DNA of 64,000 nt from Heterodontus francisci. Taxonomy: Eukaryota. Under the pieces are notes generated by a model. The model was not told where the DNA came from. It did no database searches and saw nothing but the letters and a program-made list of their open reading frames with translations. The DNA lies in assembly GCF_036365525.1 (NCBI RefSeq), contig NC_090378.1, forward strand, positions 117,537,593 through 117,601,592. Direction: 5' to 3'. Below are positions 1 through 64,000 of this stretch, piece after piece; position 1 is the first letter of the stretch, and the number at the start of each line of letters is the position of its first letter. A program made the position numbers and the translations under genes.

Positions 1-560
1 AACTGGATATTGAGGGAGTGAGATCACTTTCAGTTGTGGTATATCTCAGAGTTAACATGCAGTGCCAGCAACGCGACTTGTGTGGAATCAGTGGCACCCT
101 GCACCGTGGGGAAGTTGCAGTCCTCGTGAAGCCACATGTTTGCTCCACCTATTTCTCTCTGGCAAGACAGAATGAAATGCATTCAGCATTCTTGCAATAC
201 AGAGGCTCAGTGGCCTCCCTTATGCAAGAGTAGTTGGCACACTGAGAGAAGTTACAAATATTGCCTGCTGCTGCCTGGAAGGAGCCCAACACATAAAGTT
301 CATGGTTACGATCACAGTGACTTCACAGTCACTGGCAATGTCATCCTCACCCTGCTCTGAACTGCAGTTGTGGCTGTAGCTTGTGGCAGATTTCAGTGAG
401 GACCTCCTTGGTGAAGTGAAAACAAGTTTCCCACAGTTCTTCGCTGAGGTTCAGGTGGGAAAATTGCTCCTTGAACAACCTGGGTGGACATGGCCTCCTG
501 CTGAGAGCCCTTCTCCCCCTCCTCCTCCTCCCTCTTCCAGCAGCTTGTCCTGCTCTGTAC
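1..560 (-). mobile_element. Decayed PIF/Harbinger (HARBI1-like DDE) transposase fragment
   Basis: Minus-strand translation gives FHFTKEVLTEICHKLQPQL and FPTVQGATDSTQVAL...EIYHN*K*SHSLNIQ, matching the Harbinger motif FPxxxGAIDCTHV...YxNRKGxHSLNxQ, with stops. Confidence 0.75.
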
Positions 561-1133
561 AGTAAAGCACCACTATTACATTCAGGTACAGTAATAAAAA
601 AAAGTACATATATCGCACAGCCATTTACTGTAAGAAAGCATGTTATTAATATATTAGTCAAGTACAGCAATACAGTTGAGTACGAGTATTACAGTCAGAT
701 ACAGTACTGCAATATAGTACCAGTATTACACAGGCATGCACAGTGACACAGTTTCAATATTATCAAATCAAATACAGTATGATACAATCAAGTAGAGCCA
801 TGTACTGTACCATAATTTGAATTAAATTGGGAGTATTAAAGTTAACGAACCTGTTAAGTTGGGAAAACTGGAATTTCATTTGTTACCACAATGAAATTAT
901 CAAGGTTTGAGAGACTCTTTAATTCCAGATACAAGGCTCACTCATGTAACATTGACAGTTTGAATTTTATATGTTTATTGCTGTGAACTGGAATTTGGAA
1001 TCAGCCTGGTTGTTATCAAAAAATCATTGGGTTAGAAACCTCTGACAAGACGATGTTAGAAAGTTTGGAAACAATTGGAAGTTAATCCAAAACGCTGACT
1101 TCCTTGCCAGAGACATTTTTATTTGGAGTTTGA

Positions 1134-1436
1134 GTGGCGCAGTGGTTAACACTGCAGTCTCACAGCTCCAGTGACCTTGGTTCAGTTCTGGGTACTGCCT
1201 GTGTGGAGTTTGCAAGTTCTCTCTGTGACCATGTGAGTTTCCACTGGGTGCTCTGGTTTCTTCCCACAGCCAAAAGACTTGCAGGTTGATAGGTCAATTG
1301 GCCATTGTAAATTGCCCCTAGTGTAGGTTGGTGGTAGGGAATATGGGAATTAATGTTGGAATAGTATAAGTGGGTGGTTGTTGGTCGGCACAGACTTGGT
1401 GGGCTGAAGGACCTATTTCAATGCTGTATCTCTCTA
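1134..1436 (+). mobile_element. tRNA-derived V-SINE (HE1-like), copy 1
   Basis: A-box GTGGCGCAGTGGTTA, B-box-like GGTTCAGTTC, central TGTGTGGAGTTTGCAAGTTCTC, CR1-like tail GGGCTGAAGG...TGCTGTATCTCT; homologous to 7638-7959 and 40279-40623. Confidence 0.85.
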
Positions 1437-2249
1437 TAAGTTGATGATGTTACGAATGATTTTTGCTGTTTTCACTTCCTAAGGATACCAAAAAGAATTG
1501 GAAAAAAAACTATTTTAAAATGGAGTTTGATTGTTTTCAATCAGGAAAGTATTTTGAAAAAAGAAGTTACATAAAGCGACAAATCTGAGAATTATTTTTG
1601 CTCCATCTGCGTTTTCATTTAATTCACCACACAACTTTTGCATTGCTGAGTGTAAAATTTATATATTGGACATTATTAAATTTTAAGTTTCTAAATCGGC
1701 AGATGTATTTGGATAAGTTAACCCATTTGGCTCTGGGGCAGAGCCACAATGGATTCTTTGTGTGTTTTTTTTTTAAACAGGCGACATGAGAATTGATGCC
1801 ACAGCACGAGAATTTAAGAACTTATCTGCAGACATCAGATTTGGACGAAAGGCTTTACCTTTTCTAAGATTTTTGTCATTTGTTATCTTCCAAGACAAAG
1901 TGCATGAGAATAAGGCTCTTTTGGGGAGAAATAAATAGAACATGAATAAAACTTGTCACTCCAACAACACTGTTATTTGAATTTGGGATAATTTTGAGAT
2001 GCAAAGAGTCCAACGTAATTTTGCAAGTTACTTTTGAGAAACTAAAATGCCATCTAAGAATAAGAACAAACAAAATCTTGTAATGCCTGGGATCAAATGG
2101 GAATGTTTGGTTCTCAGGTTTAAAGATATTAGAATATTGTATTGGACTGTAAAGTTCTTCCAGGGCTCAAAAAAATGAAATCGAATTCTAATTAATGGGA
2201 TTAATTATAATATTGGAAGTTAAGTCGGGCTGGTGCAAGAGCTAATAAG

Positions 2250-5200
2250 GGAATTTGGGGAACAAATATTAGAAAATTAAAATTCAAACCCTTCAATTAG
2301 TATAGTGTATAATTTCCGAGAAGTCCAGTACTTTCCAGTGGAAGTTAAGATGTGTAGATAAGAATTGTAATTGACACTTTTCTCTTGGAAATATTTGTAT
2401 CCTTGCTTTGGAGTTTTTTTTTAAAGAAAACCACATTTAAATGTCCAGCCACTGCCCGAGGTATCAGAACCATACGGGGGAGATAAGCAAAGGTTTTGTG
2501 ACAGACACCCCACTTTTTGATCTTTTGATAAGATCACCTGAGAGTTGAGAATGTGTGGCGTGATATTGGGATACCAGTGTAAGAGTGCAGATGTGACTTT
2601 TTACATGTGAAGTAATTAACATGCAAAATGCATGGTGGAAATGCACTGACGAACGGTTCTCAAACATGTGCAACTACTTGACAAACAGCATGACATGAAA
2701 TGGTTAATGTGGCCAGTGGAGTGAGACAACATTTTGAATCATCAAAGCATTGACATGTATTCCATAGAGAAACTGACTTTAAATTAATCAGATAGAATTG
2801 TACCTGTCAGAGGGAGTGAAATTAATATAAAGAGGGATATAGAATCTGGATTGCGACAATTAAGATCTAAGTCTAGCATTTAATAAGAATTATCCAGAAG
2901 TTGGATGCAGATAAAAGGAGAGCTGGAGAATCTTAAGTCCATGAATGATTGATTGCTTGAATTATATGTATTTATGTGCTCATAGTTGAGAGCATTATTG
3001 AGTGACGTGATCTGTAGGTGGGGAAGGTCAGAACAATCAATAGTATTCAGACATACCAGGGGTAGGAGATCAGGTCATGGTCAAGATTTTAAATGAAAAG
3101 ACAGGATTAGCACCCCGATGGCAAGGGCCCTATGAGGTCCTAATGACAAGGACACTTGCGCACGTGTGGATATAAGAGGAAAGGGTAGTTGAAAATATTG
3201 GTCCCAACTTAAACCTTTTAAAGGCGCAAAGGATAATAAGGACTAACCAGTCATGACCGGCGTCCTCTGTGATTTCTCCCAACAGTGTAATGATGAATTG
3301 GAGAGATGGAATCATCGCAACCATCCTCCAGAGAACTGTGGCAGCCTGGGAAAAGCCTCTGATAGTTATTAGAAACAACACCTGTTAGCATCCTGGCCAG
3401 TACATACAGCTGCCCAAAGGAGGCCATGGAGAGTGGGTAAGGAGACCCAATGTCCGGATATTGGACAGGATGACCGGAGACAGCCATCGGATCATCTCGA
3501 TTAGTTTGAGGAATGTGATAACACAGGTATCACTGTCCAGACCAGGTCTTACATTCTGCCTGCCAAACCCGTGGTCCTCGTGTAGAGACGACGTAGGCTC
3601 TTGGCTGTATGAGCCTGCAGGCTGCATTAACTCCTCTTGTCAGTGTCACATACACAAGTCTAACTTGACCTGTATTACCAGTACGGGTAATGATACGATG
3701 TTAAAAATGTTGATGACCCACTACAGGTGGAGGAGAGAAAATAATAAAGTTTCTGATGACCCTGCCCCAGTAACATACGAATGAGAATTATCAAGAGGGA
3801 TGTAAATTCAAATCATTAGGAATAGAATAGACTGGGTGGGTATACCAGGTGGGATCCCGGGAATACTTGGTGACCAGTAAGAATACCACCTGACTGATGA
3901 CAACACGGCAATGTTGTACAGAATCACAGCATTTCATTGTCTGCTCAGGCAACAGCTTAAAGCCCATCAGTAATAGTTCTGCCATTGTAGTGTCAGTGAA
4001 TCCTCTGGAAAAGGCCTTCAAGGCAGTCCAAACCTCCCTCACACAATGGTCTTTCCTGACAGATAAAACGGAAGTTTAGAGTGTGGCAACAATCACACTT
4101 TCTGTCTGCATATAATTGACTTATTTACTGTTGGAGACTTCCACATAGCTGGTAGGGCTCTCACTGGATACATGTTCAGCCCACGGTGGGACAAAACGCA
4201 AAGCATAGATGATGCGCAGGAGAGATAGCCTGGAAGGAAGGCAATAGGTAAGGCCCTGATTATGGCCAATAAATATGTGAAGGAAAGTTACCAGGCAGTA
4301 ACCAGTGGGAGAGTACAAATACACCAGGCAACAGAGAAAGCCAGGAAGCTGGAGGATTCAGCACAAGGCAGTGAAACAATAGCAAGAATGCAGTATGATT
4401 AGTGGGACAGAGAGAGATATGTGGCAGCAGGTGCATCCATTGTAGTGTTGCTAATCAGCCTGTGTATCTGCTGTTCCCAGAGACTGATGATGTCTCAAGC
4501 AGAGCTAATGGTAATGCTGGCCACCAAAAGATACAATCCAATGCCCACAGGGTCACGCACCTACTTACGGGGGGCAACCTCAGAGAGGTAATAATGATGT
4601 AATGTAGGTAGAATCAGTCCCAGGCTCAGCCTAGATCACTAAGACCTCAGTAAGGCCATAAGAGGACCTCAGGAAGGGATTTGAAGTTTGTCGAGTCCCA
4701 GATCCTCAGATTGTTCGACAGGTGGAGGATTCAGGGAATGACCACCTGGGCCACCTGGGCCAGATCGTATCTGACCAGGGGTCAAAAGTGGGGTCTAAAG
4801 TAGGGAATCATGGAATGTTGAAAACTGCCAACATTGTACATAATGTGTAACCTCAACCTGTTTTTCAGAAGTGTGAAGCAATGGGCCATGTGAAGATATA
4901 ATTAAAGTGAGACATGACTGGGGAAGGAACAAGAACGAAGAAGGAAATTGAACGATCAAACCACAAACTGATGGCCTTGGAACGGTTAGATGATTAAAAA
5001 ATAGTTGATATGTAGAAACAAAGTATGTTGGAATAAGCAGCTGGCCAAGTGAATATGTGAAAATAGTTGACGCAGAGAATGTCACGTGAAGTTAAAGTAT
5101 AAGTATGTGAATTGAACAAAGGAGTTTTGAGTTGCCTCTTGGATCTCACTGAGAAATGTACTCCCCTGTTTGCATACTTGTATCTCTGAATAAATTTTCC

Positions 5201-5254
5201 TTAGTTCACCTACAGCCGTCTCGTGTGAAGTGCTTTCAAGAATACTCCACAACA
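2250..5254 (+). mobile_element. Degenerate endogenous retrovirus: integrase 3' end, env-like remnant, PPT and 3' LTR
   Basis: From 3053: IPGVGDQVMVKILNEKTGLAPRWQGPYEVLMT (integrase C-terminal GPY motif). Cys-rich, N-glycosylation-sequon-rich broken ORF from ~3260 to 4600 ending in a TM-like AAGASIVVLLISLCICCSQ. Purine tract near 4780-4795. LTR-like segment ~4795-5254 with AATAAA at 5189 and a terminal CA. The 5' boundary is approximate. Confidence 0.65.
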
Positions 5255-7637
5255 CACACACACAAGAAAAGATGGAGAGTAGAGGGTAGTGTGCAATATT
5301 GAGTCCAATTGTAAAGAGTTCAGTCTTTAAAAAAAAGCTTTAGAAGCTTTTTTGTGAGGAAATCTTTCATCCGTACAGGTCTGAATGTTCATTGTCTTGA
5401 AAAGGATGAAGTGTCATAGGCTCCTTGTGGTTAAGCCTCAGTCTGAAGTTGGTGGTGGGAAATCCTGGTTCCCCTTGCAATTTTTCTGCTGCAGTCGTTA
5501 AAAGATGTTATCACTGAGGCTTCTGCTTAGTTGGCACTGTCTCATAGCTGGTCTGCCTGGAAAAGACCTTCTTTGGCTGCTCATTGGCTGTTCTCTATCT
5601 CTCTCTCTCCAGAGAAATACCTTTTAAGGGAGAAACTCACCAGGTTGGGGTGTCGGTCAGGTGACTAAGGGCTCTGTCCCCTGGGGTGATTTATACAATG
5701 TTCCAGGACATGGGAACCAATTGTTACATGATGGTGTCTAAATATGGTCCATTTTGATAAATAGGTGTTCGTACCTATAATTTTGGCCTTGGCTTTGGAG
5801 TCAATCTGTCTGCAAACATCTTTGTTAGCTCCATGCCTGTCGATAGGAGTTGTTAGCATGGAATGGGCTGTTTTTTCTATTTCAATGTGCTTTCCCCAAA
5901 GCTAATTCAGATGTGGATAATGGGTTTAATCTTCAATAGACATACATGTTTATTGACAATACAGGAGGGGTCACTTGACCTTTACTCCATTTTGTCTGCG
6001 GCACGAAGGTGTCCATTTTTTGTAGCTCGGTTCAACAGTTGAGTTTTATTTCATAATTCTTCCAGTTCATTTAATAATTCACCACTTCCCTTCGTGGCAT
6101 GACAACTCCGAGATATAAATTCCAGTGCTTTGTTAGAATTTTTAATATCTTTACTGACCTACGATGCTGCATTTAATCATTTGTTCACTTGTATCCTCAG
6201 ATCACTTTTCTCTTCTGCCCCATTCACTTTCTTATTTTCAAAGGAAAGACGATATTTCTATTTTTCCTATCATAGTGCATTATCTCACATTTATCTGTCA
6301 TATTTCATTTGCCAATGATCACATGCAAATACTGCTGGACCAAGTCTCTGGATTTTCTTGCTTACCGGTGTTTTCCCTGCCAGTGCCTGGTACTGTCAAC
6401 AGCAGGTGATAGGAAGCTCTGGAAGGTAGTGGTAGTTCCTCGAGGGTGGTGGTAGCCCTGGAAATTGGCAGTAGGCACTGGTGAGTGGCAGTAGAATGCC
6501 CATGCAGCTGGATGGAGGGAGAGGAGTTATTAGTGGTCTCATCTCCCTTCCTGTCGATCTCAATTACTAATCTTTTAAGGCTTTAGGATTAGACTGAGGC
6601 TAAAAATGAATTCCATTCCTCCCTTTCTGGGCTCTTCTGTTCCCTTTAAATACCCCCATTCTCTCAAAATCCCCTTTTCCTCAGGTGCTGTGGTGACAGT
6701 CTCATTGGAGAAATTCCAGAATTTTCTGGCTTTGCAGCATAGGCCTCCCTCTTGGTGGCAAGGATCACTGTAGGAGATTTACTTGCACAGCGAATGAGCT
6801 CTGACCATGAAATCAGGTTGGGGGTTAATTCAAGGTCAAAGTGCCGAGCAGAAGTCTTGTCTCCCCAGTATCCAACATCAAGAAAATACAGGCCTTATTG
6901 TCAAATCTCAAAGTTACAGGATTGAATGTCATGGCTCAGAGAGGAAGAACAATGTATATTGATCCAATGATGTATTAAAGTAAAAGAGAACAATACTGAG
7001 CTCCGGAAATAGATGAATATCTGATCCAAGATCACTCCAAATGAACAAAGAGTTCCAGTTATTGGGAACGCTGAGGAATGTAAAATCCATCTGAATGATC
7101 TGTCACAATTGCAGATGGCCAAGAATAAATTGTGTAGAAATGAAAGCCAAGGGTGGAAGTATAACATGCAGAAAATTATAACTTGCTAAAAGGAGAAAGA
7201 TGCAAAGTTTTACACTAATATAAGAAGTGGAGACCACAGAGCTGATTCTACAATGCATTCTCTTGAGAGGTGGATTTGGACTTCATACTTGCTGGCTGTC
7301 TATCTTTTGGGAAAAACTTCAGAACATGTCAGTAACCGCATATAAAAATCAACGACTGATCCCCAGCCAGCAGCTCAGTGAGGTCCTCCAATGAGCAGCT
7401 GAACAATGCAGTCCAGAAAGGTCTCAAGTTCAACCCCTGGTCTATAAAGAGATAGTGATGGAGACTCTCCAATTGACCTCAGTACCCATAGGTTTGGGAG
7501 GGGAAAACTGGCTGGGATTCCTGTTTCTGATCTCTCCAGCGGTGCTGACTAGATCTGCTTGAATGTGGTGGCTGGACAACAACAGATTCGCGTTTCTGAG
7601 GCCGTGCAGACAAGGGAGGAATGGAATTCATTTTTAT

Positions 7638-7959
7638 GGGCGGCACAGTGACGCAGTGGTTAGCACCGCAGCCTCACAGCACCAGAGACCCGGGTTCGAT
7701 TCTGGGTACTGCCTGTGCGGAGTTTGCAAGTTCTCCCTGTGTCTGCGTGGGTTTCCACCGCCAAAAGACTTGCAGGTTGATAGGTAAATTGGCCATTGTA
7801 AATTGCCCCTAGTGTAGGTAGTTGGTAGGAGAATGGTGGGGATGTGGTAGAGAATATGGGGTTAGTGTAGGGTTAGTATAAATGGGTGTTGTTGGTCTGC
7901 ACAGACTCGGTGGGCCGAAGGGCCTGTTTCAGTGCTGTATCTCTAAATAAATAAATAAA
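7638..7959 (+). mobile_element. tRNA-derived V-SINE (HE1-like), copy 2
   Basis: GGGCGGCACAGTGACGCAGTGGTTAGC head, GGTTCGATTC B-box, tail GGGCCGAAGGGCCTGTTTCAGTGCTGTATCTCT followed by (AAAT)n. Confidence 0.9.
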
Positions 7960-8346
7960 GTCCCAAATTTGGGCAAAGAATGTACAGGGAGGAATAAAAA
8001 CAGAAACTGCTGGAAACACTCAGCAGTTCTGGCAGCATCTGTGAGGAGAAAAACAGAGTTAACATTTCAGGTCTGTGATCTTTCATCTGAACTCGGTCCA
8101 GATCGTGTCTGCATTGTTCACTCAAGAAAAAACAAGCACGAAGCAGCAAGATGGACTCTGCATTAACGTTATTTCAAGGGTTAGGCACCCTGATTGCAGG
8201 TAAGGTCATTTTTTTGCAACTTTTCCGTTGCAAAATGTCTGGAAGTACTCTGGAGTATTTTTGAGAGTTCTTGGATTTACTAGAGAGTGTTGCTGCATCC
8301 TCATGGTGAGGGACAGGAGGGCAGAGAATGAGGTGACCTTTCCACA

Positions 8347-10637
8347 GAGTCATAGAATTATACAGGACAGAAACAGGCCCTTCGGCCCATCTTGTCCATG
8401 CCAACCATCAAGCACCGAACTATTCTAATCCCATTTTCCAGCACTTGGCTCATAGCCTTAAATGCTATGGCGTTTCAAGTGTTCATCTAAATACTTCTTA
8501 AATGTTGTGAGGGTTCCTGCCTCTACCACTCCTTCAGGCAGTCTGTTCCAAATTCCAATTTTCCTCAAATCCCCTCTAAACCTCCTGCCCCTTACCTTAA
8601 ATCTATGCTCCCTGGTTATTGATCCCTCTGCTAAGGGAAACATTTTTTTTCCCATCTAACCTATCAATGCCCCTCATAATTTTCTATACCTCAGTCATGT
8701 CCCCTGTCAGCCTTCTCTGCTCTAAGGAAAACAACCCTCGCCTTTTCAGTCTCTCTTCATAGCTGAAATGCTCCAGCCCAGGCAACATCCTGGTGAATCT
8801 TCTCTGCACCCTCTCCAGTGCAATCACATCCTTCCTGTAATGTGGTGCCCAGAACTGTACACAGTACTTCAGCTGTGGCCTAACTAGCATTTTATACAGC
8901 TCCATCATAACCTCCCTGCTCTTATATTCTATGCCTCGGCTGATAAAAGCAAGTGTCCCATATGCCTTCCTAACCACCTTATCTAACTGTGCTGCTGCCT
9001 TCAGTGATCTATAGACAAGTACACCGGGATCCCTCTGACTTTCTGTACTTCCTAGGGTCCTCCCATCCATTGTATATTCCCTTACCTTGTTAGTCCACCC
9101 AAAATGCATCACCTCACACTTCTCAGGATTAAATTCCATTTGCCACTGCTCTGCCCATCTTACCAGCCCATCTATATTGTCCCATAATCTAAGGCTTTCC
9201 TCCTCACTATTTACGACACCACCAATTTTAATGTCATCTGCGAACTTCCTTAGCATACCTCCTATATTCACGTCTAAATCGTTAATGTACACTACAAACA
9301 GCAAGGGTCCCAGCACCGATCCCTGAGGTACACCACTGATCACAGGCTTCGACTCACAAAAACAACCCTCTGCCTCCTGCCACTAAGCCAATTTTGGATC
9401 CAATTTGCCAAATTGCCCTGGATCCCATGTGCTCTTACCTTCTTAACCAATCTCCCATGCAGGACCTTATCAAAAGCCTTACTGAAGTCCATATAGACTA
9501 CATCAACTGCTTTACCCTCATCGACACATCTACTGACCGCCTCGAAAAATTCAATCAAGTTAGTTAGACACGATCTCCCCCTGACAAAGCCATGCTGATT
9601 TTCCTTGATTAATCCCTGCCTCTCCAAGTGGAGATTAATCCTGCCCCTCAGAATTTTTTCCAATATTTTCCCAACCATTGATGTTAGACTTACTAGCCTG
9701 TAATTACCTGGTTTATCCCTGCTACCCTTCATAAATAATCGTACCACATTCGCTGTCCTCCAGTCCTCTGGTACCTCTCCTGTGGCCAGAGAGGATTTGA
9801 AAATTTCTGTCAGAGTCCCTGCTATCTCCTCCCTGCCTCACACAACAGCTTGGGATACATCTCATCTGGGCCTGAGGATTTATCCACTTTTAAGGCTGCT
9901 CCACACACAGATTGCCACTTTGGTCCCAAATGGGCCCCACTCTTTCCCTGGTTATCCTCTTTCCCTTAATATACTTATAAAACGCCTTAGGATTTTCCTT
10001 TATTTTGCCCGCCAGTGTTTTTTCATGTCCCCTCTTCGCTGACCTAGTTTTTTTTAGTACCCCCTACACTTTCTATACTCCTCTAGTGCTTCCGCTGTTT
10101 TCAGTGCTCCAAACCTGCATTAAGCCTCCTTTTTTTCCTGATCCAACCCTCTATATCCCTTGACATCCAGGGTTCCCTGAACTTGTTGCTCCTCCCCTTC
10201 ACCATAATAGGTACATGTTGGCTCTGAACCCTCACTATTTCTTCTTTGAATGACTCTCACTGGTCTGATGTAGACTTTCCTACAAGTGGCTGCTCCCAGC
10301 CCACTTTGGCCAGATCCTGTTTTATCATATTGAAATCGGCCTTCCCCCAATTCAGTACCTGTATTTCCAGCCCGTCTTTGTCCTTTTCTATAACTACCTT
10401 AAATCTTGCAGAGTTATGGTCACAATCCCTGAAGTGCTGCCCCACTGACACTTCTACCACTTGTCCAGCTTCATTCCCCAGGATTAGGTCCAGTTCTGCC
10501 CCTTCTCTTGTAGGACTTTCTGTGTACTGGCTCAAAAAGCTCTCCTGTATACATTTTACGAATTCCGCCCCCATTTTAAGCCTTTTGCACTAAGACTATC
10601 CCAGTTGATATTCGGTAAGTTGAAATCCCCTACTAAA
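8347..10637 (-). mobile_element. CR1-clade LINE ORF2 (endonuclease/RT) with 3' tail, frameshifted
   Basis: ORF fragments GVPQGSVLGPLLFVVYINDL...FADD, QHGFVRGRSCLTNL, DFSKAFDKV and PTREGAELDLIL; the 3' tail matches the HE1 SINE tail. Confidence 0.93.
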
Positions 10638-10639
10638 GG

Positions 10640-12230
10640 TTGTGACTGGGATCGGGGCAGCAATGACAGTCGCTCTGGGTCTGAAGTACAACAGGGAGAT
10701 GGAGCAGAGGCTATGGAGAGGGAAAACTGCATGCCATCCCCTCTGCATAGTTGGAGCTGGACTCCTCCATGCTCCTCGACAGTGACAGGAAGCTGTCTGG
10801 CAGGTCGGCCAATGCAACCAGCATCTTAGTGTGCGTGCCCATTCAGCACTTCCCGTAGCCGCCCCATCTGAGACCTCTGCAGCAGTACTTGTCTGCCACA
10901 TTTCCCTCTGTTGAATTTGCACATGAAACATGGTTTACCCCTGGCCTGCTTGGAGGCCACTCATGCCCGGTGACTCACCACTTGCCTCCAAGATACATGC
11001 AATGCCAATATCTGAGCTGGTGGCTGCAAGTGTCAGATCAAGTGTCAGGACATCTTCATTAGTGCTGCACTGTTGCTGTCTTTCCTCTTCCTGTGGCTGG
11101 ACCACTAACAGTTCTTGACTGTCTAAAGCATGGACTCAGAAAAGGAAGGTTGGTGTTAGGGAACGGGGATTCGGTGGGAAGCAAGAGATTCATGGTCACA
11201 CCATCAGCAGCTTGCTCATCATGCCTGTAGCAGGATGAGGGTTTGCTGGGAGATGAGAAGGGCCATAAGGCAGGAATATACAGTCATCCTCAATGTTCTC
11301 CATGATGCCAGATGCCAAGGGCCCCATTGCAACCAATCCATAGGGCTCAGGAGATGCAGGCGTCTTATTCTGCCACTGGATTTGCCCATGCTCCATTCTA
11401 TTGTGTACTACCTTGTCTTGCAAGAGAGAGGTCAGAATGTCACTGCTTGTGTAGCACTGTATTTGGGTGATGTGTCTGCCATAGCTGAATAGCTGGAGAT
11501 ATGTGAAGGCAGTGAGAGGTGGGTGTGAGGCTGGCAGCATTGTTAGGTGTGTGAAGGTTGTGGTGGAATATCTGATTATTAGACCTGAGTCCTGAGTGCC
11601 AGCGAATGTTGTCAGATGAGTGATGGGGATGCATTGAGCAGCGTGAAGTGTTGATGGTGTGGTGGGTCGGAGATTTCATGTGCTGATCAACTGCATGAGC
11701 TCATTAGACTTCTTGCGACGCTGCTATCAGGTCCTTGGGTCCAGACTCTGAGAGTTGACCTTTCTGGCCACCAGCTCCCACTTCCATCTGAGGGGTGTCC
11801 TTGAGGGTCTCCTAGCTCCCTGCAGAACCACGGAATCTCTCCTCCTTCTCACCTGCTCCACTAATGCTTCCAGCACTGCATCTGTCACTCTGGAATCCTC
11901 TGTCTACCCTGGTGTTTACGTTATACTAATTTGCATTGCACAAAAATAATGATGCAGCTTTCCTTTAAGAGGGACAGACTGCCTTCAAGAAGAGTAAGCT
12001 GGCTGGGCAATGTGACCTACAAACAATGCTGCTGGGCCCTCCTGCTGTGTGTAGGGGCCACAGGCAATGTTCAGGATCAGACATCAATGCGGAAACTGCT
12101 CAGGCCAATGCCATAATCTTTCAGTTGAGGGGGCGACATGATGTTTGTGTTGTCCACCTTGAACTGAATGGACACAGACAGGTCACAAGTCATGACCTCC
12201 ATGTCCAAAAATTGGGGCTAACCAAATTCT
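10640..12230 (-). mobile_element. Harbinger-associated Myb/SANT-like DNA-binding gene remnant, inserted in the CR1
   Basis: Minus strand near 11840-11885 reads TDAVLEALVEQVRRR, followed by PRT..QRRKKSNEL. This resembles the FSDxxLEALV...RTxxQCRKKxNDL pattern of Harbinger second ORFs. Boundaries approximate. Confidence 0.5.
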
Positions 12231-12599
12231 AGCCCCATATGTTCTACCAAAGTGCTCCAAACAACTCGTGCAAACACGCAGCTGATATGTGACTCATTTG
12301 ATGGCCAACATGGAACATAGCAACATGAAAGGGATATGTGCAAGAAAGAAGATAATGTGAAACAGCAACATGGCCCATTGAAATGAGTATGACGGAACCT
12401 TAGCAAAGGACAGCAGTGGGCAAAGTTCTCTGCATTTTCATTTATACCAAGTTTATAGTTCGAAGCAATAAAGTTCAGCAAGACAATCCAGATCGACACG
12501 TCTCCCTCTGCCTGCTCCTACACTCAGGTCACAGACACCACCTCCCCCAATGCTGCTCTGGCTGTACACTTTGTTTCCAGGTGACCCTGTCTTCCATGT

Positions 12600-12870
12600 A
12601 GACCCAGCCTCTTGAAACAGGCGGCCGTTTAAGTACCAAATCTGAAATACCAAGCCTAAGGGGTGTGACTACCTCCTGGAACAAAGTGTCCAGGTAACTT
12701 TCCCCCACTCCCTGATGCCTCGCAGTGTCTGAGTCTCGAACTGCAGCTCATCAACTCTGAGCTGAAGTTCCTCGAGCTGCAGACACTTACTGCAGATGTG
12801 GTTTCAGTGAATCACACTGGTGTCCACCAGCTTCCACTTGCTACAGCTGCAACACATCACCTGCCCTGAC
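12600..12870 (-). mobile_element. CR1 ORF1 N-terminal remnant (Cys motif plus coiled coil)
   Basis: Minus strand reads GQVMCCSCSKW...HICSKCLQLEELQLRVDELQ...ESYLDTLFQEVVTP; probably the 5' part of the CR1 at 8347-10637. Confidence 0.65.
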
Positions 12871-13029
12871 ATCTCGATTGTGTTTCAAGTTTAAAAATAT
12901 TACTGAATGATAATTTGTAGTTATATTAATTTGTTTAACTCATTAAGCTACAAGTTTATACATTACTTATCTCTCCCCAGTACCAGTTTACACTGCCCCA
13001 TTTTAGAAAGAAGAAAAATACTTTTTTTT

Positions 13030-15780
13030 ATTCTATCACGGGATGTGGGTGTCGCTGGCTCAGCCAGCATTTATTACCCATCCCTAATTGCCCTTGAGAA
13101 GATGGTGGTGAGCCTCCTTCTTGAACCGCTGCAGTCTTTGTGGTGTATGTACACCCACAGTGCTGTTGTAAAGGGAGTTCCAGAATTTTGACCCAGTAAC
13201 AGTGAAGCAACAGCAATATCGTTCTAAGTCAGGATGGTGTGTGCCTTGGAGGGGAACTTGCAGGTGGTGGTGTTCCCATGCATCTGCTGTCCTTATCCTT
13301 CTAGGTGATATAGATTGTAGATTTGGAAGGTGCTGTCAAAGGAGCCTTGGTGCTTTGCTGCAGTGCATCTTGTAGATGGTACATACAGCTGCCAGTGTGC
13401 GTCAGTGGTGGAGGGAGTGAATGTTTGTGGATGGGGTGCCAATCAAGTGGGCTGCTTTGTCCTGGATGGTGTCAAGCTTCTTAATTGTTGTTGGAGCTGC
13501 TCTCATCCAGGCAATTGGAGGGTATTCCATCACACTCCTGACATATGCCTTGTATATGGTGGAGAGCCTTTACGGAGTCAGGAGATGAGTTACTCACTGC
13601 AGAATTCCTAGCCTCTGACATGTTCTTGTAGCCATAGTACTTCTGTGGCTGGTGCAGTTCATTTTCTGGTCAATGCTAACCCCCAGGATGTTGATTGTGG
13701 GGGATTTTGCGATAGTAATGCCATTGAATGTCAAGGGAAGATGGTTAGATTCTCTCTTGTTTGATGTGATCAGTACCTAGCATTTGTGTGGCACAAATGT
13801 AACTTGCCACTTATCAGCACAAGCCTGAATGTTGTCCAGGTACTGCTTCAGTCTCTGAGGAGTCACGAATGGTGTTGAATATTGTTCAATCGTCAGCAAA
13901 CATCTTCACTTCTGACCTTAAAGTGGAGGAAAGGTCATTGATGAAAGTGCTGAAGATGGTTGGGCCTAGGACACTACCCTGAGGAACTCCTGCAGTGATA
14001 TCCTAGGACTGAGATGATTGACCTCCAACAACCACAACCATCTTCCTTTATGCTAGGTCTGAATCTAACCAGTGGAGAGTTTTTCCACTGATTCCCATTG
14101 ACTCCAGTTTTACGAGGGCTCTTTGATGCCATACTCGTTCAAATGGTGTCAAAGGCAGTCACTCTCACCTCACCTCTGGAGTTTAGCTCTTTTGTCCATG
14201 TTTCAATCAAGGCTGCAATGAGGTCAAGAGCTGAGTGGCCCTGGCAGAACCCAAACTGAGTGTCAGTGAGCAGGTTATTGCTGAGCAAGTGCCACTTGAT
14301 AGCACTGTCGACGACCCCTTCCATCACTTTGCTGATGATTGTGAGTAAACTGATAGGGCAGTAATTGGTTGGGTTGAATTTGTCCTGCTTTTTGTGAACA
14401 GGACACACCTGGCCAATTTTCCACATTGTCGGATAGATGCCAGTGCTGTAGCTGTTCTGGAATAGCTTTGTTAGGGGCGCTGATTGTTCTGGAGCACAAG
14501 TCTTCAGTTCTATTGCCGAAATGTTGTCAGGGCCCATAGCCTTTGCTCTATCCAGTGCCTTCAGTCGTTTCTTGATATCACATGAAGTGAATCAAATTGG
14601 CTGAAGACTGGCATCTATGGTGTTCAGGACCTCAGGAAGAGGCCAAGATGAATCATTGACTTCTAGCTGAAGATGGATGCAAATGTTTCAGCCTTGTCTT
14701 GCACACAGAGATGCTGGGCTCCCCCATAGTTGAGGATGGGGATATTTGTGGAGCCTGTCACAGACCTTTAATTATTTTTCTTCTCAGATTAAAAACAGTG
14801 TGCGTGCCTTTAAGACGCTGTTAACAACAGTGCACCTCCAAGGGAGAGAATGTTTTAGAATTCCTGGAGACACAGTGCACCAGCTGCATTTTTGTTAAAA
14901 TGGGCAACAGCAGGAGAGAGAAAGGTCACATGGTAATGTTTCCATTTTAACTGTGTGTGAAACTGGCAGAAACCGGCTGAGACCAGTTAGTTTTTGAGAG
15001 ACTTTCCAGTGAGGCGATCTGAAGAAAAGGAGCTGTATTATTTTCTCTCAGAAAAATTCTACAAGGTGCTACAAGCCACGTTCATTCCTGAGTAAAGAAG
15101 AAAAGCTTTTCTTCCTCAATAAATTATTTGTATTGCTGTGCTCATCGTTCAAAGAACTGTTTAATGCGTGCTACAGCCGAAGAGTTGAATGCCTATCTTC
15201 TGAAGGACTGTTTTCACCAGATCCATGTGAAGACCGCAAATGACCTTTGACTATTTTCACTTTGGAAGACCTCATCCACCAGGAACATAATCCACAAACA
15301 CTTTCTTATTTTATTTATACTTAAGAGACAGCTAATTTTTAAAAATTCCACTTTAATAAAAAAAACAGTTAACTATTGTTACTTCTGAGTACATGTGTGT
15401 GAATGTGGGAGTTAGATTAATATAAGTTATAAGGTCTTTAGAATAGGTTTATCTTAATAGTGTTTAAGATTGCATTTTAATAAATAGTTAATTTATTGTT
15501 GTCTAAACATGTCTGGTTTGGTCTGTTTCATTCTGGGGTTACTGTTTAATTTGGCAGTTTTCCGATTGGGTGTGAAAGCTTAATAATATGCTGCAACCTG
15601 CAGAGTGACGGGACTGAATTAACAGTGTGTTGCTCCCACTACAGTTGTAACAAGCCTCCTCGCCCAGTTAGTTGTTTAATTGTCCACCGTCATTCACGAG
15701 TAGATATGGCAGCACTGCAGAGCTTAGATCTGATCCTTTGCTTGTGGGATCATTTATCTCTATCACATGCTGCTTCTGCT
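13030..15780 (-). mobile_element. CR1/L2-group LINE, RT region and 3' end, interrupted by a solo LTR
   Basis: ORF 14139-14537 GPDNISAIELKTCAPE...PVHKKQDKFNPTNYCPISLL...QFGF; the LINE sequence resumes at 15653 after the LTR. Confidence 0.85.
14756..15652 (+). mobile_element. Solo LTR (897 bp) with 4-bp target-site duplication
   Basis: Begins TGTCA and ends TGTAACA; flanked by AGCC at 14752-14755 and 15653-15656; internal AATAAA. Confidence 0.8.
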
Positions 15781-16049
15781 GTTCGACACGCCTGAACTCC
15801 TGGCTCCATAGCATTGGACGGGCTGCAGTCTCAGCAGTGGCCACCACTCCCAGTGGAGCTGCTGGGACTAAGAGCTGCCGGCCCACTGATTGGTCGGCAA
15901 GTTACTGAGGCAGGATCTCCTCCCTCAAGTGGGTGGAAGTCCTGCCTCGGAACAATTAAATCCCAGGGACCCGTAAAATGCAGGTCGGTTCCCCGGGCTA
16001 TGCGTAAAAGTCAGTGGTGAAGTCTCGTCCGCCTACGGTAAAATCCAGC

Positions 16050-18480
16050 CCATTGAGTGAATCTCGCACACTACTGCTTTGTTGAGCCACGTTAAATCCA
16101 CACATATTCGCAGAGTTTCATTTGGCTTCAGGACAGGAACCATGGCTAATCACCAGTTCATTGGTTGCCTTACCAGAGAGATAATGCCCATTCTTGTCAC
16201 CTCCTCCAATTGTTTTTGGGCTTTGTTTAATAAGGGATGAGGTATTCCTCTTTGTGTGAAGATACACACTGATTTGTCCCCTTCCTTCAGAGTGATCCTG
16301 TACTCCGTCTTTAGTTTTCTGAGCCCTTTGAACAGCTTCAGGAATTCTGTTTGAAAGGAATTGTTCGCCTTTGTTTGCTTGACTTTGGCTACATTTTTAA
16401 TCAACTGCAGTTGTAAGCAGACATTCCTGCTTAGTAAAGAAAATGCTTGATTGTGCAAGAAATGCAAGTTCTCTACCAGTTGTCTGCCGCTGTGCTGAAG
16501 AGTTTCTTGGAGTTTGCCTTTTACTCACAGTTATGTCCTGCCAGGACCGTGCAATTGTATATCTGTCAGTTGCAGGTAATGTCTCTTCACCCAAGGATCT
16601 TGGTCAGACAATACCATGACACTCGCCCCTGTGTCAAGCTTAAAATTCATGAGGCGTCCATTCACAGAGATGTCTGCTGTCCAGAAATTTTGGTCTGTAT
16701 TATTGATTTCTCCCAAGAGCTCTCCTGGTACTTGCCCTTGTGGATATTGCTGTACTTGATTCACTGCTGTTTGAGTGAAGGTTTTCTGCTTTGTACTTTT
16801 AAGTGCAGAGATTTTGCTGTGGCACATCTTCCCATAATTAAAACACTCAGCTTTACTTGCTGGGCACTGCTCTCGTCTGTGGGTCTTCTTGGCTCCACAA
16901 TATTGACAAGGTTTTCCTGTGTCATGCATCTTCTCACCTGGATGTTTTTTTCTGTTCCTCAAAGTTTTTCCCTGGCTTTGGCTTCACCAGTTGGTTGGGA
17001 ATTGGACTCCTTCTCATCCACAGCTTGTCTTCAGCTCGTAGAATGTCCCTATTCTGTTTGTGAACCTCAGCTTGTCTTATAATTTGAATGGCCTTTTCCA
17101 GTGTAAGGTCTTCCTTGGATTGCAACAGGTCTGACAAGGATTCATCCGCTGTGCCGATGACTATCCTGTCTCTGATTAGTTCTGCTTTTCATTCACTGTG
17201 TTCACAACCTTCTGACAATTTATACAGGTCATTAATATAAGAATCTACAGACTCTCCAATCATCTGCACCCACTTATTAAATTTGGCTCTTTTCAAAATT
17301 TCATTGGTAGGCAGATTAAAATATTTATCAAAAGCTTGGAGTACTTTTTGAATTTATCAGAAGCCTCATTGATCCCTTGTCGGACAGTTACATTGTCTGC
17401 TATTGCACCTACTGAATACAGGAGGGTGTTCACTTGCTCCATTTCAGATTTGGTCTGGAGTTGAGAAGCAATTCTGAATATTAAGAACCTTATTCTCCAT
17501 ATTAGCCAATTTTGGACCTGATTGAGACCTTCTTGGTTCTGGAAACTCTCAGGCATTCCCAATTTTGGATCCATATTGCTTCCTTTCGTTTTTTAGACTT
17601 TGCTAAGGTGGTCCTTGGCTCGAGGTGTTTGCGTTCTGTTTGGGGCTTTCCCACGCTCTCCGACCTTTCACGCACTTTCTGACAAATACCAAGCTTTTTC
17701 CCTCGGTGAGGCTGAGCAATGGCTGCCACTGTACTCACCTCTCGTCGCCGATTCGACTGAGATCTCTTTCTGCACCTGATTTTTTTCCCAGTGCACCGTT
17801 TAAACAAATGGCCAATTTCACTGTCCCACCGATCCTGGATCGTCGTCTGGCATGAAGACTCAGACCCAACCGCTGGATGTGCTGGATGTACTGACGCAGA
17901 GCCTCCCATTGCTGTGGTGTGGTCTCCAGAGCCTCTTCACAGCCTCTTCTGCCAGTAAGTCATTTTCTTACTGTACTGGACCAGTATTTATCTTTACATT
18001 TCTCTGCTTTACCCCTGGTGTTCCTTCCAAAGGTAAGGAGATCTTCAAATTCTCCTATAATAATAGCAAAATACTGCAGATGCTGGAAATCTGAAATAAA
18101 AACAAGAAATGCTGCAACCACTCAGCAGGTCTGGCAGCATCTGTGGAAAGAGAAGCAGAGGTAACGTTTCGGGTCACTGACCCTTCTTCAAATTCTCCTG
18201 ATCCCTTTCACAGCAGCCACCATATTGCGTTGTCGTGTTTGTATTAGTAGTGTTTAAGGGCGTTCTACAGAAAGTCTTCAATTCCGGTAAAGGTTAACAA
18301 TAACTCTTTATTATTCACAGTTACTATATACACTCTCCACAAGCCACTTAAACTAGTATCCTTCGTGCTGCTATACCTTCTCCTTCTCAAGTCTATCTCA
18401 TGTGACTGTTACATCATCACTTGCACAGTGGGAGGGGTCTCATTGTCTTTGGTATTAACTCTTTACATCCTTATACTACA
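16050..18480 (-). mobile_element. Ty3/Gypsy LTR retrotransposon 5' half (LTR, PBS, gag, protease, start of RT), decayed
   Basis: Gag-like NWLIWRIRF...EQVNTLLYSVG; zinc knuckles CQYCG..H...CPA...CFNYGK.CH; protease FKLDTGASV; RT start PHPLLNK..KQLEE...MGII. LTR ~18225-18480, followed on the minus strand by a TGG PBS near 18220. Confidence 0.85.
18057..18184. mobile_element. Short interspersed element with 15-bp target-site duplication
   Basis: Flanked by TCTTCAAATTCTCCT at 18042-18056 and 18185-18199; related copies near 7993-8092 and 61850-61935. Confidence 0.75.
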
Positions 18481-18729
18481 CCTCGGTTGATGCTGGAGGT
18501 CTGTCCAGTTTCATTCCTTTTAGACTTTTTTCTTGTGATTTGGTACAACTGAATGGCTTGCCAGGCCATTTCAGAGGGCATTTAAGAGTCAACCACATTG
18601 CTGTGGGTCTGGAGTCATACATAGGCCAGACCAGATAAGGACAGCAGATTTCCTTCCCTAAAGGACATTAGTGAACCAGATGGGTTTTTATGACAATCTA
18701 CAATGGTTTCATAGTCACCATTACCGAGA

Positions 18730-21515
18730 ACATACGGACATACAAATTCAGAGCAGGAGTAGACCACTCGACCCCTCGAACCTGCTCCGCCATTCAATAA
18801 GTTCATGGCTGAACTGATTACTCCACATTTCCACCTACCCCCGATAACCTTCCACCCCCTTGCTTATCAAGAATCTATCTACCTCTTCCGTAAAAATATT
18901 CAAAGACTCTGCTTCCACTGCCTTTTGAGGAAGAGAATTCCAAAGACTCACGATCCTCTGAGAGAAAAGATTTCTCCTCATCTCTGTCTTAAATGGGCGA
19001 TACCTTATTTTTAAACAGTGACCCCTAGTTCGAGATTCTTCCACAAGGGGAAACATCCTTTCCACATCCACCCTGTCAAGACCCCCCAGGATCTTATATG
19101 TTTCAATCAAGACGCCTCTTACTTTTCTAAATTCCAGCGGATACAACCTAGCCTGTCCAATCTTTCCTCGGAAGACAGGCCACCCATTCCAGGTATCAGT
19201 CTAGTAAACCTTCTCTGTACTGCCTCCAAAGCATTTACATCCTTCCTTAAATAAGGAGACCAGTACTGTACACAGTACTCCAGATGTGGTTTCACCAATG
19301 CCCTGTATAGCTGAAGCATAACCTCCCTACTTTTGTATTCAATTCCCCTTGTGATAAATGATAACATTCTATTAGCTTTCCTAATTACGTGCTGTATCTG
19401 CATACTAACTTTTGCGATTCATTGACTCATGCACTAGGACACCCAGATTCCTCTGCATCTCAGAGCTCTGCAATCTCTCACAATTTAGATAATATGCTTC
19501 TGTTTTATTCTTCCTGCCAAAGTGGACAATTTCCCACTTTCCCACTTTCCCACATTATCCTCCATTTCCCAGGTCTTTGCCCACTCACTTAACCGATCTG
19601 TATTCCTTTGTAGCCTCCTTATGTCCTTTTCACAAGTTACTTTCCTACCTATCTTTCTGTCCTCAGCAAATTTAGCGACCATACCTTCATCTAAGTCATT
19701 TATATAAATTGTAAAAAGTTGAGGCCCCCAGCACAGATCCCTGTGGCACACCACCTGTTACGTCTTGCCAACCAGAAAATGACCCATTTATGCCGACTGT
19801 CTGTTTGCTGTTAGCTAACCAATCTTCGATCCATGCCAATATGTTACCCTCTACACTATGAGCTTTTATTTTCTGCAATAACCTTTGATGTAGCACCTTA
19901 TCAAATGCCTTCTGGGAATCCAAGTACAATACATCCACTGGTTCCCCTTTATCCACAGCACATGTAACTCCCTCAAAGAACTCCAATAACTTGGTTAAAC
20001 ATGATTTCCCTTTCACAAAACCATGTTGAGTCTTCCTGATTACCTTGAATTTTTCTAAATACCCTGCTCAAACATTTTCCCTGAGACAGATGTTAAGCTA
20101 ACTGGCCTGTAGTTTCCTGCTTTCTGTCTCCCTCCCTTTTTGAATAAAGGAGTTACATTTGCTATTTTCCAATCTAAAGGAACCTTCCCTGGATCTTGGG
20201 AATTTTGGAAAATTAAAACTAACGCATCAACTATCTCACTAGCCACTTCTTCTAACACCCGAAGATGAAGTCCATCAGGACCTGGGGACGTGTCATCCCG
20301 CAGCTCCAACAATTTGTTCAGTACCACGTCCCTGATGATTGTAATTTTCTTGAGTTCCTCCCTCCCTTCCATTTCCTGACTTACAGCTAATACTAGGATG
20401 TTACGTGTTTACTCAGTAGTGAAGACTGATACAAAATATCTTTTCAATTCATCAGCCATCTCCTTTTTATCCATCAATAATTCCCTAGACTCACTTTTTA
20501 TAGGAGCAATGCTCACTTTGTTAACTTTTTTCTTTTTAATATATTTATAGATGCTCTTGCTATCTATCTTTATATTTCTAGCTAGCTTTCTCTTGTACTC
20601 TAACTTTACCTTCCTTCTCAATCTTTTAGTCCTTCTTTGCTGTTTTTTATGTTCCGTCCAATCTTCTGGCCTGCCTCCCACCTTTGCACAATTATAGGCT
20701 TTTCCTTTAAGTTTTATATATCTTTAACTGTTTTACTTAACCACGAATGGCGGGTCCCACCCTTGGAAATTTTCTTTCTCGTTGAAATGTACCTATTCTG
20801 TATATTCTGAAATATCCCCTTAAAAGTCTGCCACTGCATCTCTATTGACCTATCCCTAAACCTGCTTTGCCAGTTCACTTCAGCTCGCTCTGCTTTCATT
20901 CCCTCATAATTGCTCTTATTTAAGTTTAAAATACTAGTCTCGAACCCACTCTTCTCTCCTTCAAACTGAATGTAAAATTCAATCATATTCTGATCGCTGC
21001 TACCTAGGGACACTTTAACTATGAGGTCATTAATTATTCCTATCTCATTCCACAATACCAGGTCTAGTATAGCCTGCTCTCTGGTTGGATCCAGAACGTA
21101 TTGTTCCAAGAAATTATCCCAAAATCATTCCATGTACTCATCTAGGCTACCTCTGCCCATCTGATTTTTCCAGTCTATATGTAGGTTAAAATCCCCCACA
21201 ATTATCACTATACCTTTCTGACAAGCTGCCATTATTTCTTCCTTTATACCCCTTCCCACAGTGTAGTTAATGTTAGGTAGCCTGTGCACCACTCCCACAT
21301 GTGACTTCTTGTCTTTATGATTTCTCATCTCTACCCAAACTGCTTCATCATCCTGGTCTCCTGAACTTAGGTCATCCCTCTCTATTGCGCTAATGCCATC
21401 ATTAATTAACAGAGCTACCCCTCCACCGTTTCCTAGCTTCCTGTCCTTCCTAAATGCCAGATATCCTTCAATATTCAGGTCCCAATCAATGTCGTCCTGT
21501 AACCTGTAATGGCTA
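18730..21515 (-). mobile_element. CR1-clade LINE ORF2, frameshifted, cut at its 5' side by the RTE element
   Basis: Fragments PTREQAILDLVL, SPGPDGLH, NYRPVSLTSV, KGKSCLTKLLEFF, GVPQGSVLG, LVKPHLEYCVQYWSP and FSQRIVSLWNSLP. Confidence 0.93.
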
Positions 21516-24500
21516 TCTTCTTTGGCCTCCTTGTCTCGGGAGATAATGGGTAAGCACTTGGAGGTGGTCAGTGGTTTGTAAAGCAGCGCCTGGAGTAGCT
21601 ATAAAGACCAATTCTCGAGTGACAGACTCTTCCACAGGTGCTGCAGAAAAAATTGGTTGCCGAGGCTGTTACACAATTGGCTCTCCCCTTGCGCTTCTGT
21701 CTTTTTTCCTGCCAACTGCTAAGTCTCTTTGACTCGCCACACTTCAGCCCCGCCTTTATGGCTGCCCATCAGCTCTGGCGATCGCTGGCAACTGACTCCC
21801 ATGACTTGTGATCAATGTCACAGGACTTCATGTCGCGTTTGCAGACGTCTTTAAAGCGGAGACATGGACGGCTGGTAGGTCTGATACCAGTGGCGAGCTC
21901 GCTGCACAATGAGTCCTTGGGGATCCTGCCATCTTCCATGCGGCTCACATGGCCAAGCCATCTCAAGCGCCGCTGATTCAGTCGTGTGTATAAGCTGGGG
22001 ATGTTGGCTGCCTCGAGGACTTCTGTGTTGGAGATGCGGTCCTGTCACCTGATGGCAAGGATTCTCTGGAGGCAGCGAAGATGGAATGAATTGAGACGTC
22101 GCTCTTGGCTGACATACGTTGTCCAGGCCTCGCTGCCGTCGAGCAAGGTACTGAGGACACAGGCTTGATACACTCGGATTTTTGTGTTCCGTGTCAGTGC
22201 GCCATTTTCCCACACTCTCTTGGCCAGTCTGGACATCTCAGTGGAAGCCTTTCCCATGCGCTTGTTGATTTCTGCATCGAGAGACAGCTTACTGGTGATA
22301 GTTGAGCCTAGGTAGGTGAACTCTTGAACCACTTCCAGAGTGTGGTCACCGATATTGATGGATGGAGCATTTCTGACGTCCAGTCCCATGATGTTCATTT
22401 TCTTGAGGCTGATGGTTAGGACAAATTCATTGCAGGCAGCCGCAAACCTGTCGAGGAGACTCTGCAGACACTCTTCAGTGTGAGATCTTAATGCAGCATC
22501 GTCAGCAAAGAGGAGTTCCCTGTTGTGGACTTTCCATACTTTGGTCTTCGCTCTTAGACGGGCAAGGTTGAACAACCTGCCACCTGATCTTGTGTGCAGC
22601 AAAATTCCTTCTTCTGAAGACTTGAACGCGTGTGAGAGCAGCAGAGAGAAGAAAATCCCAAACAGTGTAGGTGCGAGAACACAGCCCTGTTTCATGCCAC
22701 ACAGGATAGGAAATGGGTCTGATGAGGTGCCGCTATGCTCAATTGTGCCTTTCATATTGTCATGGAATGAGGTGATGATACTTAGTAGTTTTGGTGGACA
22801 TCCGATCTTTGTTAGTAGTCTGAAGAGACCACGTCTGCTGCCGAGGTCAAAGGCTTTGGTGAGATCAATGAAAGCAATGTCGAGGGGCATCTGTTGTTTG
22901 CGGTATTTCTCCTGTAGCTGACGAAGGGAGAACAGCATGTCAACGGTCGATCTCTCTGCTCGAAAGCCACACTGTGCCTCAGGGTAGATGCGCTCAGCCA
23001 GCTTCTGGAGCCTGTTTAAAGCGACTCGAGCAAAGACTTTTCCCACTATGCTGAGCAGGGAGATTCCACGGTAGTTGTTGCAGTCACCACGGTCACCTTT
23101 GTTCTTATAGAGGGTGTTGATATTGGCATTGCGCATGTCCTGTGGTACTGCTCCCTCATCCCAGCACAGGCAAAGCAGTTCGTAGAGTGCTGAAAGTATA
23201 GCAGGCTTGGCACTCTTGATTATTTCAGGGGTAATGCTGTCCTTTCCAGGGGCTTTTCCGCTGGCTAGAGAATCAGTGGCATCACTGAGTTCTGATTTTG
23301 TTGGCTGTATGTCCAGCTCATCCATGACTGGCAGAGACTGGGCTGCATTGAGGGCGGTGTCAGTGACAACATTTTCCCTGGAGTACAGTTCTAGGTAGTG
23401 CTCAACCCAGCGGTCCATTTGCTTGCTTTGGTCAGTGATTGTGTCCCCTGATTTAGATTTGAGGGGGGCGATCTTCTTGATGGTTGGCCCAAAAGCTCTC
23501 TTAATGCCATCATACATTCCAATGATGTTTCCGGTGTCAGAGGCCAGCTGAATATGACTGCATAGGTGTTGCCAGTAGTCATTTGCGCAGCGCCTGGCTG
23601 TTCTTTGTGCAGCGCTTCTGGCTGTTTTAAGTGCTACGGATGTTAACTCGCTGGGGGCTTTTTTGTAGTTCAGCAGTGCAATGCGCTTAGTGGCTATGAC
23701 AGCTTCCAGATCTTCAAAGTGAGATTGAAACCAGTCTGCAGTCCGCTTCACACGTTTGCCATAGGTGGTCATAGGCTGACTCATAGATGGCGTCTCTGAT
23801 GTGGGCCCACTTGGTCTCTGCATCCCCTGCGGGAGTGTTTTGAAGAGCTTTTCCAAGTCAATTTAGAAATTTTTGTAACAGCTGTGGAAAAGAAATTCTG
23901 CTCGTGTTGATGCACGGGTGGCCCTTCTGCTTGGAGTGATGCAGCTTCTTTGGTTTGAGGCTAACGTTGCTGCACACCAGGGAGTGGTCGGTGTCGCAGT
24001 CCGCACTGTGGAAGCTGCGTGTGATTTGAACACAGTTTAAGGAGGCTCGCCTTGTGATGATGAGGTCCAGCTGGTGCCAACGACGTGATCTTGGGTGCCT
24101 CCAAGAAACCTGGTGACAGGGTTTAGTGTGAAAGAATGAGTTGGTGATGCAGAGGTTATGATAGGTACACAACTCAAGCGGTCTCTGTCCATTCTCATTC
24201 ATCCTTCCAATGCCATAGCGCCCAAGGCAGGAGGGCAATGAGTCATGGTCGGCCCCAACCCTGGCATTAAATTGCCCCCAGCAGGAACAGATGTTCGGTA
24301 TTTGGGATGCTACCAATGATATTATGGAGTTCCTCGTAGAACTGGTCTTTATCTTCAGGTGGGGAGCAGAGTGTTGGAGCATAGGTGCTGAGTAGGTGTA
24401 CTGGACCAGAGGTGGTGAGCAGTCGGATGGACAGTATGCGTTCCGAGCCATTTGAAGGTGGCTCTATCATGCTGAGCAAAGAGTTTCTGATGGCGAAGCC

Positions 24501-25300
24501 CACTCCATGCTGTCTTAGTTCTTCAGGAACCCTTCCCTGCCAGAAGAAGGTGTAGTCTTGCTCTGTTAGAGATCTGCTCGCTGGGAGGCGTGCCTCCTGA
24601 AGTGCTGCAATGTCCACATTGAGTCTACTGAGCTCGTTGTTAATGATGGCGGTCTTCCGAGAATCGTTGATTTGTGTAAGGTCTTCCGACAGGCCAGGAC
24701 ACATAGTTCTGACGTTCCAGCTTGCAAAACGAAGGGCTGGTACCTTCTTTCCTTTTTTCGTGCTGTTTGGTGTGGTGTTGCAGTCCACTTTTCGGGCAAT
24801 AACCCTGAGCTCCAAGCACCCATTGAAGCAGGTGGACTGTGGGGGGACAGAACCTTATTGACTGGGGGTTTCCCGGTTTGAGGCGGGCGGTAGATGTCCA
24901 GTGAGACGCAATGACCTCTCCCACCGACAAAGGCAGCCCGTGGCGCCCAATCTCTACGCCAATTGAGCTGGACTTATAACCTGTAACTGCTGCCTTCCGT
25001 GTTGTTTCGGTTGCTGTGAGGCGACTTTGGAGTGACCTCTCCAGGGCCCTTGCCAGGGCCCTTGCCTGGGTGAATGTATGGAGGTTGTGAGTTGCCCAAG
25101 CGTCAACACCCCCCTCTCGGCCTTCTGGTGGGGTCCAAAGGAGTGCAGAGCACGATATTTGGCACCGGTATGGCTGAAGGAACTGCCGGAAACATGCCTA
25201 AAGTGACACATGACCGCCTACGGGGTTCCGCTCCGGATTGTCTGTTAGGGTTTACTGCCTTAGCCTTGGACTCCCCCAAGACGCCAACAAGGCAGTGGGG
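21516..25300 (-). mobile_element. Near full-length RTE-clade LINE (APE endonuclease plus RT)
   Basis: ORF 24267-24815 LRFASWNVRTM...ALQEAR...GVGF; ORF 23858-24451 FNARVG...DTDHSLV; 603-aa ORF 22045-23856 with YRGISLL, QCGFR, FIDLTKAFD, GMKQGCVLAP and LFADD; short AAG-type tail. Confidence 0.93.
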
Positions 25301-25329
25301 TTGTTAGGGCCCCTGCTCAGGGCTAGGTG

Positions 25330-25580
25330 GATGCCGGTGGGAGGAGGGGGTGCGAGGGGGAGGGGTGGAGGGAAGGGGGTGCGAGGGGGAGCTGGGAAGG
25401 GGGCTGTAGAGGGGTGGGGGGGTTCAGGGGAAGGGGGTGCAGGAGGAAGATGGTGTAAGGGGGGAGCTGGGAAGGGGTTGCGAGGGGGGAGGGGGTGGGG
25501 TAAGAGGGTGCGGGGGGGGTTGAGCTGGGAGGGGGGAGCTGGGAAGGGGAAGCGGGGGGGGGGTGAAGGGGATGCAGGGA
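25330..25580 (+). repeat. G-rich low-complexity tract (G-quadruplex-prone)
   Basis: Many G4-G8 runs with a recurring GGGAGCTGGGAAGGGG. Confidence 0.8.
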
Positions 25581-25597
25581 ATAAAACATTTCATCAG

Positions 25598-25699
25598 TTC
25601 CCACCATCCATGCCGGGAAAGCTCAACCGCGTCCTCCGGGAGGTGGGTGACAGCCTCGGGCGCCAGTACCAGCAGGAATTCGTAGACATTGAGCTGACA
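25598..25699 (+). pseudogene. Bcl-2-family BH3-region fragment (orphan exon or pseudogene piece)
   Basis: Translates FPPSMPGKLNRVLREVGDSLGRQYQQEFVDIELT: a BH3 pattern LxxxGDxL followed by RxYxxxF, as in Bcl-2/Bcl-xL helices 2-3. CpG-rich and preceded by TTTCATCAG. Confidence 0.5.
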
Positions 25700-25870
25700 G
25701 TATTGGAGGCTGCAGGGAGCTGGCAGTATTGGAGGGTACAGGGAGTGGCAGTATTGGAGGGTACAGGGAGTGGCAGTATTGGGGGGGGGAGCAGGGCGCT
25801 GGCAGTATTGGAGGGTACAGGGAGTGGCAGTATTGGGGGGGGGAGCAGGGAGCTGGCAGTATTGGGGGAA
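25700..25870 (+). repeat. Short tandem repeat (~25-30 bp, GGCAGTATTGGAGGGTACAGGGAGT)
   Basis: About 6 imperfect copies are visible. Confidence 0.85.
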
Positions 25871-26079
25871 CAGGGTCTAACAGTCCTGTGAGTCCAGGTA
25901 TTTTGGATTTAAATATCCTGTTTCATCCACTTTCAAACCTCCTGTTTCCAATTTCTACTGTCTTCCCACCATCAGCGTTTGTCTGTCTCTGTTCAGGAGG
26001 TGATTGACTGCAAAACAATGAATTTCCAGTATACAATGTTTTCTATCCAATGAAACAGAATAAAATCTATTATTTTACA

Positions 26080-26610
26080 CCATTGCTGTCTCTCGGTGTT
26101 GTTTGCCAGAATGAGTTCCACATTCTAACCTCTCTCTGGTTAAAAAAGTTGCTCCTGAATTCCCTATTGGATTTAATGTTGATTATTGTATGTTCTGATC
26201 TCACCCACAATTGGAAGAATCTTCTCAACGTCTACTCTCTCAAACCTCTTCATATCCTTAAAGACATTCATGAGGTCACCAAAGAGCCCCAGCCTGTTTA
26301 GCCTTTCCTGATAAGTTTATCCTCTCAGTTCTGGTAAATCTATTTTGCACCTTCTCCACTGGCTCGAGATCCTTTTCTGAATATGGAGGCTCGAACCGTT
26401 CAGTGTACGTCGAGTGTGGCCTCAACAAGATTGTACAGCAGTTCAACAGAAATTCACTGCTTTTCAATTCTAACCCTCTGGAAATAAATCCAGCTGCTTG
26501 ATTTGCTTTGTTTAAGTCTTTATTCACCTGTGTCACTACTTTTAGTGATTTTTCATATTTTTGCCTCATTGTTCCTATTATCCACAAATCTTCATTGAAT
26601 TTCTCCAATC
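26080..26610 (-). mobile_element. Old CR1 3' fragment
   Basis: KANQAAGFISRGLELKS...LLRPH...EKVQNRFTR (CR1 RT C-terminal region). Confidence 0.75.
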
Positions 26611-26702
26611 AGGTTATCAGCCCTGTCACATCACCATAACGGCTGGAACCAGTGACACATGGACTCATCTGTGACTTCAACCCTGGAGCATTATCCGTCT
26701 TC

Positions 26703-29700
26703 AACACACCCAGACAGTACTGGGTAACGCACCCACATTCAGAGACACACACCTCCAGACAGTACTGGGTGACACATCCACACTCAAAGACACACACCTA
26801 CAGACAGTACTGGGTGACACACCCACACTCAGAGACACACACCTACAGACAATACTGGGGAACGCACCCACTCTCAGAGACACACACCTACAGACAGTAC
26901 TGGGTAACACATCCACACTCAGACACACACCTACAGACAGTACTGGGTAACACACCCACACTCAGAGACACACACCTACAGACAGTACTGGGTAATACAC
27001 CCACACTCAGAGACACACACCTACAGACAGTACTGGGTAACGCACCCACATTCAGAGACACTCACCTACAGACAGTACTGGGGAACGCACCCACACTCAG
27101 AGACACACACCTACAGACAGTACTGGGTAATGCACCCACATTCAGACACACACCTACAGACAGTACTGGGTGACACACCCACACTCAGAGACACACGCCT
27201 ACAGACAATACTGGGGAACGCACCCACTCTCAGAGACACACACCTACAGACAGTACTGGGTAACACACCCACACTCAGAGACACACACCTACAGACAGTA
27301 CTGGGGAACGCACCCACTCTCAGAGACACACACCTACAGACAGTACTGGGTAACACACCCACACTCAGAGACACACACCTACAGACAGTACTGGGTAACA
27401 CACCCACACTCAGAGACACACACCTACAGACAGTACTGGGTAACGCACCCACATTCAGAGACACTCACCTACAGACAGTACTGGGTAATACACCCACACT
27501 CAGAGACACACACCGACAGACAGTACTGGGTAACACACCCACACTCAGATACACACACCTACAGACAGTACTGGGTAACACACCCACACTCAGAGACACA
27601 CACCGACAGACAGTACTGGGTAACACACCCACACTCAGAGACACACACCTACAGACAGTACTGGGTAACGCACCCACATTCAGAGACACTCACCTACAGA
27701 CAGTACTGGGTAATACACCCACACTCAGAGACACACACCGACAGACAGTACTGGGTAACACACCCACACTCAGAGACACACACCTACAGACAGTACTGGG
27801 GAACGCACCCACTCTCAGAGACACACACCTACAGACAGTACTGGGTAACACACCCACACTCAGAGACACACACCTACAGACAGTACTGGGTAATACACCC
27901 ACACTCAGAGACACACACCTACAGACAGTACTGGGTAACGCACCCACATTCAGAGACACTCACCTACAGACAGTACTGGGTAATACAACCACACTCAGAG
28001 ACACACACCGACAGACAGTACTGGGTGACACACCTACACTCAGAGACACGCACCTACAGACAGTACTGGGGAACGCACCCACACTCAGAGACACACACCT
28101 ACAGACAGCACTGGGGAACGCACCCACTCTCAGAGACACACACCTACAGACAGTACTGGGTAACACACCCACACTCAGAGACACACACCTACAGACAGTA
28201 CTGGGTAACACACCCACACTCAGAGACACACACCTACAGACAGTACTGGGTAACGCACCCACATTCAGAGACACTCACCTACAGACAGTACTGGGTAATA
28301 CACCCACACTCAGAGACACACACCGACAGACAGTACTGGGTAACACACCCACACTCAGATACACACACCTACAGACAGTACTGGGTAACACACCCACACT
28401 CAGAGACACACACCGACAGACAGTACTGGGTAACACACCCACACTCAGAGACACACACCTACAGAAAGTACTGGGTAACGCACCCACATTCAGAGACACT
28501 CACCTACAGACAGTACTGGGTAATACACCCACACTCAGAGACACACACCGACAGACAGTACTGGGTAACACACCCACACTCAGAGACACACACCTACAGA
28601 CAGTACTGGGTAATACACCCACACTCAGAGACACACACCTACAGACAGTACTGGGTAACGCACCCACATTCAGAGACACTCACCTACAGACAGTACTGGG
28701 TAATACAACCACACTCAGAGACACACACCGACAGACAGTACTGGGTGACACACCTACACTCAGAGACACGCACCTACAGACAGTACTGGGGAACGCACCC
28801 ACTCTCAGAGACACTCACCTACAGACAGTACTGGGTAACACATCCACACTCAGAGTCACACACCTACAGACAGTACTGGGGAACGCACCCACTCTCAGAG
28901 ACACACACCTGCAGACAGTCCTGGGTAACACACCCACACTCAGAGACACTCACCTACAGACAGTACTGGGTAATACACCCACATTCAGAGACACACACCT
29001 ACAGACAGCACTGGGGAACGCACCCACTCTCAGAGACACACACCTACAGACAGTACTGGGTAACACACCCACACTCAGAGACACACACCTACAGACAGTA
29101 CTGGGTAACACACCCACACTCAGAGACACACACCTACAGACAGTACTGGGTAACGCACCCACATTCAGAGACACTCACCTACAGACAGTACTGGGTAATA
29201 CACCCACACTCAGAGACACACACCGACAGACAGTACTGGGTAACACACCCACACTCAGATACACACACCTACAGACAGTACTGGGTAACACACCCACACT
29301 CAGAGACACACACCGACAGACAGTACTGGGTAACACACCCACACTCAGAGACACACACCTACAGAAAGTACTGGGTAACGCACCCACATTCAGAGACACT
29401 CACCTACAGACAGTACTGGGTAATACACCCACACTCAGAGACACACACCGACAGACAGTACTGGGTAACACACCCACACTCAGAGACACACACCTACAGA
29501 CAGTACTGGGTAACACACCCACACTCAGAGACACACACCTACAGACAGTACTGGGTAATACACCCACACTCAGAGACACACACCTACAGACAGTACTGGG
29601 GAACGCACCCACTCTCAGAGACACACACCTACAGACAGTACTGGGTAACACACCCACACTCAGAGACACACACCTACAGACAGTACTGGGTAATACACCC

Positions 29701-32700
29701 ACACTCAGAGACACACACCTACAGACAGTACTGGGTAACGCACCCACATTCAGAGACACTCACCTACAGACAGTACTGGGTAATACAACCACACTCAGAG
29801 ACACACACCGACAGACAGTACTGGGTGACACACCTACACTCAGAGACACGCACCTACAGACAGTACTGGGGAACGCACCCACTCTCAGAGACACTCACCT
29901 ACAGACAGTACTGGGTAACACATCCACACTCAGAGTCACACACCTACAGACAGTACTGGGGAACGCACCCACTCTCAGAGACACACACCTGCAGACAGTC
30001 CTGGGTAACACACCCACACTCAGAGACACTCACCTACAGACAGTACTGGGTAATACACCCACATTCAGAGACACACACCTACAGACAGTACTGGGTAACA
30101 CACCCACACTCAGAGACACACACCTACAGACAGCACTGGGGAACGCACCCACTCTCAGAGACACACACCTACAGACAGTACTGGGTAACACACCCACACT
30201 CAGAGACACACACCTACAGACAGTACTGGGTAACACACCCACACTCAGAGACACACACCTGCAGACAGTACTGGGTAACACACCCACACTCAGAGACACA
30301 CACCTACAGACAGTACTGGGTAACACACCCACACTCAGAGACACACACCTACAGACAGTACTGGGTAACAGACCCACACTCAGAGACACACACCTACAGA
30401 CAGTACTGGGTAATGCACCCACACTCAGAGACACACACCTACAGACAGTACTGGGGAACGCACCCACTCTCAGAGACACACACCTACAGACAGTCCTGGG
30501 TAATACACCCACATTCAGAGACACTCACCTACAGACAGTACTGGGTAACACACCCACACTCAGAGACACACACTGACAGACAGTACTGGGTAACACACCC
30601 ACATTCAGAGACACTCACTGACAGACAGTACTGGGTAACACACCCACACTCAGAGACACACACCTACAGACAGTACTGGGTAACACATCCACACTCAGAG
30701 ACACTCACTGACAGACAGTACTGGGTAACACATCCACACTCAGAGACACGCACCTACAGACAGTACTGGGTAACACACCCACACTCAGAGACACACACCT
30801 ACAGACAGTACTGGGTAATACACTCACACTCAGAGACACACACCTACAGACAGTACTGGGGAACGCACCCACTCTCAGAGACACACACCTGCAGACAGTC
30901 CTGGGTAACACACCCACACTCAGAGACACTCACCTACAGACAGTACTGGGTAATACACCCACATTCAGAGACACACACCTACAGACAGTACTGGGTAACA
31001 CACCCACACTCAGAGACACACACCTACAGACAGCACTGGGGAACGCACCCACTCTCAGAGACACACACCTACAGACAGTACTGGGTAACACACCCACACT
31101 CAGAGACACACACCTACAGACAGTACTGGGTAACACACCCACACTCAGAGACACACACCTGCAGACAGTACTGGGTAACACACCCACACTCAGAGACACA
31201 CACCTACAGACAGTACTGGGTAACACACCCACACTCAGAGACACACACCTACAGACAGTACTGGGTAACAGACCCACACTCAGAGACACACACCTACAGA
31301 CAGTACTGGGTAATACACCCACACTCAGAGACACACACCTACAGACAGTACTGGGTAATGCACCCACACTCAGAGACACACACCTACAGACAGTACTGGG
31401 GAACGCACCCACTCTCAGAGACACACACCTACAGACAGTCCTGGGTAATACACCCACATTCAGAGACACTCACCTACAGACAGTACTGGGTAACACACCC
31501 ACACTCAGAGACACACACTGACAGACAGTACTGGGTAACACACCCACATTCAGAGACACTCACTGACAGACAGTACTGGGTAACACACCCACACTCAGAG
31601 ACACACACCTACAGACAGTACTGGGTAACACATCCACACTCAGAGACACTCACTGACAGACAGTACTGGGTAACACATCCACACTCAGAGACACGCACCT
31701 ACAGACAGTACTGGGTAACACACCCACACTCAGAGACACACACCTACAGACAGTACTGGGTAATACACTCACACTCAGAGACACACACCTACAGACAGTA
31801 CTGGGGAACGCACCCACTCTCAGAGACACACACCTGCAGACAGTCCTGGGTAACACACCCACACTCAGAGACACACACTGACAGACAGTACTGGGTAACA
31901 CATCCACACTCAGAGACACGCACCTACAGACAGTACTGGGTAACACACCCACATTCAGAGACACTCACTGACAGACAGTACTGGGTAACACATCCACACT
32001 CAGAGACATGCACCTACAGACAGTACTGGGTAACACACCCACATTCAGAGACACTCACTGACAGACAGTACTGGGTAACACATCCACACTCAGAGACACG
32101 CACCTACAGACAGTACTGGGTAACACACCCACACTCAGAGACACACACCTACAGACAGTACTGGGTAACACACCCACACTCAGAGACACGCACCTACAGA
32201 CAGTACTGGGTGACATACCCACACTCAGAGACACACACCTACAGACAGTACTGGGTGACACACCCACTCTCAGAGACACACACCTACAGACAGTCCTGGG
32301 TAATACACCCACATTCAGAGACACTCACCTACAGACAGTACTGGGTAACACACCCACACTCAGAGACACACACTGACAGACAGTACTGGGTAACACACCC
32401 ACATTCAGAGACACTCACTGACAGACAGTACTGGGTAACACACCCACACTCAGAGACACACACCTACAGACAGTACTGGGTAACACACCCACATTCAGAG
32501 ACACTCACTGACAGACAGTACTGGGTAACACATCCACACTCAGAGACACGCACCTACAGACAGTACTGGGTAACACACCCACACTCAGAGACACACACCT
32601 ACAGACAGTACTGGGTAATACACCCACACTCAGAGACACACACCTACAGACAGTACTGGGGAACGCACCCACTCTCAGAGACACACACCTGCAGACAGTC

Positions 32701-33400
32701 CTGGGTAACACACCCACACTCAGAGACACACACTGACAGACAGTACTGGGTAACACATCCACACTCAGAGACACGCACCTACAGACAGTACTGGGTAACA
32801 CACCCACATTCAGAGACACTCACTGACAGACAGTACTGGGTAACACATCCACACTCAGAGACACGCACCTACAGACAGTACTGGGTAACACACCCACATT
32901 CAGAGACACTCACTGACAGACAGTACTGGGTAACACACCCACACTCAGAGACACACACCTACAGACAGTACTGGGTGACACACCCACACTCAGAGACACA
33001 CACCTACAGACAGTACTGGGTGACACACCCATACTCAGAGACACACACCTACAGACAGCACTGGGTGACACACCCACACTCAGAGACACACACCTACAGA
33101 CAGTACTGGGTGACACACCCACACTCAGAGACACACACCTACAGACAGTACTGGGTGACACACCCACACTCAGAGACACTCACCTACAGACAGTACTGGG
33201 TAACACACCCACACTCAGAGACACACACCTACAGACAGTACTGGGTAACACACCCACACTCAGAGACACACACCTACAGACAGTACTGGGTAACACACCC
33301 ACACTCAGAGACACACACCTACAGACAGTACTGGGTAACACCCCCACACTCAGAGACACTCACCTACAGACAGTACTGGGTAACAGTCACACCCACACTC
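26703..33400. repeat. 45-bp satellite array (~148 units)
   Basis: Unit CAGACAGTACTGGGTAACACACCCACACTCAGAGACACACACCTA, highly homogeneous, with recurring blocks of variant units. Confidence 0.97.
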
Positions 33401-34005
33401 AGGGTCATGTACACAATGATACCCTGACTGCTCCTCTCTCTAAACTGAGACCTCACTTGGTTCAGTTTTGTACTGTTACCATGAGGCATTGGTTAAGGTG
33501 GGAGAAATGAACATTGTGAGTGTGGCCTCCAGCCCTGAGATTGTCCCAGGCTCATTTCAGGTATTACTCAGCAGTCAGCACAGAGTGCACAGTGCGATCC
33601 CACCAGCTGGGGCTACACCAACACCTCCAGTGTGAAGAGTGAAGTGTGAATGCTGGGATTGTGATGATTTAATTCCAGCTGCTTTCAGTTTCTGTTTTTA
33701 ATCTTGTAATCTCAAGGGATTTGAGATAAAACTGATCATTTTAATATGATTTACAATTGGCTATGAATCAATTCTGCTTCTGACATGTTATTGATTGACA
33801 GGTCAACCAGCCAATCATCAGATTCACTTGCTGAAATGCAGCCAATCAGCTGACAGGAAGGTGGGACATTTCCAAAGCACTCCCAAGACATTTACTGAAT
33901 ATTCTTAATGTTTATTACCTTTTACTGATTTACATTTACAGAAAAAAGACTTGAATAAACAGCCCAGCGAGAGGTAGCTGGAGAAATTCACAGGGAGAAT
34001 GGAGG

Positions 34006-34011
34006 TTTATT
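34006..34011 (-). terminator. Candidate polyadenylation signal of the light-chain transcript
   Basis: AATAAA on the minus strand ~500 nt after the C stop codon; a second AATAAA at 33911-33916. Confidence 0.55.
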
Positions 34012-34203
34012 AAAACAGTTGTGGAGATTTTCTCAATAACATGAGAATCCTGTCGCTTTAAACAGAGACTAAACTTTAAATTGTAACTGCAGAGTGAGCA
34101 GGAAGGAGGTCTGGTTTACTGAGCGGCGAATTCTGAGGTTCACATTATTTTAGCTCAGCTGACAGTCTTCAGCATCTTAGAGAGGTTTTACTTGGCATCA
34201 CGA

Positions 34204-34350
34204 GTCTACATTGTCCAATCAAACACTCCCAGGGCAGGTACAGTACGGGTTAGATACAGAGTAAAGCTCCGTCTACATTGTCCAATCAAATACTCCCAGG
34301 GCAGGTACAGTACGGGTTAGATACAGAGTAAAGCTCCCTCTACACTGTCC
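34204..34350. repeat. 67-bp tandem duplication (about 2.2 copies) in the presumed 3' UTR
   Basis: GTCTACATTGTCCAATCAAA...GATACAGAGTAAAGCTCC starts at both 34204 and 34271. Confidence 0.85.
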
Positions 34351-34507
34351 CAATTTCGAGCCTTAACCCCTGATCCTCAGAAGTGTCTCAGACCCAGTCA
34401 CGAGAAGGAAGAGAGTTGAAATTCCGTGTTGAAAATGACCTTTATCCTCCCAGCTCACCCCTGTTATATTTAAAGTTGTGTCTCCTCTGCGGACTGTCTC
34501 TAACACT

Positions 34508-34836
34508 CTACACACATTCTGATCTGCTCACACTCTTACTGAGGGGAGAGGAGAGGGTCTCATGGATCAGGGCACAGGAGAAGCGGGCGTTGGACTCCCA
34601 GTCAGAGCCAGAGAGGGTCAGCAGGCTGCTGACACTGTAGGTGCTATCCGAAGCTCGCAGGTAGTTGCTGGTCTGAACCCCGGCCGAAATGACTGCACCG
34701 TCCTTCTTCCACTCTACCCCCACTTCATCGGGATAGAAGTGATCGGCAAGGCACACCAGGGTGGCAGTGCCCTTGGCCTTGACCTCCTCCTCCGAGGGGG
34801 GCAGCAGGGTCAGTGTGGGTTGAGACTTCTCTCGGC
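34508..34836 (-). CDS. IGKC: Ig light-chain constant exon, kappa / elasmobranch type III
   Basis: Acceptor CTCTTTCAG at 34837, phase 1. Intact C1-set domain (S)REKSQPTLTLLPPSEEEVKAKGTATLVCLADHFYPDEVGVEWKKDG...STYSVSSLLTLSGSDWESNARFSCALIHETLSSPLSKSVSRSECV*, with both domain Cys, the Trp and the penultimate inter-chain Cys; TAG at 34508-34510. Confidence 0.96.
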
Positions 34837-35079
34837 CTGAAAGAGAAGAGAAAAACTGTTAATCACTGCATGTTTGTGTGCTCGGTGTATATATTTGTGT
34901 GTTGTGGGTATATGTGTTCTTTGTGCATTTTTGCATATTCTGTGTATATCTGTGTTTCCTGTGTGTATATTTGTGTGTTCTGTGTGTGTATTTATGTGTT
35001 CTATATATATTTGTGTGTTCTATAAATATTTATGTATTCTGAGTATATATTTATTTGTTCTGTGTATATGTGTGTGTTC

Positions 35080-35890
35080 TGTATATTGTTACAAGAGATT
35101 TATTTTTGTACTAAAATCTTAGAATTCTATGTGTTTTTAAAAATTGAAAACAGGATTTCCAGTGGACATGGACACCTGCAACTAGCTGAAATTTTTGGAT
35201 GTTGACTTTGTATACAAGAATAGGAAAAGCAAACCGTTTCAAGGAAGCCTGCCAAGGGGTTTTTGACCTCCTCAGAGCATCACTTTGAATGACAGTGGAT
35301 ACTCTATGTCTGGTCATGTGATTGGCTCAGGAAGGTTTACTGTCACTTCAGACCCTTTTAAAATCCAATGAGTTAGACAAAAAGCAGGCATTTGAAATTT
35401 GGTTGCTGATCTGCCTTGAGATCAAAGTTGAAGACCAAAAAAGACCTCTCTCTGTAAAGGAAACTTGCATCTCTTGAAAAGAAACCCTGCATTTGAAAGG
35501 TGGCAGATTCCGATTGCCTCCTGTCTCTGAAGAATTCCTGCATCCAGCATGGTTCCTGTTGCCTGCTGTGTTTTGGGAAATCCTGGAACCTGAAGAAAGC
35601 TTCTACTGCAATACTGCTGCTGTGAGCCCTCAGCAGACCTGTTGCTACACCCCTGCCAAAAGTCCTGTGTGACGCCTACTGTAGCCGAATTGCCCTGAAC
35701 GCCGACCCATCACAGACTGTTCATCAACTTCTCCTGGAGAGACTTTGAGTGGCATCCGACTATTCAACTCTGGGACACCTCATTCAACTGAAGAACTTCA
35801 TATCAAGAACGTGACAAACTGATTTATTTTATTATTCCTTCTATTCCTAAGAAACAGCTGTGACCCGTGAAGAAGTGGGACTGAATTAAT
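35080..35890. mobile_element. LTR-like fragment within GT/AT low-complexity DNA in the J-C intron
   Basis: Interrupts a TG/TA-rich tract (34870-36180) and ends in GGGACTGAATTAA, which also occurs near the end of the solo LTR (~15610). Confidence 0.45.
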
Positions 35891-37324
35891 ATTTATTTCT
35901 TCCACCTTGGTCGGAACAATATATATTATTTTGTTCTTCGTGTATTTGTGTGCTCTTTGTGTATTTATGTGTTTCAGTGTATATTTGCATTATCTGTGCA
36001 TTTTTGTGTTCTATGTCTATGCTTCTGTGTTCTCTATATATTTTTGTAAATTCTGTGTTCATATTTGTGTGTTCTGTGTGTTTATATTTCTGTGCTGTGT
36101 GTTTGTGTATTCTGTGTTTATTTGTATGTTTTGAGTCGCTTTGAGTGGTCTATGTGTATATTCGTCTGTGTCTCTCTGTGGGTGTTTCTACATTGGAATT
36201 CACATTGGATAACAGACAGCTGGGTTGATGAACTCCTGTTTGTGTTTAACCATTAGAGGTGAGAACCATTAATTCTTGATTTCCTTCTGTTTTGCCTAGC
36301 TTGCTAAGGTTAGCCTAAATATAAATACATTGAATCGTTTGATGTTCAGATGGTTAAATGGTGTTGGACAGTTTTTTAAATCTGTAATGAAGGGTTACCA
36401 CCAATTCAGCACTGAAATGGTTATAGTAAGAGTGTTTGAAGACTCAATGTCCCTTTAAGACACTGTTAACCTGACAGGAAGCTCGAACTATAGATCAGTC
36501 TATCTGGAGGAAACAGGCTCAGTGTTAACAAATCTCAGATCACACATACACATCGGGAGAACTTTCTCCGGAACACTGGAACAGACTTGTCTCAACACAC
36601 TTCAGAAATAACAACAACCAAAACAGTAACTTGTATTTATATGTTCAGTAATTGCTTTTAAGAATAATGTACCTTTAAGATCTTCGTATGCTAATGAGGT
36701 GAGCACCACTATTTTGAGATCTTCAACAGCCAGATCTCCACATACCTCAATAATGTTGCATCAGACAACATAAAAAGCTTCTCATTACATGGTGGCAGCT
36801 GTGGTGTATAGCGCCTTTAATCTCATTAAGCCCTTAAAACCTCTCAATGTGCTTCACAGGAGCATTATAAAACAGAAATATGACACTGAGCCACAAATGG
36901 AGATAAAGGAGGAAAGTGAGGTAGATGATGAGCAGATGAGCTGAGCAGGGACACAGTCGTGTGATGTTACTGCGGTGGAAATAGGGGGTCTTAGTGATGG
37001 CCGGAACATGAGGTCAGAAATATGACACCAAGGCTGTGAACAGTCTGGTTTAGTCTCAGACGGGGGGAAGGATGGAGGGATGGAGAAGGGTTGGATGACG
37101 TGGGGGAGGATGGAGGGATGGAGAAGGGTTGGGTGTCAGTGTAGAAGGTTCTAGATGTCATTTAAAACCTTCCTGCCCAGCACTGGGGTGAGGTCAAGGG
37201 TGAGGCTATAATTAGTCTCAGTGCACTGGGGTCAGGCAGGGTCACTGCTCCGAATGATCCCATGACCCCTGGAAGGTGAGAGTGTGCGGACAATGGGCGA
37301 GGGTCAGGATCAGGAGCCTCCAAC

Positions 37325-37730
37325 CTCAAAGAAAGACTTGCATTTCTATAGCGCCTGTCACCACCTCAGCATATCTTCAAGTATTTTACAGCCAACTGTT
37401 CACAGTAAGATCCCAGACAGCTGAGTGATACTGAGCAGATAATCTGATTTTCAATGATGTTGGTTGAATGATAAACATTGTCCAGGACACCGAGGAGAAT
37501 TCCCCTGCTCTTCTAATAGTGCAGTGGGATCCTTTACATCCACCTGAGAGGGCAGACGTCAGTTTGTCTCATCTGAAAGACAGCACCTCTGACAATGCAG
37601 CACTCCCTCAATACTGCACTGCAGTGTCAGCCTGGATTATGTGCTCCAGTCTCTGGAGTGGGACCTGAAGCCACAACATTCTGACTCAGAAGTGAGAGTG
37701 TTACCCACTGAGACAACACTAACACCTCAC
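37325..37730 (-). mobile_element. Deu-domain SINE (SacSINE1/AmnSINE1-like) in the J-C intron
   Basis: Contains CATCCACCTGAGAGGGCAGAC, TCTCATCTGAAAGACAGCACCTCTGACAATGCAGCACTCCCTCA and the tail AAAGACTTGCATTTCTATAGCGCC; a partial copy lies at ~38125-38330. Confidence 0.7.
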
Positions 37731-38860
37731 AGTCGAATAGCCTGCCATTCTCAACCTCCCGGCTCACACTTGGAGGAATGAGGTCACTTGGGGAGGGTGG
37801 AGCTGTGCCCCAGCCAGAGATAGTGCCTTCAGGAGAGAGATGGAGAGCAGATTGTGGGAGACCTGTAGTCTAGAGGGGTGACATTTAACCAGTCGATGGC
37901 AGATGCTGAGCCCTTTCCCTGTAAGTATTATGTAAGTCGATGGGGAAAGTGGGAGGGGCACTAGAGTGACACCTTTGTTGCTGCTGAAACTCTTGCTATC
38001 TGCTCAGTCATGTCTAATAAACACACAGACAAATCAGACAAACATTAGTCAGTTTTCTGTGGATTTTCTGCTGGGTTCAGCTTTAATCAACAGGGTATTG
38101 TGGGAGCTCCCGGTTAATAAAAAGAAAAGAAAGACTTGTATTTATATCGAGTATTTCACACCTCAGGACCTCCCAAAGTCATTTACAGACAATGAAGGAC
38201 TTGTTTAAAGAGCAGTCACTGTTGGAATGTAGGAAATGTGGCAGACAATTTGTGCACAGCAAGATCCCACAAACAGCAATGAGGTAAATGAGCATTTTTA
38301 GCAATGTCGGTTCAGAGATAAATTTTGGCCTGAACTTCACCCAAAGAGAAAGCAACTGAGAGTCTCCCCAAAACCCTGGAACACTGAAGCCACTGGATTG
38401 GGAGCCCTGCTGTCACTGTTTGTCATCAGAACTTTGACAAGAGATAAGCAGGGAGTGGACAGAACAGAGTTAAAGCTGGGGGAGGTGGGACCTCGGTGTC
38501 TCACTGTGCTGGTGCTGAGATCAGTTATATCAGAGACTGTGACAGAGACCCAGAGCTCACACTGAGACTGGCAGGAGTCTAGTGAGGGATTTCAGTCCAT
38601 GGAGCAGGAATGTGACCACAGTCTGCAAACGTCCAGATCTCCTCTACACACTCGGTAAAAGTTGGTTACTTATATCTTGTTGGTTAAAGGGGGAATGTAA
38701 CTAAAGAAATACAGCTGGGCACCCTGTTATACACAGTGCTCTTCAATGAACCATTTCATTGACTGCAGCTCCTTACTAACACCTTCCACTATTCAGCATT
38801 TGTGTTTTAGAATGTTTCAGTATTTAAAGGATTAGTAACGGAGGATTGAGGTTTACTTAC

Positions 38861-38895
38861 TCAGTCTGAGCTTGGTTCCTTTACCAAACGTTAAC
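38861..38895 (-). CDS. IGKJ: Ig light-chain J segment
   Basis: G TTA ACG TTT GGT AAA GGA ACC AAG CTC AGA CTG A = LTFGKGTKLRL (FGxGT motif); donor GTAAGT at 38860-38855; phase 1 matches the C exon. Confidence 0.96.
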
Positions 38896-38934
38896 CACAC
38901 TGACAGCTTCCAGTGCAGGGGCTGTACAATATCC
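38896..38934 (+). promoter_or_regulatory. J recombination signal sequence, 23-bp spacer
   Basis: Heptamer CACACTG (38896-38902), 23-bp spacer (38903-38925), nonamer ACAATATCC (38926-38934). Confidence 0.9.
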
Positions 38935-38939
38935 TCTGC

Positions 38940-39757
38940 TCTGTGTTTCACTCACTCACTCTCACACTCTCTCTGTCTTTCACTGTCACTGTGTCTCTCT
39001 CTCTCTGTCTGTATTTGTGTGTGTGTGTGTGTCTCTCTTTCTCTCTCTCTGTGTTTCCTTCCCTGTGTGTGCCTCTGTGTGTGTGTCTGTCTCTCTGTCT
39101 GTATTTGTGTGTGTGTCTCTCTCTGTGTTTCCTTCTCGGTGTGTGCCTCTGTGTGTGTGTCTCTCTCTGTCTGTATTTGTGTGTGTGTCTCTCTCTGTGT
39201 TTCCTTCTCGGTGTGTGCCTCTGTGTGTGTGTCTCTCTCTGTCTGTATTTGTGTGTGTGTCTCTCTCTGTGTTTCTTTCTCGGTGTGTGCCTCTGTGTGT
39301 GTGTCTGTCTCTCCGTCTGTATTTGTGTGTGTGTCTCTCTCTGTGTTTACTTCCCGGTGTGTGCCTCTGTGTGTGTGTCTGTCTCTCCGTCTGTATTTGT
39401 GTGTGTGTCTCTCTCNNNNNNNNNNNNNNNNNNNNNNNNNNNNNNNNNNNNNNNNNNNNNNNNNNNNNNNNNNNNNNNNNNNNNNNNNNNNNNNNNNNNN
39501 NNNNNNNNNNNNNNNNNNNNNNNNNNNNNNNNNNNNNNNNNNNNNNNNNNNNNNNNNNNNNNNTTTGTGTGTGTGTCTCTCTCTGTGTTTCCTTCCCTGT
39601 GTGTGCCTCTCTCTGTCTGTATTTGTGTGTGTGTCTCTCTCTGTGTTTCCTTCTCGGTGTGTGCCTCTGTGTGTGTGTCTGTCTCTCCGTCTGTATTTGT
39701 GTGTGTCTCTCTCTGTGTTTACTTCCCGGTGTGTGCCCCTGTGTCTCTCTCTCTCTT
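38940..39757. repeat. CT/GT compound repeat next to the J RSS, spanning an assembly gap
   Basis: Repeated CTCTCTGTCTGTATTTGTGTGTGTGTCTCTCTCTGTGTTTCC... on both sides of the N run at 39416-39563. Confidence 0.9.
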
Positions 39758-39965
39758 CGGGTAAGAATGGATCTGACCCAGATAAATTGGAGAACTGTAA
39801 CTGAACAATGGGCTGCTTTTAAAGAAGAGATAGTTCGGGCAAAACCAAGGTGTATTTCCACGAAGGGGAAACGTGGGGCAAACAAATCCAGAGCTCCCTG
39901 GATGACAAAAGAGACAGAGGTTAAGATAAAGAAGAAAAAGTCTGCTTATGATAAATGTCAGGTGG

Positions 39966-40684
39966 ATTTTCTTTTGTTATTTGATCATGGGATATGGGCG
40001 TCACTGGCTAGGCCAGCATTTATTGCCCATCCCTAATTGCCCACTGAAGGCATTTAAGAGTCAACCACATTGCTGTGGGTCTGGAGTCACATGAAGACCA
40101 GACCAGGTAAGGCCTGCAGATTTCCTTCCCTGAAGGACATTAGTGAACCAGATGGGTTTTTACAACAATCGACAATGGTTTCATGGTCACCATTCCACCA
40201 GCTTTTAATTCCAGATTTATTAATTGAATTCAAATTTCACTATCTGCCATGGTGGGATTCAAACACATGTCCCCAGAACGGCACAGTGGCGCAGTGGTTA
40301 GCACCGCAGCCTCACAGCTCCAGCGACCCGGGTTCAATTCTGGGTACTGCCTGTGTGGAGTTTGCAAGTTCTCTCTGTGTCTGCGTGGGTTTCCTCCGGG
40401 TGCTCCGGTTTCCTCAAACATGCCAAAGACTTGCAGATTGATAGGTAAATTGGCCATTAGCAATTGCCCCTAGTATAGGTAGGTGGTAGGGAAATTTGGG
40501 TACAGGTGAGGATGTGGTAGGAATATGGAATTAGTGTAGGATTAGTATAAATGGGTGGTTGATGGTCGGCACAGACTCGGTGGGCCGAAGGGCCTGTTTC
40601 AATGCTGTATCTCTAAAAAAAAAATTAGCCTGGGCCTCTGGATTACTGGTCAAGTGACATTACCACTACACCATCACCTCCCCC
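39966..40684 (-). mobile_element. tRNA-headed SINE inserted in the CR1, itself split by an HE1-like SINE
   Basis: Minus-strand head GGGGAGGTGATGGTGTAGTGGTAATGTCAC...GTTTGAATCCC; the body matches 18578-18722 and the tail matches 13036-13093. Confidence 0.75.
40279..40623 (+). mobile_element. tRNA-derived V-SINE (HE1-like), copy 3
   Basis: Full A/B boxes, central domain, CR1-like tail and an A-tail; homologous to copies 1 and 2. Confidence 0.9.
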
Positions 40685-43028
40685 TACAATCGAGAACTAG
40701 GCTGAATGTAGAAGGCTCAGAGGGGAATTTAAAAGGCAAAGGGAAGAAAAGAGAGAGTATGAAAAGAGACTGGCAGCTAATACAATAGTGGATCTAATAG
40801 TCTTGTATCGGCATGTATATAGTAAAAGAGTGGTAAAAGGAGTAGTGGGGCGATTAGGGACCAAAAAGGGGATTTACACATGGAGGTAGGAGCATGGCTG
40901 AGGTATGAAATGAATACTTTCCATCTGTCTTTATCAAGGGAGAAGATGCTGCACAGGTCATAGTGAAAGAGAAGGTAATTCAGACACCAGATGGGTTTAA
41001 AATTGATAAAGAGGAGTTATTGGATAGGCTGTCTGTACTTAAAGTGGATTAAACACCAGGACTGGATGAGATGCACCCAAGGATACTGAGGGAGTGAGAG
41101 TGGAAATTGCAGAGCCACTGCCATAATTTTACAGTCTTCGTTAAACTCAGGGATGGTGGCAGAGAATTGGAGAATTGTAAATGTGACACCCTTGTTCAAA
41201 AAAAGGGTGTAAAGATAAGCCCAGCAATGTCAAGCCAGTCAGTTTAACCTCAGTGGTGGGGAAACTTCTAGAAAGAATAATTCAGGACAAGATTAATAGT
41301 CACATGGACAAGTGCAAGTTAGTTAAGGAAAGCCAGCAATGATTTGTTCAGGGCAAATCATGTTTAACTAACTTGTTGGAGTTTTTGATCAGGTAACAGA
41401 GAGAGTTGATGAGGGCAATGTTGTTGCTGTTGATGTTGTGTACATGGACTTTCAAAAGGTGTTTGACACAGTGCCACACAACAGACTGGTGAGCAAAGTT
41501 ATAGCTCATGGAATAAAAGGGACAGAAGCAACATGGATACAAAATTGGCTGAGTGACAGGAAAAAGAGAGTAGTTAATGGATATTTTTCAGGCTGGAGGA
41601 AGATTTGTAGTGGAGTTCCTCAGGGATCAGTGTTGGGATCCTTGCTTTTCCTAATATATATTAATGACCTAAACCTTGGTGTGCAGGGCACAATTTCAAA
41701 ATTTGCAGAAGATACAAAACTTGGAAGTATTGTGAACTGTGAGGAAGACAGTGTAGAACTTCAAAAGGATACAGACAGGTTGGTGGAATGGGCTGACAAG
41801 TGGCAGATGAAATTTAAATGCAGAGAAGTGTGATGTGGTAGAGAGAATGCGGAGAGACAATATAAAATAAAGGGTATAATTCTAAAGGAGGTACAGGAGC
41901 AGAGGGACCTAAGTGTATATGTGCGGAAGTCATTGAAGGTGGCAGGACAGGTTGAGAGAGAGGTTAATAAAGCATACAGTATCCTGGGCTTTATTAATAG
42001 GGGCACAGAGTACAAGAGCAAGGAGGTTATGTTAAACTTGTATAAAACACTAGTTCAGCCTCAACTGGAGGACTGTGTCCAGTTCTGGGTGCCACAATTT
42101 AGGAAGGAAGTGAAGGCATTAGAGAGGGTGCAGAAAGGATTCACAAGAATCGGTCCAGGGATAGTTATGTGGATAAATTGGAGAAGCTGGGACTGTTTCC
42201 TTGGAGATGAGAAGGTTGAGAGGGGATTTGATAGGGGTATTCAAAATCATTAGGGCTCTGGACAGAGTAGATAGGGAGAAACTATTACCATTGGTGGAAG
42301 GATCGAGAACCAGAGGGCACAGATGTAAGGTAATTGGCAAAAGATGCAATGGTGACATGAGGAGAAACTTTTTCACACAGCGAGTAGTTCGGATCTGGAA
42401 GACACTGCCTGAGAGTGTGGTGGAGGCAGGTTCAATTGATGCATTCAAAAGGGAATTGGATTATTCTCCTAAAAGGAAGGATATGCAGGATGACGGGGAG
42501 AAGGTGCCGGAGTGTCACGAGGTGAATTGCTCTTTCAGAGATCCAGCACAGAAATGATGGCCTGAATGGCCTTCTTCTGTGCTGTAACCATTCTATAATT
42601 CTATCATTGTTTTTCAAAGTCTGTATTTGTCTCTCATTGCCTGCGTGTCTCCCGTTGTGTGTGTGTGGATGTGTCTCTTTCCTTCTGTCTCTCAATGTCT
42701 GCGTGCATGTCTCTGTGCCTCTACGCATATCTCCCTGTCCCTCTCCCACCTTCTCTCACTCATTCTGTCTCTCCCTTGGTCTGTATCTCTCTCACACTCT
42801 GCCTCTCACTGTTTCTGTGTCTCGCTGTGTCTAAGCTGCATGCAGCAGTGCTCGGGAGAGTTGGAATCCCAATTCGATGAAAACATTTTCAGCATCTCTT
42901 CATAAGTGCACATGGAGTGTTCGAGGAACAACTTAAGCCTTCAATGAGCAGTGGGCACCACAGGGGCAGGGGGGTGTAGTGGACAGTGAACATAATGTCA
43001 TGGTTTAATTTGATCAGTTTACGTTCTT

Positions 43029-46000
43029 CATTAATTATATTACATATATAACTGTGAGATGTGTCAGTACAGGAGGTGGGACTGTGTGTCCATTATTATA
43101 TATTATATATAACTGTGGGATGTGTCAGTGCCGGAGGTGGGACTGTGTGTCCATTATTATATATTATATATAACTGTGGGATGTGTCAGTGCCGGAGGTG
43201 GGACTGTGTGTCCATTATTATATATTATATATAACTGTGGGATGTGTCAGTGCAGGAGGTGGGACTGTGTGTCCATTATTATATATTATATATAACTGTG
43301 GGATGTGTCAGTGCCGGAGGTGGGACTGTGTGTCCATTATTATATATTATATATAACTGTGGGATGTGTCAGTGCAGGAGGTGGGACTGTGTGTCCATTA
43401 TTATATATTATATATAACTGTGGGATGTGTCAGTTCAGGAGGTGGGACCGTGTGTCCATTATTATATATTATATATAACTGTGGGATGTGTCAGTGCAGG
43501 AGGTGGGACTGTGTGTCCATTATTATATATTATATATAACTGTGGGATGTGTCAGTCCAGGAGGTGGGACTGTGTGTCCATTATTATATATTATTTATAA
43601 CTGTGGGATGTGTCAGTCCAGGAGGTGGGACTGTGTGTCCATTATTATATATCATATACAACTGTGGGATGTGTCAGTCCAGGAGGTGGGACTGTGTGTC
43701 CATTATTATATATTATATATAACTGTGGGATGTGTCAGTCCAGGAGGTGGGACTGTGTGTCCATTATTATATATTATTTATAACTGTGGGATGTGTCAGT
43801 CCAGGAGGTGGGACTGTGTGTCCATTATTATATATTATATATAACTGTGGGATGTGTCAGTCCAGGAGGTGGGGCTGTGTGTCCATTATTATATATTATA
43901 TATAACAGTGGGATGTGTCAGTCCAGGAGGTGGGACTGTGTGTCCATTATTATATATTATATATAACTGTGGGATGTGTCAGTCCAGGAGGTGGGACTGT
44001 GTGTTCATTATTATATATTATATATAACTGTGGGATGTGTCAGTCCAGGAGGTGGGACTGTGTGTCCATTATTATATATTATATATAACTGTGGGATGTG
44101 TCAGTATGCAGGAGGTGGGACTGTGTGTCCATTATTATATATTATATATAGCTGTGGGATGTGTCAGTACAGGAGGTGAGACTGTGTGTCCATTATTATA
44201 TATTATATATAACTGTGGGATGTGTCAGTATACAGGAGGTGGGACTGTGTGTCCATTATTATATATTATATATAGCTGTGGGATGTGTCAGTACAGGAGG
44301 TGAGACTGTGTGTCCATTATTATATATTATATATAACTGTGGGATGTGTCAGTGCAGGAGGTGGGACTGTGTGTCCATTATTATATATTATATATAACTG
44401 TGGGATGTGTCAGTCCAGGAGGTGGGACTGTGTGTCCATTATTATATATTATTTATAACTGTGGGATGTGTCAGTCCAGGAGGTGGGACTGTGTGTCCAT
44501 TATTATATATCATATACAACTGTGGGATGTGTCAGTCCAGGAGGTGGGACTGTGTGTCCATTATTATATATTATATATAACAGTGGGATGTGTCAGTCCA
44601 GGAGGTGGGGCTGTGTGTCCATTATTATATATTATATATAACAGTGGGATGTGTCAGTCCAGGAGGTGGGACTGTGTGTCCATTATTATATATTATATAT
44701 AACTGTGGGATGTGTCAGTCCAGGAGGTGGGGCTGTGTGTCCATTATTATATATTATATATAACAGTGGGATGTGTCAGTCCAGGAGGTGGGGCTGTGTG
44801 TCCATTATTATATATTATATATAACAGTGGGATGTGTCAGTCCAGGAGGTGGGACTGTGTGTCCATTATTATATATTATATATAACTGTGGGATGTGTCA
44901 GTATGCAGGAGGTGGGACTGTGTGTCCATTATTATATATTATAGATAGCTGTGGGATGTGTCAGTACAGGAGGTGAGACTGTGTGTCCATTATTATATAT
45001 TATATATAACTGTGGGATGTGTCAGTCCAGGAGGTGGGACTGTGTGTCCATTATTATATATTATATATAACTGTGGGATGTGTCAGTATGCAGGAGGTGG
45101 GACTGTGTGTCCATTATTATATATTATAGATAGCTGTGGGATGTGTCAGTACAGGAGGTGAGACTGTGTGTCCATTATTATATATTATATATAACTGTGG
45201 GATGTGTCAGTATACAGGAGGTGGGACTGTGTGTCCATTATTATATATTATATATAGCTGTGGGATGTGTCAGTACAGGAGGTGAGACTGTGTGTCCATT
45301 ATTATGTATTATATATAACTGTGGGATGTGTCAGTCCAGAAGGTGAGACTGTGTGTCCATTATTATATATTATATATAACTGTGGGATGTGTCAGTGCAG
45401 GAGGTGGGACCGTGTGTCCATTATTATATATTATATATAACTGTGGGATGTGTCAGTCCAGGAGGTGGGACTGTGTGTCCATTATTTTATATTGTATATA
45501 ACTGTGGGACGTGTCAGTACAGGAGGTGGGACTGTGTGTCCATTATTATATATTATATATAAATGTGGGATGTGTCAGTCCAGGAGGTGGGACTGTGTGT
45601 CCATTATTATGTATTATATATAACTGTGGGATGTGTCAGTATACAGGAGGTAGGACTGTGTGTCCACTATTATATATTATATATAGCTGTGGGATGTGTC
45701 AGTACAGGAGGTGAGACTGTGTTTCCATTATTATGTATTATATATAACTGTGGGATGTGTCAGTCCAGAAGGTGAGACTGTGTGTCCATTATTATATATT
45801 ATATATAACTGTGGGATGTGTCAGTGCAGGAGGTGGGACCGTGTGTCCATTATTATATATTATATATAACTGTGGGATGTGTCAGTCCAGGAGGTGGGAC
45901 AGTGTGTCCATTATTATATATTGTATATAACTGTGGGACGTGTCAGTACAGGAGGTGGGACTGTGTGTCCATTATTATATATTATATATAACTGTGGGAT

Positions 46001-49000
46001 GTGTCAGTACAGGAGGTGGGACTGTGTGTCCATTATTATAAATGATATATAACTGTGGAATGTGTCAGTACAGGAGGTGGGACTGTGTGTCCATTATTAT
46101 ACATTATATATAACTGTGGGACGTGTCAGTACAGGAGCTGGGACTGTGTGTCCATTATTATATATTATATATAACTGTGGGACGTGTCAGTACAGGAGGT
46201 GGGACTGTGTGTCCATTATTATATATTATATATAACTGTGGGACGTGTCAGTACAGGAGGTGGGACTGTGTGTCCATTATTATATTATATAACTGTGGGA
46301 CGTGTCAGTACAGGAGGTGGGACTGTGTTTCCATTATTATATATTATATATAACTGTGGGATGTGTCAGTACAGGAGGTGGGATCCTGTGTTCATTATTA
46401 TATATTATATATAACTGTGGGATGTGTCAGTGAGGGAGGTGGGACTGTGTGTCCATTATTATATATTATATATAACTGTGGGACATGTCAGGACAGGAGG
46501 TGGGACTGTGTTTCCATTATTATATATTATATATCACTGTGGGATGTGTCAGTACAGGAGGTGGGATCCTGTGTTCATTATTATATATTATATATAACTG
46601 TGGGATGTGTCAGTGAGGGAGGTGGGACTGTGTGTCCATTATGATATATTATATATAACTGTGGGATGTGTCAGTTCGGGAGGTGGGACTGTGTGTCCAT
46701 TATTATATATTATATATAACTGTGGGATGTGTCAGTTCGGGAGGTGGGACTGTGTGTCCATTGTTATATATTATATATAACTGTGGGATGTGTCAGTGCA
46801 GGAGGTGGGACTGTGTGTCCATTATTATATATTATATATAACTGTGGGATGTGTCAGTACAGGAGGTGGGACTGTGTGTCCATTATTATATATTATATAT
46901 AACTGTGGGATGTGTCAGTCCAGGAGGTGGGACTGTGTGTCCATTATTATATATTATATATCACTGTGGGATGTGTCAGTGCAGGAGGTGGGACTGTGTG
47001 TCCATTATTATATATTATATATAACTGTGGGATGTGTCAGTACAGGAGGTGGGACTGTGTGTCCATTATTATATATTATATATAACTGTGGGATGTGTCA
47101 GTCCAGGAGGTGGGACTGTGTGTCCATTATTATATATTATATATCACTGTGGGATGTGTCAGTGCAGGAGGTGGGACTGTGTGTCCATTATTATATATTA
47201 TATATAACTGTGGGATGTGTCAGTGCAGGAGGTGGGACTGTGTGTCCATTATTATATATTATATATAACTGTGGGATGTGTCAGTACAGGAGGTGGGACT
47301 GTGTGTCCATTATTATATATTATATATAACTGTGGGATGTGTCAGTACAGGAGGTGGGACTGTGTGTCCATTATTATATATTATATATAACTGTGGAATG
47401 TGTCAGTACAGGAGGTGGGACTGTGTGTCCATTATTATATATTATATATAACTGTGGGATGTGTCAGTACAGGAGGTGGGACTGTGTGTCCATTATTATA
47501 TATTATATATAACTGTGGAATGTGTCAGTACAGGAGGTGGGACTGTGTGTCCATTATTATATATTATATATAACTGTGGGATGTGTCAGTACAGGAGGTG
47601 GGACTGTGTGTCCATTATTATATATTATATATAACTGTGGGATGTGTCAGTACAGGAGGTGGGACTGTGTGTCCATTATTATATATTATATATAACTGTG
47701 GGATGTGTCAGTACAGGAGGTGGGACTGTGTGTCCATTATTATATATTATATATAACTGTGGGATGTGTCAGTACAGGAGGTGGGACTGTGTGTCCATTA
47801 TTATATATTATATATAACTGTGGGATGTGTCAGTCCAGGAGGTGGGACTGTGTGTCCATTATTATATATTATATATAACTGTGGGATGTGTCAGTATGCA
47901 GGAGGTGGGACTGTGTGTCCATTATTATATATTATATATAGCTGTGGGATGTGTCAGTACAGGAGGTGAGACTGTGTGTCCATTATTATATATTATATAT
48001 AACTGTGGGATGTGTCAGTATACAGGAGGTGGGACTGTGTGTCCATTATTATATATTATATATAGCTGTGGGATGTGTCAGTACAGGAGGTGAGACTGTG
48101 TGTCCATTATTATATATTATATATAACTGTGGGATGTGTCAGTGCAGGAGGTGGGACTGTGTGTCCATTATTATATATTATATATAACTGTGGGATGTGT
48201 CAGTCCAGGAGGTGGGACTGTGTGTCCATTATTATATATTATTTATAACTGTGGGATGTGTCAGTCCAGGAGGTGGGACTGTGTGTCCATTATTATATAT
48301 CATATACAACTGTGGGATGTGTCAGTCCAGGAGGTGGGACTGTGTGTCCATTATTATATATTATATATAACAGTGGGATGTGTCAGTCCAGGAGGTGGGG
48401 CTGTGTGTCCATTATTATATATCATATACAACTGTGGGATGTGTCAGTCCAGGAGGTGGGGCTGTGTGTCCATTATTATATATTATATATAACTGTGGGA
48501 TGTGTCAGTCCAGGAGGTGGGGCTGTGTGTCCATTATTATATATTATATATAACTGTGGGATGTGTCAGTCCAGGAGGTGGGGCTGTGTGTCCATTATTA
48601 TATATTATATATAACAGTGGGATGTGTCAGTCCAGGAGGTGGGACTGTGTGTCCATTATTATATATTATATATAACTGTGGGATGTGTCAGTATGCAGGA
48701 GGTGGGACTGTGTGTCCATTATTATATATTATAGATAGCTGTGGGATGTGTCAGTACAGGAGGTGAGACTGTGTGTCCATTATTATATATTATATATAAC
48801 TGTGGGATGTGTCAGTCCAGGAGGTGGGACTGTGTGTCCATTATTATATATTATATATAACTGTGGGATGTGTCAGTATGCAGGAGGTGGGACTGTGTGT
48901 CCATTATTATATATTATAGATAGCTGTGGGATGTGTCAGTACAGGAGGTGAGACTGTGTGTCCATTATTATATATTATATATAACTGTGGGATGTGTCAG

Positions 49001-52000
49001 TATACAGGAGGTGGGACTGTGTGTCCATTATTATATATTATATATAGCTGTGGGATGTGTCAGTACAGGAGGTGAGACTGTGTGTCCATTATTATGTATT
49101 ATATATAACTGTGGGATGTGTCAGTCCAGAAGGTGAGACTGTGTGTCCATTATTATATATTATATATAACTGTGGGATGTGTCAGTGCAGGAGGTGGGAC
49201 CGTGTGTCCATTATTATATATTATATATAACTGTGGGATGTGTCAGTCCAGGAGGTGGGACTGTGTGTCCATTATTTTATATTGTATATAACTGTGGGAC
49301 GTGTCAGTACAGGAGGTGGGACTGTGTGTCCATTATTATATATTATATATAAATGTGGGATGTGTCAGTCCAGGAGGTGGGACTGTGTGTCCATTATTAT
49401 GTATTATATATAACTGTGGGATGTGTCAGTATACAGGAGGTAGGACTGTGTGTCCACTATTATATATTATATATAGCTGTGGGATGTGTCAGTACAGGAG
49501 GTGAGACTGTGTTTCCATTATTATGTATTATATATAACTGTGGGATGTGTCAGTCCAGAAGGTGAGACTGTGTGTCCATTATTATATATTATATATAACT
49601 GTGGGATGTGTCAGTGCAGGAGGTGGGACCGTGTGTCCATTATTATATATTATATATAACTGTGGGATGTGTCAGTCCAGGAGGTGGGACAGTGTGTCCA
49701 TTATTATATATTGTATATAACTGTGGGACGTGTCAGTACAGGAGGTGGGACTGTGTGTCCATTATTATATATTATATATAACTGTGGGATGTGTCAGTAC
49801 AGGAGGTGGGACTGTGTGTCCATTATTATAAATGATATATAACTGTGGAATGTGTCAGTACAGGAGGTGGGACTGTGTGTCCATTATTATACATTATATA
49901 TAACTGTGGGACGTGTCAGTACAGGAGCTGGGACTGTGTGTCCATTATTATATATTATATATAACTGTGGGACGTGTCAGTACAGGAGGTGGGACTGTGT
50001 GTCCATTATTATATATTATATATAACTGTGGGACGTGTCAGTACAGGAGGTGGGATTGTGTGTCCATTATTATATTATATAACTGTGGGACGTGTCAGTA
50101 CAGGAGGTGGGACTGTGTTTCCATTATTATATATTATATATAACTGTGGGATGTGTCAGTACAGGAGGTGGGATCCTGTGTTCATTATTATATATTATAT
50201 ATAACTGTGGGATGTGTCAGTGAGGGAGGTGGGACTGTGTGTCCATTATTATATATTATATATAACTGTGGGACATGTCAGGACAGGAGGTGGGACTGTG
50301 TTTCCATTATTATATATTATATATCACTGTGGGATGTGTCAGTACAGGAGGTGGGATCCTGTGTTCATTATTATATATTATATATAACTGTGGGATGTGT
50401 CAGTGAGGGAGGTGGGACTGTGTGTCCATTATGATATATTATATATAACTGTGGGATGTGTCAGTTCGGGAGGTGGGACTGTGTGTCCATTATTATATAT
50501 TATATATAACTGTGGGATGTGTCAGTTCGGGAGGTGGGACTGTGTGTCCATTGTTATATATTATATATAACTGTGGGATGTGTCAGTGCAGGAGGTGGGA
50601 CTGTGTGTCCATTATTATATATTATATATAACTGTGGGATGTGTCAGTACAGGAGGTGGGACTGTGTGTCCATTATTATATATTATATATAACTGTGGGA
50701 TGTGTCAGTCCAGGAGGTGGGACTGTGTGTCCATTATTATATATTATATATCACTGTGGGATGTGTCAGTGCAGGAGGTGGGACTGTGTGTCCATTATTA
50801 TATATTATATATAACTGTGGGATGTGTCAGTACAGGAGGTGGGACTGTGTGTCCATTATTATATATTATATATAACTGTGGGATGTGTCAGTCCAGGAGG
50901 TGGGACTGTGTGTCCATTATTATATATTATATATCACTGTGGGATGTGTCAGTGCAGGAGGTGGGACTGTGTGTCCATTATTATATATTATATATAACTG
51001 TGGGATGTGTCAGTGCAGGAGGTGGGACTGTGTGTCCATTATTATATATTATATATAACTGTGGGATGTGTCAGTACAGGAGGTGGGACTGTGTGTCCAT
51101 TATTATATATTATATATAACTGTGGGATGTGTCAGTACAGGAGGTGGGACTGTGTGTCCATTATTATATATTATATATAACTGTGGAATGTGTCAGTACA
51201 GGAGGTGGGACTGTGTGTCCATTATTATATATTATATATAACTGTGGGATGTGTCAGTACAGGAGGTGGGACTGTGTGTCCATTATTATATATTATATAT
51301 AACTGTGGAATGTGTCAGTACAGGAGGTGGGACTGTGTGTCCATTATTATATATTATATATAACTGTGGGATGTGTCAGTACAGGAGGTGGGACTGTGTG
51401 TCCATTATTATATATTATATATAACTGTGGGATGTGTCAGTACAGGAGGTGGGACTGTGTGTCCATTATTATATATTATATATAACTGTGGGATGTGTCA
51501 GTACAGGAGGTGGGACTGTGTGTCCATTATTATATATTATATATAACTGTGGGATGTGTCAGTACAGGAGGTGGGACTGTGTGTCCATTATTATATATTA
51601 TATATAACTGTGGGATGTGTCAGTACAGGAGGTGGGACTGTGTGTCCATTATTATATATTATATATAACTGTGGAATGTGTCAGTACAGGAGGTGGGACT
51701 GTGTGTCCATTATTATATATTATATATAACTGTGGGATGTGTCAGTACAGGAGGTGGGACTGTGTGTCCATTATTTTATATTGTATATAACTGTGGGACG
51801 TGTCAGTACAGGAGGTGGGACTGTGTGTCCATTATTATATATTATATATAAATGTGGGATGTGTCAGTCCAGGAGGTGGGACTGTGTGTCCATTATTATG
51901 TATTATATATAACTGTGGGATGTGTCAGTATACAGGAGGTAGGACTGTGTGTCCACTATTATATATTATATATAGCTGTGGGATGTGTCAGTACAGGAGG

Positions 52001-54266
52001 TGAGACTGTGTTTCCATTATTATGTATTATATATAACTGTGGGATGTGTCAGTCCAGAAGGTGAGACTGTGTGTCCATTATTATATATTATATATAACTG
52101 TGGGATGTGTCAGTGCAGGAGGTGGGACCGTGTGTCCATTATTATATATTATATATAACTGTGGGATGTGTCAGTCCAGGAGGTGGGACAGTGTGTCCAT
52201 TATTATATATTGTATATAACTGTGGGACGTGTCAGTACAGGAGGTGGGACTGTGTGTCCATTATTATATATTATATATAACTGTGGGATGTGTCAGTACA
52301 GGAGGTGGGACTGTGTGTCCATTATTATAAATGATATATAACTGTGGAATGTGTCAGTACAGGAGGTGGGACTGTGTGTCCATTATTATACATTATATAT
52401 AACTGTGGGACGTGTCAGTACAGGAGCTGGGACTGTGTGTCCATTATTATATATTATATATAACTGTGGGACGTGTCAGTACAGGAGGTGGGACTGTGTG
52501 TCCATTATTATATATTATATATAACTGTGGGACGTGTCAGTACAGGAGGTGGGACTGTGTGTCCATTATTATATTATATAACTGTGGGACGTGTCAGTAC
52601 AGGAGGTGGGACTGTGTTTCCATTATTATATATTATATATAACTGTGGGATGTGTCAGTACAGGAGGTGGGATCCTGTGTTCATTATTATATATTATATA
52701 TAACTGTGGGATGTGTCAGTGAGGGAGGTGGGACTGTGTGTCCATTATTATATATTATATATAACTGTGGGACATGTCAGGACAGGAGGTGGGACTGTGT
52801 TTCCATTATTATATATTATATATCACTGTGGGATGTGTCAGTACAGGAGGTGGGATCCTGTGTTCATTATTATATATTATATATAACTGTGGGATGTGTC
52901 AGTGAGGGAGGTGGGACTGTGTGTCCATTATGATATATTATATATAACTGTGGGATGTGTCAGTTCGGGAGGTGGGACTGTGTGTCCATTATTATATATT
53001 ATATATAACTGTGGGATGTGTCAGTACAGGAGGTGGGACTGTGTGTCCATTATTATATATTATATATAACTGTGGGATGTGTCAGTCCAGGAGGTGGGAC
53101 TGTGTGTCCATTATTATATATTATATATCACTGTGGGATGTGTCAGTGCAGGAGGTGGGACTGTGTGTCCATTATTATATATTATATATAACTGTGGGAT
53201 GTGTCAGTACAGGAGGTGGGACTGTGTGTCCATTATTATATATTATATATAACTGTGGGATGTGTCAGTCCAGGAGGTGGGACTGTGTGTCCATTATTAT
53301 ATATTATATATCACTGTGGGATGTGTCAGTGCAGGAGGTGGGACTGTGTGTCCATTATTATATATTATATATAACTGTGGGATGTGTCAGTGCAGGAGGT
53401 GGGACTGTGTGTCCATTATTATATATTATATATAACTGTGGGATGTGTCAGTACAGGAGGTGGGACTGTGTGTCCATTATTATATATTATATATAACTGT
53501 GGGATGTGTCAGTACAGGAGGTGGGACTGTGTGTCCATTATTATATATTATATATAACTGTGGAATGTGTCAGTACAGGAGGTGGGACTGTGTGTCCATT
53601 ATTATATATTATATATAACTGTGGGATGTGTCAGTACAGGAGGTGGGACTGTGTGTCCATTATTATATATTATATATAACTGTGGAATGTGTCAGTACAG
53701 GAGGTGGGACTGTGTGTCCATTATTATATATTATATATAACTGTGGGATGTGTCAGTACAGGAGGTGGGACTGTGTGTCCATTATTATATATTATATATA
53801 ACTGTGGGATGTGTCAGTACAGGAGGTGGGACTGTGTGTCCATTATTATATATTATATATAACTGTGGGATGTGTCAGTACAGGAGGTGGGACTGTGTGT
53901 CCATTATTATATATTATATATAACTGTGGGATGTGTCAGTACAGGAGGTGGGACTGTGTGTCCATTATTATATATTATATATAACTGTGGGATGTGTCAG
54001 TACAGGAGGTGGGACTGTGTGTCCATTATTATATATTATATATAACTGTGGAATGTGTCAGTACAGGAGGTGGGACTGTGTGTCCATTATTATATATTAT
54101 ATATAACTGTGGGATGTGTCAGTACAGGAGGTGGGACTGTGTGTCCATTATTATATATTATATATAACTGTGGGATGTGTCAGTACAGGAGGTGGGACTG
54201 TGTGTCCATTATTATATATTATATATAACTGTGGGATGTGTCAGTACAGGCTTTGGGACTGTGTGT
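43029..54266. repeat. 61-bp satellite array (~184 units) in the V-J interval
   Basis: Unit ATAACTGTGGGATGTGTCAGTACAGGAGGTGGGACTGTGTGTCCATTATTATATATTATAT; a 3790-bp higher-order duplication is visible in the ORF track. Confidence 0.97.
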
Positions 54267-54271
54267 ATTGA

Positions 54272-54299
54272 GGTTTTTGTACGGCTCTGTCTCACTGTG
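54272..54299 (-). promoter_or_regulatory. V recombination signal sequence, 12-bp spacer, perfect consensus
   Basis: CACAGTG (54299-54293), 12-bp spacer, ACAAAAACC (54280-54272). The V-12/J-23 arrangement is kappa-type. Confidence 0.97.
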
Positions 54300-54597
54300 T
54301 AGGGGCTGCTGCTATATTGCTGACAGTAATAATCTGCGACATCCTCATTCTGTACATTACTGATTGTCAGAGTGAATTTGAGGTTCTGTTGACTGCCGGT
54401 GAACCGTTCCGATATTCCTGTGTATCGAGTTGTTGCACCATAGATCAGGAGAGTGGGTTTCTGACCGTCTCGCTGCTGATACCAAGCTGCATACTTGCTC
54501 ACGGACTGGCTGGCCGTACAGGTGATCGTTGCGGTCTGTCCCAGTGTCACTGACAGTGCCGGTGGAGACTGGGTCATGATGATGTCTCCACTGATAC
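54300..54597 (-). CDS. IGKV: Ig light-chain V exon (end of leader plus V domain), unrearranged
   Basis: Acceptor TACCCCTCAG at 54598; (G)[98 protein letters not shown]; canonical Cys, WYQQ and DxADYYC; no stops. Confidence 0.97.
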
Positions 54598-54783
54598 CTG
54601 AGGGGTAATAGAGAAACAGAGTGAAGTAAGAACTGTCACAGAAAGACCCTGTAAAATGAGATATTATTGGAGACAGTGACCGCTCCTCTTGTTTCAGCAT
54701 TTTCCCTCCAATCACAAGTCAGCAGAATTGGACTGAAATAAACAGCAGGAAAATATTAACCGTGGAAGGAGAGAGATTTGTAT

Positions 54784-54832
54784 CTGCCACGCAGAATGCC
54801 AGAGGCCAGATCAGCTGGATGGGTGAAATCAT
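54784..54832 (-). CDS. Ig light-chain leader exon with non-canonical donor
   Basis: ACC ATG Kozak context; MISPIQLIWPLAFCVA+G (49 nt, phase 1, in frame with the V exon), followed by ATACAAAT instead of GT. Confidence 0.88.
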
Positions 54833-54892
54833 GGTGTCTGCTCCTGTCTCTGTGCCTGGTTACTGATAAACTCTCCCTTCACTGGGCTCTGC

Positions 54893-54972
54893 TTTATAAA
54901 GCTGCAGCCTGTGAGAGTCTGACTGCCTGTTTCTCAGTATGTAAATGGTATCACCCAGAGAAAGGCACGTCA
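54893..54972 (-). promoter_or_regulatory. V promoter: TATA box, variant octamer, CRE-like site
   Basis: TATAAA at 54898-54893; ATTTACAT at 54946-54939 (one mismatch from ATTTGCAT); TGACGTG at 54972-54966. Confidence 0.65.
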
Positions 54973-54979
54973 GCAACTC

Positions 54980-55300
54980 TCACTTCCTCTTCTCTCTCCC
55001 TCTTCCCCCCTCTCTCACTCTCCCTCTCCTCCCTCCCTCTTTCCCTCTTCCTCTGTCTCCCTCTCTTCCTCTCCCTCTCCTCCCTCCCTCTTCCTCACTC
55101 TCCCTCTCCTCCCTCTCTTCCTCTTCCTCACTCTCCCTCTCCTCCTTCTCTTCCACTTCCTCTGTCTCCCTCTCTCACTATCCCTCTCCCTCACTCACTC
55201 TCTTTCTCTCCCCTTCTGTCTATCCTTGTCTCTGTTTTGCTCTTTTGTACTCTTTCTTTGTCATCCTCTCTTAATGCCTCTCTCTCTCTGTTACTCTGTC
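54980..55300. repeat. Polypyrimidine (CT) low-complexity tract upstream of the V promoter
   Basis: Almost pure C/T on the plus strand. Confidence 0.85.
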
Positions 55301-55305
55301 TCACT

Positions 55306-56093
55306 GGCCTGGATTTTAAGGCTCCCTCGACATTGTGATCCCAGGTGGGAGATCCTGAAGTTGGCTCCGGATGAGGCCACCACGGACCTTGACGCCGGCA
55401 GAGCCACTCCCAATCCTCCCGGTGACGGGGAGGCTCTGTGCCGACCACCCGGCCGCTGGGCGACAGGACCACAATTTAAACATTTAAATCAATAATATTA
55501 ATGAATTTAAATCTACTCACCCGTGATCTTGAGGGTCCGTCACAGTGTCGCACCTTCAGAACCCTGTCTGGGGAAACAAGGCACCACACTGGTGGGGAGG
55601 TGGGAGCAGGTCAGTTTCTCAGTGCAGGAGTTGGGGGGGAAACGGGGTCAAATAAACAGCAGGATGTAGGGGATGGTGGGAAGGGTGTACTTTAAACTTT
55701 GTGCAGTTTGGTGTGGGGAGGTCATATGTTAAATGTAACTGTTTTGGGGGGAAAGGGAATATAGTTGATGTAATTGTTATGGAGTTGGGTGAGAAAGGGG
55801 AATTGGAACTTTATTGATGTAATTCTGGGAGGAAATCTCTTTAAAAAATGTCAATATCCCGGCAGGACTGACTGCCCTTTAAAAATGGTGTCATTGCCGG
55901 CACACAGGCAGTTGACGCCATTGCCGGGGACGGACAGCCCATCCCCTCCACATGACTGAGGGAGGGGGAGATGTGGCCCACCCCAGCTGGTTCAATGAGC
56001 CTCCGCACTTCAGATCACGATGGCTCTTTGGTGTGCGGCCCACACGGGCAGGCTGTCATTTTGTGAGCTCGCCGACGAGCTCATAGAATCCAG
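55306..56093. mobile_element. MITE-like non-autonomous DNA element with imperfect terminal inverted repeats
   Basis: Starts GGCCTGGATTTTAAGGCTC and ends GAGCTCATAGAATCCAG at the gap. Related ends or bodies at ~16040 (TAAAATCCAGCCC), 56608-57220 and 59500-60260. Confidence 0.55.
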
Positions 56094-58158
56094 NNNNNNN
56101 NNNNNNNNNNNNNNNNNNNNNNNNNNNNNNNNNNNNNNNNNNNNNNNNNNNNNNNNNNNNNNNNNNNNNNNNNNNNNNNNNNNNNNNNNNNNNNNNNNNN
56201 NNNNNNNNNNNNNNNNNNNNNNNNNNNNNNNNNNNNNNNNNNNNNNNNNNNNNNNNNNNNNNNNNNNNNNNNNNNNNNNNNNNNNNNNNNNNNNNNNNNN
56301 NNNNNNNNNNNNNNNNNNNNNNNNNNNNNNNNNNNNNNNNNNNNNNNNNNNNNNNNNNNNNNNNNNNNNNNNNNNNNNNNNNNNNNNNNNNNNNNNNNNN
56401 NNNNNNNNNNNNNNNNNNNNNNNNNNNNNNNNNNNNNNNNNNNNNNNNNNNNNNNNNNNNNNNNNNNNNNNNNNNNNNNNNNNNNNNNNNNNNNNNNNNN
56501 NNNNNNNNNNNNNNNNNNNNNNNNNNNNNNNNNNNNNNNNNNNNNNNNNNNNNNNNNNNNNNNNNNNNNNNNNNNNNNNNCTCTCTCTGTCTCAGTTTTC
56601 GACCCTCTGGGCTGAATTTTACCAGCCCCTCCACTCGCGGGTCACAGCGCTGGGGCAGGTAAAATTATGTGGGGAGTCGCCCGCCTCGACCCCCCGTGTT
56701 GTGGAGAAGGGCTCGCCGCATATTACCAGTGGCGAGGGGACATTGGTGCCACCGCCCACTGCCACTGGTGGCGGGACCTTCATCTCCATATTAAAATGAA
56801 CCTTAATGATATGTAAATAAACTTACCTGCAGGTGCGGCTGTCCCACACCGATTTTACCACCACCGTTCATACCTCGCGCACCTTCGGAACTCCGTACGG
56901 AATTCCGAGGCGGGAACCTGGTGGAGAGCGGGGAGGAATAAAACTTTCAGGGCGGGAGGGGTGGGGGAGCCGGGGAGCGGGGAAAACAATTTTGATTGGA
57001 TGTGGGGATGGTGGGAAGAGGTTGAAGGGTAAAAGATTGAAGGTTGGGGTGAAAGTTCAGGTATTTGAAAAAGCCAGTTGTTGATCATTTCGGGCAATGA
57101 AATGACCATTGGGGAGTTGGGGAAGGGCTTCCATCACAAAGATTTTTATTTAATAAAGTTTTACAATAATACACCTTTATTTAAATGAGCCCCTATGTGT
57201 AATTTCGCAGGGGCTCCGGGACGACACATCTGCACAGTCTCCATCCCGACAACACTCATAAAATTCATCCTTGGATTTCTATCACCCTGTTCGTCCACCT
57301 CTCTGTATCTCTCTCAGTTATACTTTCACCCTCCTCTCCCTCATTGCATATCTGTCTTTCACATTCTTCCCATCTCCCTCTCCCTGTTTTGCTTTCCTCC
57401 CTGTCGCTCTGTCTCTTTCTCATTCTCCCTCATTTCTGGTCTCTCTCTCCCACTGTGTTTCTCTCTCCCTCTTTCCCTGTCTCTATCTCTCTGTCTTTGA
57501 TCCTCTGCCTACTCATCTCTCTCTCCCACCCTCCATTGTTCTGTAATTCTGTAACTGATCTCTATAACAGGAGTCATTACTGGAGACTGGGACACTTTGA
57601 GACCTGGTGCAGCAGTTAAATGTCTCCCCCTCTCTCTTTCTCTCACTCTGTCTCACAGCCTCCACCTCGCTCTCTCTTTCCCACAGTCTGCCAGGTGGAG
57701 CAGTTAAATGAAGGGTAAAACTCCCTCTGCTCTGCCCCATCAATGGATGTTAATTCTTGACCCCAGAAACATGCCTTCTCCTGGAGTAAGGCCCCATTCC
57801 CCACAGTGACCATGCTTTGACCTCTCTCAGTAAGACTGGCAGATTATTGTCAAATTTAGGACAGTTCTGTGCTGTTGGTCTATTCTCACTGGGACTGGTT
57901 TGGACAGAAAGCTCATTTCGTGAAGGCCCAGCAGAGAGAGGAGATCCTCACCCCATCAGTGTGAGCTGGAGGGACAGGACAGGGTCTGACCCACTGCCCC
58001 ATCCTGTCAGCTCATAACATGTTCTAATCCCTTCCCGTCTCCATCCCTTTCCATGGTCAGGCTCCTGGTCATGGAGTTTTACTGGGTTGAGGGGCGGACA
58101 ATCACACATTTACAACATAAAGGAGCTTTACTTCACATCAACCATGGTGACCATGTTC

Positions 58159-58774
58159 CACTGGACCTCCAATAGGGACCAGTAAACATGGGCCTCCTTC
58201 TCACTGGACCTCCAATAGGGAACAGTAAACATGGGCCTCCTTCCCACTGAACCCTCCAATCGGGACCAATAAACATGGGCCTCCTTCCCACTGGACCCTT
58301 CAATAGGGACCAGTAAACATGGGCCTCCTTCCCACTGGGCATCCAATAGGGACCAGTAAACATGGGCCTCCTTCCCACTGGGCCTCCAATAGGGACCAGC
58401 AAACATGGGCCTCCTTCCCACTGGGCCTCCAATAGGGACCAGCAAACATGGGCCTCCTTCCCACTGGGCCTCCAATAGGGACCAGCAAACATGGGCCTCC
58501 TTCCCACTGGGCCTCCAATAGGGACCAGTAATCACGGGCCTCCTTCCCACTGGACCCTCCAATAGGGACCAGTAAACATGGGCCTCCTTCCCACTGGACC
58601 CTCCAATAGGGACCAGTAAACATGGGCCTCCTTCCCACTGGGCATCCAATAGGGACCAGTAAACATGGGCCTCCTTCCCACTGGGCCTCCAGTAGGGCTC
58701 AGTAAACATGGGCCTCCTTCCCACTGGCCCTCCAGTAGGGACCAGCAAACATGGGCCTCCTTCCCACTGGGCCT
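58159..58774. repeat. 43-44 bp minisatellite (~14 units)
   Basis: Unit GGCCTCCAATAGGGACCAGTAAACATGGGCCTCCTTCCCACTG. Confidence 0.95.
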
Positions 58775-61700
58775 AAAGTAGTTGAGCTTCAAACCCCACA
58801 TCCTCTCCATCATGTGAGCCTCTTATTTCTGTCCCCACAACATTGCCCGTCTCTACACTACATCAGCCCCTTGACCACACAAACCCTTATCCCTGCTCAT
58901 CTTGTCTCCAAACTTGATTATTCCCATGTCTGCTGCCGGCTTCTTTCATCCACTCTCCATAAACCCCGACTTGTCTGAAATGCAGTGGTCAGTACACTGT
59001 CTGACACCAAGTGCCGTTCCAACACTACCCCTGACCTCACTGACCTACTACCCTGACCTCACTGACCTCTGTTTCCCTCCTCCCTACCCTCTGCCTCCTG
59101 CTGCAGACTCACATTCCCTCCCTCACTCTTCCATCTTCTAACTCGCCTCTCCTGCCCATCGCTGCTTCCTTCATCCCATCATTGACAGCAGAGCCTTCAG
59201 ATGCCTCGGCCCTGCTCTCTGAACTCCCGCCATTAATCCCTCCCCCTCTCCAGGTCTCTCTCTGCTCCATCAAACTCCATCCTTTCACCCAAGACTTTGA
59301 TCACTCTTCCGAAAGACTCCTCACCCCCTACCCCGTTCCTCTTACTGTGGCTCTGTGAAGCATCTTGTGATGTTTTGTACTTTAAAGGTGCTATATAAAT
59401 GCAAGTTGTGTGTGGATTTCAGGTGGGGACAGAATTGGACACAGTTGTGATGGCCCCTGCAGTCAAATATCCTGCTAACAGGGTTCAGGTTTACACATGT
59501 AGGCTGGGATTTAGTTGAGGTCCCGATGTCGGGATCCGTGGCGGGGGATGGTGGCGGGGACGCCGGAAGATCATTCTGACAGCGGCCGGACACGGAGTCC
59601 GACGCCAGGAGTGTCGGACCCAATCTTCCTGGTGGTGACGTGGCTCCGGGGCGGTCCCTCCGCTGCTGGGTGACGGGATCCGACTTTACATATTTAAATT
59701 AAGTAAATGAATAAATTTAAATAAAATCAACAGCAATCTTCCCGGCTGCCCGCGATCTTCCGAGCGGCGGCCGGCCCTCACACCTTCACTTCCCCGTCCA
59801 GGGAAAACTAGCACCACCGAGGTGGGGATGGGGGGAGACTTAGGATCTTTAGTGCAGTGAGAAGGGGATCAGGGTCCAATCAGCATTAATAGTGTCGGGG
59901 AGGGTGGGAAGGGGTGACCTCTGAACTTTGATCAGTTTGGGGGGAAAGGTCAAGTCTTGCTGGTAAGTGTTTTGTTGGGGGAGAGGAGGACAACCATTAC
60001 ATTTAATTGTTATTGGGGGGAAGGGGCGAGAGTTTATTTTGCAGTTCATTGGGTGGGGAGGGGTTCGGCCATTAAAAATGTAAATGTAGCAGCAGGACTG
60101 GCTGTCCTTTCAAAATGGCACCAGCACCTGTGTAAAGGCAGCTGATGCTGTTGCCAGCGTGGCAGAGCACCCACCCTCCACGTGATTGAGGGGGCAGCAC
60201 GACCATCGTTTTATGTTGGGCCACCGTGCGGTCGATCGTGGTAGCATGGCGGCACGGGGACCACATGTGTGACCATCATATTGTTCACCCACAGAATGGG
60301 GAAGTGGGTGAGGTAGGAATGTGCTGTCGGGGCCCATGGAACTGTTACCCCAGCATGAAGTGTCCCTCAGGAGGGGAGAGGGAATGTTCCGAGTCCTGAG
60401 CTCCATTACCCACACCAGGCATTTTGTCTTCCAATGAATGAATGAGATGCCAATTTCGAGTCCGGGTTAGGGACAGCCTCGTGCTGTGGGCCCAGGTCTA
60501 CAAGAGGGAATTGGAGATAGATCTGAAAAAGAAAGATTTGCTGGGTTATGGGGCTGGAGAGGGGCAGTGGGAGTAATTGGGTAGCTCACAGGCACGATGG
60601 GCTGAATGGCCTCCTTCTGTGCTGTAAAATTCTAGATAGTGTGTGCGGTTCACAGTTTTGTCCCGTGTCATTAACAAACGTCCAGCTGCTCCGAGCTCCT
60701 TCTTTCACTTCCTCTGTTAGTTAAGTTTCAATCTTCCGATCTGACAGTCTTTGCAGTTATTTTTTACATTGGGGATTTCTGCTGTGGTCGGAGTCTCTAA
60801 TAATAACCGTCCAATCAGTGAAAATAACAGCAGCTAAGACCAGTCAGCACTGAGGACCCAGTCTCACTGGGGAACACATTGGGAAGATCAAAGCTGATTG
60901 TCTTCAGTTCCTGGTACAAACTCCATCCCTCTCCCTGAACACTGTCTGCTGCCGAACCAGACTCTTTACAACCTTAGCCTCATCTTTGACCCTGATCTGA
61001 CCCCAAATCCTCCACATCTCAATGATTATCCACTTCCCCCTCTGTAACATTGCCCATCTCTGCCCCTCCCTCACTCCTTCCGCTACTGAAACTCTTCTTC
61101 ATGTCTTTGTCACCTCCAACTTTACTATTCCAGTGCTCTCCTGACCAGACTGCCATCCTCCACTCTCTGTATTCTTCAGCTCATCCGAAGCTCTGCTCTC
61201 TATATCCTGTTCCAAACCAAGTCCTGTTCACCATCACCCCCGTCCATGCTGACCTACATTGGGCTTCCATCCCCAGACACCCTCAAATTTCAATGTAAAA
61301 TTCTACTCTCTGGATTGAAATCCCTCCGTAGTCTGGACCCACCCCCCCATATCTAGAACCTCCTTTAACCTTGGTCTCCTTGAAACACTTCACCCTCCTT
61401 AAAACCCACATCTTTAACCAAGCACTTGGTCACCCTTCCTAATCTCTCTGTATTACTTGTGTCTGTTTTCCTGATGTCATGTGAGGTGGCGTGCGATGTT
61501 TCTCTACATTAAAGAGGTGACTTGTTGCTGATATATATCGATGATTTGGTCTTGGACAGAGGGAGCACGATCATTGGAATGTGCTGATTACACAGAAGGA
61601 GAGGTTTGACAAACAGGGAGGAGAACAGACAAAGACTCGGGGAGAGGGATCAGGGAAGGGACAGATCGGAGACTGACACAATTCAATTTCGAGGGGTTTG

Positions 61701-62019
61701 AGATGATGGGTTTTGGAAGGAAAAGGAGTGAAAAGCTGATGAAGGAAGTGTAGAAGCAGAGAGATCTCGGGTTCAATTACATCATTCCTTGAAAGTGGAA
61801 ATGCAGATCGATAAACCCTTGAATTAAAACAATCAACAGCGTTTGGAAACTAAAAACTACAGATAGTAGAAATCTGAAATCAAAACCGAGAATTCACTAA
61901 ACATTCAGCAGCCTCTCGGGGATTAAACTTCAGGTTTTTATTCAAATTGTACTCAATAAACATGTGAATCTGAGGAGAATACAGGACTATGGGGATAGAG
62001 CAGGGTAGTGGGATTGGGA

Positions 62020-62820
62020 ATATAGGAACAGGAGGAGGCTGTTCAGCCCATCGAGCCTGTTCTATCCTCCAGTTTGATCATCTGATCTGTCTCTGATCTC
62101 CATCTCCCTGCCTTGGTTGCATAACCCACAATACCCCGACCCAACAAAATCTATCAAGTTCATTGTTAAATGTTTAAATTGATCTTCAGCCTCAACAGCT
62201 TTATGAGGGAGAGAGTTCCCGATTTCCACTCGCCTTTATGTGAAGAAATGCCTCCTGACATCACCCCGAGCTCTAATATTAAGATTATGTCCCCTTGTTC
62301 TCGACTCCCCCACCAGAGGAAACAGTTTCTCTCCATCTCTCCGAATCATCTTAATCCTTTATTCATCTTAAATACCTCAATGAGATCATCCCTAAATTCT
62401 CTAAACTCAAGTGACTACAAGCCTAGTCTATACAGTCTGTCCTGATAATTTAACCCTTTCAGTCCCGGTATCATTCTGGTGAATCGGTGCTGCACCCCCT
62501 CCAAGGCCAATCTCTCCTTCCTGAGGTGTGGGGCCCAGAACTGAACACAGTTACTCCAGATGCAGTTAAACCAGAGCTTTATACAACTGGAGTAAAACCC
62601 CTTTGTATTCCAGTCCCGTTGATAGAAAGACCAACATTCCATTAGCCTTATTCAATATGTTTTATACCTGTCACTAGATTTTAATGCTTTCTGTACTTGG
62701 ACCCCTAAATCTCTCTGTTCCTCCACAGTTCCCAGCTTCTCACCATTTAGAAATTACTCTGATTTATCTTTCTCAGGTCCAAACTGGATGACCTCACACT
62801 GTCCACATTGAACTCCATCT
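62020..62820 (-). mobile_element. Old CR1 3' fragment
   Basis: CVQFWAPHLRKERLALEGVQHRFTRMIPGLKGLNYQDRL. Confidence 0.8.
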
Positions 62821-63230
62821 GCCATTGTCTTCGGTCCCCGTCACAAACTCCATTCCCGAGCCACTGATTCCATCCCTCTCCCAGGGACTGTCTGAGACTG
62901 AACCAGGCAGTTCACAGCCATGGTGTTGTATTTGACCCTGAGATGTGTTACTGACCACATAAACCACATCATCATTAAAACCACCTATTTCCACCTCCGT
63001 AACCTCGTCCGAGTCCTCCCTGCCTCAGCTCATCTACTGCTGAAACACTCATCCATGCCTTTGTTACCTCTAGACTTGACTATTCCAATGTTCTCCTGTT
63101 CGCATCACAGTTACCATCCTCTGTAAACTAGAGCTGATCCAAAACTCTGCTGCCCATGTCTGAACCCAGACCATGTCACATTCCCCCATCACTGTGATCA
63201 CTGACCTACATTGGCTCCTGTTCCAGCAAA
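62820..63230 (+). mobile_element. L2-clade LINE fragment
   Basis: TLIHAFVTSRLDYSN...KLELIQNSAA motif; more decayed copies at ~58800-59400 and ~60890-61500. Confidence 0.7.
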
Positions 63231-63826
63231 ACCTCGATGTTGCCTCATCTTGCCTCACATTATCCCGACTCTCTGTCTCCTACCTCCTAACCAATTCCTT
63301 ACCCATGTCAAAAGGTTTCCTCACATTCCATATGCTTCTATTTTGCGAACAGTCTCTTGTGTGGAACCTTCTCAAATGCCTTCTGGAAATCCAAATAAAT
63401 AACATCCATAGACATTCCCTTATCTACCACATTAGTGACCTCTTCAAAAAATACAACTCAATTAGTTAAACATGTTTCACCCTTTTTAAATCCGTGCTGA
63501 CTCTCTCTGATCAGTTTATATTTGTCAGTCATTCTGTCCCTAATAACAGATTCAAATAACTTCCCCACAACAGATATTAAACTGAGATGTTAGTCGTGAA
63601 TTACTCGAGCAAACAGCTGAAAGAGAGACGAGGGGCTGAACGGCCTCCTCCTGTGCTGTAGAATTATACTGCTCTTTGGCTGAAACATGTGGACTGGAAC
63701 AGGAGGTGTGCTGGAGTTTAAACAATGAGTTAAATGTGGACGTAGTGTCATTAGTGGGTAATGCAAAGTCTGCATTGTGTCCATTGACCGTCTCTAAAAG
63801 ATGTCTTTCTCTTTTTCCCTTTTCAG

Positions 63827-63917
63827 GTCCAGGGCTGTAATTAAGGAGCTGAAAGAATATTTAGTGAAGAAGTTTCCGGACTGTGCGGTGTGTGTGAAGG
63901 TGTTCGGCAGTGACTGA
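63827..63917 (+). CDS. Candidate terminal coding exon of an unidentified gene
   Basis: Strong acceptor CTTTCTCTTTTTCCCTTTTCAG, then SRAVIKELKEYLVKKFPDCAVCVKVFGSD* in non-repetitive sequence. Confidence 0.4.
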
Positions 63918-64000
63918 CGATTACAGCTCCTTGTTCAGTCTGCTCCGCCCTCACCACTGATCAAGCAATGTAACCTCCTGTCACACCGAGTGAAATTACA

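Follow-up and report, generated by a model that had tools for sequence, protein, structure and literature searches.

In the horn shark, Heterodontus francisci, each of the 28 kappa light-chain clusters has its V–J gap filled by a locus-specific minisatellite. Probably, if by no means certainly, it represents an old single-copy stretch, situated immediately after the recombination signal sequence (RSS) of the V segment, that became amplified in tandem, with its own likeness to an RSS being incidental and leading to trace off-target cutting at most. A first array would have arisen in an ancestral horn-shark cluster, would have been copied with each cluster duplication and may then have been lengthened or shortened through unequal exchange or slippage. 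Such an array is presumably tolerated on the grounds that V–J joining removes the gap and that both genuine RSSs are strong. Shark antibody clusters are the standard case in which V(D)J joining spans just a few hundred bases and involves no locus contraction (PMC2435157). Here, 28 clusters with near-identical promoters and V and J signals cover a 29-fold range of V–J distances owing to a single satellite. In this natural distance series one can ask if cartilaginous fish already make use of long-range RAG scanning or loop extrusion, and also if distance affects gene usage and exclusion.

Layout of the window cluster

The window, i.e. the whole stretch of 64,000 nucleotides that was analysed, contains one of these clusters. 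Read on the minus strand, it comprises a leader exon (MISPIQLIWPLAFCVA; 54784..54832), an Ig kappa V exon of the V-set with an open frame (54300..54597, the acceptor being set from the spliced joint), the V 12-RSS (54272..54299; CACAGTG-12-ACAAAAACC, with heptamer and nonamer both of perfect consensus), a J segment (LTFGKGTKLRL; 38861..38895) with a GT donor, and a kappa constant exon of the C1-set (34523..34837). The J 23-RSS (38896..38934; CACACTG-23-ACAATATCC) lies on the plus strand and is convergent to the V RSS, which implies deletional joining. The C exon matches records that carry the name Heterodontus francisci kappa light chain at 91–100% identity and a nurse shark record at 85% identity. 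By the homology of its V and C exons we class the cluster as a chondrichthyan Ig kappa (type III/NS4) cluster, to which its layout—one V, J and C in order, with a 12-RSS at V and a 23-RSS at J—likewise points. The element ATTTACAT (54939..54946, minus strand), which is located 114 bp before the ATG and identical in its letters in 28/28 clusters, we take to be an octamer-like promoter motif. The leader splice donor of the window cluster is broken: positions 54782–54783 read AT instead of GT, in this cluster only, with GT being present in 27/27 other clusters.

The V–J gap of 15.4 kb is not short by the nurse shark measure of about 0.5 kb, and most of it is taken up by the 61-bp satellite (43029..54266, no strand assigned), which consists of 184 units (61-bp unit x184 according to TRF). 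Within it there is a higher-order block of about 3.8 kb, and each unit carries five CACs, which lie exclusively on the V sense (minus) strand. A linker of 5 bp (54267..54271, minus strand) separates the V nonamer from the first satellite unit, a spacing that is identical in 28/28 clusters.

V–J joined and spliced transcripts, originating from paralogous clusters, are present among assembled contigs from four runs taken as RNA (one sample); being contig-based, these data drop rare forms and do not allow clusters to be ranked. A splice joint of the leader–V class occurs in 4/4 runs, and V ends run into J. Satellite words also occur in RNA-run contigs, from which we do not claim transcription of the array.

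The array in all 28 kappa clusters and its origin

On one horn shark contig we found 28 V, 28 J and 28 C kappa segments, with all 28 clusters being split. Their V–J gaps measure 7,544–216,660 bp (median 48,960), and in each of them the array follows the V nonamer at a distance of 5 bp and ends 2.8–5.4 kb before J, the gaps built from this RSS-adjacent sequence totalling 1.6 Mb. That no cluster is without the array, and that in none it starts elsewhere, has to be counted against our preferred explanation. On the forward strand, 936 of 937 matches to a 48-mer (6 Gb searched) and 2,833 of 2,858 genomic matches to a 22-mer fall within the 15 minus-strand kappa gaps; locus specificity refers to these forward matches, with reverse-strand matches (946 and 3,159, respectively) being counted rather than placed individually. 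The 13 plus-strand gaps were read at their ends, along with one whole gap and nine inner samples, and within the 217-kb gap the array was seen in 9/9 inner samples.

With a tandem unit of tens of base pairs, interspersed variants and copy-to-copy changes in length, the array has the features of a hypervariable minisatellite (VNTR). Gap lengths are unequal even between sister clusters (22.6 vs 28.5 kb, 66 vs 81 kb and 46 vs 51.5 kb), and the arrays hold 11 retroelement-like insertions. Assemblers struggle with long tandem arrays, and several of the clusters form near-identical pairs, some of them inverted, which might suggest that the long arrays were inflated by assembly. We consider this extremely improbable, however, as 11,024 units fall into 2,757 distinct variants, higher-order patterns and insertions are cluster-specific, the 14 retrieved gaps are free of N, and a contig from one run (X2) crosses V, RSS and the first satellite unit.

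An unlikely, if still serious, alternative is that the array has been kept as a spacer or as an element of silencing. Its length and repeat chromatin would then lower the odds of rearrangement of any of the 56 kappa alleles and thereby aid light-chain exclusion, with no need for RSS likeness. The occurrence of the array in 28/28 clusters with a fixed start and a stop short of J, and its absence from three other split light-chain clusters of the horn shark with V–J gaps of 0.3–0.4 kb, would agree with such a role, as would the fact that exclusion among shark miniloci has been called a long-standing puzzle (PMC2435157). Universal presence could mean retention, though many of the clusters are recent duplicates. 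A spacer or silencer is more difficult to reconcile with a 29-fold length range that changes even between recent sister clusters, with the tolerance of the arrays for insertions, and with the nurse shark running 60–70 kappa-type loci at gaps of about 0.5 kb (PMC2193156 and PMC2435157).

Our preferred explanation, amplification of a pre-existing stretch, draws on other sharks, represented by protein gene models only. Cetorhinus, Scyliorhinus, Chiloscyllium and Stegostoma share a conserved first half of the unit behind their kappa RSS, and of nine tested gene models extending beyond the RSS, seven match the translation of the first unit (shuffle p < 0.001 in six, 0.044 in one). The unit was thus likely amplified in place. 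The same conservation might indicate an amplified cis-element, e.g. an RSS-side CTCF site, that each of these sharks carries after its V signal, which seems very improbable to us and is kept as a minor rival. Scored against an approximate CTCF matrix, the consensus attains 5.8 of 26 bits, which is not a strong motif near the RSS, and at least 10 bits are reached in only 47/11,024 units; because of this weak score, a CTCF array was dropped as the main reading. Moreover, read-through into the J spacer is equally conserved across sharks, and slow evolution near RSSs can therefore explain the conservation of the unit's first half.

Two further ideas about the unit were set aside. A derivation from the V RSS was rejected, since the V-spacer-like first unit is private to the window cluster, with an ordinary unit being found in 27/28 clusters. 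Chi-like and Jeffreys core motifs were detected as GC[A/T]GG[A/T]GG in 1,698 and GGAGGTGGG in 8,371 of 11,024 units, which is only a generic minisatellite fit.

Likeness of the unit to a 23-RSS

A preliminary description of this DNA had read the satellite as a tandem array of cryptic 23-RSSs, and the basic pattern is there: on the minus strand the consensus is CACAGTT-23-ACACAGTCC, i.e. a 6/7 heptamer and a 6/9 nonamer, and 112 units read precisely so. As also claimed, CACTGTG occurs on the plus strand at precisely the nine positions named there, which correspond to nine minus-strand units of the form CACAGTG-23-ACACAGTCC (46503..53318; starts at 46503, 46930, 47113, 50293, 50720, 50903, 52792, 53097 and 53280). 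These units represent three positions in each of three block copies (offsets of 3790 and then 2377–2499 bp), and, since they sit in a thrice-copied block, they are not nine independent events. The units were rightly described as oriented like the V 12-RSS; their orientation is opposite to that of the J 23-RSS. The figure of about 180 weak decoys was too high, as 12/16 matches are reached by 130/184 units only.

The nine units surpass the real J signal in the heptamer but not in the nonamer. The J nonamer takes row 10 among the top-1000 predicted functional nonamers of PMC12711392, whereas the consensus satellite nonamer ACACAGTCC does not appear in this table (Table S2), which gives predicted scores for the top 1,000 only, such that absence does not equal zero activity. 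By the same table, the best RSS candidates of the window are six units that had been overlooked, CACAGTT-23-ACAGGATCC (46381..52891, minus strand; starts at 46381, 46564, 50171, 50354, 52670 and 52853), whose nonamer takes row 585. The unit variants also include an ACAAAGTCC unit.

Compared with shuffled controls, the likeness is somewhat above chance: when the unit was shuffled 5,000 times each by dinucleotides and by trinucleotides, at least 6/7 plus 6/9 at a spacer of 12 or 23 was obtained in 0.6% and 5.2% of cases, respectively. We count the former value against an incidental origin of the likeness. A 74-bp CT/GT-rich repeat beside J (39042..39415, minus strand), which is unrelated to the satellite and served as an internal chance control, contains CACAGAG-12-ACAAATACA look-alikes with 13/16 matches.

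As for signal quality, the heptamer start CAC of a functional 23-RSS is intact in 10,556/11,147 units, and the consensus spacer is exactly 23 bp, although it is changed by indels in 334/11,024 units and takes most of the indels (334 of 553 length-variant units). The consensus nonamer carries C at position 4 and has neither purine–A/T–purine at positions 4–6 nor a place among the top 1,000 of PMC12711392. A top-1000 nonamer occurs in at least 345 of the 10,556 CAC-bearing units of 15 arrays (about 3%), and 137 of these units belong to one cluster. The consensus unit has exactly four RSS mismatches, i.e. it sits at the edge of the filter by which PMC11153149 sets aside strong RSS-like sites. Additive extrapolation from Table S2 yields a RIC23 of about −45, a value covering the nonamer only, in the context of the source assay's heptamer and spacer, with the T7 of the unit's heptamer and its AT-rich spacer lying outside the score. 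This is above the threshold of −60 (PMC2193808), which leaves room for some RSS activity of the satellite.

If so, the units could serve as decoys, i.e. as cryptic 23-RSSs with which the V 12-RSS pairs. By inversion V would then lose its signal and the cluster would fall silent, in a manner comparable to the kappa-deleting element of mammals. We regard this as improbable. The exact 23-bp spacer with its mostly intact CAC, the likeness beyond the chance level and the extrapolated nonamer score speak for it, as do the position of the units, far nearer to V than J is, and the precedent of mouse gamma-satellite, where RAG cuts cryptic 23-RSSs (PMC2193808). Several findings go against decoys: the RSS positions of the unit show no extra conservation relative to its remainder (p = 0.18, and p = 0.53 once the search anchor is left out), and no drift toward the RSS consensus was seen among 11,147 units. 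The frequent spacer indels, the consensus nonamer and the presence of V–J joined, spliced transcripts point the same way. There is no inverted 22-mer within 15 arrays and no strand-changing joint among the 15 joints listed, of 17, in the RNA-run contigs of one sample. An inversion product functioning as a coding joint was rejected as well, as stop codons interrupt every reading frame of the inverted flank within 150 bp, and the flank gave no match to the donor patterns tried; a V–satellite inversion joint would therefore be non-productive.

Joining across the satellite and known systems

The nurse shark NS4 and horned shark type III (kappa) clusters resemble those described here in isotype, V(12-RSS)–J(23-RSS)–C layout, high copy number and the presence of split genes. 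However, the nurse shark gap is 502–524 bp and some loci are germline-joined, whereas all 28 horn shark clusters are split by 7.5–217 kb of mostly satellite (PMC2193156). Shark IgH miniloci are also independent clusters that rearrange within themselves, but with segments about 400 bp apart, which is proposed to bypass locus contraction (PMC2435157); horn shark kappa clusters are 20–500 times wider. Joining over 7.5–217 kb is predicted to need more than short-range diffusion, e.g. loop extrusion that starts at a J-based centre, and on its way would encounter weak CAC sites facing the J RSS in their hundreds to thousands.

Such joining would recall linear RAG scanning and diffusional V-kappa capture in the mouse, which also combine a strong V 12-RSS with a J 23-RSS over long distances, and where off-target joining at convergent CAC motifs occurs at a very low level (PMC11153149). 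The horn shark differs in having one V per J, a satellite gap and no Cer/Sis-type element identified. Mouse gamma-satellite is likewise a tandem unit holding CAC-23-nonamer-like sites, and its cryptic 23-RSSs show recombination of 0.6% and 0.02% on plasmids, as well as cutting in a RAG-inducible line (PMC2193808); it lies outside antigen receptor loci, whereas the horn shark array is confined to the V–J gap and abuts a real RSS, with any activity being putative. In a further reading, horn shark kappa clusters would have ceased to be miniloci: each V would have to be found across 7.5–217 kb of satellite, and array length and weak cryptic signals would together set the rate at which a cluster rearranges or is silenced, making the satellite a rheostat for light-chain choice and exclusion, a scenario that we consider distinctly unlikely. 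In mammals, the kappa-deleting element (RS) carries a 23-spacer signal that can join a V-kappa 12-RSS and silence the locus. It is a single strong site 3' of C and acts by deletion, unlike the horn shark array, whose many weak sites between V and J would act by inversion and show no sign of use.

In the full-text literature searched, we found no description of satellite-stretched kappa clusters. V-to-J genomic PCR, as performed in the nurse shark, would presumably fail for horn shark kappa genes.

Satellite-filled V–J gaps of the kappa clusters

A single immunoglobulin light-chain cluster lies in the window, with leader (54784-54832), V (54300-54597), J (38861-38895) and C (34523-34837) all on the minus strand. 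At 91-100% identity, C matches records that bear the name Heterodontus francisci kappa light chain. V carries a perfect 12-RSS (54272-54299, minus strand) and J a 23-RSS, CACACTG-23-ACAATATCC (38896-38934); between them, 184 units of a 61-bp repeat (43029-54266) begin 5 bp behind the V nonamer. The J-to-array interval (40280-42600) contains what we take to be SINE-like and LINE-like pieces, and an unrelated 45-bp satellite (149 copies, 26704-33385) lies directly 3' of the C exon.

In the 6.0-Gb horn shark genome, this type has 28 copies each of V, J and C, all on one contig (C8, 115.7-124.8 Mb), with V–J gaps of 7,544-216,660 bp (median 48,960, total 1.59 Mb). In all 28 clusters, 5 bp separate the V nonamer from the array, which ends 2.8-5.4 kb short of J, with J-side lengths forming two groups of ~3 kb and ~4.2 kb. 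The 15 gaps covered whole hold 108-1,918 units each, and all nine samples taken from the 217-kb gap contain the array. These clusters are not independent, several forming sets of two or three that are almost identical, in some cases inverted, and gap length differs by 5-15 kb between sister clusters; that array length reflects assembly inflation is hardly credible. Genome-wide, forward matches to a satellite 48-mer (936 of 937) and 22-mer (2,833 of 2,858) fall inside the 15 minus-strand gaps, and three other split light-chain clusters have gaps of ~0.3-0.4 kb without the repeat. These data establish the anatomy and, on the forward strand, the locus specificity. The array is probably a self-amplifying minisatellite, flanked by a near-perfect signal at V and a strong one at J, and tolerated because gap DNA is removed at V–J joining. 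A role as spacer or silencing element seems unlikely.

Eleven insertions (247-3,398 bp) interrupt five arrays (c01, c07, c09, c10, c13); they share a retroelement-like end, lie within the AT-rich part of the unit, some in one orientation and some in the other, and resemble truncated RTE-type LINE ends. The clusters split at ~120.8 Mb of C8, minus-strand to the left and plus-strand to the right, and c09-c11 (119.1-119.5 Mb) recur with matching gap lengths as an inverted near-identical block, L088-L090 (122.8-123.2 Mb), either a genuine inverted duplication or a duplicate created by the assembly.

According to PMC2193156, the nurse shark NS4 V–J gap measures 502-524 bp, whereas horn shark kappa gaps are 15-400 times as wide in every cluster and share one private satellite, thus breaking with the compact shark minilocus as outlined in PMC2435157. 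A full-text literature search, with incomplete coverage of shark light chains, returned no description of satellite-filled kappa V–J gaps. These gaps, rather than the cryptic-RSS idea, are the finding to follow, and their range of lengths provides a natural distance series.

Resemblance of the 61-bp unit to a 23-RSS

The preliminary description had proposed that the satellite units read as cryptic 23-RSSs that could act as decoy partners of the V 12-RSS. As a look-alike the consensus holds, 112 units reading CACAGTT-23-ACACAGTCC, and all units share the orientation of the V RSS. Nine perfect CACAGTG heptamers are exactly where they had been placed, but represent only three positions within a block present in three copies. 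Up to ~180 partners had been envisaged; at least 12 of 16 positions match in 130 of the 184 units. Coincidence had also been considered: among 5,000 shuffled units per model, at least 6/7 plus 6/9 matches at a 12 or 23 spacer arose in 0.6% (dinucleotide) or 5.2% (trinucleotide). Moreover, the satellite 'nonamer' overlaps a second CACAGT within its own unit; beside J, an unrelated repeat also yields a look-alike (13/16). The likeness is therefore real, yet modest and chosen post hoc, and we lean towards regarding it as incidental.

Selection was assessed in the 15 minus-strand gaps rebuilt whole (11,147 units), counting distinct variants and omitting the near-duplicate clusters c12 and c15. The 12 RSS-matching positions showed no extra conservation over the other 49 (p = 0.18; outside the search anchor, p = 0.53). 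At the four mismatching positions, 42/245, 79/192, 47/433 and 36/81 changes went toward the RSS consensus, the spacer is altered in 334 of 553 length-variant units, and no inverted 22-mer occurs inside these 15 arrays. This establishes a lack of constraint, with no sign of selection for decoy function, and speaks against units being decoy signals, which we consider improbable.

Signal quality can be gauged from PMC12711392, a screen of 23-RSS nonamers listing the 1,000 best predicted out of 262,144. Row 10 is the real J nonamer; a term search of the supplement did not find the two commonest satellite nonamers in this top-1,000 list, in which single-base neighbours do appear. Summed over six variants, a listed nonamer is present in at least 345 of the 10,556 units with CAC in 15 arrays; in the window these are six ACAGGATCC units instead of the nine CACAGTG units previously favoured. 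With RIC values additive across table rows, the consensus nonamer extrapolates to about -45 when set in the heptamer and spacer of that assay. Since this exceeds the -60 threshold of PMC2193808, the unit may be a weak substrate, comparable to the mouse gamma-satellite units described there as weak RAG substrates. Such a cryptic RSS is an already-known type of off-target site and not a sign of function. In cluster c07 (C8, 118.33-118.38 Mb), 137 units have a better nonamer, ACAAAGTCC, and the V of this cluster, with nonamer ACAAAATCC, encodes one additional cysteine downstream of CDR2; c07 would be the best candidate for real off-target joints.

Joining and expression

According to PMC11153149, J-bound mouse RAG scans toward convergent CAC motifs, the yield being very low, and long-range capture is possible where kappa RSSs are strong. 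Because all five CAC per satellite unit face the J RSS, trace J-to-satellite deletions are no less plausible than the inversions of V suggested before. Leader-to-V splicing and V ends continuing into J, present in four runs guessed to be RNA from one sample, establish rearrangement of paralogs. In run X8, we match a loose end to V and J of the clusters whose gaps measure 22.6 or 28.5 kb, which indicates that joining takes place over tens of kb. None of the 15 joints listed of 17 changes strand, which is weak evidence against inversion, because contigs drop rare forms and a further 84 loose ends lie outside the listing.

The window's leader splice donor (54782-54783) is AT, not GT, uniquely among the 28 clusters, and among the spliced leader ends listed the letter is that of the paralogs; this copy is therefore likely not expressed normally. 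The public gene model P0002 at this locus has an odd N-terminus, fitting the AT donor.

Origin of the unit and other light-chain loci

The translated first unit is matched by seven of nine other-shark gene models running past the V RSS (two have no match), as in basking shark SIHTAPPPVLTH and catshark IHTFPPPGLTHPTV against a 15-residue horn shark stretch. The first half of the unit is thus old sequence behind the kappa RSS. This and the short nurse shark gap suggest that the unit was amplified in situ within the horn-shark lineage, the matches from other sharks coming from gene models that may conceal introns. That the array is an amplified cis-element is very improbable.

In three light-chain isotypes (L113, L117, L118; window 54281-54292), the 12-bp spacer of the RSS has ACAGAGC or ACAGGGC as a common core, and the 23-bp spacer of J hardly varies among sharks. 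An orphan J-like sequence on another contig (L116, C2:125446302), with no RSS of at least 13/16, V or satellite within 9.5 kb, is possibly a processed fragment. Germline-joined V–J genes with short CDR3 occur on C46, C650 and C23 (L119, L120 and L111), and large V families on C407, C761, C779 and other contigs.
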